A stretch of DNA of 36,899 nucleotides from Acidobacteriota bacterium (GTDB lineage Bacteria; Acidobacteriota; Blastocatellia; Pyrinomonadales; Pyrinomonadaceae), in contig JAHEEZ010000002.1 of assembly GCA_024640445.1 (NCBI GenBank), positions 1 through 36,899 of the forward strand, given 5' to 3'. The translations under genes were made by a program, and so were the position numbers. Numbering within the stretch: position 1 is the first letter of the stretch; each line of letters opens with the position of its first letter. Below the pieces are notes generated by a model. That model was not told where the DNA came from and did no database searches. It was given only the letters and a program-made list of their open reading frames with translations. Of this stretch, positions 1 through 36,899 are shown piece after piece.

Positions 1-255
1 GCGATGAGCGAGGCGAAGATCGAAAACTTCCTTGCCAGGAAAGTGATCGAGAATCCGAATGAGCTGAGCGGAGCAAGGCCTGCACCTGCCGCGAATGCGA
101 CGAGCGAAACGCCGGAAACCAACGCAAACACAGCAAACATCGCCAACACTTCGAATTCGGACGCGAATAGTGGCAATGCAGCTGCAGCGAACGCCTCGCC
201 GGCGGCAAATAAGGAAGCCAATTCGAACGCTTCGGAAAAGGAAGAGAAGAAGTAA
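1..255 (+). CDS. C-terminal fragment of a protein truncated by the window edge; Asn/Ala/Ser/Thr-rich low-complexity tail, function unknown
   Basis: Frame 1 is open from base 1 to TAA at 253-255. A hairpin terminator follows at 281-307. No recognisable domain in the visible residues. Confidence 0.4.
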   Translation, partial: AMSEAKIENFLARKVIENPNELSGARPAPAANATSETPETNANTANIANTSNSDANSGNAAAANASPAANKEANSNASEKEEKK

Positions 256-280
256 TGACCGCAGTGAACTGCTAGGTGCG

Positions 281-307
281 AAAAGGCGGGCGGTTGCCCG
301 CCTTTTC
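281..307 (+). terminator. Rho-independent terminator-like hairpin
   Basis: GGCGGGC (285-291) pairs with GCCCGCC (296-302) around a GGTT loop, flanked by AAAA and TTTT. It lies inside the 5' extension of the ORF starting at 276, which favours ATG 360 as the real ABC-F start. Confidence 0.55.
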
Positions 308-359
308 GACGTTAGAGTATCAGATCGAGCCGGACGAAAGGACCTGCGTGCTCGCAATT

Positions 360-2264
360 ATGCTGTTTCGCTTATCAGAATTATCAAAATCCTACGGCGC
401 CGATCGCGTACTCCGTGGCGTGACTTTTCAGTTGAACGCCGGTGAAAAGGTCGGTCTGGTGGGACGTAATGGCGCGGGAAAGACGACGGTTTTCAGAATA
501 CTTGTCGGGACTGAGTTCCCGGATTCGGGGGGTGTCGACAAGATCAATGGGCTCCGCATCGGCATGCTCGACCAGCACGTAGATTTCGAGGGCTCTGAAA
601 CGGTTCATACCGCCGCATTGTCGGCATTCAAGAAACTCCACGACATTGAGGCGGAGATGCGGATCCTGGAGAAGCGGATGGCGGAAGACCACTCTCCTGA
701 ATTGCTCGACCGGTACGCCGATCTTCAGACCGAATTCGAGCATAACGGCGGCTTTGAGTACACCGCGCGGGCAGAGGCAATCCTGCTCGGTCTGGGATTT
801 GAAAAGGATGACTGGAACGTCGATACGAGGGTGCTTTCCGGAGGGCAGAAGAACCGGCTGGGAATGGTGCGCCTGCTGCTTTCAGAGTCCGACATATTGC
901 TGCTCGACGAGCCCACAAACCATCTTGACGTAAAGGCGGTCGAGTGGCTGGAGGAGTATCTTCGGGCATCGGATCTGGCCTTCGTAGTCGTCAGCCACGA
1001 CCGATACTTTCTGGACCGGACTTGCGCCAAGATCATCGAGTTGGACAACGGAAGGGCATATTCATACACGGGAAACTACACAGAGTTTCTCGCCCAGTCC
1101 GAACTACGAAAAGAACAGCACCAGAGGGAATATGAGAATCAGCAGTCGCTGATCTCAAAGACTGAAGCCTTTATTAACAAGAATCTTGCCGGGCAAAAGA
1201 CCAAGCAGGCAAAGTCGCGCCGAAACATGCTCGCGAGGATGGATAGGATCGACGCTCCCGCCAAGGAGGTGGGGGGTGGCTCCTTTCAGCTAAAGCACGT
1301 AGAGAGGACCGGCACACACGTTCTGACAACAGAACGACTCGCGGTCGGTTACGGCGAAGATATACTTGCGGGCGAGATAGACGTCGTCCTGCTAAGAGGA
1401 GAGAGGCTCGGGATCATCGGTGGAAACGGCACCGGAAAGACGACATTCCTGAAGACCTTGCTCGGAAAGATCCGCCCGATTCGCGGTGATTTCACATGGG
1501 GCGCGAAGACGCGCCTCGGTTACTACTCCCAGCAGCTTGAAGAACTGGATGTCCAGAACGAGGTGATCGGCGAATTTCGAAAGGTCGCGCCTCTTGCCGA
1601 GAACGGCGAATTGAGGTCCTTTCTCGCCCGCTTCCTCTTCTTTGGCGACGACGTTTTCAAGCGGGTCGGTGATCTCTCAGGAGGCGAGAAGGGAAGACTT
1701 TCCCTTGCGAAACTCGTCTATTCGGGTGCGAACGTACTCCTTCTGGACGAGCCGACAAACCATCTTGACATACCCTCACGCGAGGCGCTTGAGGAATCGC
1801 TCCTTTCGTTCCCGGGCACTATTATCGTAGTCAGTCACGATCGCTTCTTTTTGGACCGGATCACGAACCGGACGCTGGACTTGCGCGGTGACGGTGCGGC
1901 CGAACTCTTCAATGGCAGCTACACTGAGTATCACGACAAGATCGCTGGAAAGAAGCCGGCTTCAACGGTGGAGCGTGCAGGATATCGTGAATCCGAGAGT
2001 ATCGATCAGGAGCCGACCAATACCCCTGCTTCATCGATGAGCAAGAACGAGCGACGGAAGATCGAAGACCGGATCCGCGAGATCGAAACGCAGATCCCGG
2101 ATCTGGAAGAAGAGCTGGCCGCGCTAACGCAGAAGATGAGCCTTCGCGAAACCGCAACCGATCAGGTGCTGTTCGACCGTTTGACGAAGGAGTTTTCCGA
2201 CAAACAAGAAACCGTGAAGGCTATTTACGACGAATGGGAAGATCTGTTGTCCAGATCGTCCTGA
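360..2264 (+). CDS. ABC-F family ATPase (Uup/YheS-like; two ABC domains, no membrane domain)
   Basis: Two Walker A motifs (GRNGAGKTT, GGNGTGKTT), two signature motifs (LSGGQKNR, LSGGEKGR) and two Walker B motifs (LLLDEPTNHLD twice). Charged inter-domain linker and coiled-coil-like C-terminus. Start moved to ATG 360 (MLFRLSELSKSYG). Confidence 0.9.
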   Translation: MLFRLSELSKSYGADRVLRGVTFQLNAGEKVGLVGRNGAGKTTVFRILVGTEFPDSGGVDKINGLRIGMLDQHVDFEGSETVHTAALSAFKKLHDIEAEMRILEKRMAEDHSPELLDRYADLQTEFEHNGGFEYTARAEAILLGLGFEKDDWNVDTRVLSGGQKNRLGMVRLLLSESDILLLDEPTNHLDVKAVEWLEEYLRASDLAFVVVSHDRYFLDRTCAKIIELDNGRAYSYTGNYTEFLAQSELRKEQHQREYENQQSLISKTEAFINKNLAGQKTKQAKSRRNMLARMDRIDAPAKEVGGGSFQLKHVERTGTHVLTTERLAVGYGEDILAGEIDVVLLRGERLGIIGGNGTGKTTFLKTLLGKIRPIRGDFTWGAKTRLGYYSQQLEELDVQNEVIGEFRKVAPLAENGELRSFLARFLFFGDDVFKRVGDLSGGEKGRLSLAKLVYSGANVLLLDEPTNHLDIPSREALEESLLSFPGTIIVVSHDRFFLDRITNRTLDLRGDGAAELFNGSYTEYHDKIAGKKPASTVERAGYRESESIDQEPTNTPASSMSKNERRKIEDRIREIETQIPDLEEELAALTQKMSLRETATDQVLFDRLTKEFSDKQETVKAIYDEWEDLLSRSS

Positions 2265-2323
2265 CACACCTTTCTACCTGCCCGATGTCCCGAAAATAAG
2301 CACGCATTGAATACCCTCCGGAA

Positions 2324-2352
2324 TTGACAACCGGCCATTGTGTAACTAAAGT
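2324..2352 (+). promoter_or_regulatory. Sigma70-like promoter of the Rrf2/ABC-exporter operon
   Basis: TTGACA (2324-2329), 17-nt spacer, TAAAGT (2347-2352), about 40 nt upstream of ATG 2394. Confidence 0.45.
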
Positions 2353-2361
2353 GGTTACACA
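2339..2361. promoter_or_regulatory. Perfect 8-bp inverted repeat (candidate operator) overlapping the -10 element
   Basis: TGTGTAAC (2339-2346), spacer TAAAGTG, GTTACACA (2354-2361). It lies directly upstream of an Rrf2-family repressor gene. Confidence 0.5.
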
Positions 2362-2393
2362 CTTCGAGGCATTTGTCGTAAGGTTCTGATTCC

Positions 2394-2849
2394 ATGGGTT
2401 CAAATAGCAGACTGGCAGTGGCGGTTCATACCGCCGGAATTCTCGCGCTGCGGGGGCGCCAGCCTGTCACTTCAGACATGGTCGCGACTAGCGTGGGAAC
2501 CAATCCTGTAGTGGTCCGCAGGATCATTGGATGCCTTGTGAAGAGCGGAATTGCTGAGGTCCGAAAGGGCTCCGGCGGCGGGGCGTTTTTAACAAGACCG
2601 GCAAATGCGATCACTATCGCTGATATCTATGCGGCGCTCGGAGAAGACGAACTCTTCCAGGTGCCAAGCCTTGGAAAGGAGCACGAGTGCCCGATCGGGA
2701 GGGCTGTAAGGCCAATTCTCCATCAGTTGTTCAGCGGTGCGGAGGAAGCGATGATCGGATATCTTGCCGGAATAAATCTGGAGGACCTGATCAAAATGCT
2801 CGGGGAAGATATTCCGGACGGCATTTGCGGAGAGATCTCGGATGACTGA
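2394..2849 (+). CDS. Rrf2 family transcriptional regulator (YwnA-like, no canonical 3-Cys Fe-S motif)
   Basis: N-terminal winged-helix pattern SRLAVAVHTAGILA...TSDMVATSVGTNPVVVRRIIGCLVKSGIAEVRKGSGGGAFLTR, typical of Rrf2/YwnA. Overlaps the next gene by 8 nt (ATGACTGA). Confidence 0.85.
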   Translation: MGSNSRLAVAVHTAGILALRGRQPVTSDMVATSVGTNPVVVRRIIGCLVKSGIAEVRKGSGGGAFLTRPANAITIADIYAALGEDELFQVPSLGKEHECPIGRAVRPILHQLFSGAEEAMIGYLAGINLEDLIKMLGEDIPDGICGEISDD

Positions 2850-4689
2850 CGAAAGACCTGAAAAGAAGAAAAGATTTACATTGCAGGGGGCCTGGAAGGA
2901 CGCAAGGGAACTGGTGTGGCTGCACCGTTGGCGCCTTGCACTGGGCGGCGCGCTGATGCTTGTCAGCAGGCTGGCCGGCCTTGTGTTGCCTGCGTCGTCA
3001 AAATACCTCATTGATGAGGTAATTACCAAGCAGCGATTCGAGATACTTAAGTGGATCGCACTCGCTATCGGTCTGGCGACGGTTGTCCAGGCGATCACTT
3101 CCTTCGCGCTTTCGCAGATTCTCGGCGTAGCGGCGCAAAAAGCGATCACGGAGATGCGCAAGGCCGTTCAAGCGCACATCGAGAAACTTCCGATCTCCTA
3201 TTTTGATTCGACTCAGACCGGCCAGCTGATCTCACGCATAATGAGCGATGCCGAAGGCATCCGCAATCTGATCGGAACCGGTCTTGTTCAGCTTTCGGGG
3301 AGTACGGTTACGGCTCTTATTTCGATCGTTGTCTTGTTCTGGATCAACTGGAAGATGACATCGGTAACGATCATCGTGCTTGCCCTTTTCGGCGGGGCGC
3401 TCGCCTTCGCTTTCAAACGGCTGAGACCGATATTTCGTGAACGGCAGCAAATTAACGCCGAGGTGACGGGCAGGCTCGGCGAATCGCTCGGCGGCATCAG
3501 GATCGTGAAAGCGTACACGGCGGAGAGGAGGGAGGCCCTGACCTTTGCAAGGGGAGCCCACAGGCTGTTCAGGAACGTCGCGAAATCAATGACAGGCGTT
3601 TCGGCGATGACCGGTTTCTCTTCCGTGATCATAGGCGCGATCGGCGTCGTGATGATCCTGATCGGCGGCAATTCGGTCATGGCCGGCACGATGACCCTCG
3701 GCGATCTCTTCATGTACATCTTCTTCACGAGCCTCATGGCATTGCCGATCATCGAGTTCACTTCGATAGGCACTCAGATAACTGAGGCGTTCGCAGGACT
3801 CGACCGCATACGCGAAGTAATGAATTCCGTCACGGAAGATGAAGAGGATTCTTCTCGCAGGCCGCTGAAGGATTTGAAGGGATCGATCAGTTTCCGCGAT
3901 GTGCATTTTGAATACGAGGAAAACACACCCGTGCTGAACGGAGTGTCATTTGACGCTGAGGCGGGGAGCACGACCGCTCTTGTTGGCTCCAGCGGCTCCG
4001 GGAAGTCGACGATACTCTCGCACGTGCTCAACTTCGTCCAGCCGCAAAAAGGCAAGGTTCTTGTTGACGGAGTGGATCTTCAGGAACTCCGGTTAAGGGA
4101 TTACAGAAAACACCTTGGTGTCGTCCTGCAGGAAAATTTCCTGTTCGACGGCACTATCCTCGAGAACATTCAATTCTCCAATGCCGGGGCAACGATAGAA
4201 AAAGTCAGAGAGGTCTGCCGGATCGCATACTGCGACGAGTTCATCGACAAGTTCGAGAATGGGTATGACACCGTGGTAGGCGAAAGGGGGGTCAAACTCT
4301 CCGGCGGCCAGAGGCAGAGGATAGCGATCGCCCGCGCGCTTCTTGCGGATCCAAGAATACTGATTCTCGACGAGGCGACTTCCAGCCTTGATTCAGAGAG
4401 CGAACAGATGATCCAGGAAGGGCTCAAGGAACTGAGGAAAGGCAGAACCACCTTCGTTATTGCACATCGGCTCTCCACGATCAGAAGCGCGGACAACATT
4501 CTTGTCGTCGAAGAAGGCAGGATCGTGGAAAGCGGCACCCACGATGAGCTGATCGCTCTGGACGGCCGGTACAAGCAGCTTTATGACAAACAGTACCGGT
4601 TCGAAAAGAACCAGTTCATCAACCCGGGTGAGGATTTTACACCGGATGAAAATGAACTGGACCGTGTTCCCAGAGCTTCAAGACTGTGA
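2842..4689 (+). CDS. ABC exporter, fused permease/ATPase (MsbA/MdlB-type half transporter)
   Basis: N-terminal six-TM-type region, then an NBD with Walker A GSSGSGKST, signature LSGGQRQR, Walker B ILILDEATSSLD and H-loop AHRLST. Confidence 0.9.
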   Translation: MTDERPEKKKRFTLQGAWKDARELVWLHRWRLALGGALMLVSRLAGLVLPASSKYLIDEVITKQRFEILKWIALAIGLATVVQAITSFALSQILGVAAQKAITEMRKAVQAHIEKLPISYFDSTQTGQLISRIMSDAEGIRNLIGTGLVQLSGSTVTALISIVVLFWINWKMTSVTIIVLALFGGALAFAFKRLRPIFRERQQINAEVTGRLGESLGGIRIVKAYTAERREALTFARGAHRLFRNVAKSMTGVSAMTGFSSVIIGAIGVVMILIGGNSVMAGTMTLGDLFMYIFFTSLMALPIIEFTSIGTQITEAFAGLDRIREVMNSVTEDEEDSSRRPLKDLKGSISFRDVHFEYEENTPVLNGVSFDAEAGSTTALVGSSGSGKSTILSHVLNFVQPQKGKVLVDGVDLQELRLRDYRKHLGVVLQENFLFDGTILENIQFSNAGATIEKVREVCRIAYCDEFIDKFENGYDTVVGERGVKLSGGQRQRIAIARALLADPRILILDEATSSLDSESEQMIQEGLKELRKGRTTFVIAHRLSTIRSADNILVVEEGRIVESGTHDELIALDGRYKQLYDKQYRFEKNQFINPGEDFTPDENELDRVPRASRL

Positions 4690-4768
4690 CCGGTTGCATG
4701 TGTGAAGAAAATGAATAGGACGCAAGCGACCGAAATGATCCGAATTCTTATACCCGATCCCTCCATTT

Positions 4769-7240
4769 ATGGATGACAAGAAGATCGATTGGAAAAAATT
4801 GACGAAGCGGAGGATTTCCGGCCTCGGATTGATGGCGGGCGGCGGGATTGTGCTATTCTCCCCGATCCTGATCGGAGAGTGGACTCTCGCGCTTCTCGGT
4901 GGGGTATTCCTTGTCGTTGGGGCAGCATTCTTCGTACAAGCCCTTGGGCAGGCAGAAACTTACTCCACAGTAGTCAGCTATGTCACGGGTCTGGTATCCG
5001 TCCTCCTTGGAATACTTCTGTTTCTCAGTCCAAGGACGGTCCTTTCGGGACTTTTCCTGGGGATCACCCTGTTCCTGTTGATTGACGGAGGCGTCAAGAT
5101 CTATGCCGCCGCAAAGAAAAGCGGCCGTGATCGTAGGTGGGGAATCTTCAACGGGAGTTTTGTGGTCGTCCTGGCGATTCTGGTCCGTATCATATTTTCG
5201 GCCGAGCTCGGCTTGGTCGCCGTGGGTATCGTCTTAGGGACGTGGCTGATCGTTCAGGGATGGACGCTGTTCTTCACTCCTGAGCAAGGGCTGATCCCGG
5301 CTGATGAAGTGAGAAATCCGCGGACGCATCCGGACAGGTACCTGGGCCTGGAGCCGGGAGATGACCTCCAAAAGGTCAATGAGGAGATCCTCGCAAATGA
5401 TCGCTCTGTGACCAGACAGGATATCTACTGGAGCACCACGGTGCTGGGAATCCTGTTCGCTTCTCATTTTGTCCGCGCTCCGCTCAAGTGGTCGGTCTTC
5501 GGAATCATATCGCCATTCGTCGCGGTTGCGGGCGATGCAGCAGCAGCGTTGCTTCTCGGCATTGTGCTTATCCTTCCCTTTAGACTGCTTTGGCGCAAAT
5601 TAACCCGACCTTTCGAAAGAGCCGCGTGGCGACGATTGCGTTCGTTGCCGGAAGAGCTAGAAGAACCCAGCATCGCAGAGAGGCTAATAAATTACTGGCT
5701 TGAAAGCCGCATGCGATTCTCACACGAATTGCGCGCCGTTCGCCTTTCGCTGAATTACGCGTTCTGGCGGATGCTCCGTTTCGGACTTCCGATAACTGCA
5801 GTGTTCGTAGCGATAAGCTCGATATGGGGATTCAGTTGGTATTTCAATTCGGAAAACTGGGCCTCGGGCGTGTTTCAGATAATCACTCAGGGAAGGGTTG
5901 ATACGTGGAGGAAACGAGGGGCGGAAGAGGTAGAAAAAGCACTTTTGGAAAGGGGGGCGGACGCCAAGGATATCTTTTCCGTAAGGCCGGAAGGTATTAC
6001 TGATTCTGACGACTTCAGTTTTGTCGTGATAGGAGACACGGGAGAAGGCGATGCTTCTCAGACCGTCCTTCGAGACCAGATAATCAAAGCGGGTAACCGT
6101 GACGATGTGAGGTTCCTGGTGTTGTCGTCGGATGTCATCTATCCGGATGGCAAAATGGACGACTACGAAGACAACTTCTACCTGCCGTTCAAGGGTTTCT
6201 CCAAGCCAATATACGCGATTCCAGGGAATCACGACTGGTACGATGCCGACGTGGGCTTTAACGCCAACTTTCTTGAGCCGGAAGCCGCGATTATTGCGCT
6301 AAAGGCCGGATTCGGCAGGGATCTTGGGATGGAAAGCAAGACCATGGAGCGGCATTATGGCGAAATAGTCGCCGAGGGAAAACGGCTAAGGGAGTATTAC
6401 GGCATTAAGAACGGCCTTCAGCGCGCGCCGTTCTTTGATCTTCACAAAGATGGATTCTCGCTTATCGCCGTCGATACAGGAATCCTCAGGAAGATAGACA
6501 GCAAGGAGCGCGAATGGCTCGAGGCCAGCCTCAAGAGAGCAGGAGACAACTTCAAGTTTGTGATCCTTGGGCATCCATTCTATGTGGCCGGGAGATCTAC
6601 GTTCGAAGACGATGCTGATTTCAGTGCGATATATCAATTGCTTAGGCGCTTCCAGGTTGACCTGGTAATGGCCGGCGACACCCACGATTTTGAGTACTAC
6701 AATGAGCAGTTTTCCTCAAACGGGCAAATGCTCGAAATGCGTCACTTTGTAAACGGTGGAGGCGGCGCGTACTTGAGTATCGGCACCGCTGCCGGATTTC
6801 CAGAAGACCCATTCACTAAGGACTTCGTCTTTTATCCCCGCACAGACCAGCTTATTGAAAAAATCAATAAAGAAGCGCCATTCTGGAAGAAGCCTTTGCT
6901 TTTATGGATGCAGACTCTTCAAGGTTGGCCTTTCGACCAAGAGGTCCTGTCCGGAGCGTTCGATTTCAACAACGCACCGTTCTTTCAGAGCTTTGTGGTG
7001 GTAAATGTGGAGCGATCGAAGGGTCAGATACGGATCCAGCTCGTCGGGGCGAAGGGCCCGTTGGAGTGGAAGGATGTCCAAACAGGTCCCGTCGCAAGGC
7101 CGAAAGGAACTGCCGAGAATGACAAGGTCGAGTTTCTGGTGCCGTTGGTGAAAAGCAGTAAGACAGTGATGTCAGCGGAGCCTGGCATCGGTACCGAATC
7201 ACAGAACGCCAAGGCATCACAAAATGATGGCAGCAAATGA
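4769..7240 (+). CDS. Polytopic membrane protein fused to a calcineurin-like metallophosphoesterase domain
   Basis: The N-terminal ~370 aa hold many hydrophobic segments (Gly-rich HdeD/DUF308-like repeats at the start). The C-terminal half carries the phosphoesterase motifs GDTGEGD, SSDVIYPDG, GNHDWY, LGHPF and GDTHDFE. Confidence 0.75.
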   Translation: MDDKKIDWKKLTKRRISGLGLMAGGGIVLFSPILIGEWTLALLGGVFLVVGAAFFVQALGQAETYSTVVSYVTGLVSVLLGILLFLSPRTVLSGLFLGITLFLLIDGGVKIYAAAKKSGRDRRWGIFNGSFVVVLAILVRIIFSAELGLVAVGIVLGTWLIVQGWTLFFTPEQGLIPADEVRNPRTHPDRYLGLEPGDDLQKVNEEILANDRSVTRQDIYWSTTVLGILFASHFVRAPLKWSVFGIISPFVAVAGDAAAALLLGIVLILPFRLLWRKLTRPFERAAWRRLRSLPEELEEPSIAERLINYWLESRMRFSHELRAVRLSLNYAFWRMLRFGLPITAVFVAISSIWGFSWYFNSENWASGVFQIITQGRVDTWRKRGAEEVEKALLERGADAKDIFSVRPEGITDSDDFSFVVIGDTGEGDASQTVLRDQIIKAGNRDDVRFLVLSSDVIYPDGKMDDYEDNFYLPFKGFSKPIYAIPGNHDWYDADVGFNANFLEPEAAIIALKAGFGRDLGMESKTMERHYGEIVAEGKRLREYYGIKNGLQRAPFFDLHKDGFSLIAVDTGILRKIDSKEREWLEASLKRAGDNFKFVILGHPFYVAGRSTFEDDADFSAIYQLLRRFQVDLVMAGDTHDFEYYNEQFSSNGQMLEMRHFVNGGGGAYLSIGTAAGFPEDPFTKDFVFYPRTDQLIEKINKEAPFWKKPLLLWMQTLQGWPFDQEVLSGAFDFNNAPFFQSFVVVNVERSKGQIRIQLVGAKGPLEWKDVQTGPVARPKGTAENDKVEFLVPLVKSSKTVMSAEPGIGTESQNAKASQNDGSK

Positions 7241-7344
7241 TCGTTGAACACTGTTTGCTTGGCTCTCAGGCTTCCTCCTATGCGCGGGTCGAAAGGAATC
7301 AAGGCGGTTACAGTCAGTCAAAATCTTTGTGAGGAAAATAGTTC

Positions 7345-7779
7345 ATGGAAAATACCCAAAATTACAGCAACCATGTCAGGTGGTATCCACCGTTTCACTT
7401 CGTGCTGGCGCCTCTTCTGCTGGCCAATATCGTTTATTGGATAGTTCGGTTCTATCAGAATCCGGGCTGGGACAGCGGCGAACTTGTCATATTCGGGGTC
7501 GCGGTTCTCCTGCTTGCCTTCATTGCCAGGCTCTTCGCGATAAGGTGCCAGGACAGGCTCATACGGCTTGAAGAGCGCCTCAGGTATGAGAAATTGCTCT
7601 CGTCCGATGTGGCGGCAAGGGCCTCCGATCTGCGAGTCGGTCACGTGATCGCAATGAGGTTTGCGTCAGACGAGGAACTTCCGGGGCTCGTAGAACGTGC
7701 TTTGAACGGTGAGTTCGGATCACAAAAGGAGATCAAACTCGCCGTCAAGAAGTGGCGTCCGGACAACTTCAGGGTATAG
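7345..7779 (+). CDS. Small membrane protein, function unknown (resembles the DUF6526 family from memory)
   Basis: 144 aa with two N-terminal TM segments (FHFVLAPLLLANIVYWIV, LVIFGVAVLLLAFIARLF) and a soluble tail. Followed by a strong hairpin terminator. Confidence 0.55.
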   Translation: MENTQNYSNHVRWYPPFHFVLAPLLLANIVYWIVRFYQNPGWDSGELVIFGVAVLLLAFIARLFAIRCQDRLIRLEERLRYEKLLSSDVAARASDLRVGHVIAMRFASDEELPGLVERALNGEFGSQKEIKLAVKKWRPDNFRV

Positions 7780-7782
7780 CAG

Positions 7783-7812
7783 AAAGGCCCGCTTTCGCGG
7801 GCCTTTTCCTTT
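7783..7812. terminator. Bidirectional hairpin terminator between convergent genes
   Basis: AAAGGCCCGC (7783-7792), TTTC loop, GCGGGCCTTT (7797-7806), then TTCCTTT. It abuts the guaB stop codon at 7811-7813. Confidence 0.6.
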
Positions 7813-9280
7813 AACTCTCCAGCCTGTAGTTCGGCGCTTCTTTGGTGATGATCACGTCGTGCACGTGCGATTCCTTGAGGCCGGCGCTTGTGATGCGCAC
7901 GAACTTGGCGTTCTTTTGCATCTCGGCGATGTTCTTGCATCCCGTATAGCCCATTCCCGACCTGAGTCCGCCAACTAGCTGTGTGACCATCTCCTCCAGC
8001 GTGCCTTTGTAAGCGATTCGCGCTTCGATCCCTTCGGGAACGAACTTTGAATCCGACACGTTGCCTTCCTGTGCGTATCGGTCACTTGAGCCCTTCTTCA
8101 TAGCTCCGATCGAACCCATTCCCCGATAAGACTTGAAAGAGCGACCCTGGTAAAGAATTACCTCGCCGGGGGCTTCCTGCGTCCCGGCAAATAGCGATCC
8201 GATCATCACCGAATCCGCACCCGCAGCTATAGCTTTGGTAACATCGCCCGAGAACTTGACGCCGCCATCCGCGATCACCGGAACCCCGGTTCCTTTCGCC
8301 GCATCGACGCATTCGACGATCGCAGTTATCTGGGGCACTCCTGCCCCGGTCACGACTCTAGTCGTACAAATGCTGCCGGGGCCTATTCCCACCTTTATCG
8401 CGTCGACGCCTTCTTTAATAAGCGCCTCAGTCGCTTCGGCCGTTGCTACATTGCCGGCAATCAGCTGAACGTGCGGGTGCTTTTCGCGTACAGAACGGAT
8501 CGCCTGGATCACTCTGGAAGAATGTCCGTGCGCCGTGTCGATCACTATCGCGTCCGATCTCGATTCGATCAAAGCCGACGCGCGTTCTAGATAATCGCCG
8601 GTTGCTCCGATCGCAGCCGCGCACCGGAGCCGTCCCAGCTCGTCCTTTGCCGCGTTAGGATACTTGATCGCTTTCTGAATGTCCTTAACCGTGATCAGGC
8701 CCTTAAGGTACTCATCCTCGTCAACGACCAGGAGCTTCTCGATCTTGTGCTTCTGAAGCTTTACCTTCGCTTGTTCCAAGGTGGTGCCTATCGGGACGGT
8801 CACGAGCGGCTGTGGGGTCATGACTTCAGCCACCGGAATGTCATATCGCGTCTCAAATCTCAGATCGCGGTTCGTAATGATCCCAACCAGAGTCCCGTTC
8901 TCATCGATCACCGGAACTCCGCTGATCTTGTAGCGCTCCATTATTCCAAGCGCTTCCGAAACAACGGCATCGTCGCGTATCGTGACCGGATCGACGATCA
9001 TTCCGGATTCGCTTCTCTTTACCTTGTCTACCTCTTCGGCCTGTTCCCGAATAGACATATTCTTGTGGATCACTCCTATCCCGCCCTGTTGGGCAAGGGC
9101 GATCGCAAGAGCAGCCTCGGTCACAGTGTCCATCGCGGAGGAGCAAAGAGGTATGTTGAGATCAATGTTTCGCGAGAACCTTGTAGTGGTGTCGGTCTCC
9201 GCTGGCAGGACGTCAGAATAGGCAGGCACGAGAAGTACATCGTCAAATGTAAGTCCTTCTCTAATTTTCTCGGTTTCCAT
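7811..9280 (-). CDS. guaB: IMP dehydrogenase
   Basis: Full-length match to the IMPDH pattern: [10 protein letters not shown], an inserted CBS pair, the catalytic loop [11 protein letters not shown], and GGVKFSGD / GSLFAG motifs. Confidence 0.97.
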
Positions 9281-9364
9281 AATTGATTGTAAAAATTTAT
9301 CTATTCAATTCCAAATCGCGCCGGCACGTTTTCCGGGCAAGGAACCAAACATCGTTTCAATGTC

Positions 9365-9402
9365 CAAAAGAAAAAGCGCCCGCAATTGGACTGCGGAGCG
9401 CT
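9365..9402 (-). terminator. Rho-independent terminator downstream of the rodZ-like gene
   Basis: On the minus strand: AGCGCTCCGCA, loop GTCCAAT, TGCGGGCGCT (10 bp with a one-nt bulge), followed by TTTTCTTTT. Confidence 0.55.
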
Positions 9403-9464
9403 TTGCGGGCATTGAACTGGGGTGTTCGTATATATTCTCAGTTTCCCGGGAAGAACCATCCGGA

Positions 9465-10316
9465 CTAGCCCGCGGTGTTGTCACCGCCTTCCGTATTTCC
9501 CGGTGCAGTGTTGCCAACTCCATCTCCTTCAATAGCGATCTTTCCGGACTCGAGTGTCTTCCGGATGTTTTCCTTGTTTATCTCAAAATCAAAACCGTTC
9601 TTGCGCCAGCTTTCCGGCGGAATCGGAGTCTCGATCTTTTGATCGTTCAGGGTTATCTGGACCGTGTCAGCGAGTCCCTTGTAATAACTCACTTTCACGC
9701 TGTCAGTTGCCTCAGTCTCCCACGGATTGCCGGGCTTAACCACGAAGGAACCCAACTTTCCGTCCACGGTCGACTGGATCGAAAGTTCGGCAGCAGAAGT
9801 GCCGATCTTAAGCTTGATTCCGTCAATATTTGGCAGTGGCGACTTCTGAGGTGAAGGCGCCGTCGAGTTTGTCGCTGTCGTTTTTGAGCCGGGCGAATCG
9901 TCCGAGGCAGGCGAGGACGGAGCCGAAAGATAATTGACCAGCAACATCACTCCCCATGCAAGAAGGCCGAGGATTACGACTGAAAAAATGATTGTTGGTA
10001 TCAGTGGAGGCCCGCTTCTATCGTCGGTAAGGACTTCAGGTTTGTATTTAGCGTGCTTCTCATCTTCCGCGGCTTCTTGCAAAGCCGCGATTCTGGCGTA
10101 TGACGCCAAGGCCTCTCCTTCGTCTACGCCCACGTACTTTGCAAACGATTTGATAAAGCCCTTGTTGAATATTCCGCCGGGAAGTGGACCGTAATCGTCA
10201 TTCTCGATCGATTGAAGATACAGCGCTGATATGCGGGTCTGCTCGGCGACCTCGCTGATCGAAATCTCGCGATCCTCCCGAGCCTTCCGCAGCTTTTCCC
10301 CCAAAGATTCAGCCAT
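9465..10316 (-). CDS. rodZ: RodZ-like cytoskeleton/shape protein (HTH domain, single TM, DUF4115-like C-terminus)
   Basis: N-terminal XRE-type HTH LGEKLRKAREDREISISEVAEQTRISALYLQSIENDDY...GFIKSFAKYVG. One TM (PTIIFSVVILGLLAWGVMLLV), a Ser/Pro linker and a beta-rich C-terminal domain. Confidence 0.75.
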   Translation of the reverse strand: MAESLGEKLRKAREDREISISEVAEQTRISALYLQSIENDDYGPLPGGIFNKGFIKSFAKYVGVDEGEALASYARIAALQEAAEDEKHAKYKPEVLTDDRSGPPLIPTIIFSVVILGLLAWGVMLLVNYLSAPSSPASDDSPGSKTTATNSTAPSPQKSPLPNIDGIKLKIGTSAAELSIQSTVDGKLGSFVVKPGNPWETEATDSVKVSYYKGLADTVQITLNDQKIETPIPPESWRKNGFDFEINKENIRKTLESGKIAIEGDGVGNTAPGNTEGGDNTAG

Positions 10317-10464
10317 TTTTACTTGTTCCGGCCCGTGTCTGACGAGCGATCCGACTTCAGCGACAAAGGGGAAATATATCGTTAAAATCGCAATAATGTC
10401 AATTCTTTACAGGAATTTAGGCGTCGGGGATTTGGCTTGATTAATTGCCGAAAGGCGTGTTACG

Positions 10465-10495
10465 TTTACACGATACCCGTTTCTTGTAATAGAAT
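10465..10495 (+). promoter_or_regulatory. Candidate sigma70-like promoter for the BMC-H gene
   Basis: TTTACA (10465-10470), then TAATAG at a 16-nt spacing or TAGAAT at a 19-nt spacing. GAGGA Shine-Dalgarno 8 nt upstream of ATG 10530. Confidence 0.3.
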
Positions 10496-10529
10496 CAGCA
10501 TTCAATCAAAAACAGCGAGGAATTCATAG

Positions 10530-10910
10530 ATGACTCTGGAAGCACTTGGCATGGTCGAAACGAAGGGTTTCGTCGGAGCCGTTGAGGCGGCAGACGCGAT
10601 GGTAAAAGCGGCCAATGTCACGCTTATCGGCAAGGAATACATTGGCGCCGGATATGTCACGATCTTTGTCCGCGGAGATGTCGGAGCGGTGAAAGCGGCG
10701 ACCGATGCCGGAGCCGCAGCGGCGAGGCGGGTAGGAGAGCTAATCTCTGTACACGTGATCCCGAGACCCCACGCGGAGGTGGAAGAGGTGCTTCCCGGAA
10801 AAGCGATCACACAGGGAAAGTCGATCCGAGGCGCGCAGGGCGCGCTGGGTTCCGGCGCTGACTCCCCGGCTGCTACCAAGGCAGCCCAGTCAAAGTCAAA
10901 ATCCAAGTAA
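10530..10910 (+). CDS. Bacterial microcompartment shell protein, BMC-H (PduA/EutM/CcmK type) with a ~37-aa basic low-complexity C-terminal tail
   Basis: Canonical PF00936-type sequence [78 protein letters not shown]. The tail ends in SKSKSK. Confidence 0.9.
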
Positions 10911-10916
10911 TGCCAT

Positions 10917-10970
10917 GCCCGGCCACCGCCTTGCGCATTCGCGCCTGCGAGCGGCGAGCCGGGCTTTTTG
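10917..10970 (+). terminator. Intercistronic terminator/attenuator-like hairpin between the shell gene and the AldDH gene
   Basis: GCCCGGC (10917-10923) pairs with GCCGGGC (10958-10964). An inner CCGC/GCGG stem extends it, and TTTTTGGCCCTTTTGG follows. Confidence 0.45.
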
Positions 10971-10997
10971 GCCCTTTTGGGCCCCTCGACATCATCA

Positions 10998-12716
10998 ATG
11001 ACGGACAAGGACCTGGTTTCGCAGCAAGAAGCAAGAGACGCGGTTGAGGCAGCGCATCTTGCTTTTCTTGAGTTAGCGCGGTTTGACCAGAACAAAATAG
11101 ACGGTATTTGCGAGGCTATGGCGAACGCGGCGCTGGCCGAGGCGGCGCGTCTGGGTCAGGTTGCGTTCGATGAAACGGGCTTCGGAGTTGCGGACGACAA
11201 GAGAGAGAAGAACCGTTTTGCGGCAGAAGACGTCTGGAACTATTTCAAAGGGCTGAAGACGGTCGGCGTGGTCCGGGATAACGGCGACGTGGTTGAGATC
11301 GCCGCACCGAGGGGAGTCGTCGCGGGCATCATCCCATCCACCAACCCAACCTCAACTGCGATCTTCAAGATCATTATTGCTGTAAAATCCAGAAATTCGA
11401 TAGTCCTCTCGCCGCATCCTTCAGCCGCCAACTGCATCGCCGAAACCGCTCGTGTGATGGTTGCCGCCGGAATTGAGGCGGGTTTGCCCAGGGACGCCGT
11501 GCAGTGTCTTGTCTCTTCGACGATCGAAGGCACTGAAACGCTGATGAAGCACAAGCTCACGGCGGTGATCCTTGCGACTGGAGGTATCGGCCTCGTCAGG
11601 GCCGCATATTCCTCGGGCAAGCCGGCATTCGGCGTCGGGCCGGGAAACGTTCCGGTTTACGTCGAAAGTTCTGCCGATCTGGAAAAGGCAGCATCTGACA
11701 TTCTCACGGGAACATGTTTTGACAACGGGACCATTTGCGCGTCTGAGCAGTCGGTCGTCGTCGATTCCTCGGTGGAAAAAGCCCTCCGTGCGGAATTCGA
11801 GGCTCGAGGCGGACATTTCCTGTCACCATCTGAGGCTGACCAGATCGCCAAGGTTCTATTGACCCCCCAGCGGACTCTGAACTCGAAGATAGTGGGGAAA
11901 CCCGCCGTTCATATTGCAGAACTCGCAGGAGTTTCGGTTCCGGCAGGAACACGATGCCTGATCGCGGATTGTGGTGGCGTGGGCCGTGATTTTCCCTGGT
12001 CTATCGAGAAACTTTCGCCCACGCTCGCCTTCTTCGTTGTAGAGGGCGTTGAGGCCGCGTCCGCCAGATGCGAGGAGATACTTCGTTTTGGGGGGATGGG
12101 GCACACTGCGGGAATGCATACCCGGGACCGGGCCGCGGCGATCAGATACGGATCTCGGATGCCCGCGGCGAGGATCGTGATCAATTCGCCGACTACGCAC
12201 GGGGCCATAGGGTTTTCGACCGCGCTGCCGCCTTCGATGACACTCGGGTGTGGCTCTTGGGGCGGTAACGTGACTTCGGACAACGTTTCGCCGCACCACC
12301 TTATGGATATCAAGCGGGTAGCGTTCGAGACCCGGTCGGTTGTCTCTGACAAAGCTGCTGAAAGGAGTTCTTTCCGGACGGACCAGCCAGGCACTCCCGT
12401 GCCGGCGAGAAAAATAGAACGCAGCGAGATCGCGTCGATCGTCGACGAGTTCCTAAGCAGGAAGCTCGCAGAAGCACCGCCGGAACCCGTTGGGGGCCGG
12501 ATGGAGGCGGAATCTTCTAAACAGGCGGTAATACATGAGGTCGCTTCGAAAACAGCGGAAGGTGGATCAAGGAAGAGTCCAGTCGATTTCGTCAGCGAGG
12601 ACGATGTGAAGATCGCGGTTTCCAAAGGCGAAAAGATCTACGTAAACAAGAAGACGATCATAACTCCGGCCGCAAGGGACCTGGGCGGCCAGCATGAGGT
12701 TTTCGCAGAGGTCTGA
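10998..12716 (+). CDS. CoA-acylating aldehyde dehydrogenase (AdhE N-terminal-domain type) with a ~130-aa non-ADH C-terminal extension
   Basis: Blocks shared with the AdhE ALDH half: [53 protein letters not shown] (Cys codon 11736-11738), [21 protein letters not shown] 10998 is preferred; the track start at 10968 is a TTG. Confidence 0.88.
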
Positions 12717-12760
12717 TCCCTATTCGAGGTTAGTCTAAGTCCATTCAGGGCGTATCTGAG

Positions 12761-13219
12761 ATGTCTCAAACCCCGGCTCATAAACCTGTTTGTTCCGAAT
12801 GCGGTTCCGAAACCCTCGGCCCGGCGCTTTTCTGTTTCCATTGCGGCGCCCGGCTTGGAAGCGATGCGACCGAAACTGAGACGGGAGCGAAAGCGGGGTC
12901 TGATCTGGAGTCCGTAGATATTACCGGGAAGGCGATAGCTCCGCCGCCGGGCGACCCGTTTACAGCTACAGCGGATGTAGGATCCGACTTGGCCGTTGAA
13001 GAAGTGGCATTGCAGGATGAAAATCTTGAACCGAGCATGGATTCGGGCATGGCCACCGCGTCAACGCTGCGAAAGAACCCTGGAGTCATGAGGATGCGCC
13101 GGGTTGAGGTGCGATGGGCGTCAAACGAGGGGTCACCGAACATCTGGTTTATCGTCGCTTCGATCGTGCTTTTCGCACTGGTGTTCGGCGTTTTTCTATT
13201 GTCGATGATCCTCAGGTAG
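12761..13219 (+). CDS. Zinc-ribbon protein with an acidic disordered middle and a C-terminal TM anchor, function unknown
   Basis: CSECGS...CFHCGARL (CxxC-x13-CxxC) at the N-terminus. C-terminal TM IWFIVASIVLFALVFGVFLLSMIL. Strong terminator downstream. Confidence 0.55.
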   Translation: MSQTPAHKPVCSECGSETLGPALFCFHCGARLGSDATETETGAKAGSDLESVDITGKAIAPPPGDPFTATADVGSDLAVEEVALQDENLEPSMDSGMATASTLRKNPGVMRMRRVEVRWASNEGSPNIWFIVASIVLFALVFGVFLLSMILR

Positions 13220-13241
13220 AATCGGGAATCTAATGAAAATG

Positions 13242-13276
13242 AAAGGGCAGACGATCGAATCGTCTGCCCTTTCTTC
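13242..13276. terminator. Bidirectional hairpin terminator between convergent genes
   Basis: GGGCAGACGA (13245-13254), loop TCGAA, TCGTCTGCCC (13260-13269). T-runs follow on both strands. Confidence 0.65.
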
Positions 13277-13292
13277 GTGAAATTCCGATAAA

Positions 13293-14396
13293 TTAACGGT
13301 TTGCAGGTCTCAGGCTTGGTCCGGCATTGTCCTTCTTTGGTACGACAAGACCGGTTCTCGTGATTGCTATCCTCTTTTGTTTGTCAGTTCCTTCCTTCAC
13401 AACAACCTTAATGTTCCTGTAAGCGCCTTCAGGCTTTGTGTCGTCGGGCAAGTAACCGATCGAGTATTGCGTTCGAAGTTCGCTCGCGATGTCCCCTGCG
13501 ATCGTATTCAGCTCAGACAGGTCGTTCGGGAAGTATGACTTTCCGCCCGTCTCTTCAGCCAGTTTTTCAAGAAAGCTCCTCGCGCGTTTTTGAGGACTCT
13601 TTCGGACAAAACCGCCTTCCTTGTCCAGTTCGTTCACAAATCCTACGGTATATATCTGAACATCCGCCTCCCTCAACAGATCGAACAACTGTTCTTCCTT
13701 GTAATAGCTAGCGCGGTCTTCACCGTCAGAAACGAGGATGAGGGCCCTGCGCTTCCTATCTTCGGGAGCCTGGCTTCTCTCGTATTCGTCGACCTTTTCT
13801 GCGGCGAGATACACGGCGTCAATTATCGCCGTCTGCCCGCCTTCGATGTACATGTTGTCCAGCGCGTCGAAAAGTTCGTTCTTGTCCGTCGTAAAATCCT
13901 GAAGGATCTCGATCTTGTTAGAGCTGACAAATCTCACAACGCCTGTCTCATCATCCGGTCTGTTCGTCTCGACGATGATCTTGCTCGCCTCGATCACCTT
14001 TTCAAGCTGAAACCTCAGAGATCCGGAATTGTCTATAACGAGCGCGTAATTTGTAGGGACCTCCGACTGAGAAAAGAAAGATATTGGCTGGGCGCGTCCG
14101 TCCTCGAAAACAGTGAAATCATCCTTGCTAAGATTTGCGATCGGTCGATTGAACCTGTCGACGACCCTAACGTTCAGGTTCACGAGCTCCGTGTCGATAA
14201 TGAGCGGTGAATCGTCTTCCTTCGGAAGAGGAGGCGGGGGAGGCGGTATAAGTGGTCCGTCCGGAGGAGTCGCCGACGGCGATGGAGACCCAGGGGACGT
14301 CTGCGCGCTCACCTTGTCCGGGACCAGAGAGGCGGTCAGGAAAACCAAGGTGGCAAAGGACAGAATAACCAGTGATAGGAAAAAGGATCGTTTCAT
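13293..14396 (-). CDS. Secreted VWA-domain protein (acidobacterial VWFA-related family, TIGR03436-like)
   Basis: Signal peptide MKRSFFLSLVILSFATLVFL, Pro-rich linker, MIDAS motif DNSGS, then TAIIDA and VSDGEDR, and the family-typical C-terminus YSIGY...YRNIKVVV. Start moved to ATG 14396; the longer ORF would overlap the upstream paralog. Confidence 0.8.
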   Translation of the reverse strand: MKRSFFLSLVILSFATLVFLTASLVPDKVSAQTSPGSPSPSATPPDGPLIPPPPPPLPKEDDSPLIIDTELVNLNVRVVDRFNRPIANLSKDDFTVFEDGRAQPISFFSQSEVPTNYALVIDNSGSLRFQLEKVIEASKIIVETNRPDDETGVVRFVSSNKIEILQDFTTDKNELFDALDNMYIEGGQTAIIDAVYLAAEKVDEYERSQAPEDRKRRALILVSDGEDRASYYKEEQLFDLLREADVQIYTVGFVNELDKEGGFVRKSPQKRARSFLEKLAEETGGKSYFPNDLSELNTIAGDIASELRTQYSIGYLPDDTKPEGAYRNIKVVVKEGTDKQKRIAITRTGLVVPKKDNAGPSLRPANR

Positions 14397-14431
14397 TAGT
14401 GCTTTGGCGGTTCCCGAAGGCCGCGTGAATT

Positions 14432-15424
14432 CTAACGGACAGTGATTCGCGGTGTTGCGTAGTAGCCTTCTCGATTGCGGACCGTTAGACGCGGCAATCC
14501 TCTTGGAGGTTTGACCTTCACTTTGACGCGGTGCCATTTTCCATCCGGCTCGAAGCCTTTGGGCGTGTATCCGATCGAATACTGGTGCCTCAGCTCAAGC
14601 GCAATACGCTCGAAGATCTCATCCATTTCGACAGCTGAGGTTGGATAAAAGGACTTTCCGCCCGTGACGCCGGAGAGTTCATCCAGAAAAGCCTGTCCCT
14701 GAAGACCTTCTTGAGAGGAAACGTCGCGACCGTCCATTATTCCTACCGAATAGATCACAACGTCCGATTCCTTCATCAGACGGCGAACTTCCTTGAAATT
14801 GTAACGCGATGCATTGTCCTGACCGTCGCTGATTATCAGAAGCGCCTTCTTCTGATGAGTACCGCGGGTTACCCGCTCAACTCCCAGATAACACGCGTCA
14901 TACAGCGCGGTGTTATTCTTGGGTTCGACGAGGGTGAGTTTGTTCAGCACCGCCTCGCCGTCCCGAGTCCGATCCATCAGAAGCTGGGCCCGTTTGTTGA
15001 AGGCGATCAGATAGTATTCGTCGCGGGGATGGCTGGTGTTTATGAACCTCTCCAGTGCGTTTCTGGCTTTCAAAATCTTTTCTCCGCTCATCGAGCCGGA
15101 GACATCGAACAGGATCCCGATCGAAACAGGCGCGTCATCATCACTAAAAAAGGTGATCTCCTGTTTCTCCTTGTCGTCATATATAGTGAAAGCTTCTTTG
15201 GTAAGTCCGGAGACGTAACGACCGTAATAATCGGTCACAGTCAGGGTTAGGGTCACCAGATCCGTTTCGACTGTGATCTCGGGTTTGTTCTCAACACCCT
15301 GAACAGGGGGCGTTGGAGTGGTTTCCTGGGCCAGGAGCACGGGAGCTGATAAAACGAGGATGAGAAAAATCAGACAAAGCCGAGCATAGGGTTGGCCCCG
15401 GCCTTGAACATTACTAAAAGCCAT
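14432..15424 (-). CDS. Secreted VWA-domain protein (acidobacterial VWFA-related family, TIGR03436-like), tandem paralog
   Basis: Signal peptide LCLIFLILVLSAPVLLAQE, MIDAS DVSGS, then TALYDA and ISDGQDN, and C-terminus YSIGYTP...WHRVKVKVK...REGYYA. Confidence 0.85.
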   Translation of the reverse strand: MAFSNVQGRGQPYARLCLIFLILVLSAPVLLAQETTPTPPVQGVENKPEITVETDLVTLTLTVTDYYGRYVSGLTKEAFTIYDDKEKQEITFFSDDDAPVSIGILFDVSGSMSGEKILKARNALERFINTSHPRDEYYLIAFNKRAQLLMDRTRDGEAVLNKLTLVEPKNNTALYDACYLGVERVTRGTHQKKALLIISDGQDNASRYNFKEVRRLMKESDVVIYSVGIMDGRDVSSQEGLQGQAFLDELSGVTGGKSFYPTSAVEMDEIFERIALELRHQYSIGYTPKGFEPDGKWHRVKVKVKPPRGLPRLTVRNREGYYATPRITVR

Positions 15425-15579
15425 AAAGTCTCCTAACTACCTTGTTCTTCCAAATACTAAGGAACCTTGTAACCTGATGCAAGATAAATCTTACGATGTG
15501 ACCACTTCGGTATGCGTTGTTCGGCCAGGTTTTTTCCTGGCAACACTTGAATCCTGCAACTTTTTGACGACGTTTGGCG

Positions 15580-15588
15580 TGCTATAAT
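15580..15588 (+). promoter_or_regulatory. Extended -10 promoter candidate for the secretion operon
   Basis: TGcTATAAT (TG 15580-15581, TATAAT 15583-15588), about 100 nt upstream of the gspF ATG. No good -35 at a 17-nt spacing. Confidence 0.35.
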
Positions 15589-15686
15589 CCTTTGAACCTC
15601 CGCCTTCCGCCGAGGGACGACCTGTCTCCCTCAATCCTGAAGGTGAAAATGGTTCTGACGCGGGTCCTTTCAATTCCATTATAAAT

Positions 15687-16922
15687 ATGGCCGAATTCAT
15701 TTGTCGTTTGGGTACGCAGTCCGGTGAGGTAGTCACGCGGGTGGTCGAGGCCGCCAGTGACAAGGATGCGCGCACCCAGCTTGAGGAGGAAGGTTTTCGG
15801 GTTTTTCGAATCGCCGCGGCCGGCAGCGGCCTTAGCGCCGTACTGTCCGGACGAAGCGTTTCAAACAAGGGGCGGGTTAAACAGAACGACTTTCTGCTTT
15901 TCAATCAGCAGTTTTCAGCACTTCTTCGAGCAGGCATACCGGTTCTTCAATCGATTGGACTCCTTCAACAACGATCTCCGTCAGGGACACTAAGATTAAT
16001 TCTCGCTGATGTCGAAGAGAAGATCAGAAGCGGCATTCCGCTTTCAGAGGCTTTTGAATCGCAAGGAGTCTTCCCCAAGATATATACGGCTTCGCTCCTC
16101 GCCGGTGAACAGAGCGGGGCCCTCGATGACGTTCTTGCCCGGTATGTTCATTACCTGAGAAGAAGTGTCGCGATCGCGCGCAAATTGAGGGGAGCGCTCG
16201 CCTATCCGCTCTTCCTTATGACGGCCGCTTCGCTGATGGTCGCATTCCTGGTGCTCTACGTGATCCCAAGGATGTCGGAACTGTTCAAAGGACTAAACAC
16301 TTCTCAAAGCCTTCCCACGGTTACTGTTGTCGTCCTCGCCATCTCAACAGCGTTGGCGAAGAACATATGGTGGGTGATCCCGTTGCTGATAGTTTCTGCG
16401 ATCGCCCTTTATTTCTGGCTTCGCACTCCTTCCGGCAGACTGGTTCTGGATAACATTCTGCTGAGATTGCCTCTCGGCGGGACCCTGATAAGGCAGATGG
16501 CAACAGCTCAGCTTGCCCGATCCCTTTCGACTTTGATCTCCGGAGGACTTACGGTACCTGAAAGCTGGGATATCGCGTCACAGGCGATCGGGAACTCGGA
16601 GCTTCGAAGGAGAAGCCAGTCAGTGCTTCCCTTGATACGTGAGGGGCGGATGTTCACTGATGCGCTCGCTCAAGCGAACTGGATGCCGGAACTGGCGCTT
16701 GACATGATCGGGATCGGTGAAGGGTCAGGAAGCCTTCGGGAAATGCTCGATGAGGTGGCGAACTTCTATGACGCGGAATCAGAAGTAAGACTAGAACAGC
16801 TGACGACGCTGCTCGAGCCGGTAATACTGGTGATGATGGCCGGCATTGTTGTGGTAATACTCCTCGCCATCTATTTGCCAATTATTCAAACGATTGCTGC
16901 CGGTCCGTACGGCGCGAGATAG
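15687..16922 (+). CDS. gspF: Type II secretion / type IV pilus platform protein (GspF/PilC family)
   Basis: 411 aa with duplicated T2SSF-type domains and three TM segments. N-terminus MAEFICRLGTQSGEVVTRVVEAASDKDARTQLEEEGFRVFRI is typical of GspF. Confidence 0.9.
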   Translation: MAEFICRLGTQSGEVVTRVVEAASDKDARTQLEEEGFRVFRIAAAGSGLSAVLSGRSVSNKGRVKQNDFLLFNQQFSALLRAGIPVLQSIGLLQQRSPSGTLRLILADVEEKIRSGIPLSEAFESQGVFPKIYTASLLAGEQSGALDDVLARYVHYLRRSVAIARKLRGALAYPLFLMTAASLMVAFLVLYVIPRMSELFKGLNTSQSLPTVTVVVLAISTALAKNIWWVIPLLIVSAIALYFWLRTPSGRLVLDNILLRLPLGGTLIRQMATAQLARSLSTLISGGLTVPESWDIASQAIGNSELRRRSQSVLPLIREGRMFTDALAQANWMPELALDMIGIGEGSGSLREMLDEVANFYDAESEVRLEQLTTLLEPVILVMMAGIVVVILLAIYLPIIQTIAAGPYGAR

Positions 16923-16969
16923 ATCAGGCGAGTCGAACGGATACGGTCCGACGCGCATCAACAAACGAA

Positions 16970-18667
16970 ATGCCAATCGATATGCAAGAGCAGACAAATA
17001 CAAGCGGGCAGCAGGAACCGTCCAATTCCCAATCGGCCGTCGCCGATTTTGTAGAGAACGAGCCGCCCGAGGTTACTGCGGCAAAAAAGATCGCCAAACG
17101 TTACAGGCTGCCCTATATAGACCTTCTGCCTCCGGACAAGGAATCTCCGATCGATTACGAAGAACTTGCCGCGATTCCTGTGGACCTTATGCTCAGGAAT
17201 CAGTTCGTCCCCCTGAAGAGGGAAGGAAGAGGCCTGCACGCGGCGATGGCGGATCCGACAAACCTAGAACGCCTCGACGAGCTTGAGAACGCTTTGAACG
17301 TCAGGATAATTCCTTACGTAGCCACCTCCGGCGCGATCGACGTCGTGCTTAAGAAAGGCGACGCGACTCAGAGAGTTCTTCAGGAAGCTGCCTCCGGGTT
17401 CAGGATCTCGCTGGTTAAGGAGACCGAGCATGGCGAAGAGGTACTCGACCTTGACCGGCTTGCCACGGATTCCGACATGTCGCCCATCATAAAACTGGTC
17501 GACACGATCATTTACAATGCGATGGAATCGAGGGCGTCCGATATTCATATTGAAACCCGAGAGCGCGAGGTCCAGGTGAAGTTCAGGATCGACGGCGCGC
17601 TTTACGCGAAGGTGGACCCGATCGACATCGTCTTCCACCAGACGCTTATCTCGCGCATCAAGGTGATGTCCGAGCTGGACATTGCCGAACGCCGTGTGCC
17701 GCAGGATGGTAGGTTCAGGGTCCACTACAAAGGCCGCACGGTCGATTTCCGTGTTTCGATAATGCCCACGGTTTACGGCGAGGACGCCGTCATTCGTATC
17801 CTCGATAAGGAACAGATATCGGAAGAGTTCAAGAATTTGAGCCTGGACGTTGTCGGTTTCCACCCTGATGATCTGAAGCGGTTCCGTATGTACATAAAGG
17901 AACCGTATGGAATGGTCCTGGTCACTGGGCCGACAGGTTCGGGTAAGACGACAACTTTGTACGGAGCCTTGAACGAGATCAGGAACGAAGAGGACAAGAT
18001 CATCACGATCGAGGACCCGGTCGAGTATCAGCTGCACGGGATCGTCCAGATCCCCGTGAACGAAAAAAAGGGCCTCACGTTTGCCCGCGGACTTCGCTCG
18101 ATCCTGCGACACGACCCCGACAAGATCATGGTCGGTGAGATCCGCGACGAGGAAACGGCCGATATAGCCATTAATTCGGCTCTGACTGGCCACCTGGTAT
18201 TCACGACCGTTCACGCGAACAATGTGATCGACGTTATCGGGCGCTTCCTCAACATGAAGGTTGACCTGCATAACTTCGTGTCATCATTGAACTGCGTGCT
18301 AGCTCAGAGACTTGTCCGGCTTCTCTGCCAGACTTGCAGACGCCAGTACGAACCGCCGATCTCCGAGATTCGCGAATCTGGGCTCAAGCCGGAGGACGTG
18401 CTCGGGAAGACCCTCTTTATGAATGTCGGCTGCGATGCGTGTAACCACACCGGATACAGGGGCAGGACGGCAATTCACGAATTACTTGATATGACCGATC
18501 CGATCCGTGAGATGATCATCGCCCGCCGACCGGGTTCCGAGATCAGGCGGCAAGCGGAACTGGAAGGACTGATCAGCCTGCGCGAATCCGCGCTAAGAAA
18601 GGTATTTTCGGGTGTGACGACGCTTCACGAGATCAACAGGGTCACATTCGTTGAGGATGTTCGTTAA
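16970..18667 (+). CDS. gspE: Type II secretion / type IV pilus assembly ATPase (GspE/PilB family)
   Basis: T2SSE_N-like N-domain, Walker A GPTGSGKTTT, Asp box, Walker B MVGEIRD, His box, and the tetracysteine motif CQTC...CDAC. Confidence 0.93.
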   Translation: MPIDMQEQTNTSGQQEPSNSQSAVADFVENEPPEVTAAKKIAKRYRLPYIDLLPPDKESPIDYEELAAIPVDLMLRNQFVPLKREGRGLHAAMADPTNLERLDELENALNVRIIPYVATSGAIDVVLKKGDATQRVLQEAASGFRISLVKETEHGEEVLDLDRLATDSDMSPIIKLVDTIIYNAMESRASDIHIETREREVQVKFRIDGALYAKVDPIDIVFHQTLISRIKVMSELDIAERRVPQDGRFRVHYKGRTVDFRVSIMPTVYGEDAVIRILDKEQISEEFKNLSLDVVGFHPDDLKRFRMYIKEPYGMVLVTGPTGSGKTTTLYGALNEIRNEEDKIITIEDPVEYQLHGIVQIPVNEKKGLTFARGLRSILRHDPDKIMVGEIRDEETADIAINSALTGHLVFTTVHANNVIDVIGRFLNMKVDLHNFVSSLNCVLAQRLVRLLCQTCRRQYEPPISEIRESGLKPEDVLGKTLFMNVGCDACNHTGYRGRTAIHELLDMTDPIREMIIARRPGSEIRRQAELEGLISLRESALRKVFSGVTTLHEINRVTFVEDVR

Positions 18668-18891
18668 CGGGCGTTTTGGTGTCGCCTTTCCTTGTCGCGG
18701 GAGGAGCCTGAAAGGGCACTGTAAACCAATATGGAATTTGCTTTTTCGGCATATTCACTTCAAAATATGGATTGTTGCGAGCCTTCATTTTCTTTCCGCA
18801 ACTTTTCCAGCACTAATTCGTGTATTTCTCCTATCGATGCCCGGCGGATCAGCGGCCGGGTGCCCGTCAACAGGATTCCCGGAAGATAGCC

Positions 18892-21414
18892 ATGAACAAT
18901 TCGAAACGACTGCGATTTGTAATTACCCTCTCTTTGTTGCTGTGCCTGCTTTCACCTACCGTTGTGTTTTCCATGGGCGAAGGCAAGAAGCATTTCAAAC
19001 AGGGCATGAAACATGAACAAGCTGAGGAATGGGACAAAGCTGTTGAAGAGTTTGCGCTGGCCGTAACGGCGGATCCGAAGAACCCAGAGTACAGGCTTCA
19101 CTTCCGCAGGGCGTTGTTCAATGCTTCGCAGATGTTCATGAAGCGCGGCCGGATGGCGGCGGAAGAGGAAGACTATCTGGGCGCCTACAACGCCTTTAGA
19201 AGAGCTTACAGCTTCGATCCTGTGAACGAACTCGCAAAATCCGAAATGGCCCGGATGCTGAGGCTCCAAAAGGAACTGCTCGGAGTCAACGACGATCAAG
19301 ACAAGGATAAAGCCGATAGCGGGTTCCGCATGGTTCAAACGGGACTTTCCTCCACAAACATTCCTTCGGACGTCGTAATTCCACAGCGGTACGAAAAGCT
19401 TCGAGATCTTCCGTTCCCTTCAGGGATCGATCTTCAGCGGATCGTGCGCGATCTTGCAAATGACCTGGACCTGAACGTACTTTTCGACTCGCAATCCAGG
19501 CTGGACAACAAGAAGGTAAAGATCGAATTAAAGAATGTCACCGCCGCCCAGGCTCTTGACGCCATCTTTCTTCAGGAAGGTCTGTTCTTCGAGAAGGTCG
19601 CCCCACGGACCATCATTGTCGCCACTTCAAACCGGAGACAGTTTTTTCAGCAGCTTGTATTGAAGACCTTCTATCTCGGCAACGCCGACCCCAAGAAAGT
19701 TGCGGCGGTGCTTCAGAAGGCGATTCCCGCGCAGCCGGGGCGAACACCTACCAACGTACTTACGGACGAAGATACAAACAGTATCACCATTCGTGACACG
19801 GCGGAGAACATCAGGCTGATGAGCGATCTGATAGCGGCCCTGGACAAGGATCGCGCCGAAGTGGTGATGGACGTTCAGATCTACGAGGTGTCGAAGAACG
19901 ACCTTCTTGAACTTGGCAATCAAATTGGGAATAGAGCTTCCCTTACAAATATTGGAGGCGCTTTGCCCGGCATCGTTCCGCTAAATGGGGTCCCCGTAAG
20001 CATACCGGACGGTTCGATCGTGAGCACAGCGATAGGTATTGTCCTGAACACACCGTTTACAAGCCTGTCGGCTTTCCAGCAAAGATCAAATACAAAGCTC
20101 CTGGCCTCAACACAGATACACGCATTCAATAACGAGGATTCTTCCGCCAGGATCGGTCAGCGCGTACCGGTCCAAACGGCACAGTTGCCCAACTACTACG
20201 CCCCTACGCCGGAAAATCCGACCAATCCCGGCAATGCTTTTGGAGGCGGCTATCCGGTGATCAATTATGAGCAGGTTGGGCTGACTTTGAAATTCAAACC
20301 GATCGTGTTCCCTAATCAGGACGTTCAGGTAGCTATGGAGATCGAGTCCAAAGAAGTTCTGGACAAAAATACCCTGACCCCTTCCTTCACTGAGCGCACA
20401 ATCAAAGGAACTGCACGCGTACAAAACAACAAGACGCTGCTGCTTGCGAGCGTCGCACAGGGCATCGAGAGCGAAGCCAGGGAAGGAATTCCGTTTCTTG
20501 GACTGATCCCGATCCTCGGGAGACTGTTTACCGTGCCTAAGCAAGACAACCGCCAGGTTGACATTGTAATTGCGATAACGCCGCGAGTTATTCGCGCACC
20601 GGCGATCCTTCCGGAAGATACAATCGAGAGGCCGACCGGAAGCCTCGCGGTCCCGACAAGCGGCTCGCTTGAGGCGCTGGTGGTCAGGGAAGAGATCGAG
20701 CGTCAAAAGACGTTCGCGCGCCGCGAGAAGCGGGACGTAAATGTCCAGCTTCCCGATGCTGATGTGCCGGAGTACGTAAAATCAAATGGCGATGAAGCTC
20801 TTTCGGTGAACGAAGCGGAAAGTTCAAATGCTCCCGAACCCGATGCCTCATCGTCACCTTCTTCGGCTGCGATCGCAACGGGACTCAAGCCGATAGACAC
20901 GGGAATGAAGTCGCTTTCGATCACACCTACATCTTCGGCGCCGGGGAACACGCTTGCCCTGAATCCGGTCTCGCTGCCGAGTTCGGGCATAGAGTCCGAG
21001 ACGGGTGATGCTGAAAATACGCGAATGGCTGAATTGCAGTTTCTTCCCAAGCCGGGAATGTTGCGGGCCGGCGAACGCACAAAGCTCGCGGTGTTGGTCC
21101 GCGGAGCTTCCATTTTCCGCTCGGCGGTGATCGGATTGAAGTTCGATCCGGCTAGAACCACTGTGCGTTCGGTCCAGTTTGGCGATGTTTATGGAAAAGA
21201 GCTTTCGCAAACGTCAGCGGATCCGTTCCTAAATGAAGGCGGCAAGCTTTATGTGTCCTTGATCGCTCCAAACGGTTCCTCGGAAAACAGTTCCGGCGTG
21301 CTTGCTTTCATCGAGATCGAGGCGTTAGCGGACGGCGTTCCGATGATCGAATTTGATCCCGAGATGATCAGCCTCCTGACCGCGTCAGGCGATAGTTTCC
21401 TGGTGAAGTTCTAA
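18892..21414 (+). CDS. gspD: Secretin (GspD/PilQ family) with an N-terminal TPR-like region and a C-terminal cohesin-like domain
   Basis: Signal peptide MNNSKRLRFVITLSLLLCLLSPTVVFS. Secretin core shows NSITIRDTAENIRLMSDLIAALD, VMDVQIYEV, TLLLASV...GIPFLGLIPILGRLF and IVIAITPRVI. Start moved to ATG 18892. Confidence 0.85.
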   Translation: MNNSKRLRFVITLSLLLCLLSPTVVFSMGEGKKHFKQGMKHEQAEEWDKAVEEFALAVTADPKNPEYRLHFRRALFNASQMFMKRGRMAAEEEDYLGAYNAFRRAYSFDPVNELAKSEMARMLRLQKELLGVNDDQDKDKADSGFRMVQTGLSSTNIPSDVVIPQRYEKLRDLPFPSGIDLQRIVRDLANDLDLNVLFDSQSRLDNKKVKIELKNVTAAQALDAIFLQEGLFFEKVAPRTIIVATSNRRQFFQQLVLKTFYLGNADPKKVAAVLQKAIPAQPGRTPTNVLTDEDTNSITIRDTAENIRLMSDLIAALDKDRAEVVMDVQIYEVSKNDLLELGNQIGNRASLTNIGGALPGIVPLNGVPVSIPDGSIVSTAIGIVLNTPFTSLSAFQQRSNTKLLASTQIHAFNNEDSSARIGQRVPVQTAQLPNYYAPTPENPTNPGNAFGGGYPVINYEQVGLTLKFKPIVFPNQDVQVAMEIESKEVLDKNTLTPSFTERTIKGTARVQNNKTLLLASVAQGIESEAREGIPFLGLIPILGRLFTVPKQDNRQVDIVIAITPRVIRAPAILPEDTIERPTGSLAVPTSGSLEALVVREEIERQKTFARREKRDVNVQLPDADVPEYVKSNGDEALSVNEAESSNAPEPDASSSPSSAAIATGLKPIDTGMKSLSITPTSSAPGNTLALNPVSLPSSGIESETGDAENTRMAELQFLPKPGMLRAGERTKLAVLVRGASIFRSAVIGLKFDPARTTVRSVQFGDVYGKELSQTSADPFLNEGGKLYVSLIAPNGSSENSSGVLAFIEIEALADGVPMIEFDPEMISLLTASGDSFLVKF

Positions 21415-21417
21415 GAA

Positions 21418-22077
21418 GTGAATCGGTTACAACGCATTGGAAGGATACGAAGGATTGCGCCGGGGGCGGATAGCGGATACACGCTTCTGGAACTGGTCAT
21501 CACTCTCACAGTTCTTTCAATCATGATCATGGGTACCATCCCTCTCGCGCAGAACGCAGTGAAAAGGCAGAAAGAGATCCGGCTGAGGCAAACGTTGCGC
21601 GATATCAGGAACGCGATCGATGAATTCAAACGCGATACGGTGGGCTCATGTCCTTTGGGTTCAGTAACCAGCGGTAATCCTACGCAGGTAGGACAGAATA
21701 TTCCGGCTGATCCGAGAAGCAGGGTGGTCATCGATGACTGCACGATCTTCGACACGGAGAACATAGACCGCTACCCGCCGAGTCTGGATGCGCTTGTCGA
21801 CGGCGTCAGAGTGAAACCCAGGGGCCTCTCCGCACAAGCGAGGTCCGGCGGCGTTTTCGCCGACAAGAACGCTACGGAGCTGAACGAACAGAAAGAGGTA
21901 CTCAAGGTCTATTTGCGCGAACTGCCGATCGATCCGATGACGGGTGAAGACGACTGGGAATTGAGGTCTTCATATCAGACTAAGGACTCGAGCAGCTGGG
22001 ATGAAGTGAACGTTTTTGACGTCCGCTCAAGAGCGGGCGGTACCGCCTTGAACGGAGAGAAGTACAGTGAGTGGTAA
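21418..22077 (+). CDS. Large prepilin-type (pseudo)pilin with N-terminal cleavage/methylation motif
   Basis: GTG start and 20-aa basic leader, then G|YTLLELVITLTVLSIMIMGTIPL. Cys pair (GSCPLGS...IDDCTIF). The C-terminus GEKYSEW is shared with the next gene. Confidence 0.75.
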   Translation: MNRLQRIGRIRRIAPGADSGYTLLELVITLTVLSIMIMGTIPLAQNAVKRQKEIRLRQTLRDIRNAIDEFKRDTVGSCPLGSVTSGNPTQVGQNIPADPRSRVVIDDCTIFDTENIDRYPPSLDALVDGVRVKPRGLSAQARSGGVFADKNATELNEQKEVLKVYLRELPIDPMTGEDDWELRSSYQTKDSSSWDEVNVFDVRSRAGGTALNGEKYSEW

Positions 22078-22507
22078 AGAGACAAGAGAATACCTGGAGG
22101 CTGGAAGCGTTGGCCGGACACGACCGTTTGGCACAGCCGGTTTCTCGCTGCTTGAGTTGCTTATCGCGATGTTCATACTCGTGATCCTGATTTCCGTTGC
22201 CGTTCCAACCTACCGAAACAGTGTCCAGCACGCCCGCGAAGTCGTTCTCGAGGAGAACCTGTTTCAAATGAGGCGCGCCATAGACCAGTACGCCGCGGAT
22301 AAAGAACGTCTCCCCCAGTCTTTGCAGGATCTGGTCGATTCGAACTATTTTCGCGACATCCCAGTCGATCCGCTAACGGAAAAAGCGGAATGGAACGAGA
22401 TCGTCGGCGAAGATTCAAATTCGGCCGAAGCAGAACAAGGGCTTGTCGATGTCAAGAGTCTTGCCGAGGGCGAAGACAGCAACGGCAAGAAGTACAGCGA
22501 ATATTGA
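22067..22507 (+). CDS. gspG: GspG-like major pseudopilin
   Basis: G|FSLLELLIAMFILVILISVAVPTYRNSVQHARE...LFQMRRAIDQYAADKERLPQSLQDLV...IPVDPLT matches the GspG pattern. GTG start overlaps the previous gene by 11 nt; the leader is unusually long (25 aa), so the start is uncertain. Confidence 0.8.
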   Translation: MSGKETREYLEAGSVGRTRPFGTAGFSLLELLIAMFILVILISVAVPTYRNSVQHAREVVLEENLFQMRRAIDQYAADKERLPQSLQDLVDSNYFRDIPVDPLTEKAEWNEIVGEDSNSAEAEQGLVDVKSLAEGEDSNGKKYSEY

Positions 22508-22539
22508 ACCCCGGGCACTGCCCGCAAGTACCGATACAA

Positions 22540-23475
22540 ATGTTAAGCAGCCTTACCAAACCGAACTATCCGCGCGCAGCGATGGGTTTCGGCCAGAATT
22601 CTGTGACCGCGGTCGCGCTTCAGAAAGACGGACCGGCGTTCTTTTCCGTGAGGCAGGCAGCGACTGTCGAATTGCCCGCCGGGCTGGTAAATCCGAGTTT
22701 TGTGGATGATAACATCAGTGATCAGTTCGAATTGGCGGAGCACCTTGAGCGGGTTTCTCTCGAATGCGGATTGCGCGGGCAGAAGCAATGGTCGGTCTCA
22801 ATGCCGAGCACGACCGCGAGGACGGCAATACTGTCCATCAAAGAAGTGCCGACTTCTAAGAGAGAGCTTGAAGAGGTGCTTGATTTCAAGGCCGAAACCA
22901 GTTTTGGCGTACCGTCTTCAGAACTCAGGATCTCGATGGACAGGATCAGCCCGGATGCCGAAGGCCGGGCACGTTATTTCGCGACGGCGGTGAAGCTGGG
23001 TGTGATAGACGAGTACGAAACAGTATTTGAATCTCTCGGGTGGCGCGCGGGATTGATCCTTCCGAGGGCAGTTTCGGAACTGAACTGGCTTGCCGGATCG
23101 CGATCCGCTGAAGACGCGCTCCTGATCAGTTCCCAGGAAAACGGATTTACCGCGCTCCTGCTCAGGGCCGGAGAGCCCGCCCTTGTGCGATCCGTGATCT
23201 GCAGGGATGAAGAGATCGATGACGAGATATTCAGGCTGCTTGTTTACTACAAAGACAAGTACGAGGAATCTCCTGAGTCAGGATCATCCGGTCGGTTCCT
23301 CGTTATCGGCGAGGGTTCTCTGGATGATAGATTCGCCGGTATATCGGCAGAAGCGCTTGGCAGATCTGTGAGGCTTCTTGCTCCGGCCGATCTGGGCCTC
23401 GCCTTTCCATCTTCCAGCCTCAGATTCAGTGATATCGCCGCTCCGGCGGGGCTTGCAACTCTTGGCTGGCGTTAG
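22540..23475 (+). CDS. PilM/GspL-cytoplasmic-domain-like assembly protein (actin-like fold), soluble
   Basis: Operon position plus PilM-like pattern (GFGQNSVTAVALQKDG...ELEEVLDFKAETSFGVP...VIDEYETVFESLGWRAGLILPRAVSELNWL). No TM segment. Start moved to ATG 22540. Confidence 0.6.
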   Translation: MLSSLTKPNYPRAAMGFGQNSVTAVALQKDGPAFFSVRQAATVELPAGLVNPSFVDDNISDQFELAEHLERVSLECGLRGQKQWSVSMPSTTARTAILSIKEVPTSKRELEEVLDFKAETSFGVPSSELRISMDRISPDAEGRARYFATAVKLGVIDEYETVFESLGWRAGLILPRAVSELNWLAGSRSAEDALLISSQENGFTALLLRAGEPALVRSVICRDEEIDDEIFRLLVYYKDKYEESPESGSSGRFLVIGEGSLDDRFAGISAEALGRSVRLLAPADLGLAFPSSSLRFSDIAAPAGLATLGWR

Positions 23476-23501
23476 TCGAACAGCAGGTCAGATCCTTAGA
23501 A

Positions 23502-23532
23502 GGCGGGGCGCCGGCCCCGTCTTTTTCTTTTC
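23502..23532 (+). terminator. Rho-independent terminator closing the secretion operon
   Basis: GGCGGGGC (23502-23509), loop GCCG, GCCCCGTC (23514-23521, one G-U pair), followed by TTTTTCTTTTC. Confidence 0.6.
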
Positions 23533-23578
23533 AAACAAGGTGATTTCATGACCGGACTCGAAAGGTGGTCATTTCCGC

Positions 23579-23607
23579 TTTCAAGAACCCTTCCGGCAGA
23601 ATATAAT
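23579..23607 (+). promoter_or_regulatory. Candidate sigma70-like promoter upstream of the ECF sigma gene
   Basis: TTTCAA (23579-23584), 17-nt spacer, TATAAT (23602-23607), about 100 nt upstream of ATG 23707. Confidence 0.3.
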
Positions 23608-23706
23608 CATGTCTTAAGTCTCCGAGATCGACAGGGATCGTTGCTTTGTGCGCCGGCATTGAGCGATGAAACAAATAACAGGACGGATGCGTAGAAACAT
23701 TTCATC

Positions 23707-24312
23707 ATGGGTAACCAAGCAATTCTCGCGGAAAACATTGATGGCTTTAGTGATGCTGAGCTGATCGTCGGAGCGATCAGGGGCGGTGAAGACAGCTTCG
23801 CTGAACTTGTTCAGCGATACCAGCGCCCGATCATCAGCTATGTCTATCGATTTCTGAACGACTACGATGCCTCCCTCGACGTCACGCAGGAGGTATTTAT
23901 CAAGGTCTACAATTCGTTGGACCGATACAGTTCTGATTACAAGTTTTCGACGTGGCTTTACAGGATCGCACATAACGCAGCGATCGATCATATCCGCAGG
24001 CACTCCAAGAAAGAACAGAGTATTGAGGCCGAAAATCAAGAAGGCGAGTACCAGATGCAGCTGGAGAGTTCCAGGCCAAATCCTGAAGAGGACAGAGAAC
24101 GAAGCGAATGGAGGAACGAGATCGAAGCGGTCGTTAAGTGCCTGCCGGTAGCCTATCGAGAACTGATCGAGCTTCGTCATGGCAAAGACCTCAGTTACGT
24201 CGAGATTGCGGAGATCACGGATCTGCCCCTGGGGACGGTGAAGAACCGCCTGTTCCGCGCGCGCGAGATGATGCGAGAGATGCTTGTAGAAAGAGGCTTA
24301 AAGGGGATTTAA
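23707..24312 (+). CDS. ECF-type RNA polymerase sigma factor (sigma-70 family, regions 2 and 4)
   Basis: Region 2: FAELVQRYQRPIISYVYRFLNDYDASLDVTQEVFIKVY...FSTWLYRIAHNAAIDHIRR. Region 4: YRELIELRHGKDLSYVEIAEITDLPLGTVKNRLFRAREMM. Confidence 0.9.
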   Translation: MGNQAILAENIDGFSDAELIVGAIRGGEDSFAELVQRYQRPIISYVYRFLNDYDASLDVTQEVFIKVYNSLDRYSSDYKFSTWLYRIAHNAAIDHIRRHSKKEQSIEAENQEGEYQMQLESSRPNPEEDRERSEWRNEIEAVVKCLPVAYRELIELRHGKDLSYVEIAEITDLPLGTVKNRLFRAREMMREMLVERGLKGI

Positions 24313-24353
24313 CCGGACCGGAAGTGCGCTTGCCGCAGTCCGTCCATTTCAAA

Positions 24354-24935
24354 ATGAACGCCCAGAATAACAATCCGGAATGCAAGTGTCCGAGGGACGA
24401 TATCGCCGCTTATATCGACGGTGAACTTTTGCCTGCGGAGGAGATGGAGCTGGAGAATCATTTTTCCTCGTGTTCCCACTGCCTCACGGAGTTCAATGCT
24501 CAAAAGGGACTGCTTTCGGTTCTGAATTGTGCGATGGAAAAGCAGGACCGCGAGATCCCTATGCCGGACAATTTTGCGCGTACCTTGACGATCAATGCGG
24601 AAAGCAATGTTGCCGGGATCAGGAGCCCTGTGGAACGCTACCGTGCGCTGGTTGTATGCGCCGTTCTGCTTTTTGTCGCGTCCGTTGGTCTCGGTGCAGA
24701 CGCCGGACTGGCTTTGAAGCCGTTTGGGCGGTTTGCAGACCAGGCGCTGGCCATAGCGGGGTTCGCGTTCCATTTTCTTTTTGATATCGGAATAGGCCTT
24801 GGCGTCGTGTTCAGATCTTTCGGTCAAAGTGTGTTCCAGGGGTCGGACATCGCTCTCGGTCTTTCCGTGGGCCTTTTCTTGTTTGCGTCCGCGGCGCTCT
24901 CGAAAATCATTCTTCGGTACAACAGGACACCCTAA
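24354..24935 (+). CDS. Anti-sigma factor, zf-HC2 type, membrane-anchored
   Basis: N-terminus CPRDDIAAYIDGELLPAEEMELENHFSSCSHC (H-x3-C-x2-C), then TM segments. Lies immediately downstream of the ECF sigma gene. Start set at ATG 24354; GTG 24324 is possible. Confidence 0.75.
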   Translation: MNAQNNNPECKCPRDDIAAYIDGELLPAEEMELENHFSSCSHCLTEFNAQKGLLSVLNCAMEKQDREIPMPDNFARTLTINAESNVAGIRSPVERYRALVVCAVLLFVASVGLGADAGLALKPFGRFADQALAIAGFAFHFLFDIGIGLGVVFRSFGQSVFQGSDIALGLSVGLFLFASAALSKIILRYNRTP

Positions 24936-24937
24936 GC

Positions 24938-25897
24938 GTGGCGTTTTACGATGCAACATATTTGACCAGCAGAACGGATCCGGGCCCGCTCCTACGCTTC
25001 GCAGCAGTGCTCGCCACCTGCCTTCTTTTCTCCCTTGCCGTATTTTCCCAGACATCGCTATCTCAACCTGACAAAGAAACGTTGATCGTATACGACGCCC
25101 CGGAAATGGAGATCTTCTCTTTCGGGAAGACCGTGATCGTGAAGAACGAGGCGAAGGGCGTGCTGTCTTTCGGCGGAGACGTGATCGTAGAAGGCAAGGT
25201 GTCCGGGGAAGTGGCTACCATCGGCGGATCTGTTATTCAGAAGAAGGGTGCCTTTATCGGCGGAGACGTGATCATCTTTGGTGGAAGCTACAAACCGGAA
25301 GTAAGGGAACCGCTCAGGACAGATGGCAAACAGACCGTCGTTTACGCGGGCTACGAAGACGAACTGAGGAGTATTGCAAAGAATCCGAGCCAGATATTTT
25401 CGCCGGAGTTCTCTGCCGCATTCCTTGTGCAGCGATTTCTTTCGCTTCTGTTTTGGTTCGGGATCTCGCTGGTGATCTCATTCATCACGCCGGGTTCGGT
25501 AAGCCGCGCATCCGCGCGCATTCAGCTGTCCCCGCTCAAGGTGTTCGGAATTGGGAGCCTTAGCTTTATCGTCATCACTCTCGGAGTGATGTTGTCACTC
25601 GGTTTCCTTCCGGGATTCGTCAGCGGTGTGATCGGACTGATGGCGTTTGTGGTCGTGATGCTTGCTTATGTGTTCGGCCGGGTAGTACTTCAAGCCGGCC
25701 TCGGCAAATTTCTGGTCAGAATGTTTTCTTCAGGAAAGCCCTCCGATACAATTTCACTCCTCGCGGGCGCATTTGTGTGGACCCTTCTCCTTTCGATCCC
25801 GTATGTATGGACGGCAGCGCTGTTCGTACTCTTTACGGCCAGCCTGGGACTCGTTTTCACGGCGCGCAGACGCACCGAGCCGTGGGAAGCGGCCTGA
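24938..25897 (+). CDS. Membrane protein with a bactofilin-like (polymer-forming beta-helix) repeat region and four C-terminal TM segments
   Basis: Signal/anchor LLRFAAVLATCLLFSLAVFS. Repeats: GKTVIVKNEAKGVLSFGGDVIVEGKVSGEVATIGGSVIQKKGAFIGGDVIIFGGSY. Hydrophobic C-terminal half. GTG start 2 nt after the anti-sigma stop. Confidence 0.6.
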   Translation: MAFYDATYLTSRTDPGPLLRFAAVLATCLLFSLAVFSQTSLSQPDKETLIVYDAPEMEIFSFGKTVIVKNEAKGVLSFGGDVIVEGKVSGEVATIGGSVIQKKGAFIGGDVIIFGGSYKPEVREPLRTDGKQTVVYAGYEDELRSIAKNPSQIFSPEFSAAFLVQRFLSLLFWFGISLVISFITPGSVSRASARIQLSPLKVFGIGSLSFIVITLGVMLSLGFLPGFVSGVIGLMAFVVVMLAYVFGRVVLQAGLGKFLVRMFSSGKPSDTISLLAGAFVWTLLLSIPYVWTAALFVLFTASLGLVFTARRRTEPWEAA

Positions 25898-26060
25898 AAT
25901 GTACGATTGCCCCCAATCCTATTGACCTTACTTAACACCCGGTTTACAAATCTTTACAAAATGGTAAAGACCTATTCTATAGAATAATCGTCTTACGGGT
26001 TGTCCGGAAAATTCATATTTACTTCAGACTTTCAGGCAGGTTCAGGGGGATAATTACATA

Positions 26061-27257
26061 ATGCGCATTACTACCGTAGCCGCGATGATCGCGGCCGTAT
26101 TCATTTCAACAAGCTCCTTATTTGCCCAAGACGGGCTCCCCGACATCGGTATCAAAGAAAATCTCGCTCTTGGAGTTGTAAAACAGGTCGGTAGCCAGAA
26201 GATAGTTGTTGAGACCAAAGACGGAGTCATAGATTCGGTCCTCGTGTCCACAACGTCCTTCAAGCGCCTCTCTCCTGACAATCTGAGCCTTAAGGCTGCG
26301 ACTCCTTCCAGTCTGGCAGATGTCACAGTCGGAGATCGCGTCCTCCTGACGGGGAAAGTATCCGAAGACAAGAAGACCATAATCACGACCGCCGTTTATT
26401 TGGTAAAAGGGAGCGATCTTGCCGAGCAGCAGGCGAAGCAGAGGGCGGAATGGCAGCAACGCGGGATCGCGGGCCGTGTGAAGGCCGTTGACCCGGCAAC
26501 AGGTGAGATCACGGTTGAAATGCGCGGAATCATGGGCGCCCCGACAACTTTGAAAGTGACCGCCAAGCCGGGCGCCAGATTTCTTAAGTATTCATCGGAA
26601 TCTGTAAGGTACGCAGATGCGGTCTCAGGCGGGATCGACCAGATCGGGCCTGAGGATATGATCCACGCTCTCGGTGACAAGAGTACGGACGGCACATCAT
26701 TTTTGGCCGAAGAGGTGATCACCGGAACTTTTCAGACTGTTGCCGGAACGATCAAGTCAGTCGATCCTGAAAAGAACGAAGTCGTAATTACTGATCTTAA
26801 GACGAAGCAGGACGTAACGATCCAGATCAAACCTTCGTCGTTGCTGAAGAGGTTTCCTGAGGAGATCGCCCAGAGGCTTGCCAGGTTCCAGATGATGATG
26901 GCTTCGGGCGCCGTACCGCAGGGCGGTGCAGCCGGCGGCAACAGGCAGACACAGACGAGGCCAGCCGGAGAAGGCGGACAGGGAAGGCCGGGAATGCAGG
27001 GAGGCGGAATGCGCGGCGATATCAACGATATGCTGAACCGGTTTCCGACGATCACCGCAGCCGATCTTAAGGCCGGCGAGATAATCGCCGTCTCAAGCCC
27101 CAAGAGCGCAGATCCTGGCCGCATGACCGCGATCAAACTCCTTGCGGGCGTAGAACCATTTATTACTATGCAACAGGCTTCATCCGGCGGACGCCGGGGT
27201 GGCCAGGGCGTGTCGGGCGGACTGAACATTCCCGGACTCGACAGCGTGGAATTCTAG
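26061..27257 (+). CDS. Secreted repeat protein (DUF5666-like small beta-barrel repeats) with Gly/Arg/Met/Gln-rich segments
   Basis: Signal peptide MRITTVAAMIAAVFISTSSLFAQ. Repeated G-x-[VI]K-x-V...I-x-V modules (GVVKQVGSQKIVVETKDG, GRVKAVDPATGEITVEMRG, GTIKSVDPEKNEVVITDLK). Confidence 0.6.
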   Translation: MRITTVAAMIAAVFISTSSLFAQDGLPDIGIKENLALGVVKQVGSQKIVVETKDGVIDSVLVSTTSFKRLSPDNLSLKAATPSSLADVTVGDRVLLTGKVSEDKKTIITTAVYLVKGSDLAEQQAKQRAEWQQRGIAGRVKAVDPATGEITVEMRGIMGAPTTLKVTAKPGARFLKYSSESVRYADAVSGGIDQIGPEDMIHALGDKSTDGTSFLAEEVITGTFQTVAGTIKSVDPEKNEVVITDLKTKQDVTIQIKPSSLLKRFPEEIAQRLARFQMMMASGAVPQGGAAGGNRQTQTRPAGEGGQGRPGMQGGGMRGDINDMLNRFPTITAADLKAGEIIAVSSPKSADPGRMTAIKLLAGVEPFITMQQASSGGRRGGQGVSGGLNIPGLDSVEF

Positions 27258-27276
27258 ACTTTAATAATGACTGATA

Positions 27277-27304
27277 ACCGGGCTCTTCGCCCGGTCTTTC
27301 TCTC
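27277..27304 (+). terminator. Rho-independent terminator-like hairpin
   Basis: ACCGGGC (27277-27283), loop TCTTC, GCCCGGT (27289-27295), followed by CTTTCTCTC. Confidence 0.55.
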
Positions 27305-27331
27305 GAATATTTGTGATAAAGAGGAATCATA

Positions 27332-30298
27332 ATGAAACAAGCAATAGTTAGTTTTACGTTGCTCGCGTTCCTGTTTGGGGCAGTTGCAGCTGCATTTGCT
27401 CAGCAAGGCGGCACCTTGAAAGGGCAAGTGTCAGACAGCCTTGGGGACGCGGTCGTAGGTGCCACGGTGACTGCAGTTGACCGTAGCGGAAAAGAAAAAA
27501 GCACAGTCACCAACGCTTCCGGCAACTACACAATCTCCGGCCTTGCGCCCGGAAGATACACCATCAAAGCGTCGGCAGAGAGCTTCGAGATATATGAAGC
27601 GACCGATGTCGACGTTATCGCCGGCAAGCAATCGGAGTTTCCGATCATCCTGAGCGTCGAAGGCGTCAAGGAAGAAGTTTCGATCAGTGACGAAGGTCAG
27701 GTGAACACCGATCCTCAGAACAACGCAAGCGCGCTTGTGCTGAAGGAAGAAGATCTGGCATCTCTTCCGGACGATCCGGACGATCTTGAAGCAGCGCTTC
27801 AGGCTTTGGCAGGGGGCGCAGCGGGACCGAACGGCGGCCAGATCTACATTGACGGCTTCGAAGGCGGAAATCTGCCTCCGAAGGAGTCGATCCGCGAGAT
27901 CAGGATCAACCAGAATCCATTCTCCGCGGAATTCGACAGGCTGGGATTCGGCCGGATCGAGATCCTCACCAAACCCGGATCGGACAAGTTCCGGGGACAG
28001 GGATTCTTTAATTTCAACAACGATGCGCTAAATACGCGTAACCCGTACTCCGAGAACAAGGCCGATAGTCAAAGGATGTTCTATGGCGGAAACATCAGCG
28101 GTCCGATCATCAAGAACAAGGCGTCATTCTTTCTATCGATTGATAATCGCCAGATCGACAACGGTTCCATCGTCAATGCGACGGTTATCGACAGCAATTA
28201 CAATATCGTGCCCTTTCAGCAGGAGTTCACGATACCCAGCAGGCGATTTTCGATCGGTCCGCGCTTCGATTATCAGATTAACGATAACAACACGATCGTC
28301 GCCCGCTATGAATACGAGAGGCGAACCTCAGAAAATCAAGGAGTCGGCGGCTTCTCACTCCCGTCGCGCGCCACTACTTCGACGAACACCGAACAGACAT
28401 TTCAGATAACTGAAACGGCGATCCTGAACGCAAAGACGATCAACGAGACCAGGTTCCAGTTTAGGGACGACAACACCGATCAAACGGGTGATAATTCGAT
28501 TCCGACCATTAACGTTTCCGACGCCTTTACGGGCGGCGGATCTTCAATCGGGCTTAATTTCGATATAGAGAAATCCTGGGAGCTCCAGAACTACACTACG
28601 ACGGTTCTCGGGGGAGATGGTCAACACAGTGTGAAGTTCGGTGCCCGAGTAAGAGGCAGCAAGCTTAAGGATCAGTCGGCTTCGAATTACGGCGGAACGT
28701 TCACTTTTGCGGGATTCGTCGATGACAACGGTACTCCGGATGATTCGACTGATGATATCTTTGTCAGTTCGATCGAGCAGTACCGCCAGGAACTTCTCGG
28801 AAATCCGGATCCCAGGAACAATCCGAACCAGTACAGCATTACCTCCGGAAATCCCCTCGCCACAGTTTCGCAATATGATTTTGGGGCGTTCTTCACAGAT
28901 GATTGGCGGATCAACCCGGGACTCACGCTCAGCTTTGGTTTGAGATACGAGAATCAGACGAACATTGATGACAACTTTAACTTTGCTCCGAGACTGAGCT
29001 TTGCATATTCTCCTGGCGCAGGTGGGGCGAGCGCGCCCAAGACGGTATTCCGGGGCGGTTTCGGGATGTTCTACAGCCGGTTCAGTGACAATTACACGCT
29101 TCAGGCACGCCGTCTTGACGGCGTCCAGCAACAGCAGTACATAATCGGGACGGGAAACCCGATCCTTGCGCTTCCCGTATTCACGCTTGACAGTGTGAGC
29201 AATGTTCCTACCGCCGATCAACTGGCAATGTTCGCCCCGAGATCGAACACACCGCGGGTCATTTCGCCGGAAACTCAGGCACCGTATACGATCCAGGGAG
29301 CATTGAGTGTTGAGAGACAACTGCCCGGTCGTTCCACGATCTCTGTTTACTATGTTGCCTCGCGTGATCTTCACCAGATCCGCTCCAGGAATACAAACGC
29401 TCCGGTCTGTCCCTCGGGCTTTGACTGTCCGGTTGACCCCATAGCGCTCAACGCTCTGAGGCCGGATCCCTCGATCGGCAATGTTTACCAGTATGAATCC
29501 AGCGGTTTCTCGAACAGTCAGAGGCTGATAGTCAGTTTTCGGACATTCCTGAGCCAGAAGTTCACGATATTCAGCAATTACATACTGGCAAGGTCGAAGA
29601 GCAACTCCGATGGCGGATTTCCTTCGTACAGCTACGACATAAGCGAAGATTACGGGGACTCAGGTTTCGACACTCGCCACACGTTCTTCATGGGAGGATC
29701 GATCGGCGTGCCTTACGGCATCAGCCTCAGGCCTTTCATAATCGCGAGGTCGGGCAGCCCGTTCGACATTACCTCGGGGCAGGATAGCAACGGGGACTCG
29801 CTCTTTAATGACCGGCCGACGTATGGCGAGCTTTCTGCGAGATGTTCGGAACTTGCTCTCACGGATTCCTGGTGTGACGTGTCGGGCTATTCATCAGATG
29901 CGATATTGCCAAGGAACTTCGGACGTGGCCCTGCCTTTTTTACCGTAAACCTGGGTCTCGACAAGACTTTCGGGTTTGGTTCCGCAGGCGGTGACACGGC
30001 CGGGCAGTCAGGCGGCGGCGGTGGAATTCCCGGAATGGGAAGACGCGGCGGCGGTGATCGCGGCGGCCGGGGAGGCGGAGGAATGTTTGGAGGCGGAAGC
30101 GAACGGAGCCGATATAACCTTACCGTCGGAGTGAGGGTTTCCAACCTTCTTAACACGAATAACCCGAACACGCCGGTCGGCAACCTCAGTTCAGCGCTTT
30201 TCGGTCAGTCCACAAACACTGCCGGAGGCTTTGGAAGGGGCGGCGGAAACTCAGGCGGAAACCGAACGGTCGAGTTCCAGACGAGATTCCGCTTCTAA
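27332..30298 (+). CDS. TonB-dependent-receptor-like outer membrane protein with N-terminal carboxypeptidase-regulatory-like domain
   Basis: Signal peptide. CarboxypepD_reg pattern GTLKGQVSDSLGDAVVGATVTAVD...TNASGNYTISGLAPGRYTI. Plug-like IYIDGFEGGNLPPKESIREIRINQNPFSAEFDRLGFGRIEILTKPG. Long beta-barrel region ending in the OMP-type terminal F (TRFRF). Confidence 0.85.
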   Translation: MKQAIVSFTLLAFLFGAVAAAFAQQGGTLKGQVSDSLGDAVVGATVTAVDRSGKEKSTVTNASGNYTISGLAPGRYTIKASAESFEIYEATDVDVIAGKQSEFPIILSVEGVKEEVSISDEGQVNTDPQNNASALVLKEEDLASLPDDPDDLEAALQALAGGAAGPNGGQIYIDGFEGGNLPPKESIREIRINQNPFSAEFDRLGFGRIEILTKPGSDKFRGQGFFNFNNDALNTRNPYSENKADSQRMFYGGNISGPIIKNKASFFLSIDNRQIDNGSIVNATVIDSNYNIVPFQQEFTIPSRRFSIGPRFDYQINDNNTIVARYEYERRTSENQGVGGFSLPSRATTSTNTEQTFQITETAILNAKTINETRFQFRDDNTDQTGDNSIPTINVSDAFTGGGSSIGLNFDIEKSWELQNYTTTVLGGDGQHSVKFGARVRGSKLKDQSASNYGGTFTFAGFVDDNGTPDDSTDDIFVSSIEQYRQELLGNPDPRNNPNQYSITSGNPLATVSQYDFGAFFTDDWRINPGLTLSFGLRYENQTNIDDNFNFAPRLSFAYSPGAGGASAPKTVFRGGFGMFYSRFSDNYTLQARRLDGVQQQQYIIGTGNPILALPVFTLDSVSNVPTADQLAMFAPRSNTPRVISPETQAPYTIQGALSVERQLPGRSTISVYYVASRDLHQIRSRNTNAPVCPSGFDCPVDPIALNALRPDPSIGNVYQYESSGFSNSQRLIVSFRTFLSQKFTIFSNYILARSKSNSDGGFPSYSYDISEDYGDSGFDTRHTFFMGGSIGVPYGISLRPFIIARSGSPFDITSGQDSNGDSLFNDRPTYGELSARCSELALTDSWCDVSGYSSDAILPRNFGRGPAFFTVNLGLDKTFGFGSAGGDTAGQSGGGGGIPGMGRRGGGDRGGRGGGGMFGGGSERSRYNLTVGVRVSNLLNTNNPNTPVGNLSSALFGQSTNTAGGFGRGGGNSGGNRTVEFQTRFRF

Positions 30299-30322
30299 GT
30301 GAATTTGCGATCAGTTGGATTT

Positions 30323-30361
30323 CGGAGGCGAATGCCGCTTTGGCTTTCGCCTCCGTTTTTG
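30323..30361 (+). terminator. Rho-independent terminator after the OMP gene
   Basis: CGGAGGCGAA (30323-30332) pairs with TTCGCCTCCG (30346-30355), followed by TTTTT. It lies inside the 5' extension of the ORF starting at 30299, which favours ATG 30404. Confidence 0.5.
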
Positions 30362-30403
30362 TATTCTGAAAACGTTGCTACGCACTTTTTCAAGGTAAAA
30401 ATT

Positions 30404-31123
30404 ATGAAGAGATCTTTGATCATGTTGCTCGTAGTCTTTCTGGCATTTCTGTGGACCGCGAACGCAAGGTCTTTCGCTTTGCCACGGACCTTGGAGGAAA
30501 CCCCGGCCGCCGCAGAGGCAAAGAAGGCCTTTGACGCCCACGGCGGGGAGAAACTGAAAGGGATGAACACGCTGGTCGTCAACGGTTCCGTGGACATAAC
30601 CGTTTCTTCATTCCAGCAGGCGATCCCGGCGACATTTTCGACAGTGTTCTCCGGAGAAATGTACCTTCTTGAGGTGAACAGCCAGATTGCGGGATTCAGG
30701 CAGACGTTCGACGGCGTCAACACCGTCACCGTCCCGGAACGCGGATTCGCACTTCCGCCCATAAACCGGATCGGACTTGCCCTTTTGCAAAGATATGCGG
30801 ATAAAGGTTTTACAGTGTCCGAGACTGGCGACAAAGACCGAAAGGGTTTTCGGATAACGAGTCCGGAAGGATTCTTTACAGATTTCTATACAGACAAGAA
30901 GACCGGCCTCATAAAGGAGTATGAGGCTAGCTATGTCGTCGCAGGCCGAAATGCCACTACCGCGGTCGAGGTAAAGAAATACGAATTGAAAGACGGAATC
31001 AGCATTCCCTCCAAATACGATCAGCGTTTCGATGTCGCCGGGATGACCGTCTATGCGGCGTTCAAGGCTAAGGAGATCACCGTTAACTCGGAGATCCCGC
31101 GCGAGACCTTCGGCGGGAGCTGA
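30404..31123 (+). CDS. Small secreted protein, function unknown (possibly a LolA-like fold)
   Basis: Signal peptide MKRSLIMLLVVFLAFLWTANARSFA, then a beta-rich ~215-aa body. No catalytic motif recognised. Confidence 0.5.
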   Translation: MKRSLIMLLVVFLAFLWTANARSFALPRTLEETPAAAEAKKAFDAHGGEKLKGMNTLVVNGSVDITVSSFQQAIPATFSTVFSGEMYLLEVNSQIAGFRQTFDGVNTVTVPERGFALPPINRIGLALLQRYADKGFTVSETGDKDRKGFRITSPEGFFTDFYTDKKTGLIKEYEASYVVAGRNATTAVEVKKYELKDGISIPSKYDQRFDVAGMTVYAAFKAKEITVNSEIPRETFGGS

Positions 31124-31322
31124 AAAGACTGAGATAGGGAAGAAAGATCTGACGACGGAGACACAGAGGCGCAGAGAACTTCCAGTCGGAAAGACGCATT
31201 CGGAATTCAAACTTACGCTTTGGAACGGCGCAAGATCTCTTCCACAAAAGACTCTTCGCGATCTGCGGTGAAATCTCTTTATGCCCGTCGCTGCCGCTCC
31301 GGGTACTTACTTCGGGGAACGG

Positions 31323-31359
31323 ATAAAAGAAAAGCGCGGCGAACATCGTCCACCGCGCT
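31323..31359 (-). terminator. Rho-independent terminator downstream of frr
   Basis: On the minus strand: AGCGCGG, 13-nt loop, CCGCGCT, followed by TTTCTTTTAT. Confidence 0.6.
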
Positions 31360-31382
31360 GCTCAGATCCATTATCAGATCAC

Positions 31383-31943
31383 TCACACCGTCAGGATCTC
31401 GTCTTCCTTGTGCTTCGCAAGTTCATCGATCTTCGCCACGAACTCATTCGTCAGCTTCTGTACTTCATCGAGCCCTATCCTCTCGTTGTCTTCCGATATT
31501 TCCTTGTCGTTCAGAAGCTTTTTAAGCAGGGAATTCGAGTGCTGCCGTACGTTCCTGACCGCGATCTTGTGCTCTTCCGCGATCTCGTGGACCTGTTTTG
31601 CCAGCTGTTGCCTGCGCTCTTCGTTCAGAGGCGGTATCGGAAGCCTGATCATTTTTCCGTCGTTTGAAGGATTGATCCCAAGGTTCGCCGTGTTTATCGC
31701 TCTTTCGATCGCTTCGATCTGCGAAGTGTCCCAGGGCTGAATGGTGATCATCTGAGGCTCCGGCACGTTGACCGACGCCATCTGGGTGAGCGGGGTTGGC
31801 GAACCATAGTAGTCGACGACTATGTTGTCCAGTATGCTCGTGCTCGCACGTCCGGTCCGGACGCCCGCGAGTTTCCTCTTCAGGTCATCGATGACGGCAG
31901 CCATCTTTGGTTTCGTTTCATTGACAACGGCATTCATTCCCAT
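31383..31943 (-). CDS. frr: Ribosome recycling factor
   Basis: 186 aa with LAGVRTGRASTSILDNIVVDYYGSPTPLTQMASVNVPEPQMITIQPWD and the C-terminal helices typical of RRF. Conserved pyrH-frr synteny. Confidence 0.95.
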   Translation of the reverse strand: MGMNAVVNETKPKMAAVIDDLKRKLAGVRTGRASTSILDNIVVDYYGSPTPLTQMASVNVPEPQMITIQPWDTSQIEAIERAINTANLGINPSNDGKMIRLPIPPLNEERRQQLAKQVHEIAEEHKIAVRNVRQHSNSLLKKLLNDKEISEDNERIGLDEVQKLTNEFVAKIDELAKHKEDEILTV

Positions 31944-31977
31944 AGCTTTTTCTTCAGTTCTCAGATCCGAATGGTGA

Positions 31978-32718
31978 TTATTGTGCTGTCTGAGACTCGC
32001 CCTCGGCGGTAACGAGCGTACCGATCGAGGTGTCCCCTTCGACCGCCTTCATTATGTTCCCGCCGATCTTCATATTGAAGACCATTATCGGCAGGTTATT
32101 GTCCATACAGAGCGAGATCGCAGACGAATCCATAACTTTCAAACGCTTTTCGAGCACTTCCTGGTACGAGATCCTGTCGAAACGAACCGCCTCGCTGTTG
32201 CTCATCGGGTCGTCAGAATAGATCCCGTCCACTTTCGTCGCCTTCATTATCACATCGGCGCGGATCTCAAGTGCGCGAAGCGCCGCGGCAGAATCCGTGG
32301 TGAAGTAAGGGTTTCCCGTCCCGGCGCCAAGAATGACGACGCGACCCTTTTCAAGGTGTCTGATCGCCCTTCGCCGTATGAACGGCTCGGCAAGCTGCGG
32401 AATGTCGATCGCGGACATCACCCGTGTAAAGACGTCGCATTTCTCAAGCGCGTCCTGCAGGACCACAGCATTCATGACCGTCGCGAGCATTCCGATGTAA
32501 TCGGCTGCCGCGCGGTCCATGTTTCCTGCCGACGCGGAAACGCCGCGGAAGATGTTGCCTCCACCGCAGACGATCGCTACCTCCACTCCGAGCTCATAAA
32601 CGGCCTTGATCTCCTTCGCGATGGACTTTGCCACCTTGGTGTCAATGCCGTAGTTCTGGTCACCCATAAGGGCTTCCCCGGAGATCTTGAGGAGGATTCG
32701 CTTGTACGCCGGTTTCAT
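31978..32718 (-). CDS. pyrH: UMP kinase
   Basis: [15 protein letters not shown]...[13 protein letters not shown]...[12 protein letters not shown]...[21 protein letters not shown]. Confidence 0.96.
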
Positions 32719-32793
32719 ATTTTCAGGGGAGCGTGTGCCTTTCGAGGATCCGAAGGTGCAGTGGCGCCAACGGATCCTTAATGAAAGACCGAT

Positions 32794-33459
32794 CTAGCTT
32801 CCAACCATCGATGCGACCTCGGACACGAAATCGTCCTGACGCTTTTCGATGCCTTCGCCCATTTTATACCGAGCAAACCGCCTGACCGAAATGTTCTCTT
32901 TGATCGCGGCTATCTTTTCTGTGACCAGGTCCCCGATCGTCTTGCTGGGATCCTTGATATAGGGCTGTTCAAGAAGCACTATTTCTTCATAAAATTTGTT
33001 GAGACGCCCGTCTATGATCTTCTGGAGAACTTCATCAGGCTTGCTTGCATTCTTTTCGTCGTTCTTGAGCTGCTCAAGCAGTATCTCGCGTTCCTTGGCT
33101 ACCTCGGTTTCGGGCACTTCCTCGCGCTTTACATACCTCGGATCTGTGGCGGCGATATGCATCGCGACGTCCTTGACGAGTTGCTGGAACTCATCTCCGC
33201 GTGAGACGAAGTCGCTTTCACAGTTGATCTCGACAAGCACTCCGACCTTTCCGCCCATATGAATGTAAGATCCGACCGCGCCTTCTGCCGCGACTCTTCC
33301 CGACTTCTTGCTCGCCGTAGCCATCCCCTTCTTCCTGAGGATCTCGATAGCCTGTTCAACACTTCCGTCAGCCTCGACGAGGGCGGTCTTGCAGTCGACC
33401 ATTCCCGCGCCGGTCTTTTCGCGCAGGTCCTTGATCATGCTAGCTGTAATGTCTGCCAT
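32794..33459 (-). CDS. tsf: Translation elongation factor Ts (short form)
   Basis: [42 protein letters not shown] (UBA-like N-domain) plus the EF-Ts core. Conserved rpsB-tsf synteny. Confidence 0.95.
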
Positions 33460-33492
33460 AATTTAACTCCAATATAATCAAAAGTTTTGCTT

Positions 33493-33538
33493 AAAAAAAG
33501 GCGTAGCCCATTGTTCAACAACTGAAAGGAGCTACGCC
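33493..33538 (-). terminator. Intra-operon terminator/attenuator hairpin between rpsB and tsf
   Basis: On the minus strand: GGCGTAGC, 23-nt loop, GCTACGCC, followed by TTTTTTT. About 35 nt upstream of the tsf start. Confidence 0.5.
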
Positions 33539-33558
33539 GGGTCAACAAATGTAATGTT

Positions 33559-34560
33559 TTAGTTCGCCGAAGCTTCGGTCTTTTCTTCCTCGGCTGATGC
33601 TTCTCCGGATTTCTCCTCTGCCTCTTCGGCAGCGGCCTCGGCCGGCGCTTCTTCAGCCTTTGCTTCCGCGGGCTCCTCGGTCTTTTCAGCAACTTCGGGT
33701 TCCGCAGCCTTTTCTTCGGCGACGGGTTCTTCCGCTTTTGCCTCTTCAGCCGGAGCTTCTTCGGTCTTTGCCTCTTCAGGAGCAGCTTCGGCGGCCTTTG
33801 TTTCCGCAGCCGGAGCCTCGGCCGATTCATCATCGGCGGCTTCATCCGTAAACTCGGAAACGCCTTCGGTCGCCAGATTTCTGCCTTCGAGTATGGCGTC
33901 AGCAACTCGGGAAGTGAACAGGCGGATCGCTCTCAAAGCGTCATCATTGCCAGGAATCACATAATCAACGCCATCGGGCGAGCAATTAGTGTCAACGACG
34001 GCGACGACCGGTATTCCAAGCTTGTTGGCTTCCAGAACCGCGATCTCTTCTTTTCTAACGTCGATTACGAAGAGCATGTCCGGAAGTCCGTTCATGTCCT
34101 TGATCCCGGAAAGGTTCTTCATCAGCTTTCCGTGTTCTCGATCAAGTCCGAGGCGCTCTTTCTTTGTAAGCTTTTCAGCCCTTCCATCTTCTCGCATCGC
34201 CTCGATCTCTTTCAGGCGTCGGATGGAGTTCTGAACCGTCTGGAAGTTGGTCATCAGGCCGCCGAGCCATCGGTTGTTGACATAGAACTGTCCGCAACGT
34301 TCCGCTTCTTCGACGATCGCGTCTTGCGCCTGCCTCTTGGTGCCTACAAAAAGAACCTTCGACTTGGGCTTCTCGGTTACGAAATCCTGCACGAAATCGA
34401 GGGCGTCACGGAAAAGTTTCTGCGTCTTCTGCAGATCGATGATGTAGATACCATTGCGCTCTCCGAAAATGTAATCTTTCATTTTCGGATTCCAGCGCCG
34501 TACCTGGTGGCCAAAATGAACTCCGGCTTCCAGGAGTTCTTTCATTGTTACTGTTGCCAA
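33559..34560 (-). CDS. rpsB: 30S ribosomal protein S2 with a ~95-aa acidic Ala/Glu/Pro/Lys-rich C-terminal extension
   Basis: [22 protein letters not shown]...IYIIDLQKT... is the canonical S2 core (~235 aa), followed by the low-complexity tail [31 protein letters not shown]... Confidence 0.96.
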
Positions 34561-34687
34561 GGTTGTGAATCTCCTATTTTTGGTTTTTGTACTCGACCCG
34601 GCCGAGGATCAACCAAGGGGCCGTGCCGATGGATTGATAAGGCCCGAAGCGGATTTCAATACCGCCACGGGCCTTATGTAAAAAGAA

Positions 34688-35080
34688 TTAACGTTTCGAG
34701 AACTGGAAGCGGGCGCGAGCGCCTTTCTGACCGTATTTCTTACGCTCTTTCTTCCTCGGATCGCGTGTGACAAGGCCGGCTTTCTTGAGCGTCGGGCGAA
34801 GGTCGCCGTTGTACTCGAGAAGTGCGCGGGTGATTCCGTGCCTTACCGCCCCGGCCTGACCGGAGATCCCGCCGCCGACAACGTTAACAAGAATGTCGAA
34901 GTTCTCGACAGTCTCGGTAAGCGAGAGGGGCTGGCGGATTATCATCCTGAGTGCTTCATTCGGGAAGTAATCCTCGAACTCGCGCTTGTTGACCTTTATC
35001 TCGCCCTTGCCCGGCCTGAGATACACTCTCGCGACTGAGGTCTTTCTGCGTCCGGTTCCGTAATACTGTGTGTCTGCCAT
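34688..35080 (-). CDS. rpsI: 30S ribosomal protein S9
   Basis: [19 protein letters not shown]...[19 protein letters not shown]...[25 protein letters not shown]. Confidence 0.96.
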
Positions 35081-35158
35081 ATGATTCGTCTATTCGTTGA
35101 TCTGATCTGATATTTGTCCGCCCGGCACACGACTATCACGTGTCTCTGGCGGAACACG

Positions 35159-35602
35159 CTAGATTGAATCTATCTCCAGCGGTTCGGGCTTTTGCGCACC
35201 ATGCGGGTGCTCCGCATCCGCGTAAACTTTCAGTTTCTTGAACATCGCCCGTCCGAGCGTGTTCTTGGGCAGCATACGCTTTACCGCGAACTCGATGATC
35301 CTCTCCGGGTGTTCTTCGAACATCTTCTCAACAGAGGTGGTCTTCAGCCCGCCGGGATAACCGGAGTGCCGATAATAGTTCTTTTGCTGGTTCTTCGCGC
35401 CTTTGAACTTTGCATGGCGCGCGTTCACCACAACGACGTGATCGCCCATATCAAGGAACGGCGTCCATTCAGGCTTGTTCTTGCCCATCAACACGCGCGC
35501 GATCTCCGTTGATATGCGACCGACCGTCTTGTCCTTGGCATCGACGATGAACCACTTGCGATTTTCTGCCAGATCTTTTCCGCTAGGGAAATAAGTACTC
35601 AT
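35159..35602 (-). CDS. rplM: 50S ribosomal protein L13
   Basis: [34 protein letters not shown]...GDHVVVVNA...[12 protein letters not shown]. Conserved rplM-rpsI synteny. Confidence 0.96.
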
Positions 35603-35650
35603 AAGAATGCTTACTCTTTATCAGGGATTTTCGCCAAAATGCGAACTGAT

Positions 35651-35679
35651 AGGATATCGAAAAGGTATATTGGCGTCAA
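35651..35679 (-). promoter_or_regulatory. Candidate sigma70-like promoter for rplM-rpsI
   Basis: On the minus strand: TTGACG (35679-35674), 17-nt spacer, TATCCT (35656-35651), about 50 nt upstream of the rplM ATG. Confidence 0.35.
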
Positions 35680-35692
35680 GGAAGGAAAAGGC

Positions 35693-36226
35693 CTAAACAC
35701 CCTTGTCCAAAGCCATTCCCGCGAACATCAGGCCGAGCATTGTCTTCGCGTCAAGGAACTCTCCGCGGCTGACCATTTCTATGGCTTCCGAAAGGGCGAT
35801 CCGGCGCACAGTGAGAAATTCGTCGGAATCGGGTCTCGCCGGGTCTTCCGTCAGCCCTGTAGCGAGGAAAACGGTCATCTTTTCGGACAGAAATCCTGGG
35901 GAAACATAGAATTCCGTGATCTGACTCAGGTGCTCTGCCCGGAAACCCACTTCTTCACGGACCTCCCTCGCCGCGCATTCAAGCGCCGTTTCGCCTCTCT
36001 CAATGCTCCCGGCGGGCAGTTCAAGGAGATCTGATTTCGCCGGATGCCTGTACTGAGTGACGAGCGCGACCGTTCCGTCGTCAAAATACGGCACGATCAC
36101 CGCACTTCCCGGGTGTACGACCACATCTCGCGAATAAACGGTCCCGTTTTCCTGGATCAGCGATCTTTGTACCTCGAACAGATCTCCTTCCAAGAGTACG
36201 GACGTGGATAACACTTCAGCTGACAT
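35693..36226 (-). CDS. NUDIX hydrolase (ADP-ribose pyrophosphatase-like)
   Basis: Nudix box GSIERGETALECAAREVREEVGF (G-x5-E-x7-REUxEExGU). Confidence 0.85.
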   Translation of the reverse strand: MSAEVLSTSVLLEGDLFEVQRSLIQENGTVYSRDVVVHPGSAVIVPYFDDGTVALVTQYRHPAKSDLLELPAGSIERGETALECAAREVREEVGFRAEHLSQITEFYVSPGFLSEKMTVFLATGLTEDPARPDSDEFLTVRRIALSEAIEMVSRGEFLDAKTMLGLMFAGMALDKGV

Positions 36227-36232
36227 AATGAT

Positions 36233-36874
36233 CTAAAGGCCAGTTTGCGGGTCGCCGCCAAGGAAACTGCGTACCGTTTTCATGTCTTCCCAAACCTCGC
36301 GCTTCTTTCTCGGATCGCGCAGCAGATATGCCGGATGGAACGTAGGCATAACCTTTATTCCAAAATAATCGAGGAATTTACCGCGCAACCGCGTGATCCC
36401 TACCTTCGTGTCCAGGAGATTCTGGCAGGCTGTATTGCCCATCACGACAATGACCTTGGGGCGCACGATCGCGATCTCACGCAGCAGAAAAGGTTTGCAG
36501 ACCTCCGCTTCGTCGGCGAGCGGCCTTCTGTTGTCGGGCGGCCGGCAGCGGTTTATGTTTCCGATGAACACGTCCTCCCGCTTCAGATCTATCGCCTCTA
36601 TGATCTTCGTGAGTAATTGTCCAGCGCGGCCGACAAATGGCTCGCCCTGCGCGTCCTCGTCCGCCCCGGGTGCCTCGCCGATGAACATCAGTTCCGCATT
36701 CGGATTTCCGACGCTGTTGACGACCTGCGTCCGTTTTTCGCAAAGACGGCATCGGGCACAGTCTCTGCCTATGTCGGCGTGAACCTGCGAAAGCGTCTCA
36801 TTAGTTTCCGCCAGCCCACGGGTCGTGTCGACGAACATGTTCTCTCCAGCGGGTTCCGTTCGCGGTTCCGGCAC
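36233..36874 (-). CDS. Uracil-DNA glycosylase, family 4 (Fe-S type)
   Basis: CARCRLC...VGNPNAELMFIGEAPGADEDAQGEPFVGRAGQLL...NINRCRPPDNRRP...FHPAYLLR. The reading frame stays open to the window edge. The start could be GTG 36874, ATG 36838 (MFVDT...) or upstream of the window. Confidence 0.88.
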   Translation of the reverse strand: MPEPRTEPAGENMFVDTTRGLAETNETLSQVHADIGRDCARCRLCEKRTQVVNSVGNPNAELMFIGEAPGADEDAQGEPFVGRAGQLLTKIIEAIDLKREDVFIGNINRCRPPDNRRPLADEAEVCKPFLLREIAIVRPKVIVVMGNTACQNLLDTKVGITRLRGKFLDYFGIKVMPTFHPAYLLRDPRKKREVWEDMKTVRSFLGGDPQTGL

Positions 36875-36899
36875 AGGCTCGGCTGTCGGTTTCTCACTT

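Follow-up and report, generated by a model that had tools for sequence, protein, structure and literature searches.

The window, i.e., the whole stretch of DNA analyzed here (36,899 nt, or 37 kb), originates from Blastocatellia/Pyrinomonadaceae (Acidobacteria subdivision 4) and contains two adjacent genes that encode a microcompartment shell protein of the BMC-H type and a CoA-acylating aldehyde dehydrogenase (AldDH). The gene pair and its surroundings comprise the following features.

7811-9280, minus strand: guaB, flanking gene
9465-10316, minus strand: RodZ-like gene with an HTH_25 domain, flanking gene
10317-10529, no strand assigned: non-coding region of 213 nt that separates the divergently oriented RodZ-like HTH_25 (minus) and BMC-H (plus) genes
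10530-10910, plus strand: BMC-H hexamer shell protein, 126 aa, PF00936
10917-10969, plus strand: stem-loop (10917-10964) followed by TTTTT (10965-10969), between the BMC-H and AldDH genes
10998-12716, plus strand: CoA-acylating AldDH, EutE/AdhE-like, 572 aa, PF00171, core residues 1-445
12420-12476, plus strand: predicted encapsulation peptide (EP), AldDH residues 475-493, an amphipathic helix between two variable linkers
12579-12713, plus strand: conserved C-terminal domain of about 45 aa after the EP, AldDH residues 528-572
12761-13219, plus strand: Zn-ribbon protein, 152 aa, with a transmembrane helix at its C-terminus; same orientation as the AldDH gene and 44 nt 3' of it
13293-15424, minus strand: two VWA genes, flanking genes

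A first-pass annotation had given the coordinates and gene content of the pair (BMC-H at 10530-10910, AldDH ending at 12716) and its flanks, a RodZ-like gene and guaB on one side and Zn-ribbon and VWA genes on the other, and all of these were confirmed. Its statement that other microcompartment genes are missing from the 37 kb is borne out by Pfam and tblastn. Among 28 of the main ORFs of the window, Pfam identified no BMC genes other than the pair, and queries with EutN, CcmL, PduN, and PduL yielded zero tblastn matches in all six frames. When proteins from real main loci of the acidobacterial microcompartment type ACI (the aldolase, three BMC-P proteins, the small Cys protein, and the 2-hydroxyacid dehydrogenase) and a satellite-type BMC-P were used as tblastn queries against the window, the sole match was its one BMC-H. 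Thus, neither PF03319 nor PF00596 genes were found in the 37-kb window by Pfam or by tblastn with the ACI proteins, and no PduL/Pta phosphotransacylase or alcohol dehydrogenase was found beside the AldDH in the window (Pfam; tblastn for PduL).

The shell protein is a canonical one. The PF00936 profile spans it end to end (positions 1-75 of 75, E 4e-29); residues 1-90 are a canonical BMC domain, in which the edge lysine (D-x-x-x-K) and the IPRPH motif are both present, and residues 91-126 form a low-complexity A/S/G/K tail. The motif is the standard PRPH, not PRPF. The closest solved structures are HO BMC-H and PduA, with residues 1-92 aligned, including AADAMVKAA and VIPRPH. Identity to PduA is approximately 73%, and the BMC-H encoded in one ACI main locus is 81% identical.

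The ATG of the BMC-H gene at 10530 is preceded by the ribosome-binding site GAGGAA, and the divergent region 10317-10529 is likely to be the promoter region of a BMC-H/AldDH operon. Sigma-70-like hexamer pairs occur in this region on the plus strand (10360-10388, 9/12) and on the minus strand (10402-10373, 11/12). Because the number of such pairs is at the level expected from shuffled sequences, they are weak, and the promoter scan was rejected as evidence. Between the two genes, the segment 10905-11000 folds with an MFE of -41.3 kcal/mol (z -2.4 vs. shuffles). Stable hairpins are also present in most orthologous BMC-H/AldDH spacers, the sequences of which are not conserved. The structure at 10917-10969 may act as a partial terminator or an mRNA-stabilizing hairpin that sets the shell-to-enzyme ratio.

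The longest ORF of the AldDH begins with TTG at 10968, but the gene callers and 15 aligned orthologs favor the ATG at 10998, which yields a protein of 572 aa and a spacer of 87 nt between BMC-H and AldDH. Among solved structures, the AldDH is most similar to acetylating acetaldehyde dehydrogenase 5j78 (E 3e-145), the Listeria EutE-like protein 3k9d, and the N-terminal domains of AdhE. Residues 2-448 align with residues 26-473 of 5j78, the GTICASEQ block is conserved, and the core is about 50% identical as judged by eye. The catalytic Cys247 (11736-11738) and the surrounding block are invariant across the 15 aligned orthologs. More than 120 full-length orthologs with 69-84% identity carry the names Aridibacter, Pyrinomonadaceae, or Acidobacteriota, and a relative of the AldDH is encoded in at least 429 GTDB species genomes.

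Downstream of the core, the motif R.EIAAIVD.FLS.KLAE.P is conserved in the 15 orthologs between hypervariable linkers, and AF2 places a low-confidence helix at residues 475-491. Residues 475-493 are predicted to be an encapsulation peptide, matching the 'EP close to the C-terminus' described by Sutter et al. The C-terminal domain that follows, residues 528-572, has the invariant columns F, V, E, D, V, T-I-x-T-P-x-A-x-D-x-G, and F, and is modeled by AF2 as beta-alpha-beta-alpha-beta with pLDDT of about 80. A possible lead is that the adenosyltransferase of EUT2 loci begins with such a module. It matched no Pfam family (E up to 10), no sequence relative in a PDB profile search, and no PDB structure below E 0.1 in Foldseek. 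A full-length AF2 model of the AldDH built with 15 close orthologs was discarded (mean pLDDT 48).

Comparison with the aldehyde dehydrogenases EutE and PduP of the EUT and PDU metabolosomes reveals both common and distinct features. All have the PF00171 fold, a GTICASEQ block that contains the catalytic Cys, and shell targeting by an amphipathic helix, which here is predicted. However, the targeting peptide of EutE and PduP is N-terminal, whereas that of the window AldDH lies near the C-terminus and is accompanied by an extra domain. Moreover, EutE and PduP are encoded in the main locus beside a phosphotransacylase and an alcohol dehydrogenase, neither of which is near the window AldDH. The similarity of this AldDH to the PduP structures (5jfl) is far lower (E 5e-46). 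The window does not contain the canonical metabolosome core, in which a signature enzyme, an AldDH, a phosphotransacylase, and an alcohol dehydrogenase are encoded together.

The position of the pair is strongly conserved. The BMC-H gene lies immediately 5' of the AldDH gene in all of the 73 related species genomes, and the conserved order is guaB, RodZ-like, BMC-H, AldDH, (Zn-ribbon), VWA, VWA, T2SS-F. The 80 syntenic loci come from Aridibacter, Pyrinomonadaceae, Blastocatellia, or Acidobacteriota MAGs; within 10 kb on either side, no PF03319 or PF00596 genes were found in these 80 relatives, except for a satellite-type BMC-P in two of them. A second BMC-H gene is present downstream in 52 of 61 relatives, and some relatives have a fuller satellite consisting of BMC-H, AldDH, BMC-P, ACT, DUF711, and BMC-H, so that the satellite occurs in graded forms of between six and two genes. 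The reduced form, without the second BMC-H and BMC-P, is shared with the nearest relatives (L008, L009, L012, L017, L020, L029, and L064) and with CP065003.1 (GCA_016700175.1), where the satellite lies at 1.40-1.42 Mb. Further complete chromosomes with the satellite are OZ244151.1, OY970352.1, OY970060.1, and CAVTYF010000001.1. To judge from these sequences, the second BMC-H and BMC-P were lost in the lineage of the window.

Such losses, which also include ACT and DUF711, could mean that the ACI system is decaying, and that the pair is a remnant without organelle function whose AldDH is a cytosolic enzyme. We consider this highly improbable, because the pair is under purifying selection. Both ORFs are intact. 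Between the window and CP065003.1, pN in the BMC domain is 0.03 vs. pS of 0.59, and pN is 0.31 in the BMC-H tail, 0.11 in the AldDH core, 0.19 in the EP, and 0.15 in the C-terminal domain, compared to 0.50-0.53 in the linkers flanking the EP (pS range 0.59-0.78). Purifying selection therefore acts on the BMC domain, the EP, and the C-terminal domain, and encapsulation probably still matters in the lineage of the window. Furthermore, the reduced form recurs in at least seven species-level genomes, among which synonymous divergence is saturated, and thus is old and stable.

Main loci of the ACI type were recovered elsewhere. Satellite-type BMC-P was tried as a route to a main locus and rejected: all 120 matches listed belong to one satellite clade, and the loci looked up are extended satellites. 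A search with acidobacterial BMC-P via representatives yielded one EUT2 locus of Firmicutes type, which was set aside, and three true ACI main loci. Three of the main loci (L095-L097) are on high-GC contigs, and three others (L099, L100, and L104) have the same GC content as the window (0.538 for L099). Homologs of the L099 aldolase bear Pyrinomonadaceae names, and L100 is within assembly GCA_030840675.1, where its aldolase is labeled Pyrinomonadaceae by NCBI. L099, L100, and L104 occupy a conserved chromosomal site between ruvA and LemA/mraZ. A main locus is situated at 0.97-0.98 Mb of the 5.71-Mb contig ERZ25039516:contig_1096, and ERZ25039588:contig_12863 is a further main-locus contig. The recovered main loci encode a BMC-H together with three BMC-P, an aldolase bearing its targeting peptide at the C-terminus, and a small Cys-motif protein bearing one at the N-terminus. 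No PduL/Pta phosphotransacylase or alcohol dehydrogenase was found in the recovered ACI main loci, and neither is among the ACI main-locus components in the catalog of Sutter et al. (2021; PMC8217296). In some cases, a main locus is adjoined by a gene for the Rex regulator. Thus, a complete BMC locus elsewhere, which the first-pass annotation had named as a test, was found at the level of the family, on other Pyrinomonadaceae contigs; main loci and satellites were seen on separate genome records, and their link is a family-level one.

ACI was reported only in Acidobacteria, mainly in subdivisions 4 and 6 (Sutter et al., 2021, PMC8217296). According to the catalog, the ACI AldDH is consistently encoded in a satellite of the main locus (PMC8217296) and has an EP near the C-terminus followed by an unknown domain of about 50 aa (PMC8217296, Supplementary Data 2). 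A BMC-H is occasionally found 'with an AldDh', a fourth BMC-P is occasionally found with the AldDH, and an ACI/MIC3 ACT model is listed (PMC8217296). In the catalog, the BMC-H clade that goes with the AldDH is H_fuchsia/H_royalpurple, and the ACI AldDH groups with MIC3 AldDHs; the window proteins would be expected to fall into H_fuchsia and the ACI/MIC3 AldDH branch. The gene pair in the window shares with this satellite (PMC8217296) a subdivision 4 acidobacterial host, an AldDH encoded apart from the vertex proteins and carrying a near-C-terminal targeting peptide and then the domain of about 50 aa, and an adjacent BMC-H with the standard motif; the occasional fourth BMC-P and ACT gene occur within satellites of the window's relatives. 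In contrast, the window lacks the second BMC-H, BMC-P, ACT, and DUF711, and the adjacent BMC-H, 'occasional' in the catalog, is invariable in the 73 Blastocatellia genomes considered here; nothing essential differs. Hence, with a probability of about 0.88, the pair is an ACI satellite locus reduced to BMC-H and AldDH alone. Of the loci examined here, only 'Blastocatellia AA13, ACI (main)' was found in the catalog supplements, and a limited search of post-2021 literature on ACI yielded nothing beyond the catalog.

Other catalogued types could in principle have satellites of this kind. SPU3 and PDU1D loci are known from some Acidobacteria, and FRAG types are scattered shell genes with nearby AldDHs (PMC8217296). 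However, SPU3 AldDHs have N-terminal targeting peptides, the near-C-terminal peptide combined with a domain of about 50 aa is found in the catalog's ACI entry (PMC8217296), and the sole main loci recovered from the same family are of the ACI type. Assignment to a non-ACI type, such as SPU3, PDU1D, or a FRAG type, is the least probable of the readings considered.

The first-pass annotation had left two alternatives, a satellite of a shell encoded elsewhere and a minimal system outside the described types. The evidence favors the former, and the latter is unsupported, because the module matches the published ACI satellite feature by feature. BMC-H proteins alone can assemble into sheets and tubes. 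A self-sufficient compartment or scaffold would consist of pentamer-less shells, tubes, or sheets of BMC-H, to which the AldDH is recruited by its targeting peptide, with no main locus involved. Such an arrangement agrees with the purifying selection on the pair, with the failure to find BMC-P, BMC-T, or other cargo genes in the 37 kb, and with the nearest relatives also being without the second BMC-H and the BMC-P of fuller satellites. It is nevertheless very unlikely. The pair, including its targeting peptide and domain, recurs throughout the family, in which main loci of the ACI type with three BMC-P are common at a conserved site, and the catalog consistently assigns the ACI AldDH to a satellite that accompanies a main locus (PMC8217296). 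In addition, the AldDH would be left without an aldehyde source or a cofactor recycling partner in the module. Equally unlikely is a variant in which the main locus has been lost or is never used in an Aridibacter-like sublineage, the pair is a self-contained pentamer-less shell or scaffold, and the C-terminal domain of about 45 aa serves as a second shell-docking or oligomerizing module. The locus is thus most probably of an already known, ordinary type and not a new minimal organelle, since it corresponds to a catalogued ACI satellite, with vertex proteins and aldolase presumably encoded elsewhere in the genome.

As an ACI satellite, the pair would be transcribed from the divergent promoter region beside the RodZ-like gene. 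BMC-H would join the facets of a shell whose remaining parts come from a separate main locus, which we infer to be present in the window's own genome. That locus would contribute three BMC-P vertex proteins along with a second BMC-H, a class II aldolase whose targeting peptide is C-terminal, a small Cys-rich protein whose targeting peptide is N-terminal, and, in many cases, a 2-hydroxyacid dehydrogenase. The AldDH would be drawn by its amphipathic helix (residues 475-493) into the shell, where the enzyme would convert the aldehyde released by the aldolase to acyl-CoA, using NAD+ and CoA and acting via Cys247. A similar combination is known from PVM/GRM5, where a class II aldolase (PF00596) that bears a targeting peptide and an acylating AldDH likewise are a likely pair of aldehyde producer and consumer. 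Unlike ACI, PVM/GRM5 encodes a phosphotransacylase and an alcohol dehydrogenase and keeps the AldDH in the main locus; instead, ACI has the 2-hydroxyacid dehydrogenase and small metal-binding proteins.

Shell genes that are obligately separated from the main locus and occupy a conserved chromosomal site are also represented by CcmK3/CcmK4 of the beta-carboxysome and by satellite loci of HO type I. The separate placing of satellite shell genes probably allows their separate regulation. Those satellites usually contain shell genes only, or BMC-P and aldolase, whereas the one in the window includes a core enzyme, the AldDH.

The discovery value of the locus is small, because the locus type, the odd architecture of its AldDH, and its location apart from the main locus are already described in the 2021 catalog. 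It is a well-documented instance, in which the Blastocatellia satellite and main locus are both assigned to fixed chromosomal sites, between guaB/RodZ-like and VWA/T2SS for the former and from ruvA to LemA/mraZ for the latter. The ACI organelle is very widespread among soil Acidobacteria; the AldDH is encoded in at least 429 species genomes. As leads, the C-terminal domain, the intercistronic hairpin, and the Rex regulator by some main loci may be of more use than the module.

The Zn-ribbon gene at 12761-13219 may be a member of the same operon, and its tie to the microcompartment is uncertain. The Zn_Ribbon_1 match (E 2e-4) is under the Pfam cut-off, and in 41 of 61 related loci the gene after the AldDH encodes a protein of weak similarity (21-47% identity). 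Beyond the Zn-ribbon gene, at 13241-13273, lies a strong inverted repeat that was scored as a minus-strand terminator.

The two-gene module belongs to a locus type already described in the literature, the satellite locus of the Acidobacteria-type microcompartment (ACI). This type was defined in the BMC catalog (Sutter et al., 2021, PMC8217296) and is described there as restricted to Acidobacteria, chiefly subdivisions 4 and 6. According to the catalog, a fourth BMC-P is at times found alongside the AldDH, another BMC-H occurs occasionally "with an AldDh", and among the catalog HMMs is an ACT model named after ACI/MIC3; a carbohydrate-derived substrate was suggested by analogy with PVM and GRM5 (PMC8217296). 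No later papers on ACI were found in the literature searched. The window module shows the tested features that define the ACI satellite and would work alike. The first-pass annotation had offered two readings, a satellite with its shell encoded elsewhere and a minimal system of an undescribed type. The evidence favours the former; it does not support the latter, since the features match the catalogued ACI satellite.

Features of the window discussed in the text
10530-10910 (+), BMC-H shell protein gene
10800-10907, low-complexity tail of the BMC-H
10917-10969, intercistronic stem-loop followed by TTTTT
10998-12716 (+), CoA-acylating AldDH gene
12579-12713, C-terminal domain of the AldDH
12761-13219, Zn-ribbon protein gene
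13293-23475, VWA genes and secretion-type cluster

The initial identification of a BMC-H gene followed by an acylating AldDH was confirmed. The 126-aa BMC-H matches the full PF00936 profile (Pfam, E 4e-29) and aligns with the solved proteins HO BMC-H, PduA, and EutM, including the AADAMVKAA edge-lysine segment and VIPRPH. Residues 91-126 form a 36-residue A/S/G/K tail ending in SKSKSK, the length of which differs between orthologues. The longest mechanical ORF of the AldDH begins at TTG 10968; public-assembly gene calls and 15 aligned orthologues place the start at ATG 10998, so that the protein has 572 aa and the spacer 87 nt. Among solved structures, residues 2-448 match the acetylating acetaldehyde dehydrogenase 5j78 best (E 3e-145), followed by the Listeria EutE-like 3k9d and AdhE N-domains, with PduP structures far more distant.

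In the alignment of 15 orthologues, the active-site block with Cys247 is invariant, and the core is conserved up to approximately residue 445. Then follow a hypervariable linker, a conserved amphipathic segment (residues 475-493, R.EIAAIVD.FLS.KLAE.P) that is the predicted targeting peptide, a second hypervariable linker containing a small VIHE motif, and a conserved block of about 45 aa (residues 528-572) with a final F. This tail architecture is the one given in the catalog for the ACI satellite AldDH. Even a poor full-length AF2 model predicts a helix at residues 475-491, and a separate AF2 model of the last 62 residues gives a beta-alpha-beta-alpha-beta unit (pLDDT ~80). This unit matched no Pfam family and no PDB sequence, and Foldseek against PDB gave nothing below E 0.1. 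Compared with EutE and PduP, the window AldDH has its targeting peptide at a different position and its gene lies apart from the main locus. Compared with CcmK3/4-type satellites, the window satellite carries a core enzyme.

An HMM of the C-terminal domain, run against six-frame ORFs of all fetched loci, gave one weak match outside the AldDH family (15 bits, E 0.02). It covers the unannotated N-terminal 46 residues (VITEADVRRLF...KEFVIPHHQIITPSAR) of a Cob_adeno_trans (PduO/EutT-like) protein in a Firmicutes-type EUT2 locus (L093 7664-7810). The domain may be a recurrent small module associated with microcompartments.

The AldDH has more than 120 full-length relatives at 69-84% identity, the named ones being from Aridibacter, Pyrinomonadaceae, or Acidobacteriota. 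With one genome scanned per GTDB species, at least 429 genomes encode a relative. The best 80 of these are nearly all Blastocatellia, Pyrinomonadaceae, Aridibacter, Chloracidobacterium, or unclassified Acidobacteriota MAGs, with one Acidisarcina label; judged by these sequence relatives, the host group of the window is Acidobacteria subdivision 4. The complete 4.49-Mb MAG CP065003.1 and QQVQ01000002.1 share the whole gene order of the window (relA ... guaB, HTH_25, BMC-H, AldDH, small protein, VWA, VWA, T2SS F/E/secretin). Conservation of the pair in relatives was borne out over the 80 best-matching species genomes: a BMC-H lies immediately 5' of the AldDH in all 73 loci with enough upstream DNA. 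On the 3' side, a second BMC-H (57-70% identical) was found in 52 of 61 loci, a BMC-P immediately adjacent in two, and a Zn-ribbon-like protein, weakly similar to that of the window (21-47% identity), in 41.

Through this BMC-P clade, a fuller satellite was observed in related Pyrinomonadaceae (L019 9513-15932; L088 7644-13208; L091 4190-10754), with the order BMC-H, AldDH, BMC-P, ACT, (x), DUF711, BMC-H. Its BMC-P of ~109 aa has a C-terminal extension and is accompanied by an ACT-domain protein, a small protein, and DUF711/UPF0210. By the catalog rule (one BMC-H plus one BMC-P), the fuller satellite would formally count as a main locus. The nearest relatives (L008, L009, L012, L017, L020, L029, L064) share the reduced two-gene form of the window. 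In the lineage of the window, everything 3' of the AldDH has been lost except the Zn-ribbon protein.

The claim that the 37-kb window contains no other BMC genes also held. Apart from the pair, Pfam analysis of 28 of its main ORFs yielded only housekeeping and envelope genes: ABC-F, Rrf2, an ABC exporter, a phosphoesterase, DUF6526, guaB, an HTH_25 RodZ-like gene, a Zn-ribbon, two VWA, T2SS/T4P F, E, secretin, pseudopilins, an ECF sigma/anti-sigma pair, an outer-membrane barrel, frr, pyrH, tsf, and rpsB. No further BMC gene was detected by tblastn in six frames, either with sequences of EutN, CcmL, PduN, and PduL or with proteins from actual ACI main loci plus a BMC-P of the satellite type. 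That the pair is a self-sufficient minimal system is nevertheless unlikely, with odds of about one in twenty in our judgment.

Candidate main loci were sought by passing from the satellite BMC-P through 50%-identity representatives to other BMC-P clades. Loci fetched from three clades all fit the ACI main-locus description. L095/L096 (GC 0.69) encode a small zf-FCS membrane protein, a 286-aa aldolase ending in ...GEIRLTYRELTALIEDAVRHLRS, a BMC-H (81% identical to that of the window in L095), three BMC-P, a 2-hydroxyacid dehydrogenase, and an 88-aa protein that has an EP-like helix at its N-terminus and a Cys/His motif at its C-terminus. L097 (GC 0.66) is similar, without the dehydrogenase. L099, on a 1.08-Mb contig with GC equal to that of the window (0.538), contains rex and genes for a BMC-H, three BMC-P, an aldolase whose sequence ends in ...SLTREELVELLAQAVDSKS, and a 146-aa protein that begins with a helix and bears a Cys motif at its C-terminus. 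The L099 aldolase has at least 120 relatives at ≥83% identity, the named ones from Pyrinomonadaceae; two of them, on JAVEEA010000044.1 (GCA_030840675.1) and a 5.71-Mb contig, belong to loci of matching make-up and position. The site reads ruvB, ruvA / (rex) aldolase, BMC-H, BMC-P x3, small protein / LemA, TPM, Zip, mraZ.

Main loci at the ruvA-LemA/TPM/Zip/mraZ site, Pyrinomonadaceae-type contigs
L099, 8008-11441; preceded by a redox-sensing Rex-like repressor, split between two ORFs
L100, 8001-10962
L104, 4792-9130; Rex-like repressor intact

Unlike the high-GC L095/L096, these three loci have no adjacent 2-hydroxyacid dehydrogenase. On this evidence, ACI main loci are common in the family of the window's relatives and occupy a conserved chromosomal position of their own. 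No genome record with both loci was seen among the AldDH, satellite BMC-P, and aldolase matches listed, and ENA sample ids differ between satellite and main-locus contigs. From the catalog and the family-level co-occurrence, we infer a main locus in the window's organism. Attachment to a BMC of another type than ACI is the least probable alternative. Logan run SRR29483052 contains an extended satellite (AldDH plus BMC-P; L090) together with a main-locus-type BMC-P contig (L098). Since L098 belongs with the high-GC L097 lineage by its match, the two probably come from different organisms.

Selection was estimated against CP065003.1, also a reduced form, with similar figures for QQVQ01. pN was 0.03 in the BMC domain, 0.11 in the AldDH core, 0.19 in the targeting peptide, and 0.15 in the C-terminal domain, vs 0.50-0.53 in the two linkers and 0.31 in the fast-evolving BMC-H tail; synonymous sites were close to saturation (pS 0.59-0.78). 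The low pN indicates that the shell domain, targeting helix, and terminal domain are maintained, which at the sequence level argues for continued encapsulation and against a decaying remnant, an explanation slightly less probable than self-sufficiency.

In the working proposed here, most of which we infer, transcription of both genes probably starts in the 213-nt divergent region that they share with the RodZ-like gene, where promoter-like hexamers are no commoner than in shuffles. The satellite BMC-H would co-assemble with main-locus BMC-H and BMC-P proteins, and the AldDH would enter the shell by its helix and convert the aldehyde of the encapsulated aldolase into acyl-CoA. The intercistronic stem-loop (-41 kcal/mol, z -2.4) with its U5 run would fit a shell transcript in excess of the enzyme transcript, and is possibly an attenuator or stabiliser setting this ratio. 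Most orthologous spacers (70+ genomes) form stable hairpins; their sequences are not conserved.

The Zn-ribbon protein, encoded 44 nt past the AldDH, has a C-terminal transmembrane helix. It is followed by two tandem VWA genes and a type II secretion/type IV pilus-like cluster (F, E with an MshEN domain, secretin, and two N-methyl pseudopilins). Nearly all relatives keep this order next to the satellite; the cluster seems an ordinary one.

Follow-up and report, generated by a model that had tools for sequence, protein, structure and literature searches.

Few organelle types in soil Acidobacteria are as widespread as the ACI microcompartment. Its aldehyde dehydrogenase (AldDh) is already catalogued as a protein with a C-terminal encapsulation peptide (EP) and a ~50-aa domain of unknown function (Sutter et al. 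[quoted passage not shown] ACI AldDh genes lie on satellite loci, often beside a BMC-H gene, apart from a main locus that encodes a class II aldolase with a C-terminal EP, a hydroxyacid dehydrogenase, a BMC-P triplet and a BMC-H. Targeting of cargo by EPs is known from the literature; EPs are amphipathic helices of ~15-20 residues at either terminus of the cargo, to which a flexible, poorly conserved linker connects them, and the Pdu EPs (PduP, PduD) have been reported to contact shell proteins directly.

[quoted passage not shown] 2016 (PMC4827028) and Yang et al. 2025 (Sci Adv, PMC12487888). Residues 9-41 of Salmonella EutQ (H1/H2) bind the shell, as established by deletion and localisation in Salmonella rather than by an interface structure, and EutQ lacking these residues leaves the shells and stays with the cargo (PMC12487888). 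EPs are bound by H3/H4, not by H1/H2, and no chemical-shift change is seen in H1/H2 upon EP addition (PMC12487888). EutQ residues 1-99 suffice for targeting of GFP. Catalysis is carried out by the C-terminal cupin, such that the N-terminus is dispensable for activity but required for localisation (PMC12487888). The EutQ N-terminus is also required for EutM pull-down. In addition, the TIGR02536 protein (eut_hyp) of Firmicutes EUT2 loci has been predicted to bind the EutL trimer.

Here, we describe the C-terminal tail of an AldDh encoded in a 36.9-kb stretch of Acidobacteriota DNA (the window, meaning the whole stretch that was analyzed). The existence of the tail is already known from the catalog of Sutter et al. 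2021; what is added here is the resemblance of its terminal module to EutQ, EutT and TIGR02536. We consider it probable that the segment at 12327-12716 is the encapsulation tail of an ACI AldDh, made up of an EP helix, a lineage-specific motif and a shell-anchoring module of the EutQ/EutT family.

A CoA-acylating aldehyde dehydrogenase of 572 aa ends in this segment, which encodes its final ~130 residues. The open reading frame (10968-12716) comprises 582 aa, and the called gene starts at an ATG at 10998 and ends at 12716. Translation of 12327-12716 reproduced the protein sequence quoted in the initial annotation, and both the helix (12423-12476) and the terminal block (12582-12713) had been placed there at exactly the right coordinates. 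The AldDh gene lies directly 3' of a BMC-H shell gene, which bears out the earlier description of a microcompartment aldehyde dehydrogenase beside a shell protein gene, and these two are the only BMC genes within the window. At 74 of 75 full-length AldDh loci, a BMC-H gene occurs on the same strand less than 400 nt upstream. The shell protein consists of a near-invariant BMC domain followed by a ~35-aa Gly/Ser/Lys-rich C-terminal extension; among orthologs, the domain is >90% conserved and the extension is loosely conserved. Close AldDh orthologs with named hosts belong to Aridibacter, Pyrinomonadaceae, Blastocatellia or other Acidobacteriota, and the best 80 species-genome loci for the module are all from Acidobacteriota. 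Two genomes that are complete or nearly so (loci L002 and L003) show identical synteny at the locus. A pair of VWA genes that neighbors the locus recurs in two related genomes.

Downstream of the AldDh gene is a small zinc-ribbon gene, whose product has a PF13240 match (E=2e-4, 21.5 bits) that is under the curated cut-off of 25 bits. A small gene occupies the same downstream position in L002 and L003, and the counterpart at a further locus, L075, likewise encodes a zinc ribbon. No terminator-like site was found between 12716 and 12761, and a perfect 15-bp hairpin is located after the zinc-ribbon gene at 13241-13273. The zinc-ribbon gene is kept downstream of the AldDh gene and is probably co-transcribed with it. 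Coordinates of all features are collected in Table 1.

Table 1. Features of the AldDh locus, with coordinates as positions in the window and residues numbered from the ATG at 10998
Feature	Residues or length	Coordinates	Strand	Basis
BMC-H shell protein	126 aa	10530..10910	+	PF00936 4.2e-29; EutM model 5.2e-37
AldDh catalytic core (type I BMC AldDh; includes catalytic Cys)	1-445	10998..12332	+	TIGR02518; PF00171; PDB 5J78, 3K9D
Linker 1, Ser/Pro/charged	446-474	12333..12419	+	Column identity 0.16-0.4 and many indels in 120 orthologs
Encapsulation-peptide-type helix	475-494	12420..12479	+	Conservation; AlphaFold2; EutC/EutE EP spacing
Linker 2, Pro-rich	495-505	12480..12512	+	Low conservation, indels; pLDDT from <50 to 62
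Short conserved motif	506-515	12513..12542	+	Consensus SPVKTIIHEL in 120 orthologs
Linker 3	516-528	12543..12581	+	Moderate-low conservation; low pLDDT
Terminal alpha/beta module, 44 aa	529-572	12582..12713	+	15 invariant columns in 29 diverse copies
Small zinc-ribbon protein with C-terminal transmembrane segment	152 aa	12761..13219	+	Weak PF13240 match

The catalytic core matches TIGR02518 over aa 13-478 of the 582-aa open reading frame (1.6e-165, 551.7 bits), a score that falls below the equivalog cut-off of 620.1. From its sequence, we place the AldDh in the TIGR02518 clade (type I, IPR013357 / TIGR02518-like), but not as an EUT2 equivalog. The core also matches PF00171 (8.4e-25) and the AdhE N-half model NF010378 (2.5e-161, profile positions 6-467 of 872). 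The initial annotation had described the protein as an AdhE in which the alcohol dehydrogenase half was replaced by the tail. No match to the Fe-ADH domain (PF00465) was found by Pfam scan in the whole protein or in the tail, and the standalone acetylating AldDhs of the PDB are closer to the core (5J78, 2.6e-145 and 488 bits; Listeria 3K9D, 3.5e-133 and ~448 bits) than are the AdhE N-halves (7DAG, 6TQH and 6AHC, at most 397 bits). Descent from a truncated AdhE was rejected on this relative similarity in PDB bit scores, and no sign of such descent was seen; by these comparisons, the AldDh belongs to the type I BMC AldDh lineage.

The tail is conserved in blocks across hundreds of Acidobacteriota orthologs, in the order variable linker, 17-20-aa helix, Pro-rich linker, lineage-specific motif and 44-aa terminal alpha/beta module. 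Among 120 orthologs sharing at least 69% identity, the linkers differ in sequence and length, but the helix (R475-P494) and the last 44 aa hardly vary. This block-wise conservation argues that the tail is not a chance sequence, and the refuting outcome named in the initial annotation, a tail absent or unconserved in orthologs, is not borne out. Among 232 more diverse tails, an EP-pattern helix lies between core and module in 228, with a core-to-helix length of 28-98 aa, and the module forms the extreme C-terminus in all 232. Short tail hits on long contigs (P0123, P0139, P0140, P0196 and others) were examined as possible stand-alone tail proteins and rejected, since each is a fragment of the same AldDh or a mis-called part of it.

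The consensus of the helix is R-E-E-I-A-A-I-V-D-K-F-L-S-x-K-L-A-E-x-P, in which R475, V482, D483, L486 and K489 are invariant. A helix of 17 residues was predicted by AlphaFold2, with pLDDT of 85-94 when the tail was modelled alone and 70-81 in the full-length model. Its pattern I-x-x-I-V-x-x-F-L matches the hydrophobic spacing of two experimentally validated EPs, that of EutC (QIEEIVRSVM) and that of EutE (DIEQVVKAVL), the latter lying in DIEQVVKAVLLKM. The designation of the helix as amphipathic therefore stands on the i, i+3, i+4, i+7, i+8 hydrophobic pattern, but not on the Eisenberg hydrophobic moment, which is an unremarkable 0.3-0.4 and does not exceed that of shuffled sequences; even the highest moment in the tail (0.55) was matched by 1229 of 2000 shuffles. 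The helix is not terminal: it lies ~78-80 residues before the C-terminus and is followed by the motif and the folded module.

The short motif SPVKTIIHEL is a third conserved element of the tail, absent from the initial description. H513 is invariant and I512 is conserved at 0.92 in the 120 orthologs. The motif is lineage-specific: 160 of the 232 diverse tails carry an IIHE-type sequence at this position and 30 carry an EAGSMY-type sequence, the alternatives in other clades being EAGSMY or a second amphipathic helix. AlphaFold2 gave no confident model of the motif in the tail alone or in the full-length protein. The linkers of the tail have pLDDT below 70 (56-68 for linker 1), and the tail model has a pTM of 0.39, its elements lacking a fixed mutual arrangement. 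In the full-length model, residues 495-525 have pLDDT below 50, the core is moderately modelled from a shallow alignment, and there is no sign of docking of the helix, the IIHE motif or the module onto the catalytic core.

The terminal block had been described as a small folded module, and AlphaFold2 agrees, predicting a compact beta-alpha-beta-beta-alpha-beta structure with pLDDT of 94-97; with a helix and a folded module both predicted, the tail is not predicted to be fully disordered. The conserved residues of the module are FVSExDV and TIITPxARD. A related motif, [VI]xxxDVxxA...IITPxARD, had been named in the initial annotation and can now be placed at the N-terminus of EutQ and EutT and in TIGR02536. 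The matches of the block are thus to proteins of microcompartments, not to a domain unrelated to them. By BLASTP, the module matches EutQ residues 4-37 (E=9e-5) and EutT residues 3-37 (E=1e-4), and hhalign gave 1.6e-4 and 5e-5, respectively. When an HMM of 343 AldDh modules was searched against 10,219 decoy open reading frames, the best non-self matches were EutQ (13.5 bits) and EutT (12.6 bits), with the next at 7.0, and none of 5000 shuffles attained the real EutQ/EutT scores. A consensus-like module searched against 18,950 NCBIfam models returned TIGR02536, EutT and EutQ as the best three, aligned at corresponding positions; a search with the EutQ N-terminus also finds TIGR02536, at the same positions as does the AldDh module. 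One tail fragment (P0151) was independently named "ethanolamine utilization cobalamin adenosyltransferase" by the JGI pipeline.

Helices predicted by AlphaFold2 at tail residues 97-106 and 120-128 align by sequence to EutQ residues ~7-16 and ~32-41, stretches that lie inside the published H1 (9-21) and H2 (22-41). Identity to EutQ and EutT is 31-32% over ~35 residues (12-18 bits), a weak similarity in absolute terms, and the module is likened to them because the methods agree, not because of one strong score. This specific sequence similarity, to the first ~40 residues of both EutQ and EutT and to a segment of TIGR02536, suggests that the module belongs to the same family. The four carriers (cupin, adenosyltransferase, AldDh and TIGR02536) are all microcompartment-associated, with otherwise unrelated domains. 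Alignment of the whole tail to EutQ by hhalign covered the module alone; homology of the EP helix to H3/H4 was not supported by this comparison. Neither the tail nor the 44-aa block matched any family in Pfam scans, a PDB sequence search with the tail returned nothing at E up to 10, and Foldseek comparison of the tail model with the PDB gave no significant match, the best (E 0.94) being generic beta-alpha-beta Rossmann fragments. When 1.84 billion representatives were searched with a profile of the module, the best 150 of 639 matches were all AldDh C-termini, a depth at which other architectures would not yet appear. The EutQ and EutT N-termini, used as queries for homologs, retrieved 67 short fragments, all enterobacterial, so that no deep reciprocal profile was possible.

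We infer shell binding by the ACI module, the shell protein bound and the partner of the helix. The most likely shell contact would be the terminal module, alone or jointly with the helix, in view of the module's resemblance to the H1/H2 region by which EutQ binds the shell. The module would bind the inner face of the shell, as H1/H2 does in the Eut microcompartment, with the co-encoded BMC-H as the first candidate partner bound by the tail, and the EP helix may make helix-helix contacts with other cargo, with adaptor helices or with the shell. The elements would act independently, strung on disordered linkers. In this way, packaging of the AldDh and its tethering to the shell could dispense with a separate EutQ-like adaptor, and an oligomeric AldDh with several tails could itself bridge cargo and shell.

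The roles of helix and module could also be exchanged, with the helix alone contacting the shell, as the direct binding of shell proteins reported for Pdu EPs would allow, and the module nucleating an enzyme core by binding itself or the EP of other ACI cargo, such as a class II aldolase or the small Cys-rich protein. The lack of a fixed arrangement in the AlphaFold2 model agrees with such a role, and the long flexible linker between helix and module would suit bridging of two partners in either assignment. In EutQ, the only dissected homolog, however, H1/H2 is unperturbed by EP addition, its deletion cost the protein its association with the shell rather than with cargo, and it is H3/H4 that bind EPs; we regard a cargo-cargo or adaptor function of the module as unlikely. 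A different doubt concerns the resemblance itself, which could be convergent or fortuitous, the module then being an ACI/AldDh-specific domain of unrelated origin. The scores are low (12-20 bits), the module is only ~44 aa long, and the search with EutQ and EutT stayed within enterobacterial fragments. A chance origin nevertheless seems distinctly improbable to us, given that four independent tests return the same three families in co-linear alignments over nearly the whole module, that the EutQ N-terminus finds the same TIGR02536 positions, and that the matched helices correspond to H1 and H2.

That the module is a small regulatory domain, related to a ligand or cofactor and tuning enzyme activity rather than localisation, is suggested by its presence on three enzymes that bind nucleotide cofactors (ATP for EutQ and EutT, NAD and CoA for AldDh) and by the Rossmann-type dinucleotide-binding proteins that supply the non-significant Foldseek matches. 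Yet these matches fall short of significance, the module has no Gly-rich nucleotide-binding loop, and it sits on a long disordered linker, undocked from the core in the full-length model. Moreover, cupin activity of EutQ does not need the N-terminus that its localisation does, and all carriers of the module are BMC-associated. A regulatory role is accordingly very improbable in our judgment, and we retain the reading of the tail as an EP helix joined to a shell anchor as the most likely one.

It is a more tentative proposal, to which we give slightly less than an even chance, that the 44-aa module is a portable, ancient shell anchor shared among microcompartments of different function, namely EUT1 (EutQ, EutT), EUT2 (TIGR02536) and, through the AldDh, ACI and related Acidobacteriota lineages, with the ACI AldDh taking the shell-cargo adaptor role of EutQ. 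The resemblance to EutQ H1/H2 further suggests that anchors of the EutQ type form a general BMC module, transferable between proteins, which occurs on four or more unrelated scaffolds and lies outside Pfam. If true, an AldDh that bears both an EP and an anchor would represent a second solution to cargo-shell coupling. The link between the "~50-aa" domain and EutQ H1/H2 provides the first specific, testable hypothesis of assembly for the ACI organelle and, should it be confirmed, the combination of a folded 44-residue shell anchor and an EP helix would form a compact two-part tag for loading engineered microcompartments.

Among known systems, the closest is the ACI satellite AldDh of Sutter et al. 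2021, which is found mainly in subdivisions 4 and 6 of the Acidobacteria. The present enzyme is also from Acidobacteriota, of the same taxon (the subdivision 4 lineage) and of the same protein family, and shares with it the type I pfam00171 core, a satellite locus with BMC-H and a near-C-terminal EP followed by a ~50-aa domain. There is no structural difference between the two; the domain is now linked to the N-terminal module of EutQ and EutT. The two-gene satellite described here, of a kind typical for ACI, is minimal (BMC-H and AldDh), whereas the loci of many relatives also encode BMC-P, an ACT protein, DUF711 and a further BMC-H.

EutQ shares with the tail a ~35-40-residue module of two helices, with the signatures [IV][TS]xxD[IV]RxA...G and IITPxAR[DE], that is flexibly joined to EP-like amphipathic helices on a BMC protein. 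The module of EutQ (~32% identity), however, is N-terminal on a separate adaptor, a cupin/acetate-kinase protein, whereas in the AldDh it follows the EP of the cargo enzyme itself and forms the extreme C-terminus; in addition, ACI has shell proteins that are different from EutM and EutL. The same module is N-terminal in the ATP:cob(I)alamin adenosyltransferase EutT (residues 3-42) and near the C-terminus of TIGR02536 (profile positions 162-202 of 207). Both are BMC-locus proteins that differ from the AldDh in attached domains and in the position of the module.

The type I BMC AldDhs of EUT2 (TIGR02518, EutH_ACDH; Listeria lmo1179, 3K9D) and the standalone 5J78 have the same core (~448-552 bits). 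Because the TIGR02518 profile (length 488, matched to 467) ends ~20 positions past the core, the EUT2 enzymes appear to carry a short EP at most and no terminal module. AdhE has a homologous N-terminal ALDH half, followed by the Fe-ADH domain that is missing here. PduP and EutE, the type II BMC AldDhs, are likewise acylating enzymes with an amphipathic EP on a flexible linker, but their EP is N-terminal, they belong to another AldDh clade (5JFL, 161 bits) and they are without the extra folded module that ends the tail of the ACI enzyme.

The initial annotation's protein for the tail at 12327-12716, reproduced exactly by translation, is the C-terminal end of an ORF at 10968-12716; the public gene call starts at an ATG at 10998 and gives a 572-aa product (public record P0001), the aldehyde dehydrogenase AldDh. 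Residues 1-445 match PF00171 in a Pfam scan and TIGR02518, "acetaldehyde dehydrogenase (acetylating)", in an NCBIfam scan (1.6e-165), and on these matches are a CoA-acylating aldehyde dehydrogenase. The AdhE model also matched (2.5e-161), covering its N-terminal half only, and Pfam and NCBIfam domain scans found no Fe-ADH domain in AldDh. Although the protein had been read as an AdhE whose alcohol dehydrogenase half was replaced, its nearest matches among solved structures are standalone acetylating enzymes (5J78, 488 bits; Listeria 3K9D, 448 bits), which outscore AdhE N-halves (<=397 bits) and thus place AldDh in the standalone type I lineage rather than with an AdhE shorn of its second half. 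Orthologs of 565-606 aa number in the thousands, the named ones coming from Aridibacter, Pyrinomonadaceae or other Acidobacteriota. Long other-frame ORFs overlapping the gene (up to 238 aa) look like by-products of ~55% G+C coding sequence; no gene is called at their positions in the two related loci compared.

BMC-H and AldDh were the only bacterial microcompartment (BMC) genes found in the 36.9-kb window, where the neighbors are guaB, a RodZ-like HTH protein, a zinc-ribbon membrane protein, two VWA proteins, a type II secretion/type IV pilus cluster and ribosomal genes. Synteny is identical in the complete Acidobacteriota genome CP065003.1 and one other MAG, and the divergent arrangement of RodZ-like gene and guaB relative to BMC-H is kept in relatives. 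The VWA pair and secretion cluster are unrelated to the microcompartment genes. Among species-representative genomes, BMC-H lies <=400 nt upstream of AldDh in 74 of 75 full-length loci, and its BMC domain shows >90% identity over 75 loci. Its C-terminal extension carries a semi-conserved G(L/Y)SPDE(R/K)(A/S)L in most relatives, which the window copy lacks or has only in degenerate form. As no terminator-like site was seen between AldDh and the zinc-ribbon gene and a hairpin follows the latter, BMC-H, AldDh and the zinc-ribbon gene may form a single operon. A small gene occupies the zinc-ribbon position in two related loci (L002 and L003); the counterpart in L075 also encodes a zinc ribbon.

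Features of the AldDh locus and tail
Feature	Position	Strand	Details
guaB	7811-9280	-	divergent from BMC-H gene
RodZ-like HTH_25 membrane protein	9465-10316	-	divergent from BMC-H gene
Intergenic region	10317-10529		promoter-like hexamers on both strands
BMC-H shell protein	10530-10910		PF00936, 4.2e-29; immediately upstream of AldDh
BMC-H C-terminal extension	10785-10907		~35-40 aa, Gly/Ser/charged, basic cluster at end
Other-frame ORFs over AldDh	11240-12625	-	e.g. 11909-12625
Variable linker	residues 446-474		120-ortholog alignment
Near-invariant helix	R475-P494		consensus REEIAAIVDKFLSxKLAExP, 120 orthologs
Variable Pro-rich linker	directly after R475-P494		120 orthologs
Short conserved motif	12513-12542		consensus SPVKTIIHEL, invariant H513; 120 orthologs
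Further linker	between SPVKTIIHEL and terminal block		120 orthologs
Terminal 44 residues	residues 529-572		strongly conserved, 120 orthologs
Small zinc-ribbon protein	12761-13219		C-terminal transmembrane segment; after AldDh
Perfect hairpin	13241-13273		15-bp stem; between zinc-ribbon and convergent VWA genes
Two tandem VWA-domain proteins	13293-15424	-	syntenic with relatives
T2SS-F/T2SS-E ATPase/secretin/pseudopilin cluster	15687-23475	+	syntenic with relatives

A larger satellite locus occurs in 46 fetched species-genome loci (L075:10242-14893 and 45 others among L005-L084). It contains BMC-H, AldDh, BMC-P, an ACT-domain protein, a zinc-ribbon protein, DUF711 (PF05167), a small secreted protein, a second BMC-H and a histidine phosphatase; the window does not have this enlarged form. 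The ACT protein begins with a strongly conserved extension of ~45 aa that contains two amphipathic helices (MANE[DE]LIYR[IL]T[KR]AVY..RLG ... VEQLVT[ED][IV]YR), and a variable Ser/Gly linker comes after it. This layout resembles an encapsulation peptide (EP), suggesting that the ACT/DUF711 pair is cargo of the Acidobacteria-type BMC (ACI). The pair is not mentioned in the published ACI description (Sutter et al. 2021).

ACI was defined in a BMC catalog, from Acidobacteria only (Sutter et al. 2021, Nat Commun 12:3809). There, AldDh is sometimes accompanied by BMC-H, and its ~50-aa terminal domain, placed after an EP near the C-terminus, is listed as of unknown function. The tail noticed in the initial annotation is real and its reading correct in outline, but both the observation and the EP reading were already published as features of a known BMC type, apart from a role for the terminal domain.

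Tail conservation is block-wise in 120 orthologs (Table). Among 232 diverse tails, the module stands at the very end in all and an EP-pattern helix lies between core and module in 228, with linkers of 28-98 (core to helix) and 23-112 residues. Of 1.84 billion library proteins, 639 representatives matched a terminal-block profile; the best 150 were all C-termini of similar AldDh, among them divergent lineages whose core motifs differ. In an AlphaFold2 model built from a 44-sequence tail alignment, the helix (pLDDT 85-94) and a compact beta-alpha-beta-beta-alpha-beta module (pLDDT 94-97) are separated by low-confidence linkers; the full-length model keeps these elements independent, with none docked on the core. 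The helix has the hydrophobic spacing of the validated EPs of EutC (QIEEIVRSVM) and EutE (DIEQVVKAVL), and an unexceptional Eisenberg hydrophobic moment. The SPVKTIIHEL motif between helix and module, overlooked initially, was modelled without confidence; its place is taken in other lineages by EAGSMY or by a second amphipathic helix (e.g. SEIAAELASRVFG).

The only NCBIfam match of the 44-aa block was TIGR02536, which represents an uncharacterised protein of ethanolamine utilisation and was hit at profile positions 164-196 (E=1.3e-3). By BLASTP the module aligns with residues 4-37 of EutQ (E=9e-5) and 3-37 of EutT (E=1e-4), both N-termini being taken from the E. coli K-12 eut operon, and hhalign with a 29-sequence module profile gave 1.6e-4 and 5e-5, respectively. 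When an HMM of 343 AldDh modules was run on 10,219 six-frame ORFs of all fetched loci, the best two non-self ORFs were EutQ (13.5 bits, E=0.023) and EutT (12.6 bits, E=0.043), aligned at their N-termini over nearly the whole model, and the next reached 7.0 bits (E=2.4). For neither N-terminus was the real score attained in 5000 shuffles. Against 18,950 NCBIfam models, the best three for a consensus-like module were TIGR02536, EutT and EutQ at co-linear positions, and the EutQ N-terminus itself matches TIGR02536 where the module does. Pfam coverage begins at residue 85 in EutQ and 95 in EutT, which explains why the tail lacked a Pfam match. A final homolog search with the EutQ/EutT N-termini returned enterobacterial fragments only. 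These sequence scores are individually modest, but jointly consistent and specific; the module is probably a true homolog of the EutQ/EutT N-termini, and a fortuitous likeness is improbable.

In Salmonella, the shell-associating part of EutQ is H1/H2 (residues 9-41), after which come a flexible region and H3/H4 (62-99), which binds the EutC and EutE EPs; EP addition caused no NMR shift in H1/H2, and EutQ 1-99 alone targeted GFP to the organelle (Yang et al. 2025, PMC12487888). EutM pull-down requires the EutQ N-terminus (Held et al. 2016, PMC4827028), and a TIGR02536-EutL complex is predicted in Listeria (2026 complex-prediction atlas). The two predicted ACI-module helices align with H1 and H2, making a two-part tail the best-supported mechanism: the module would anchor AldDh to the shell, and the helix would engage cargo, adaptor or shell through helix-helix contacts of the EP type. 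Shell binding by the module and the partners of module and helix are what we infer, the co-encoded BMC-H being the module's obvious candidate. That the module instead binds other cargo or self-associates, leaving shell contact to the helix alone, we consider unlikely; a cofactor-related or regulatory role for this small domain is very improbable, as it showed no significant fold match and no nucleotide-binding motif. Placing the "unknown ~50-aa domain" in the EutQ/EutT H1/H2 module family is a modest new element that yields a specific, testable mechanism for the two-part tail. Because EutQ homologs are not among the genes given for the ACI main locus (Sutter et al. 2021), AldDh may combine in one chain the cargo and adaptor functions.
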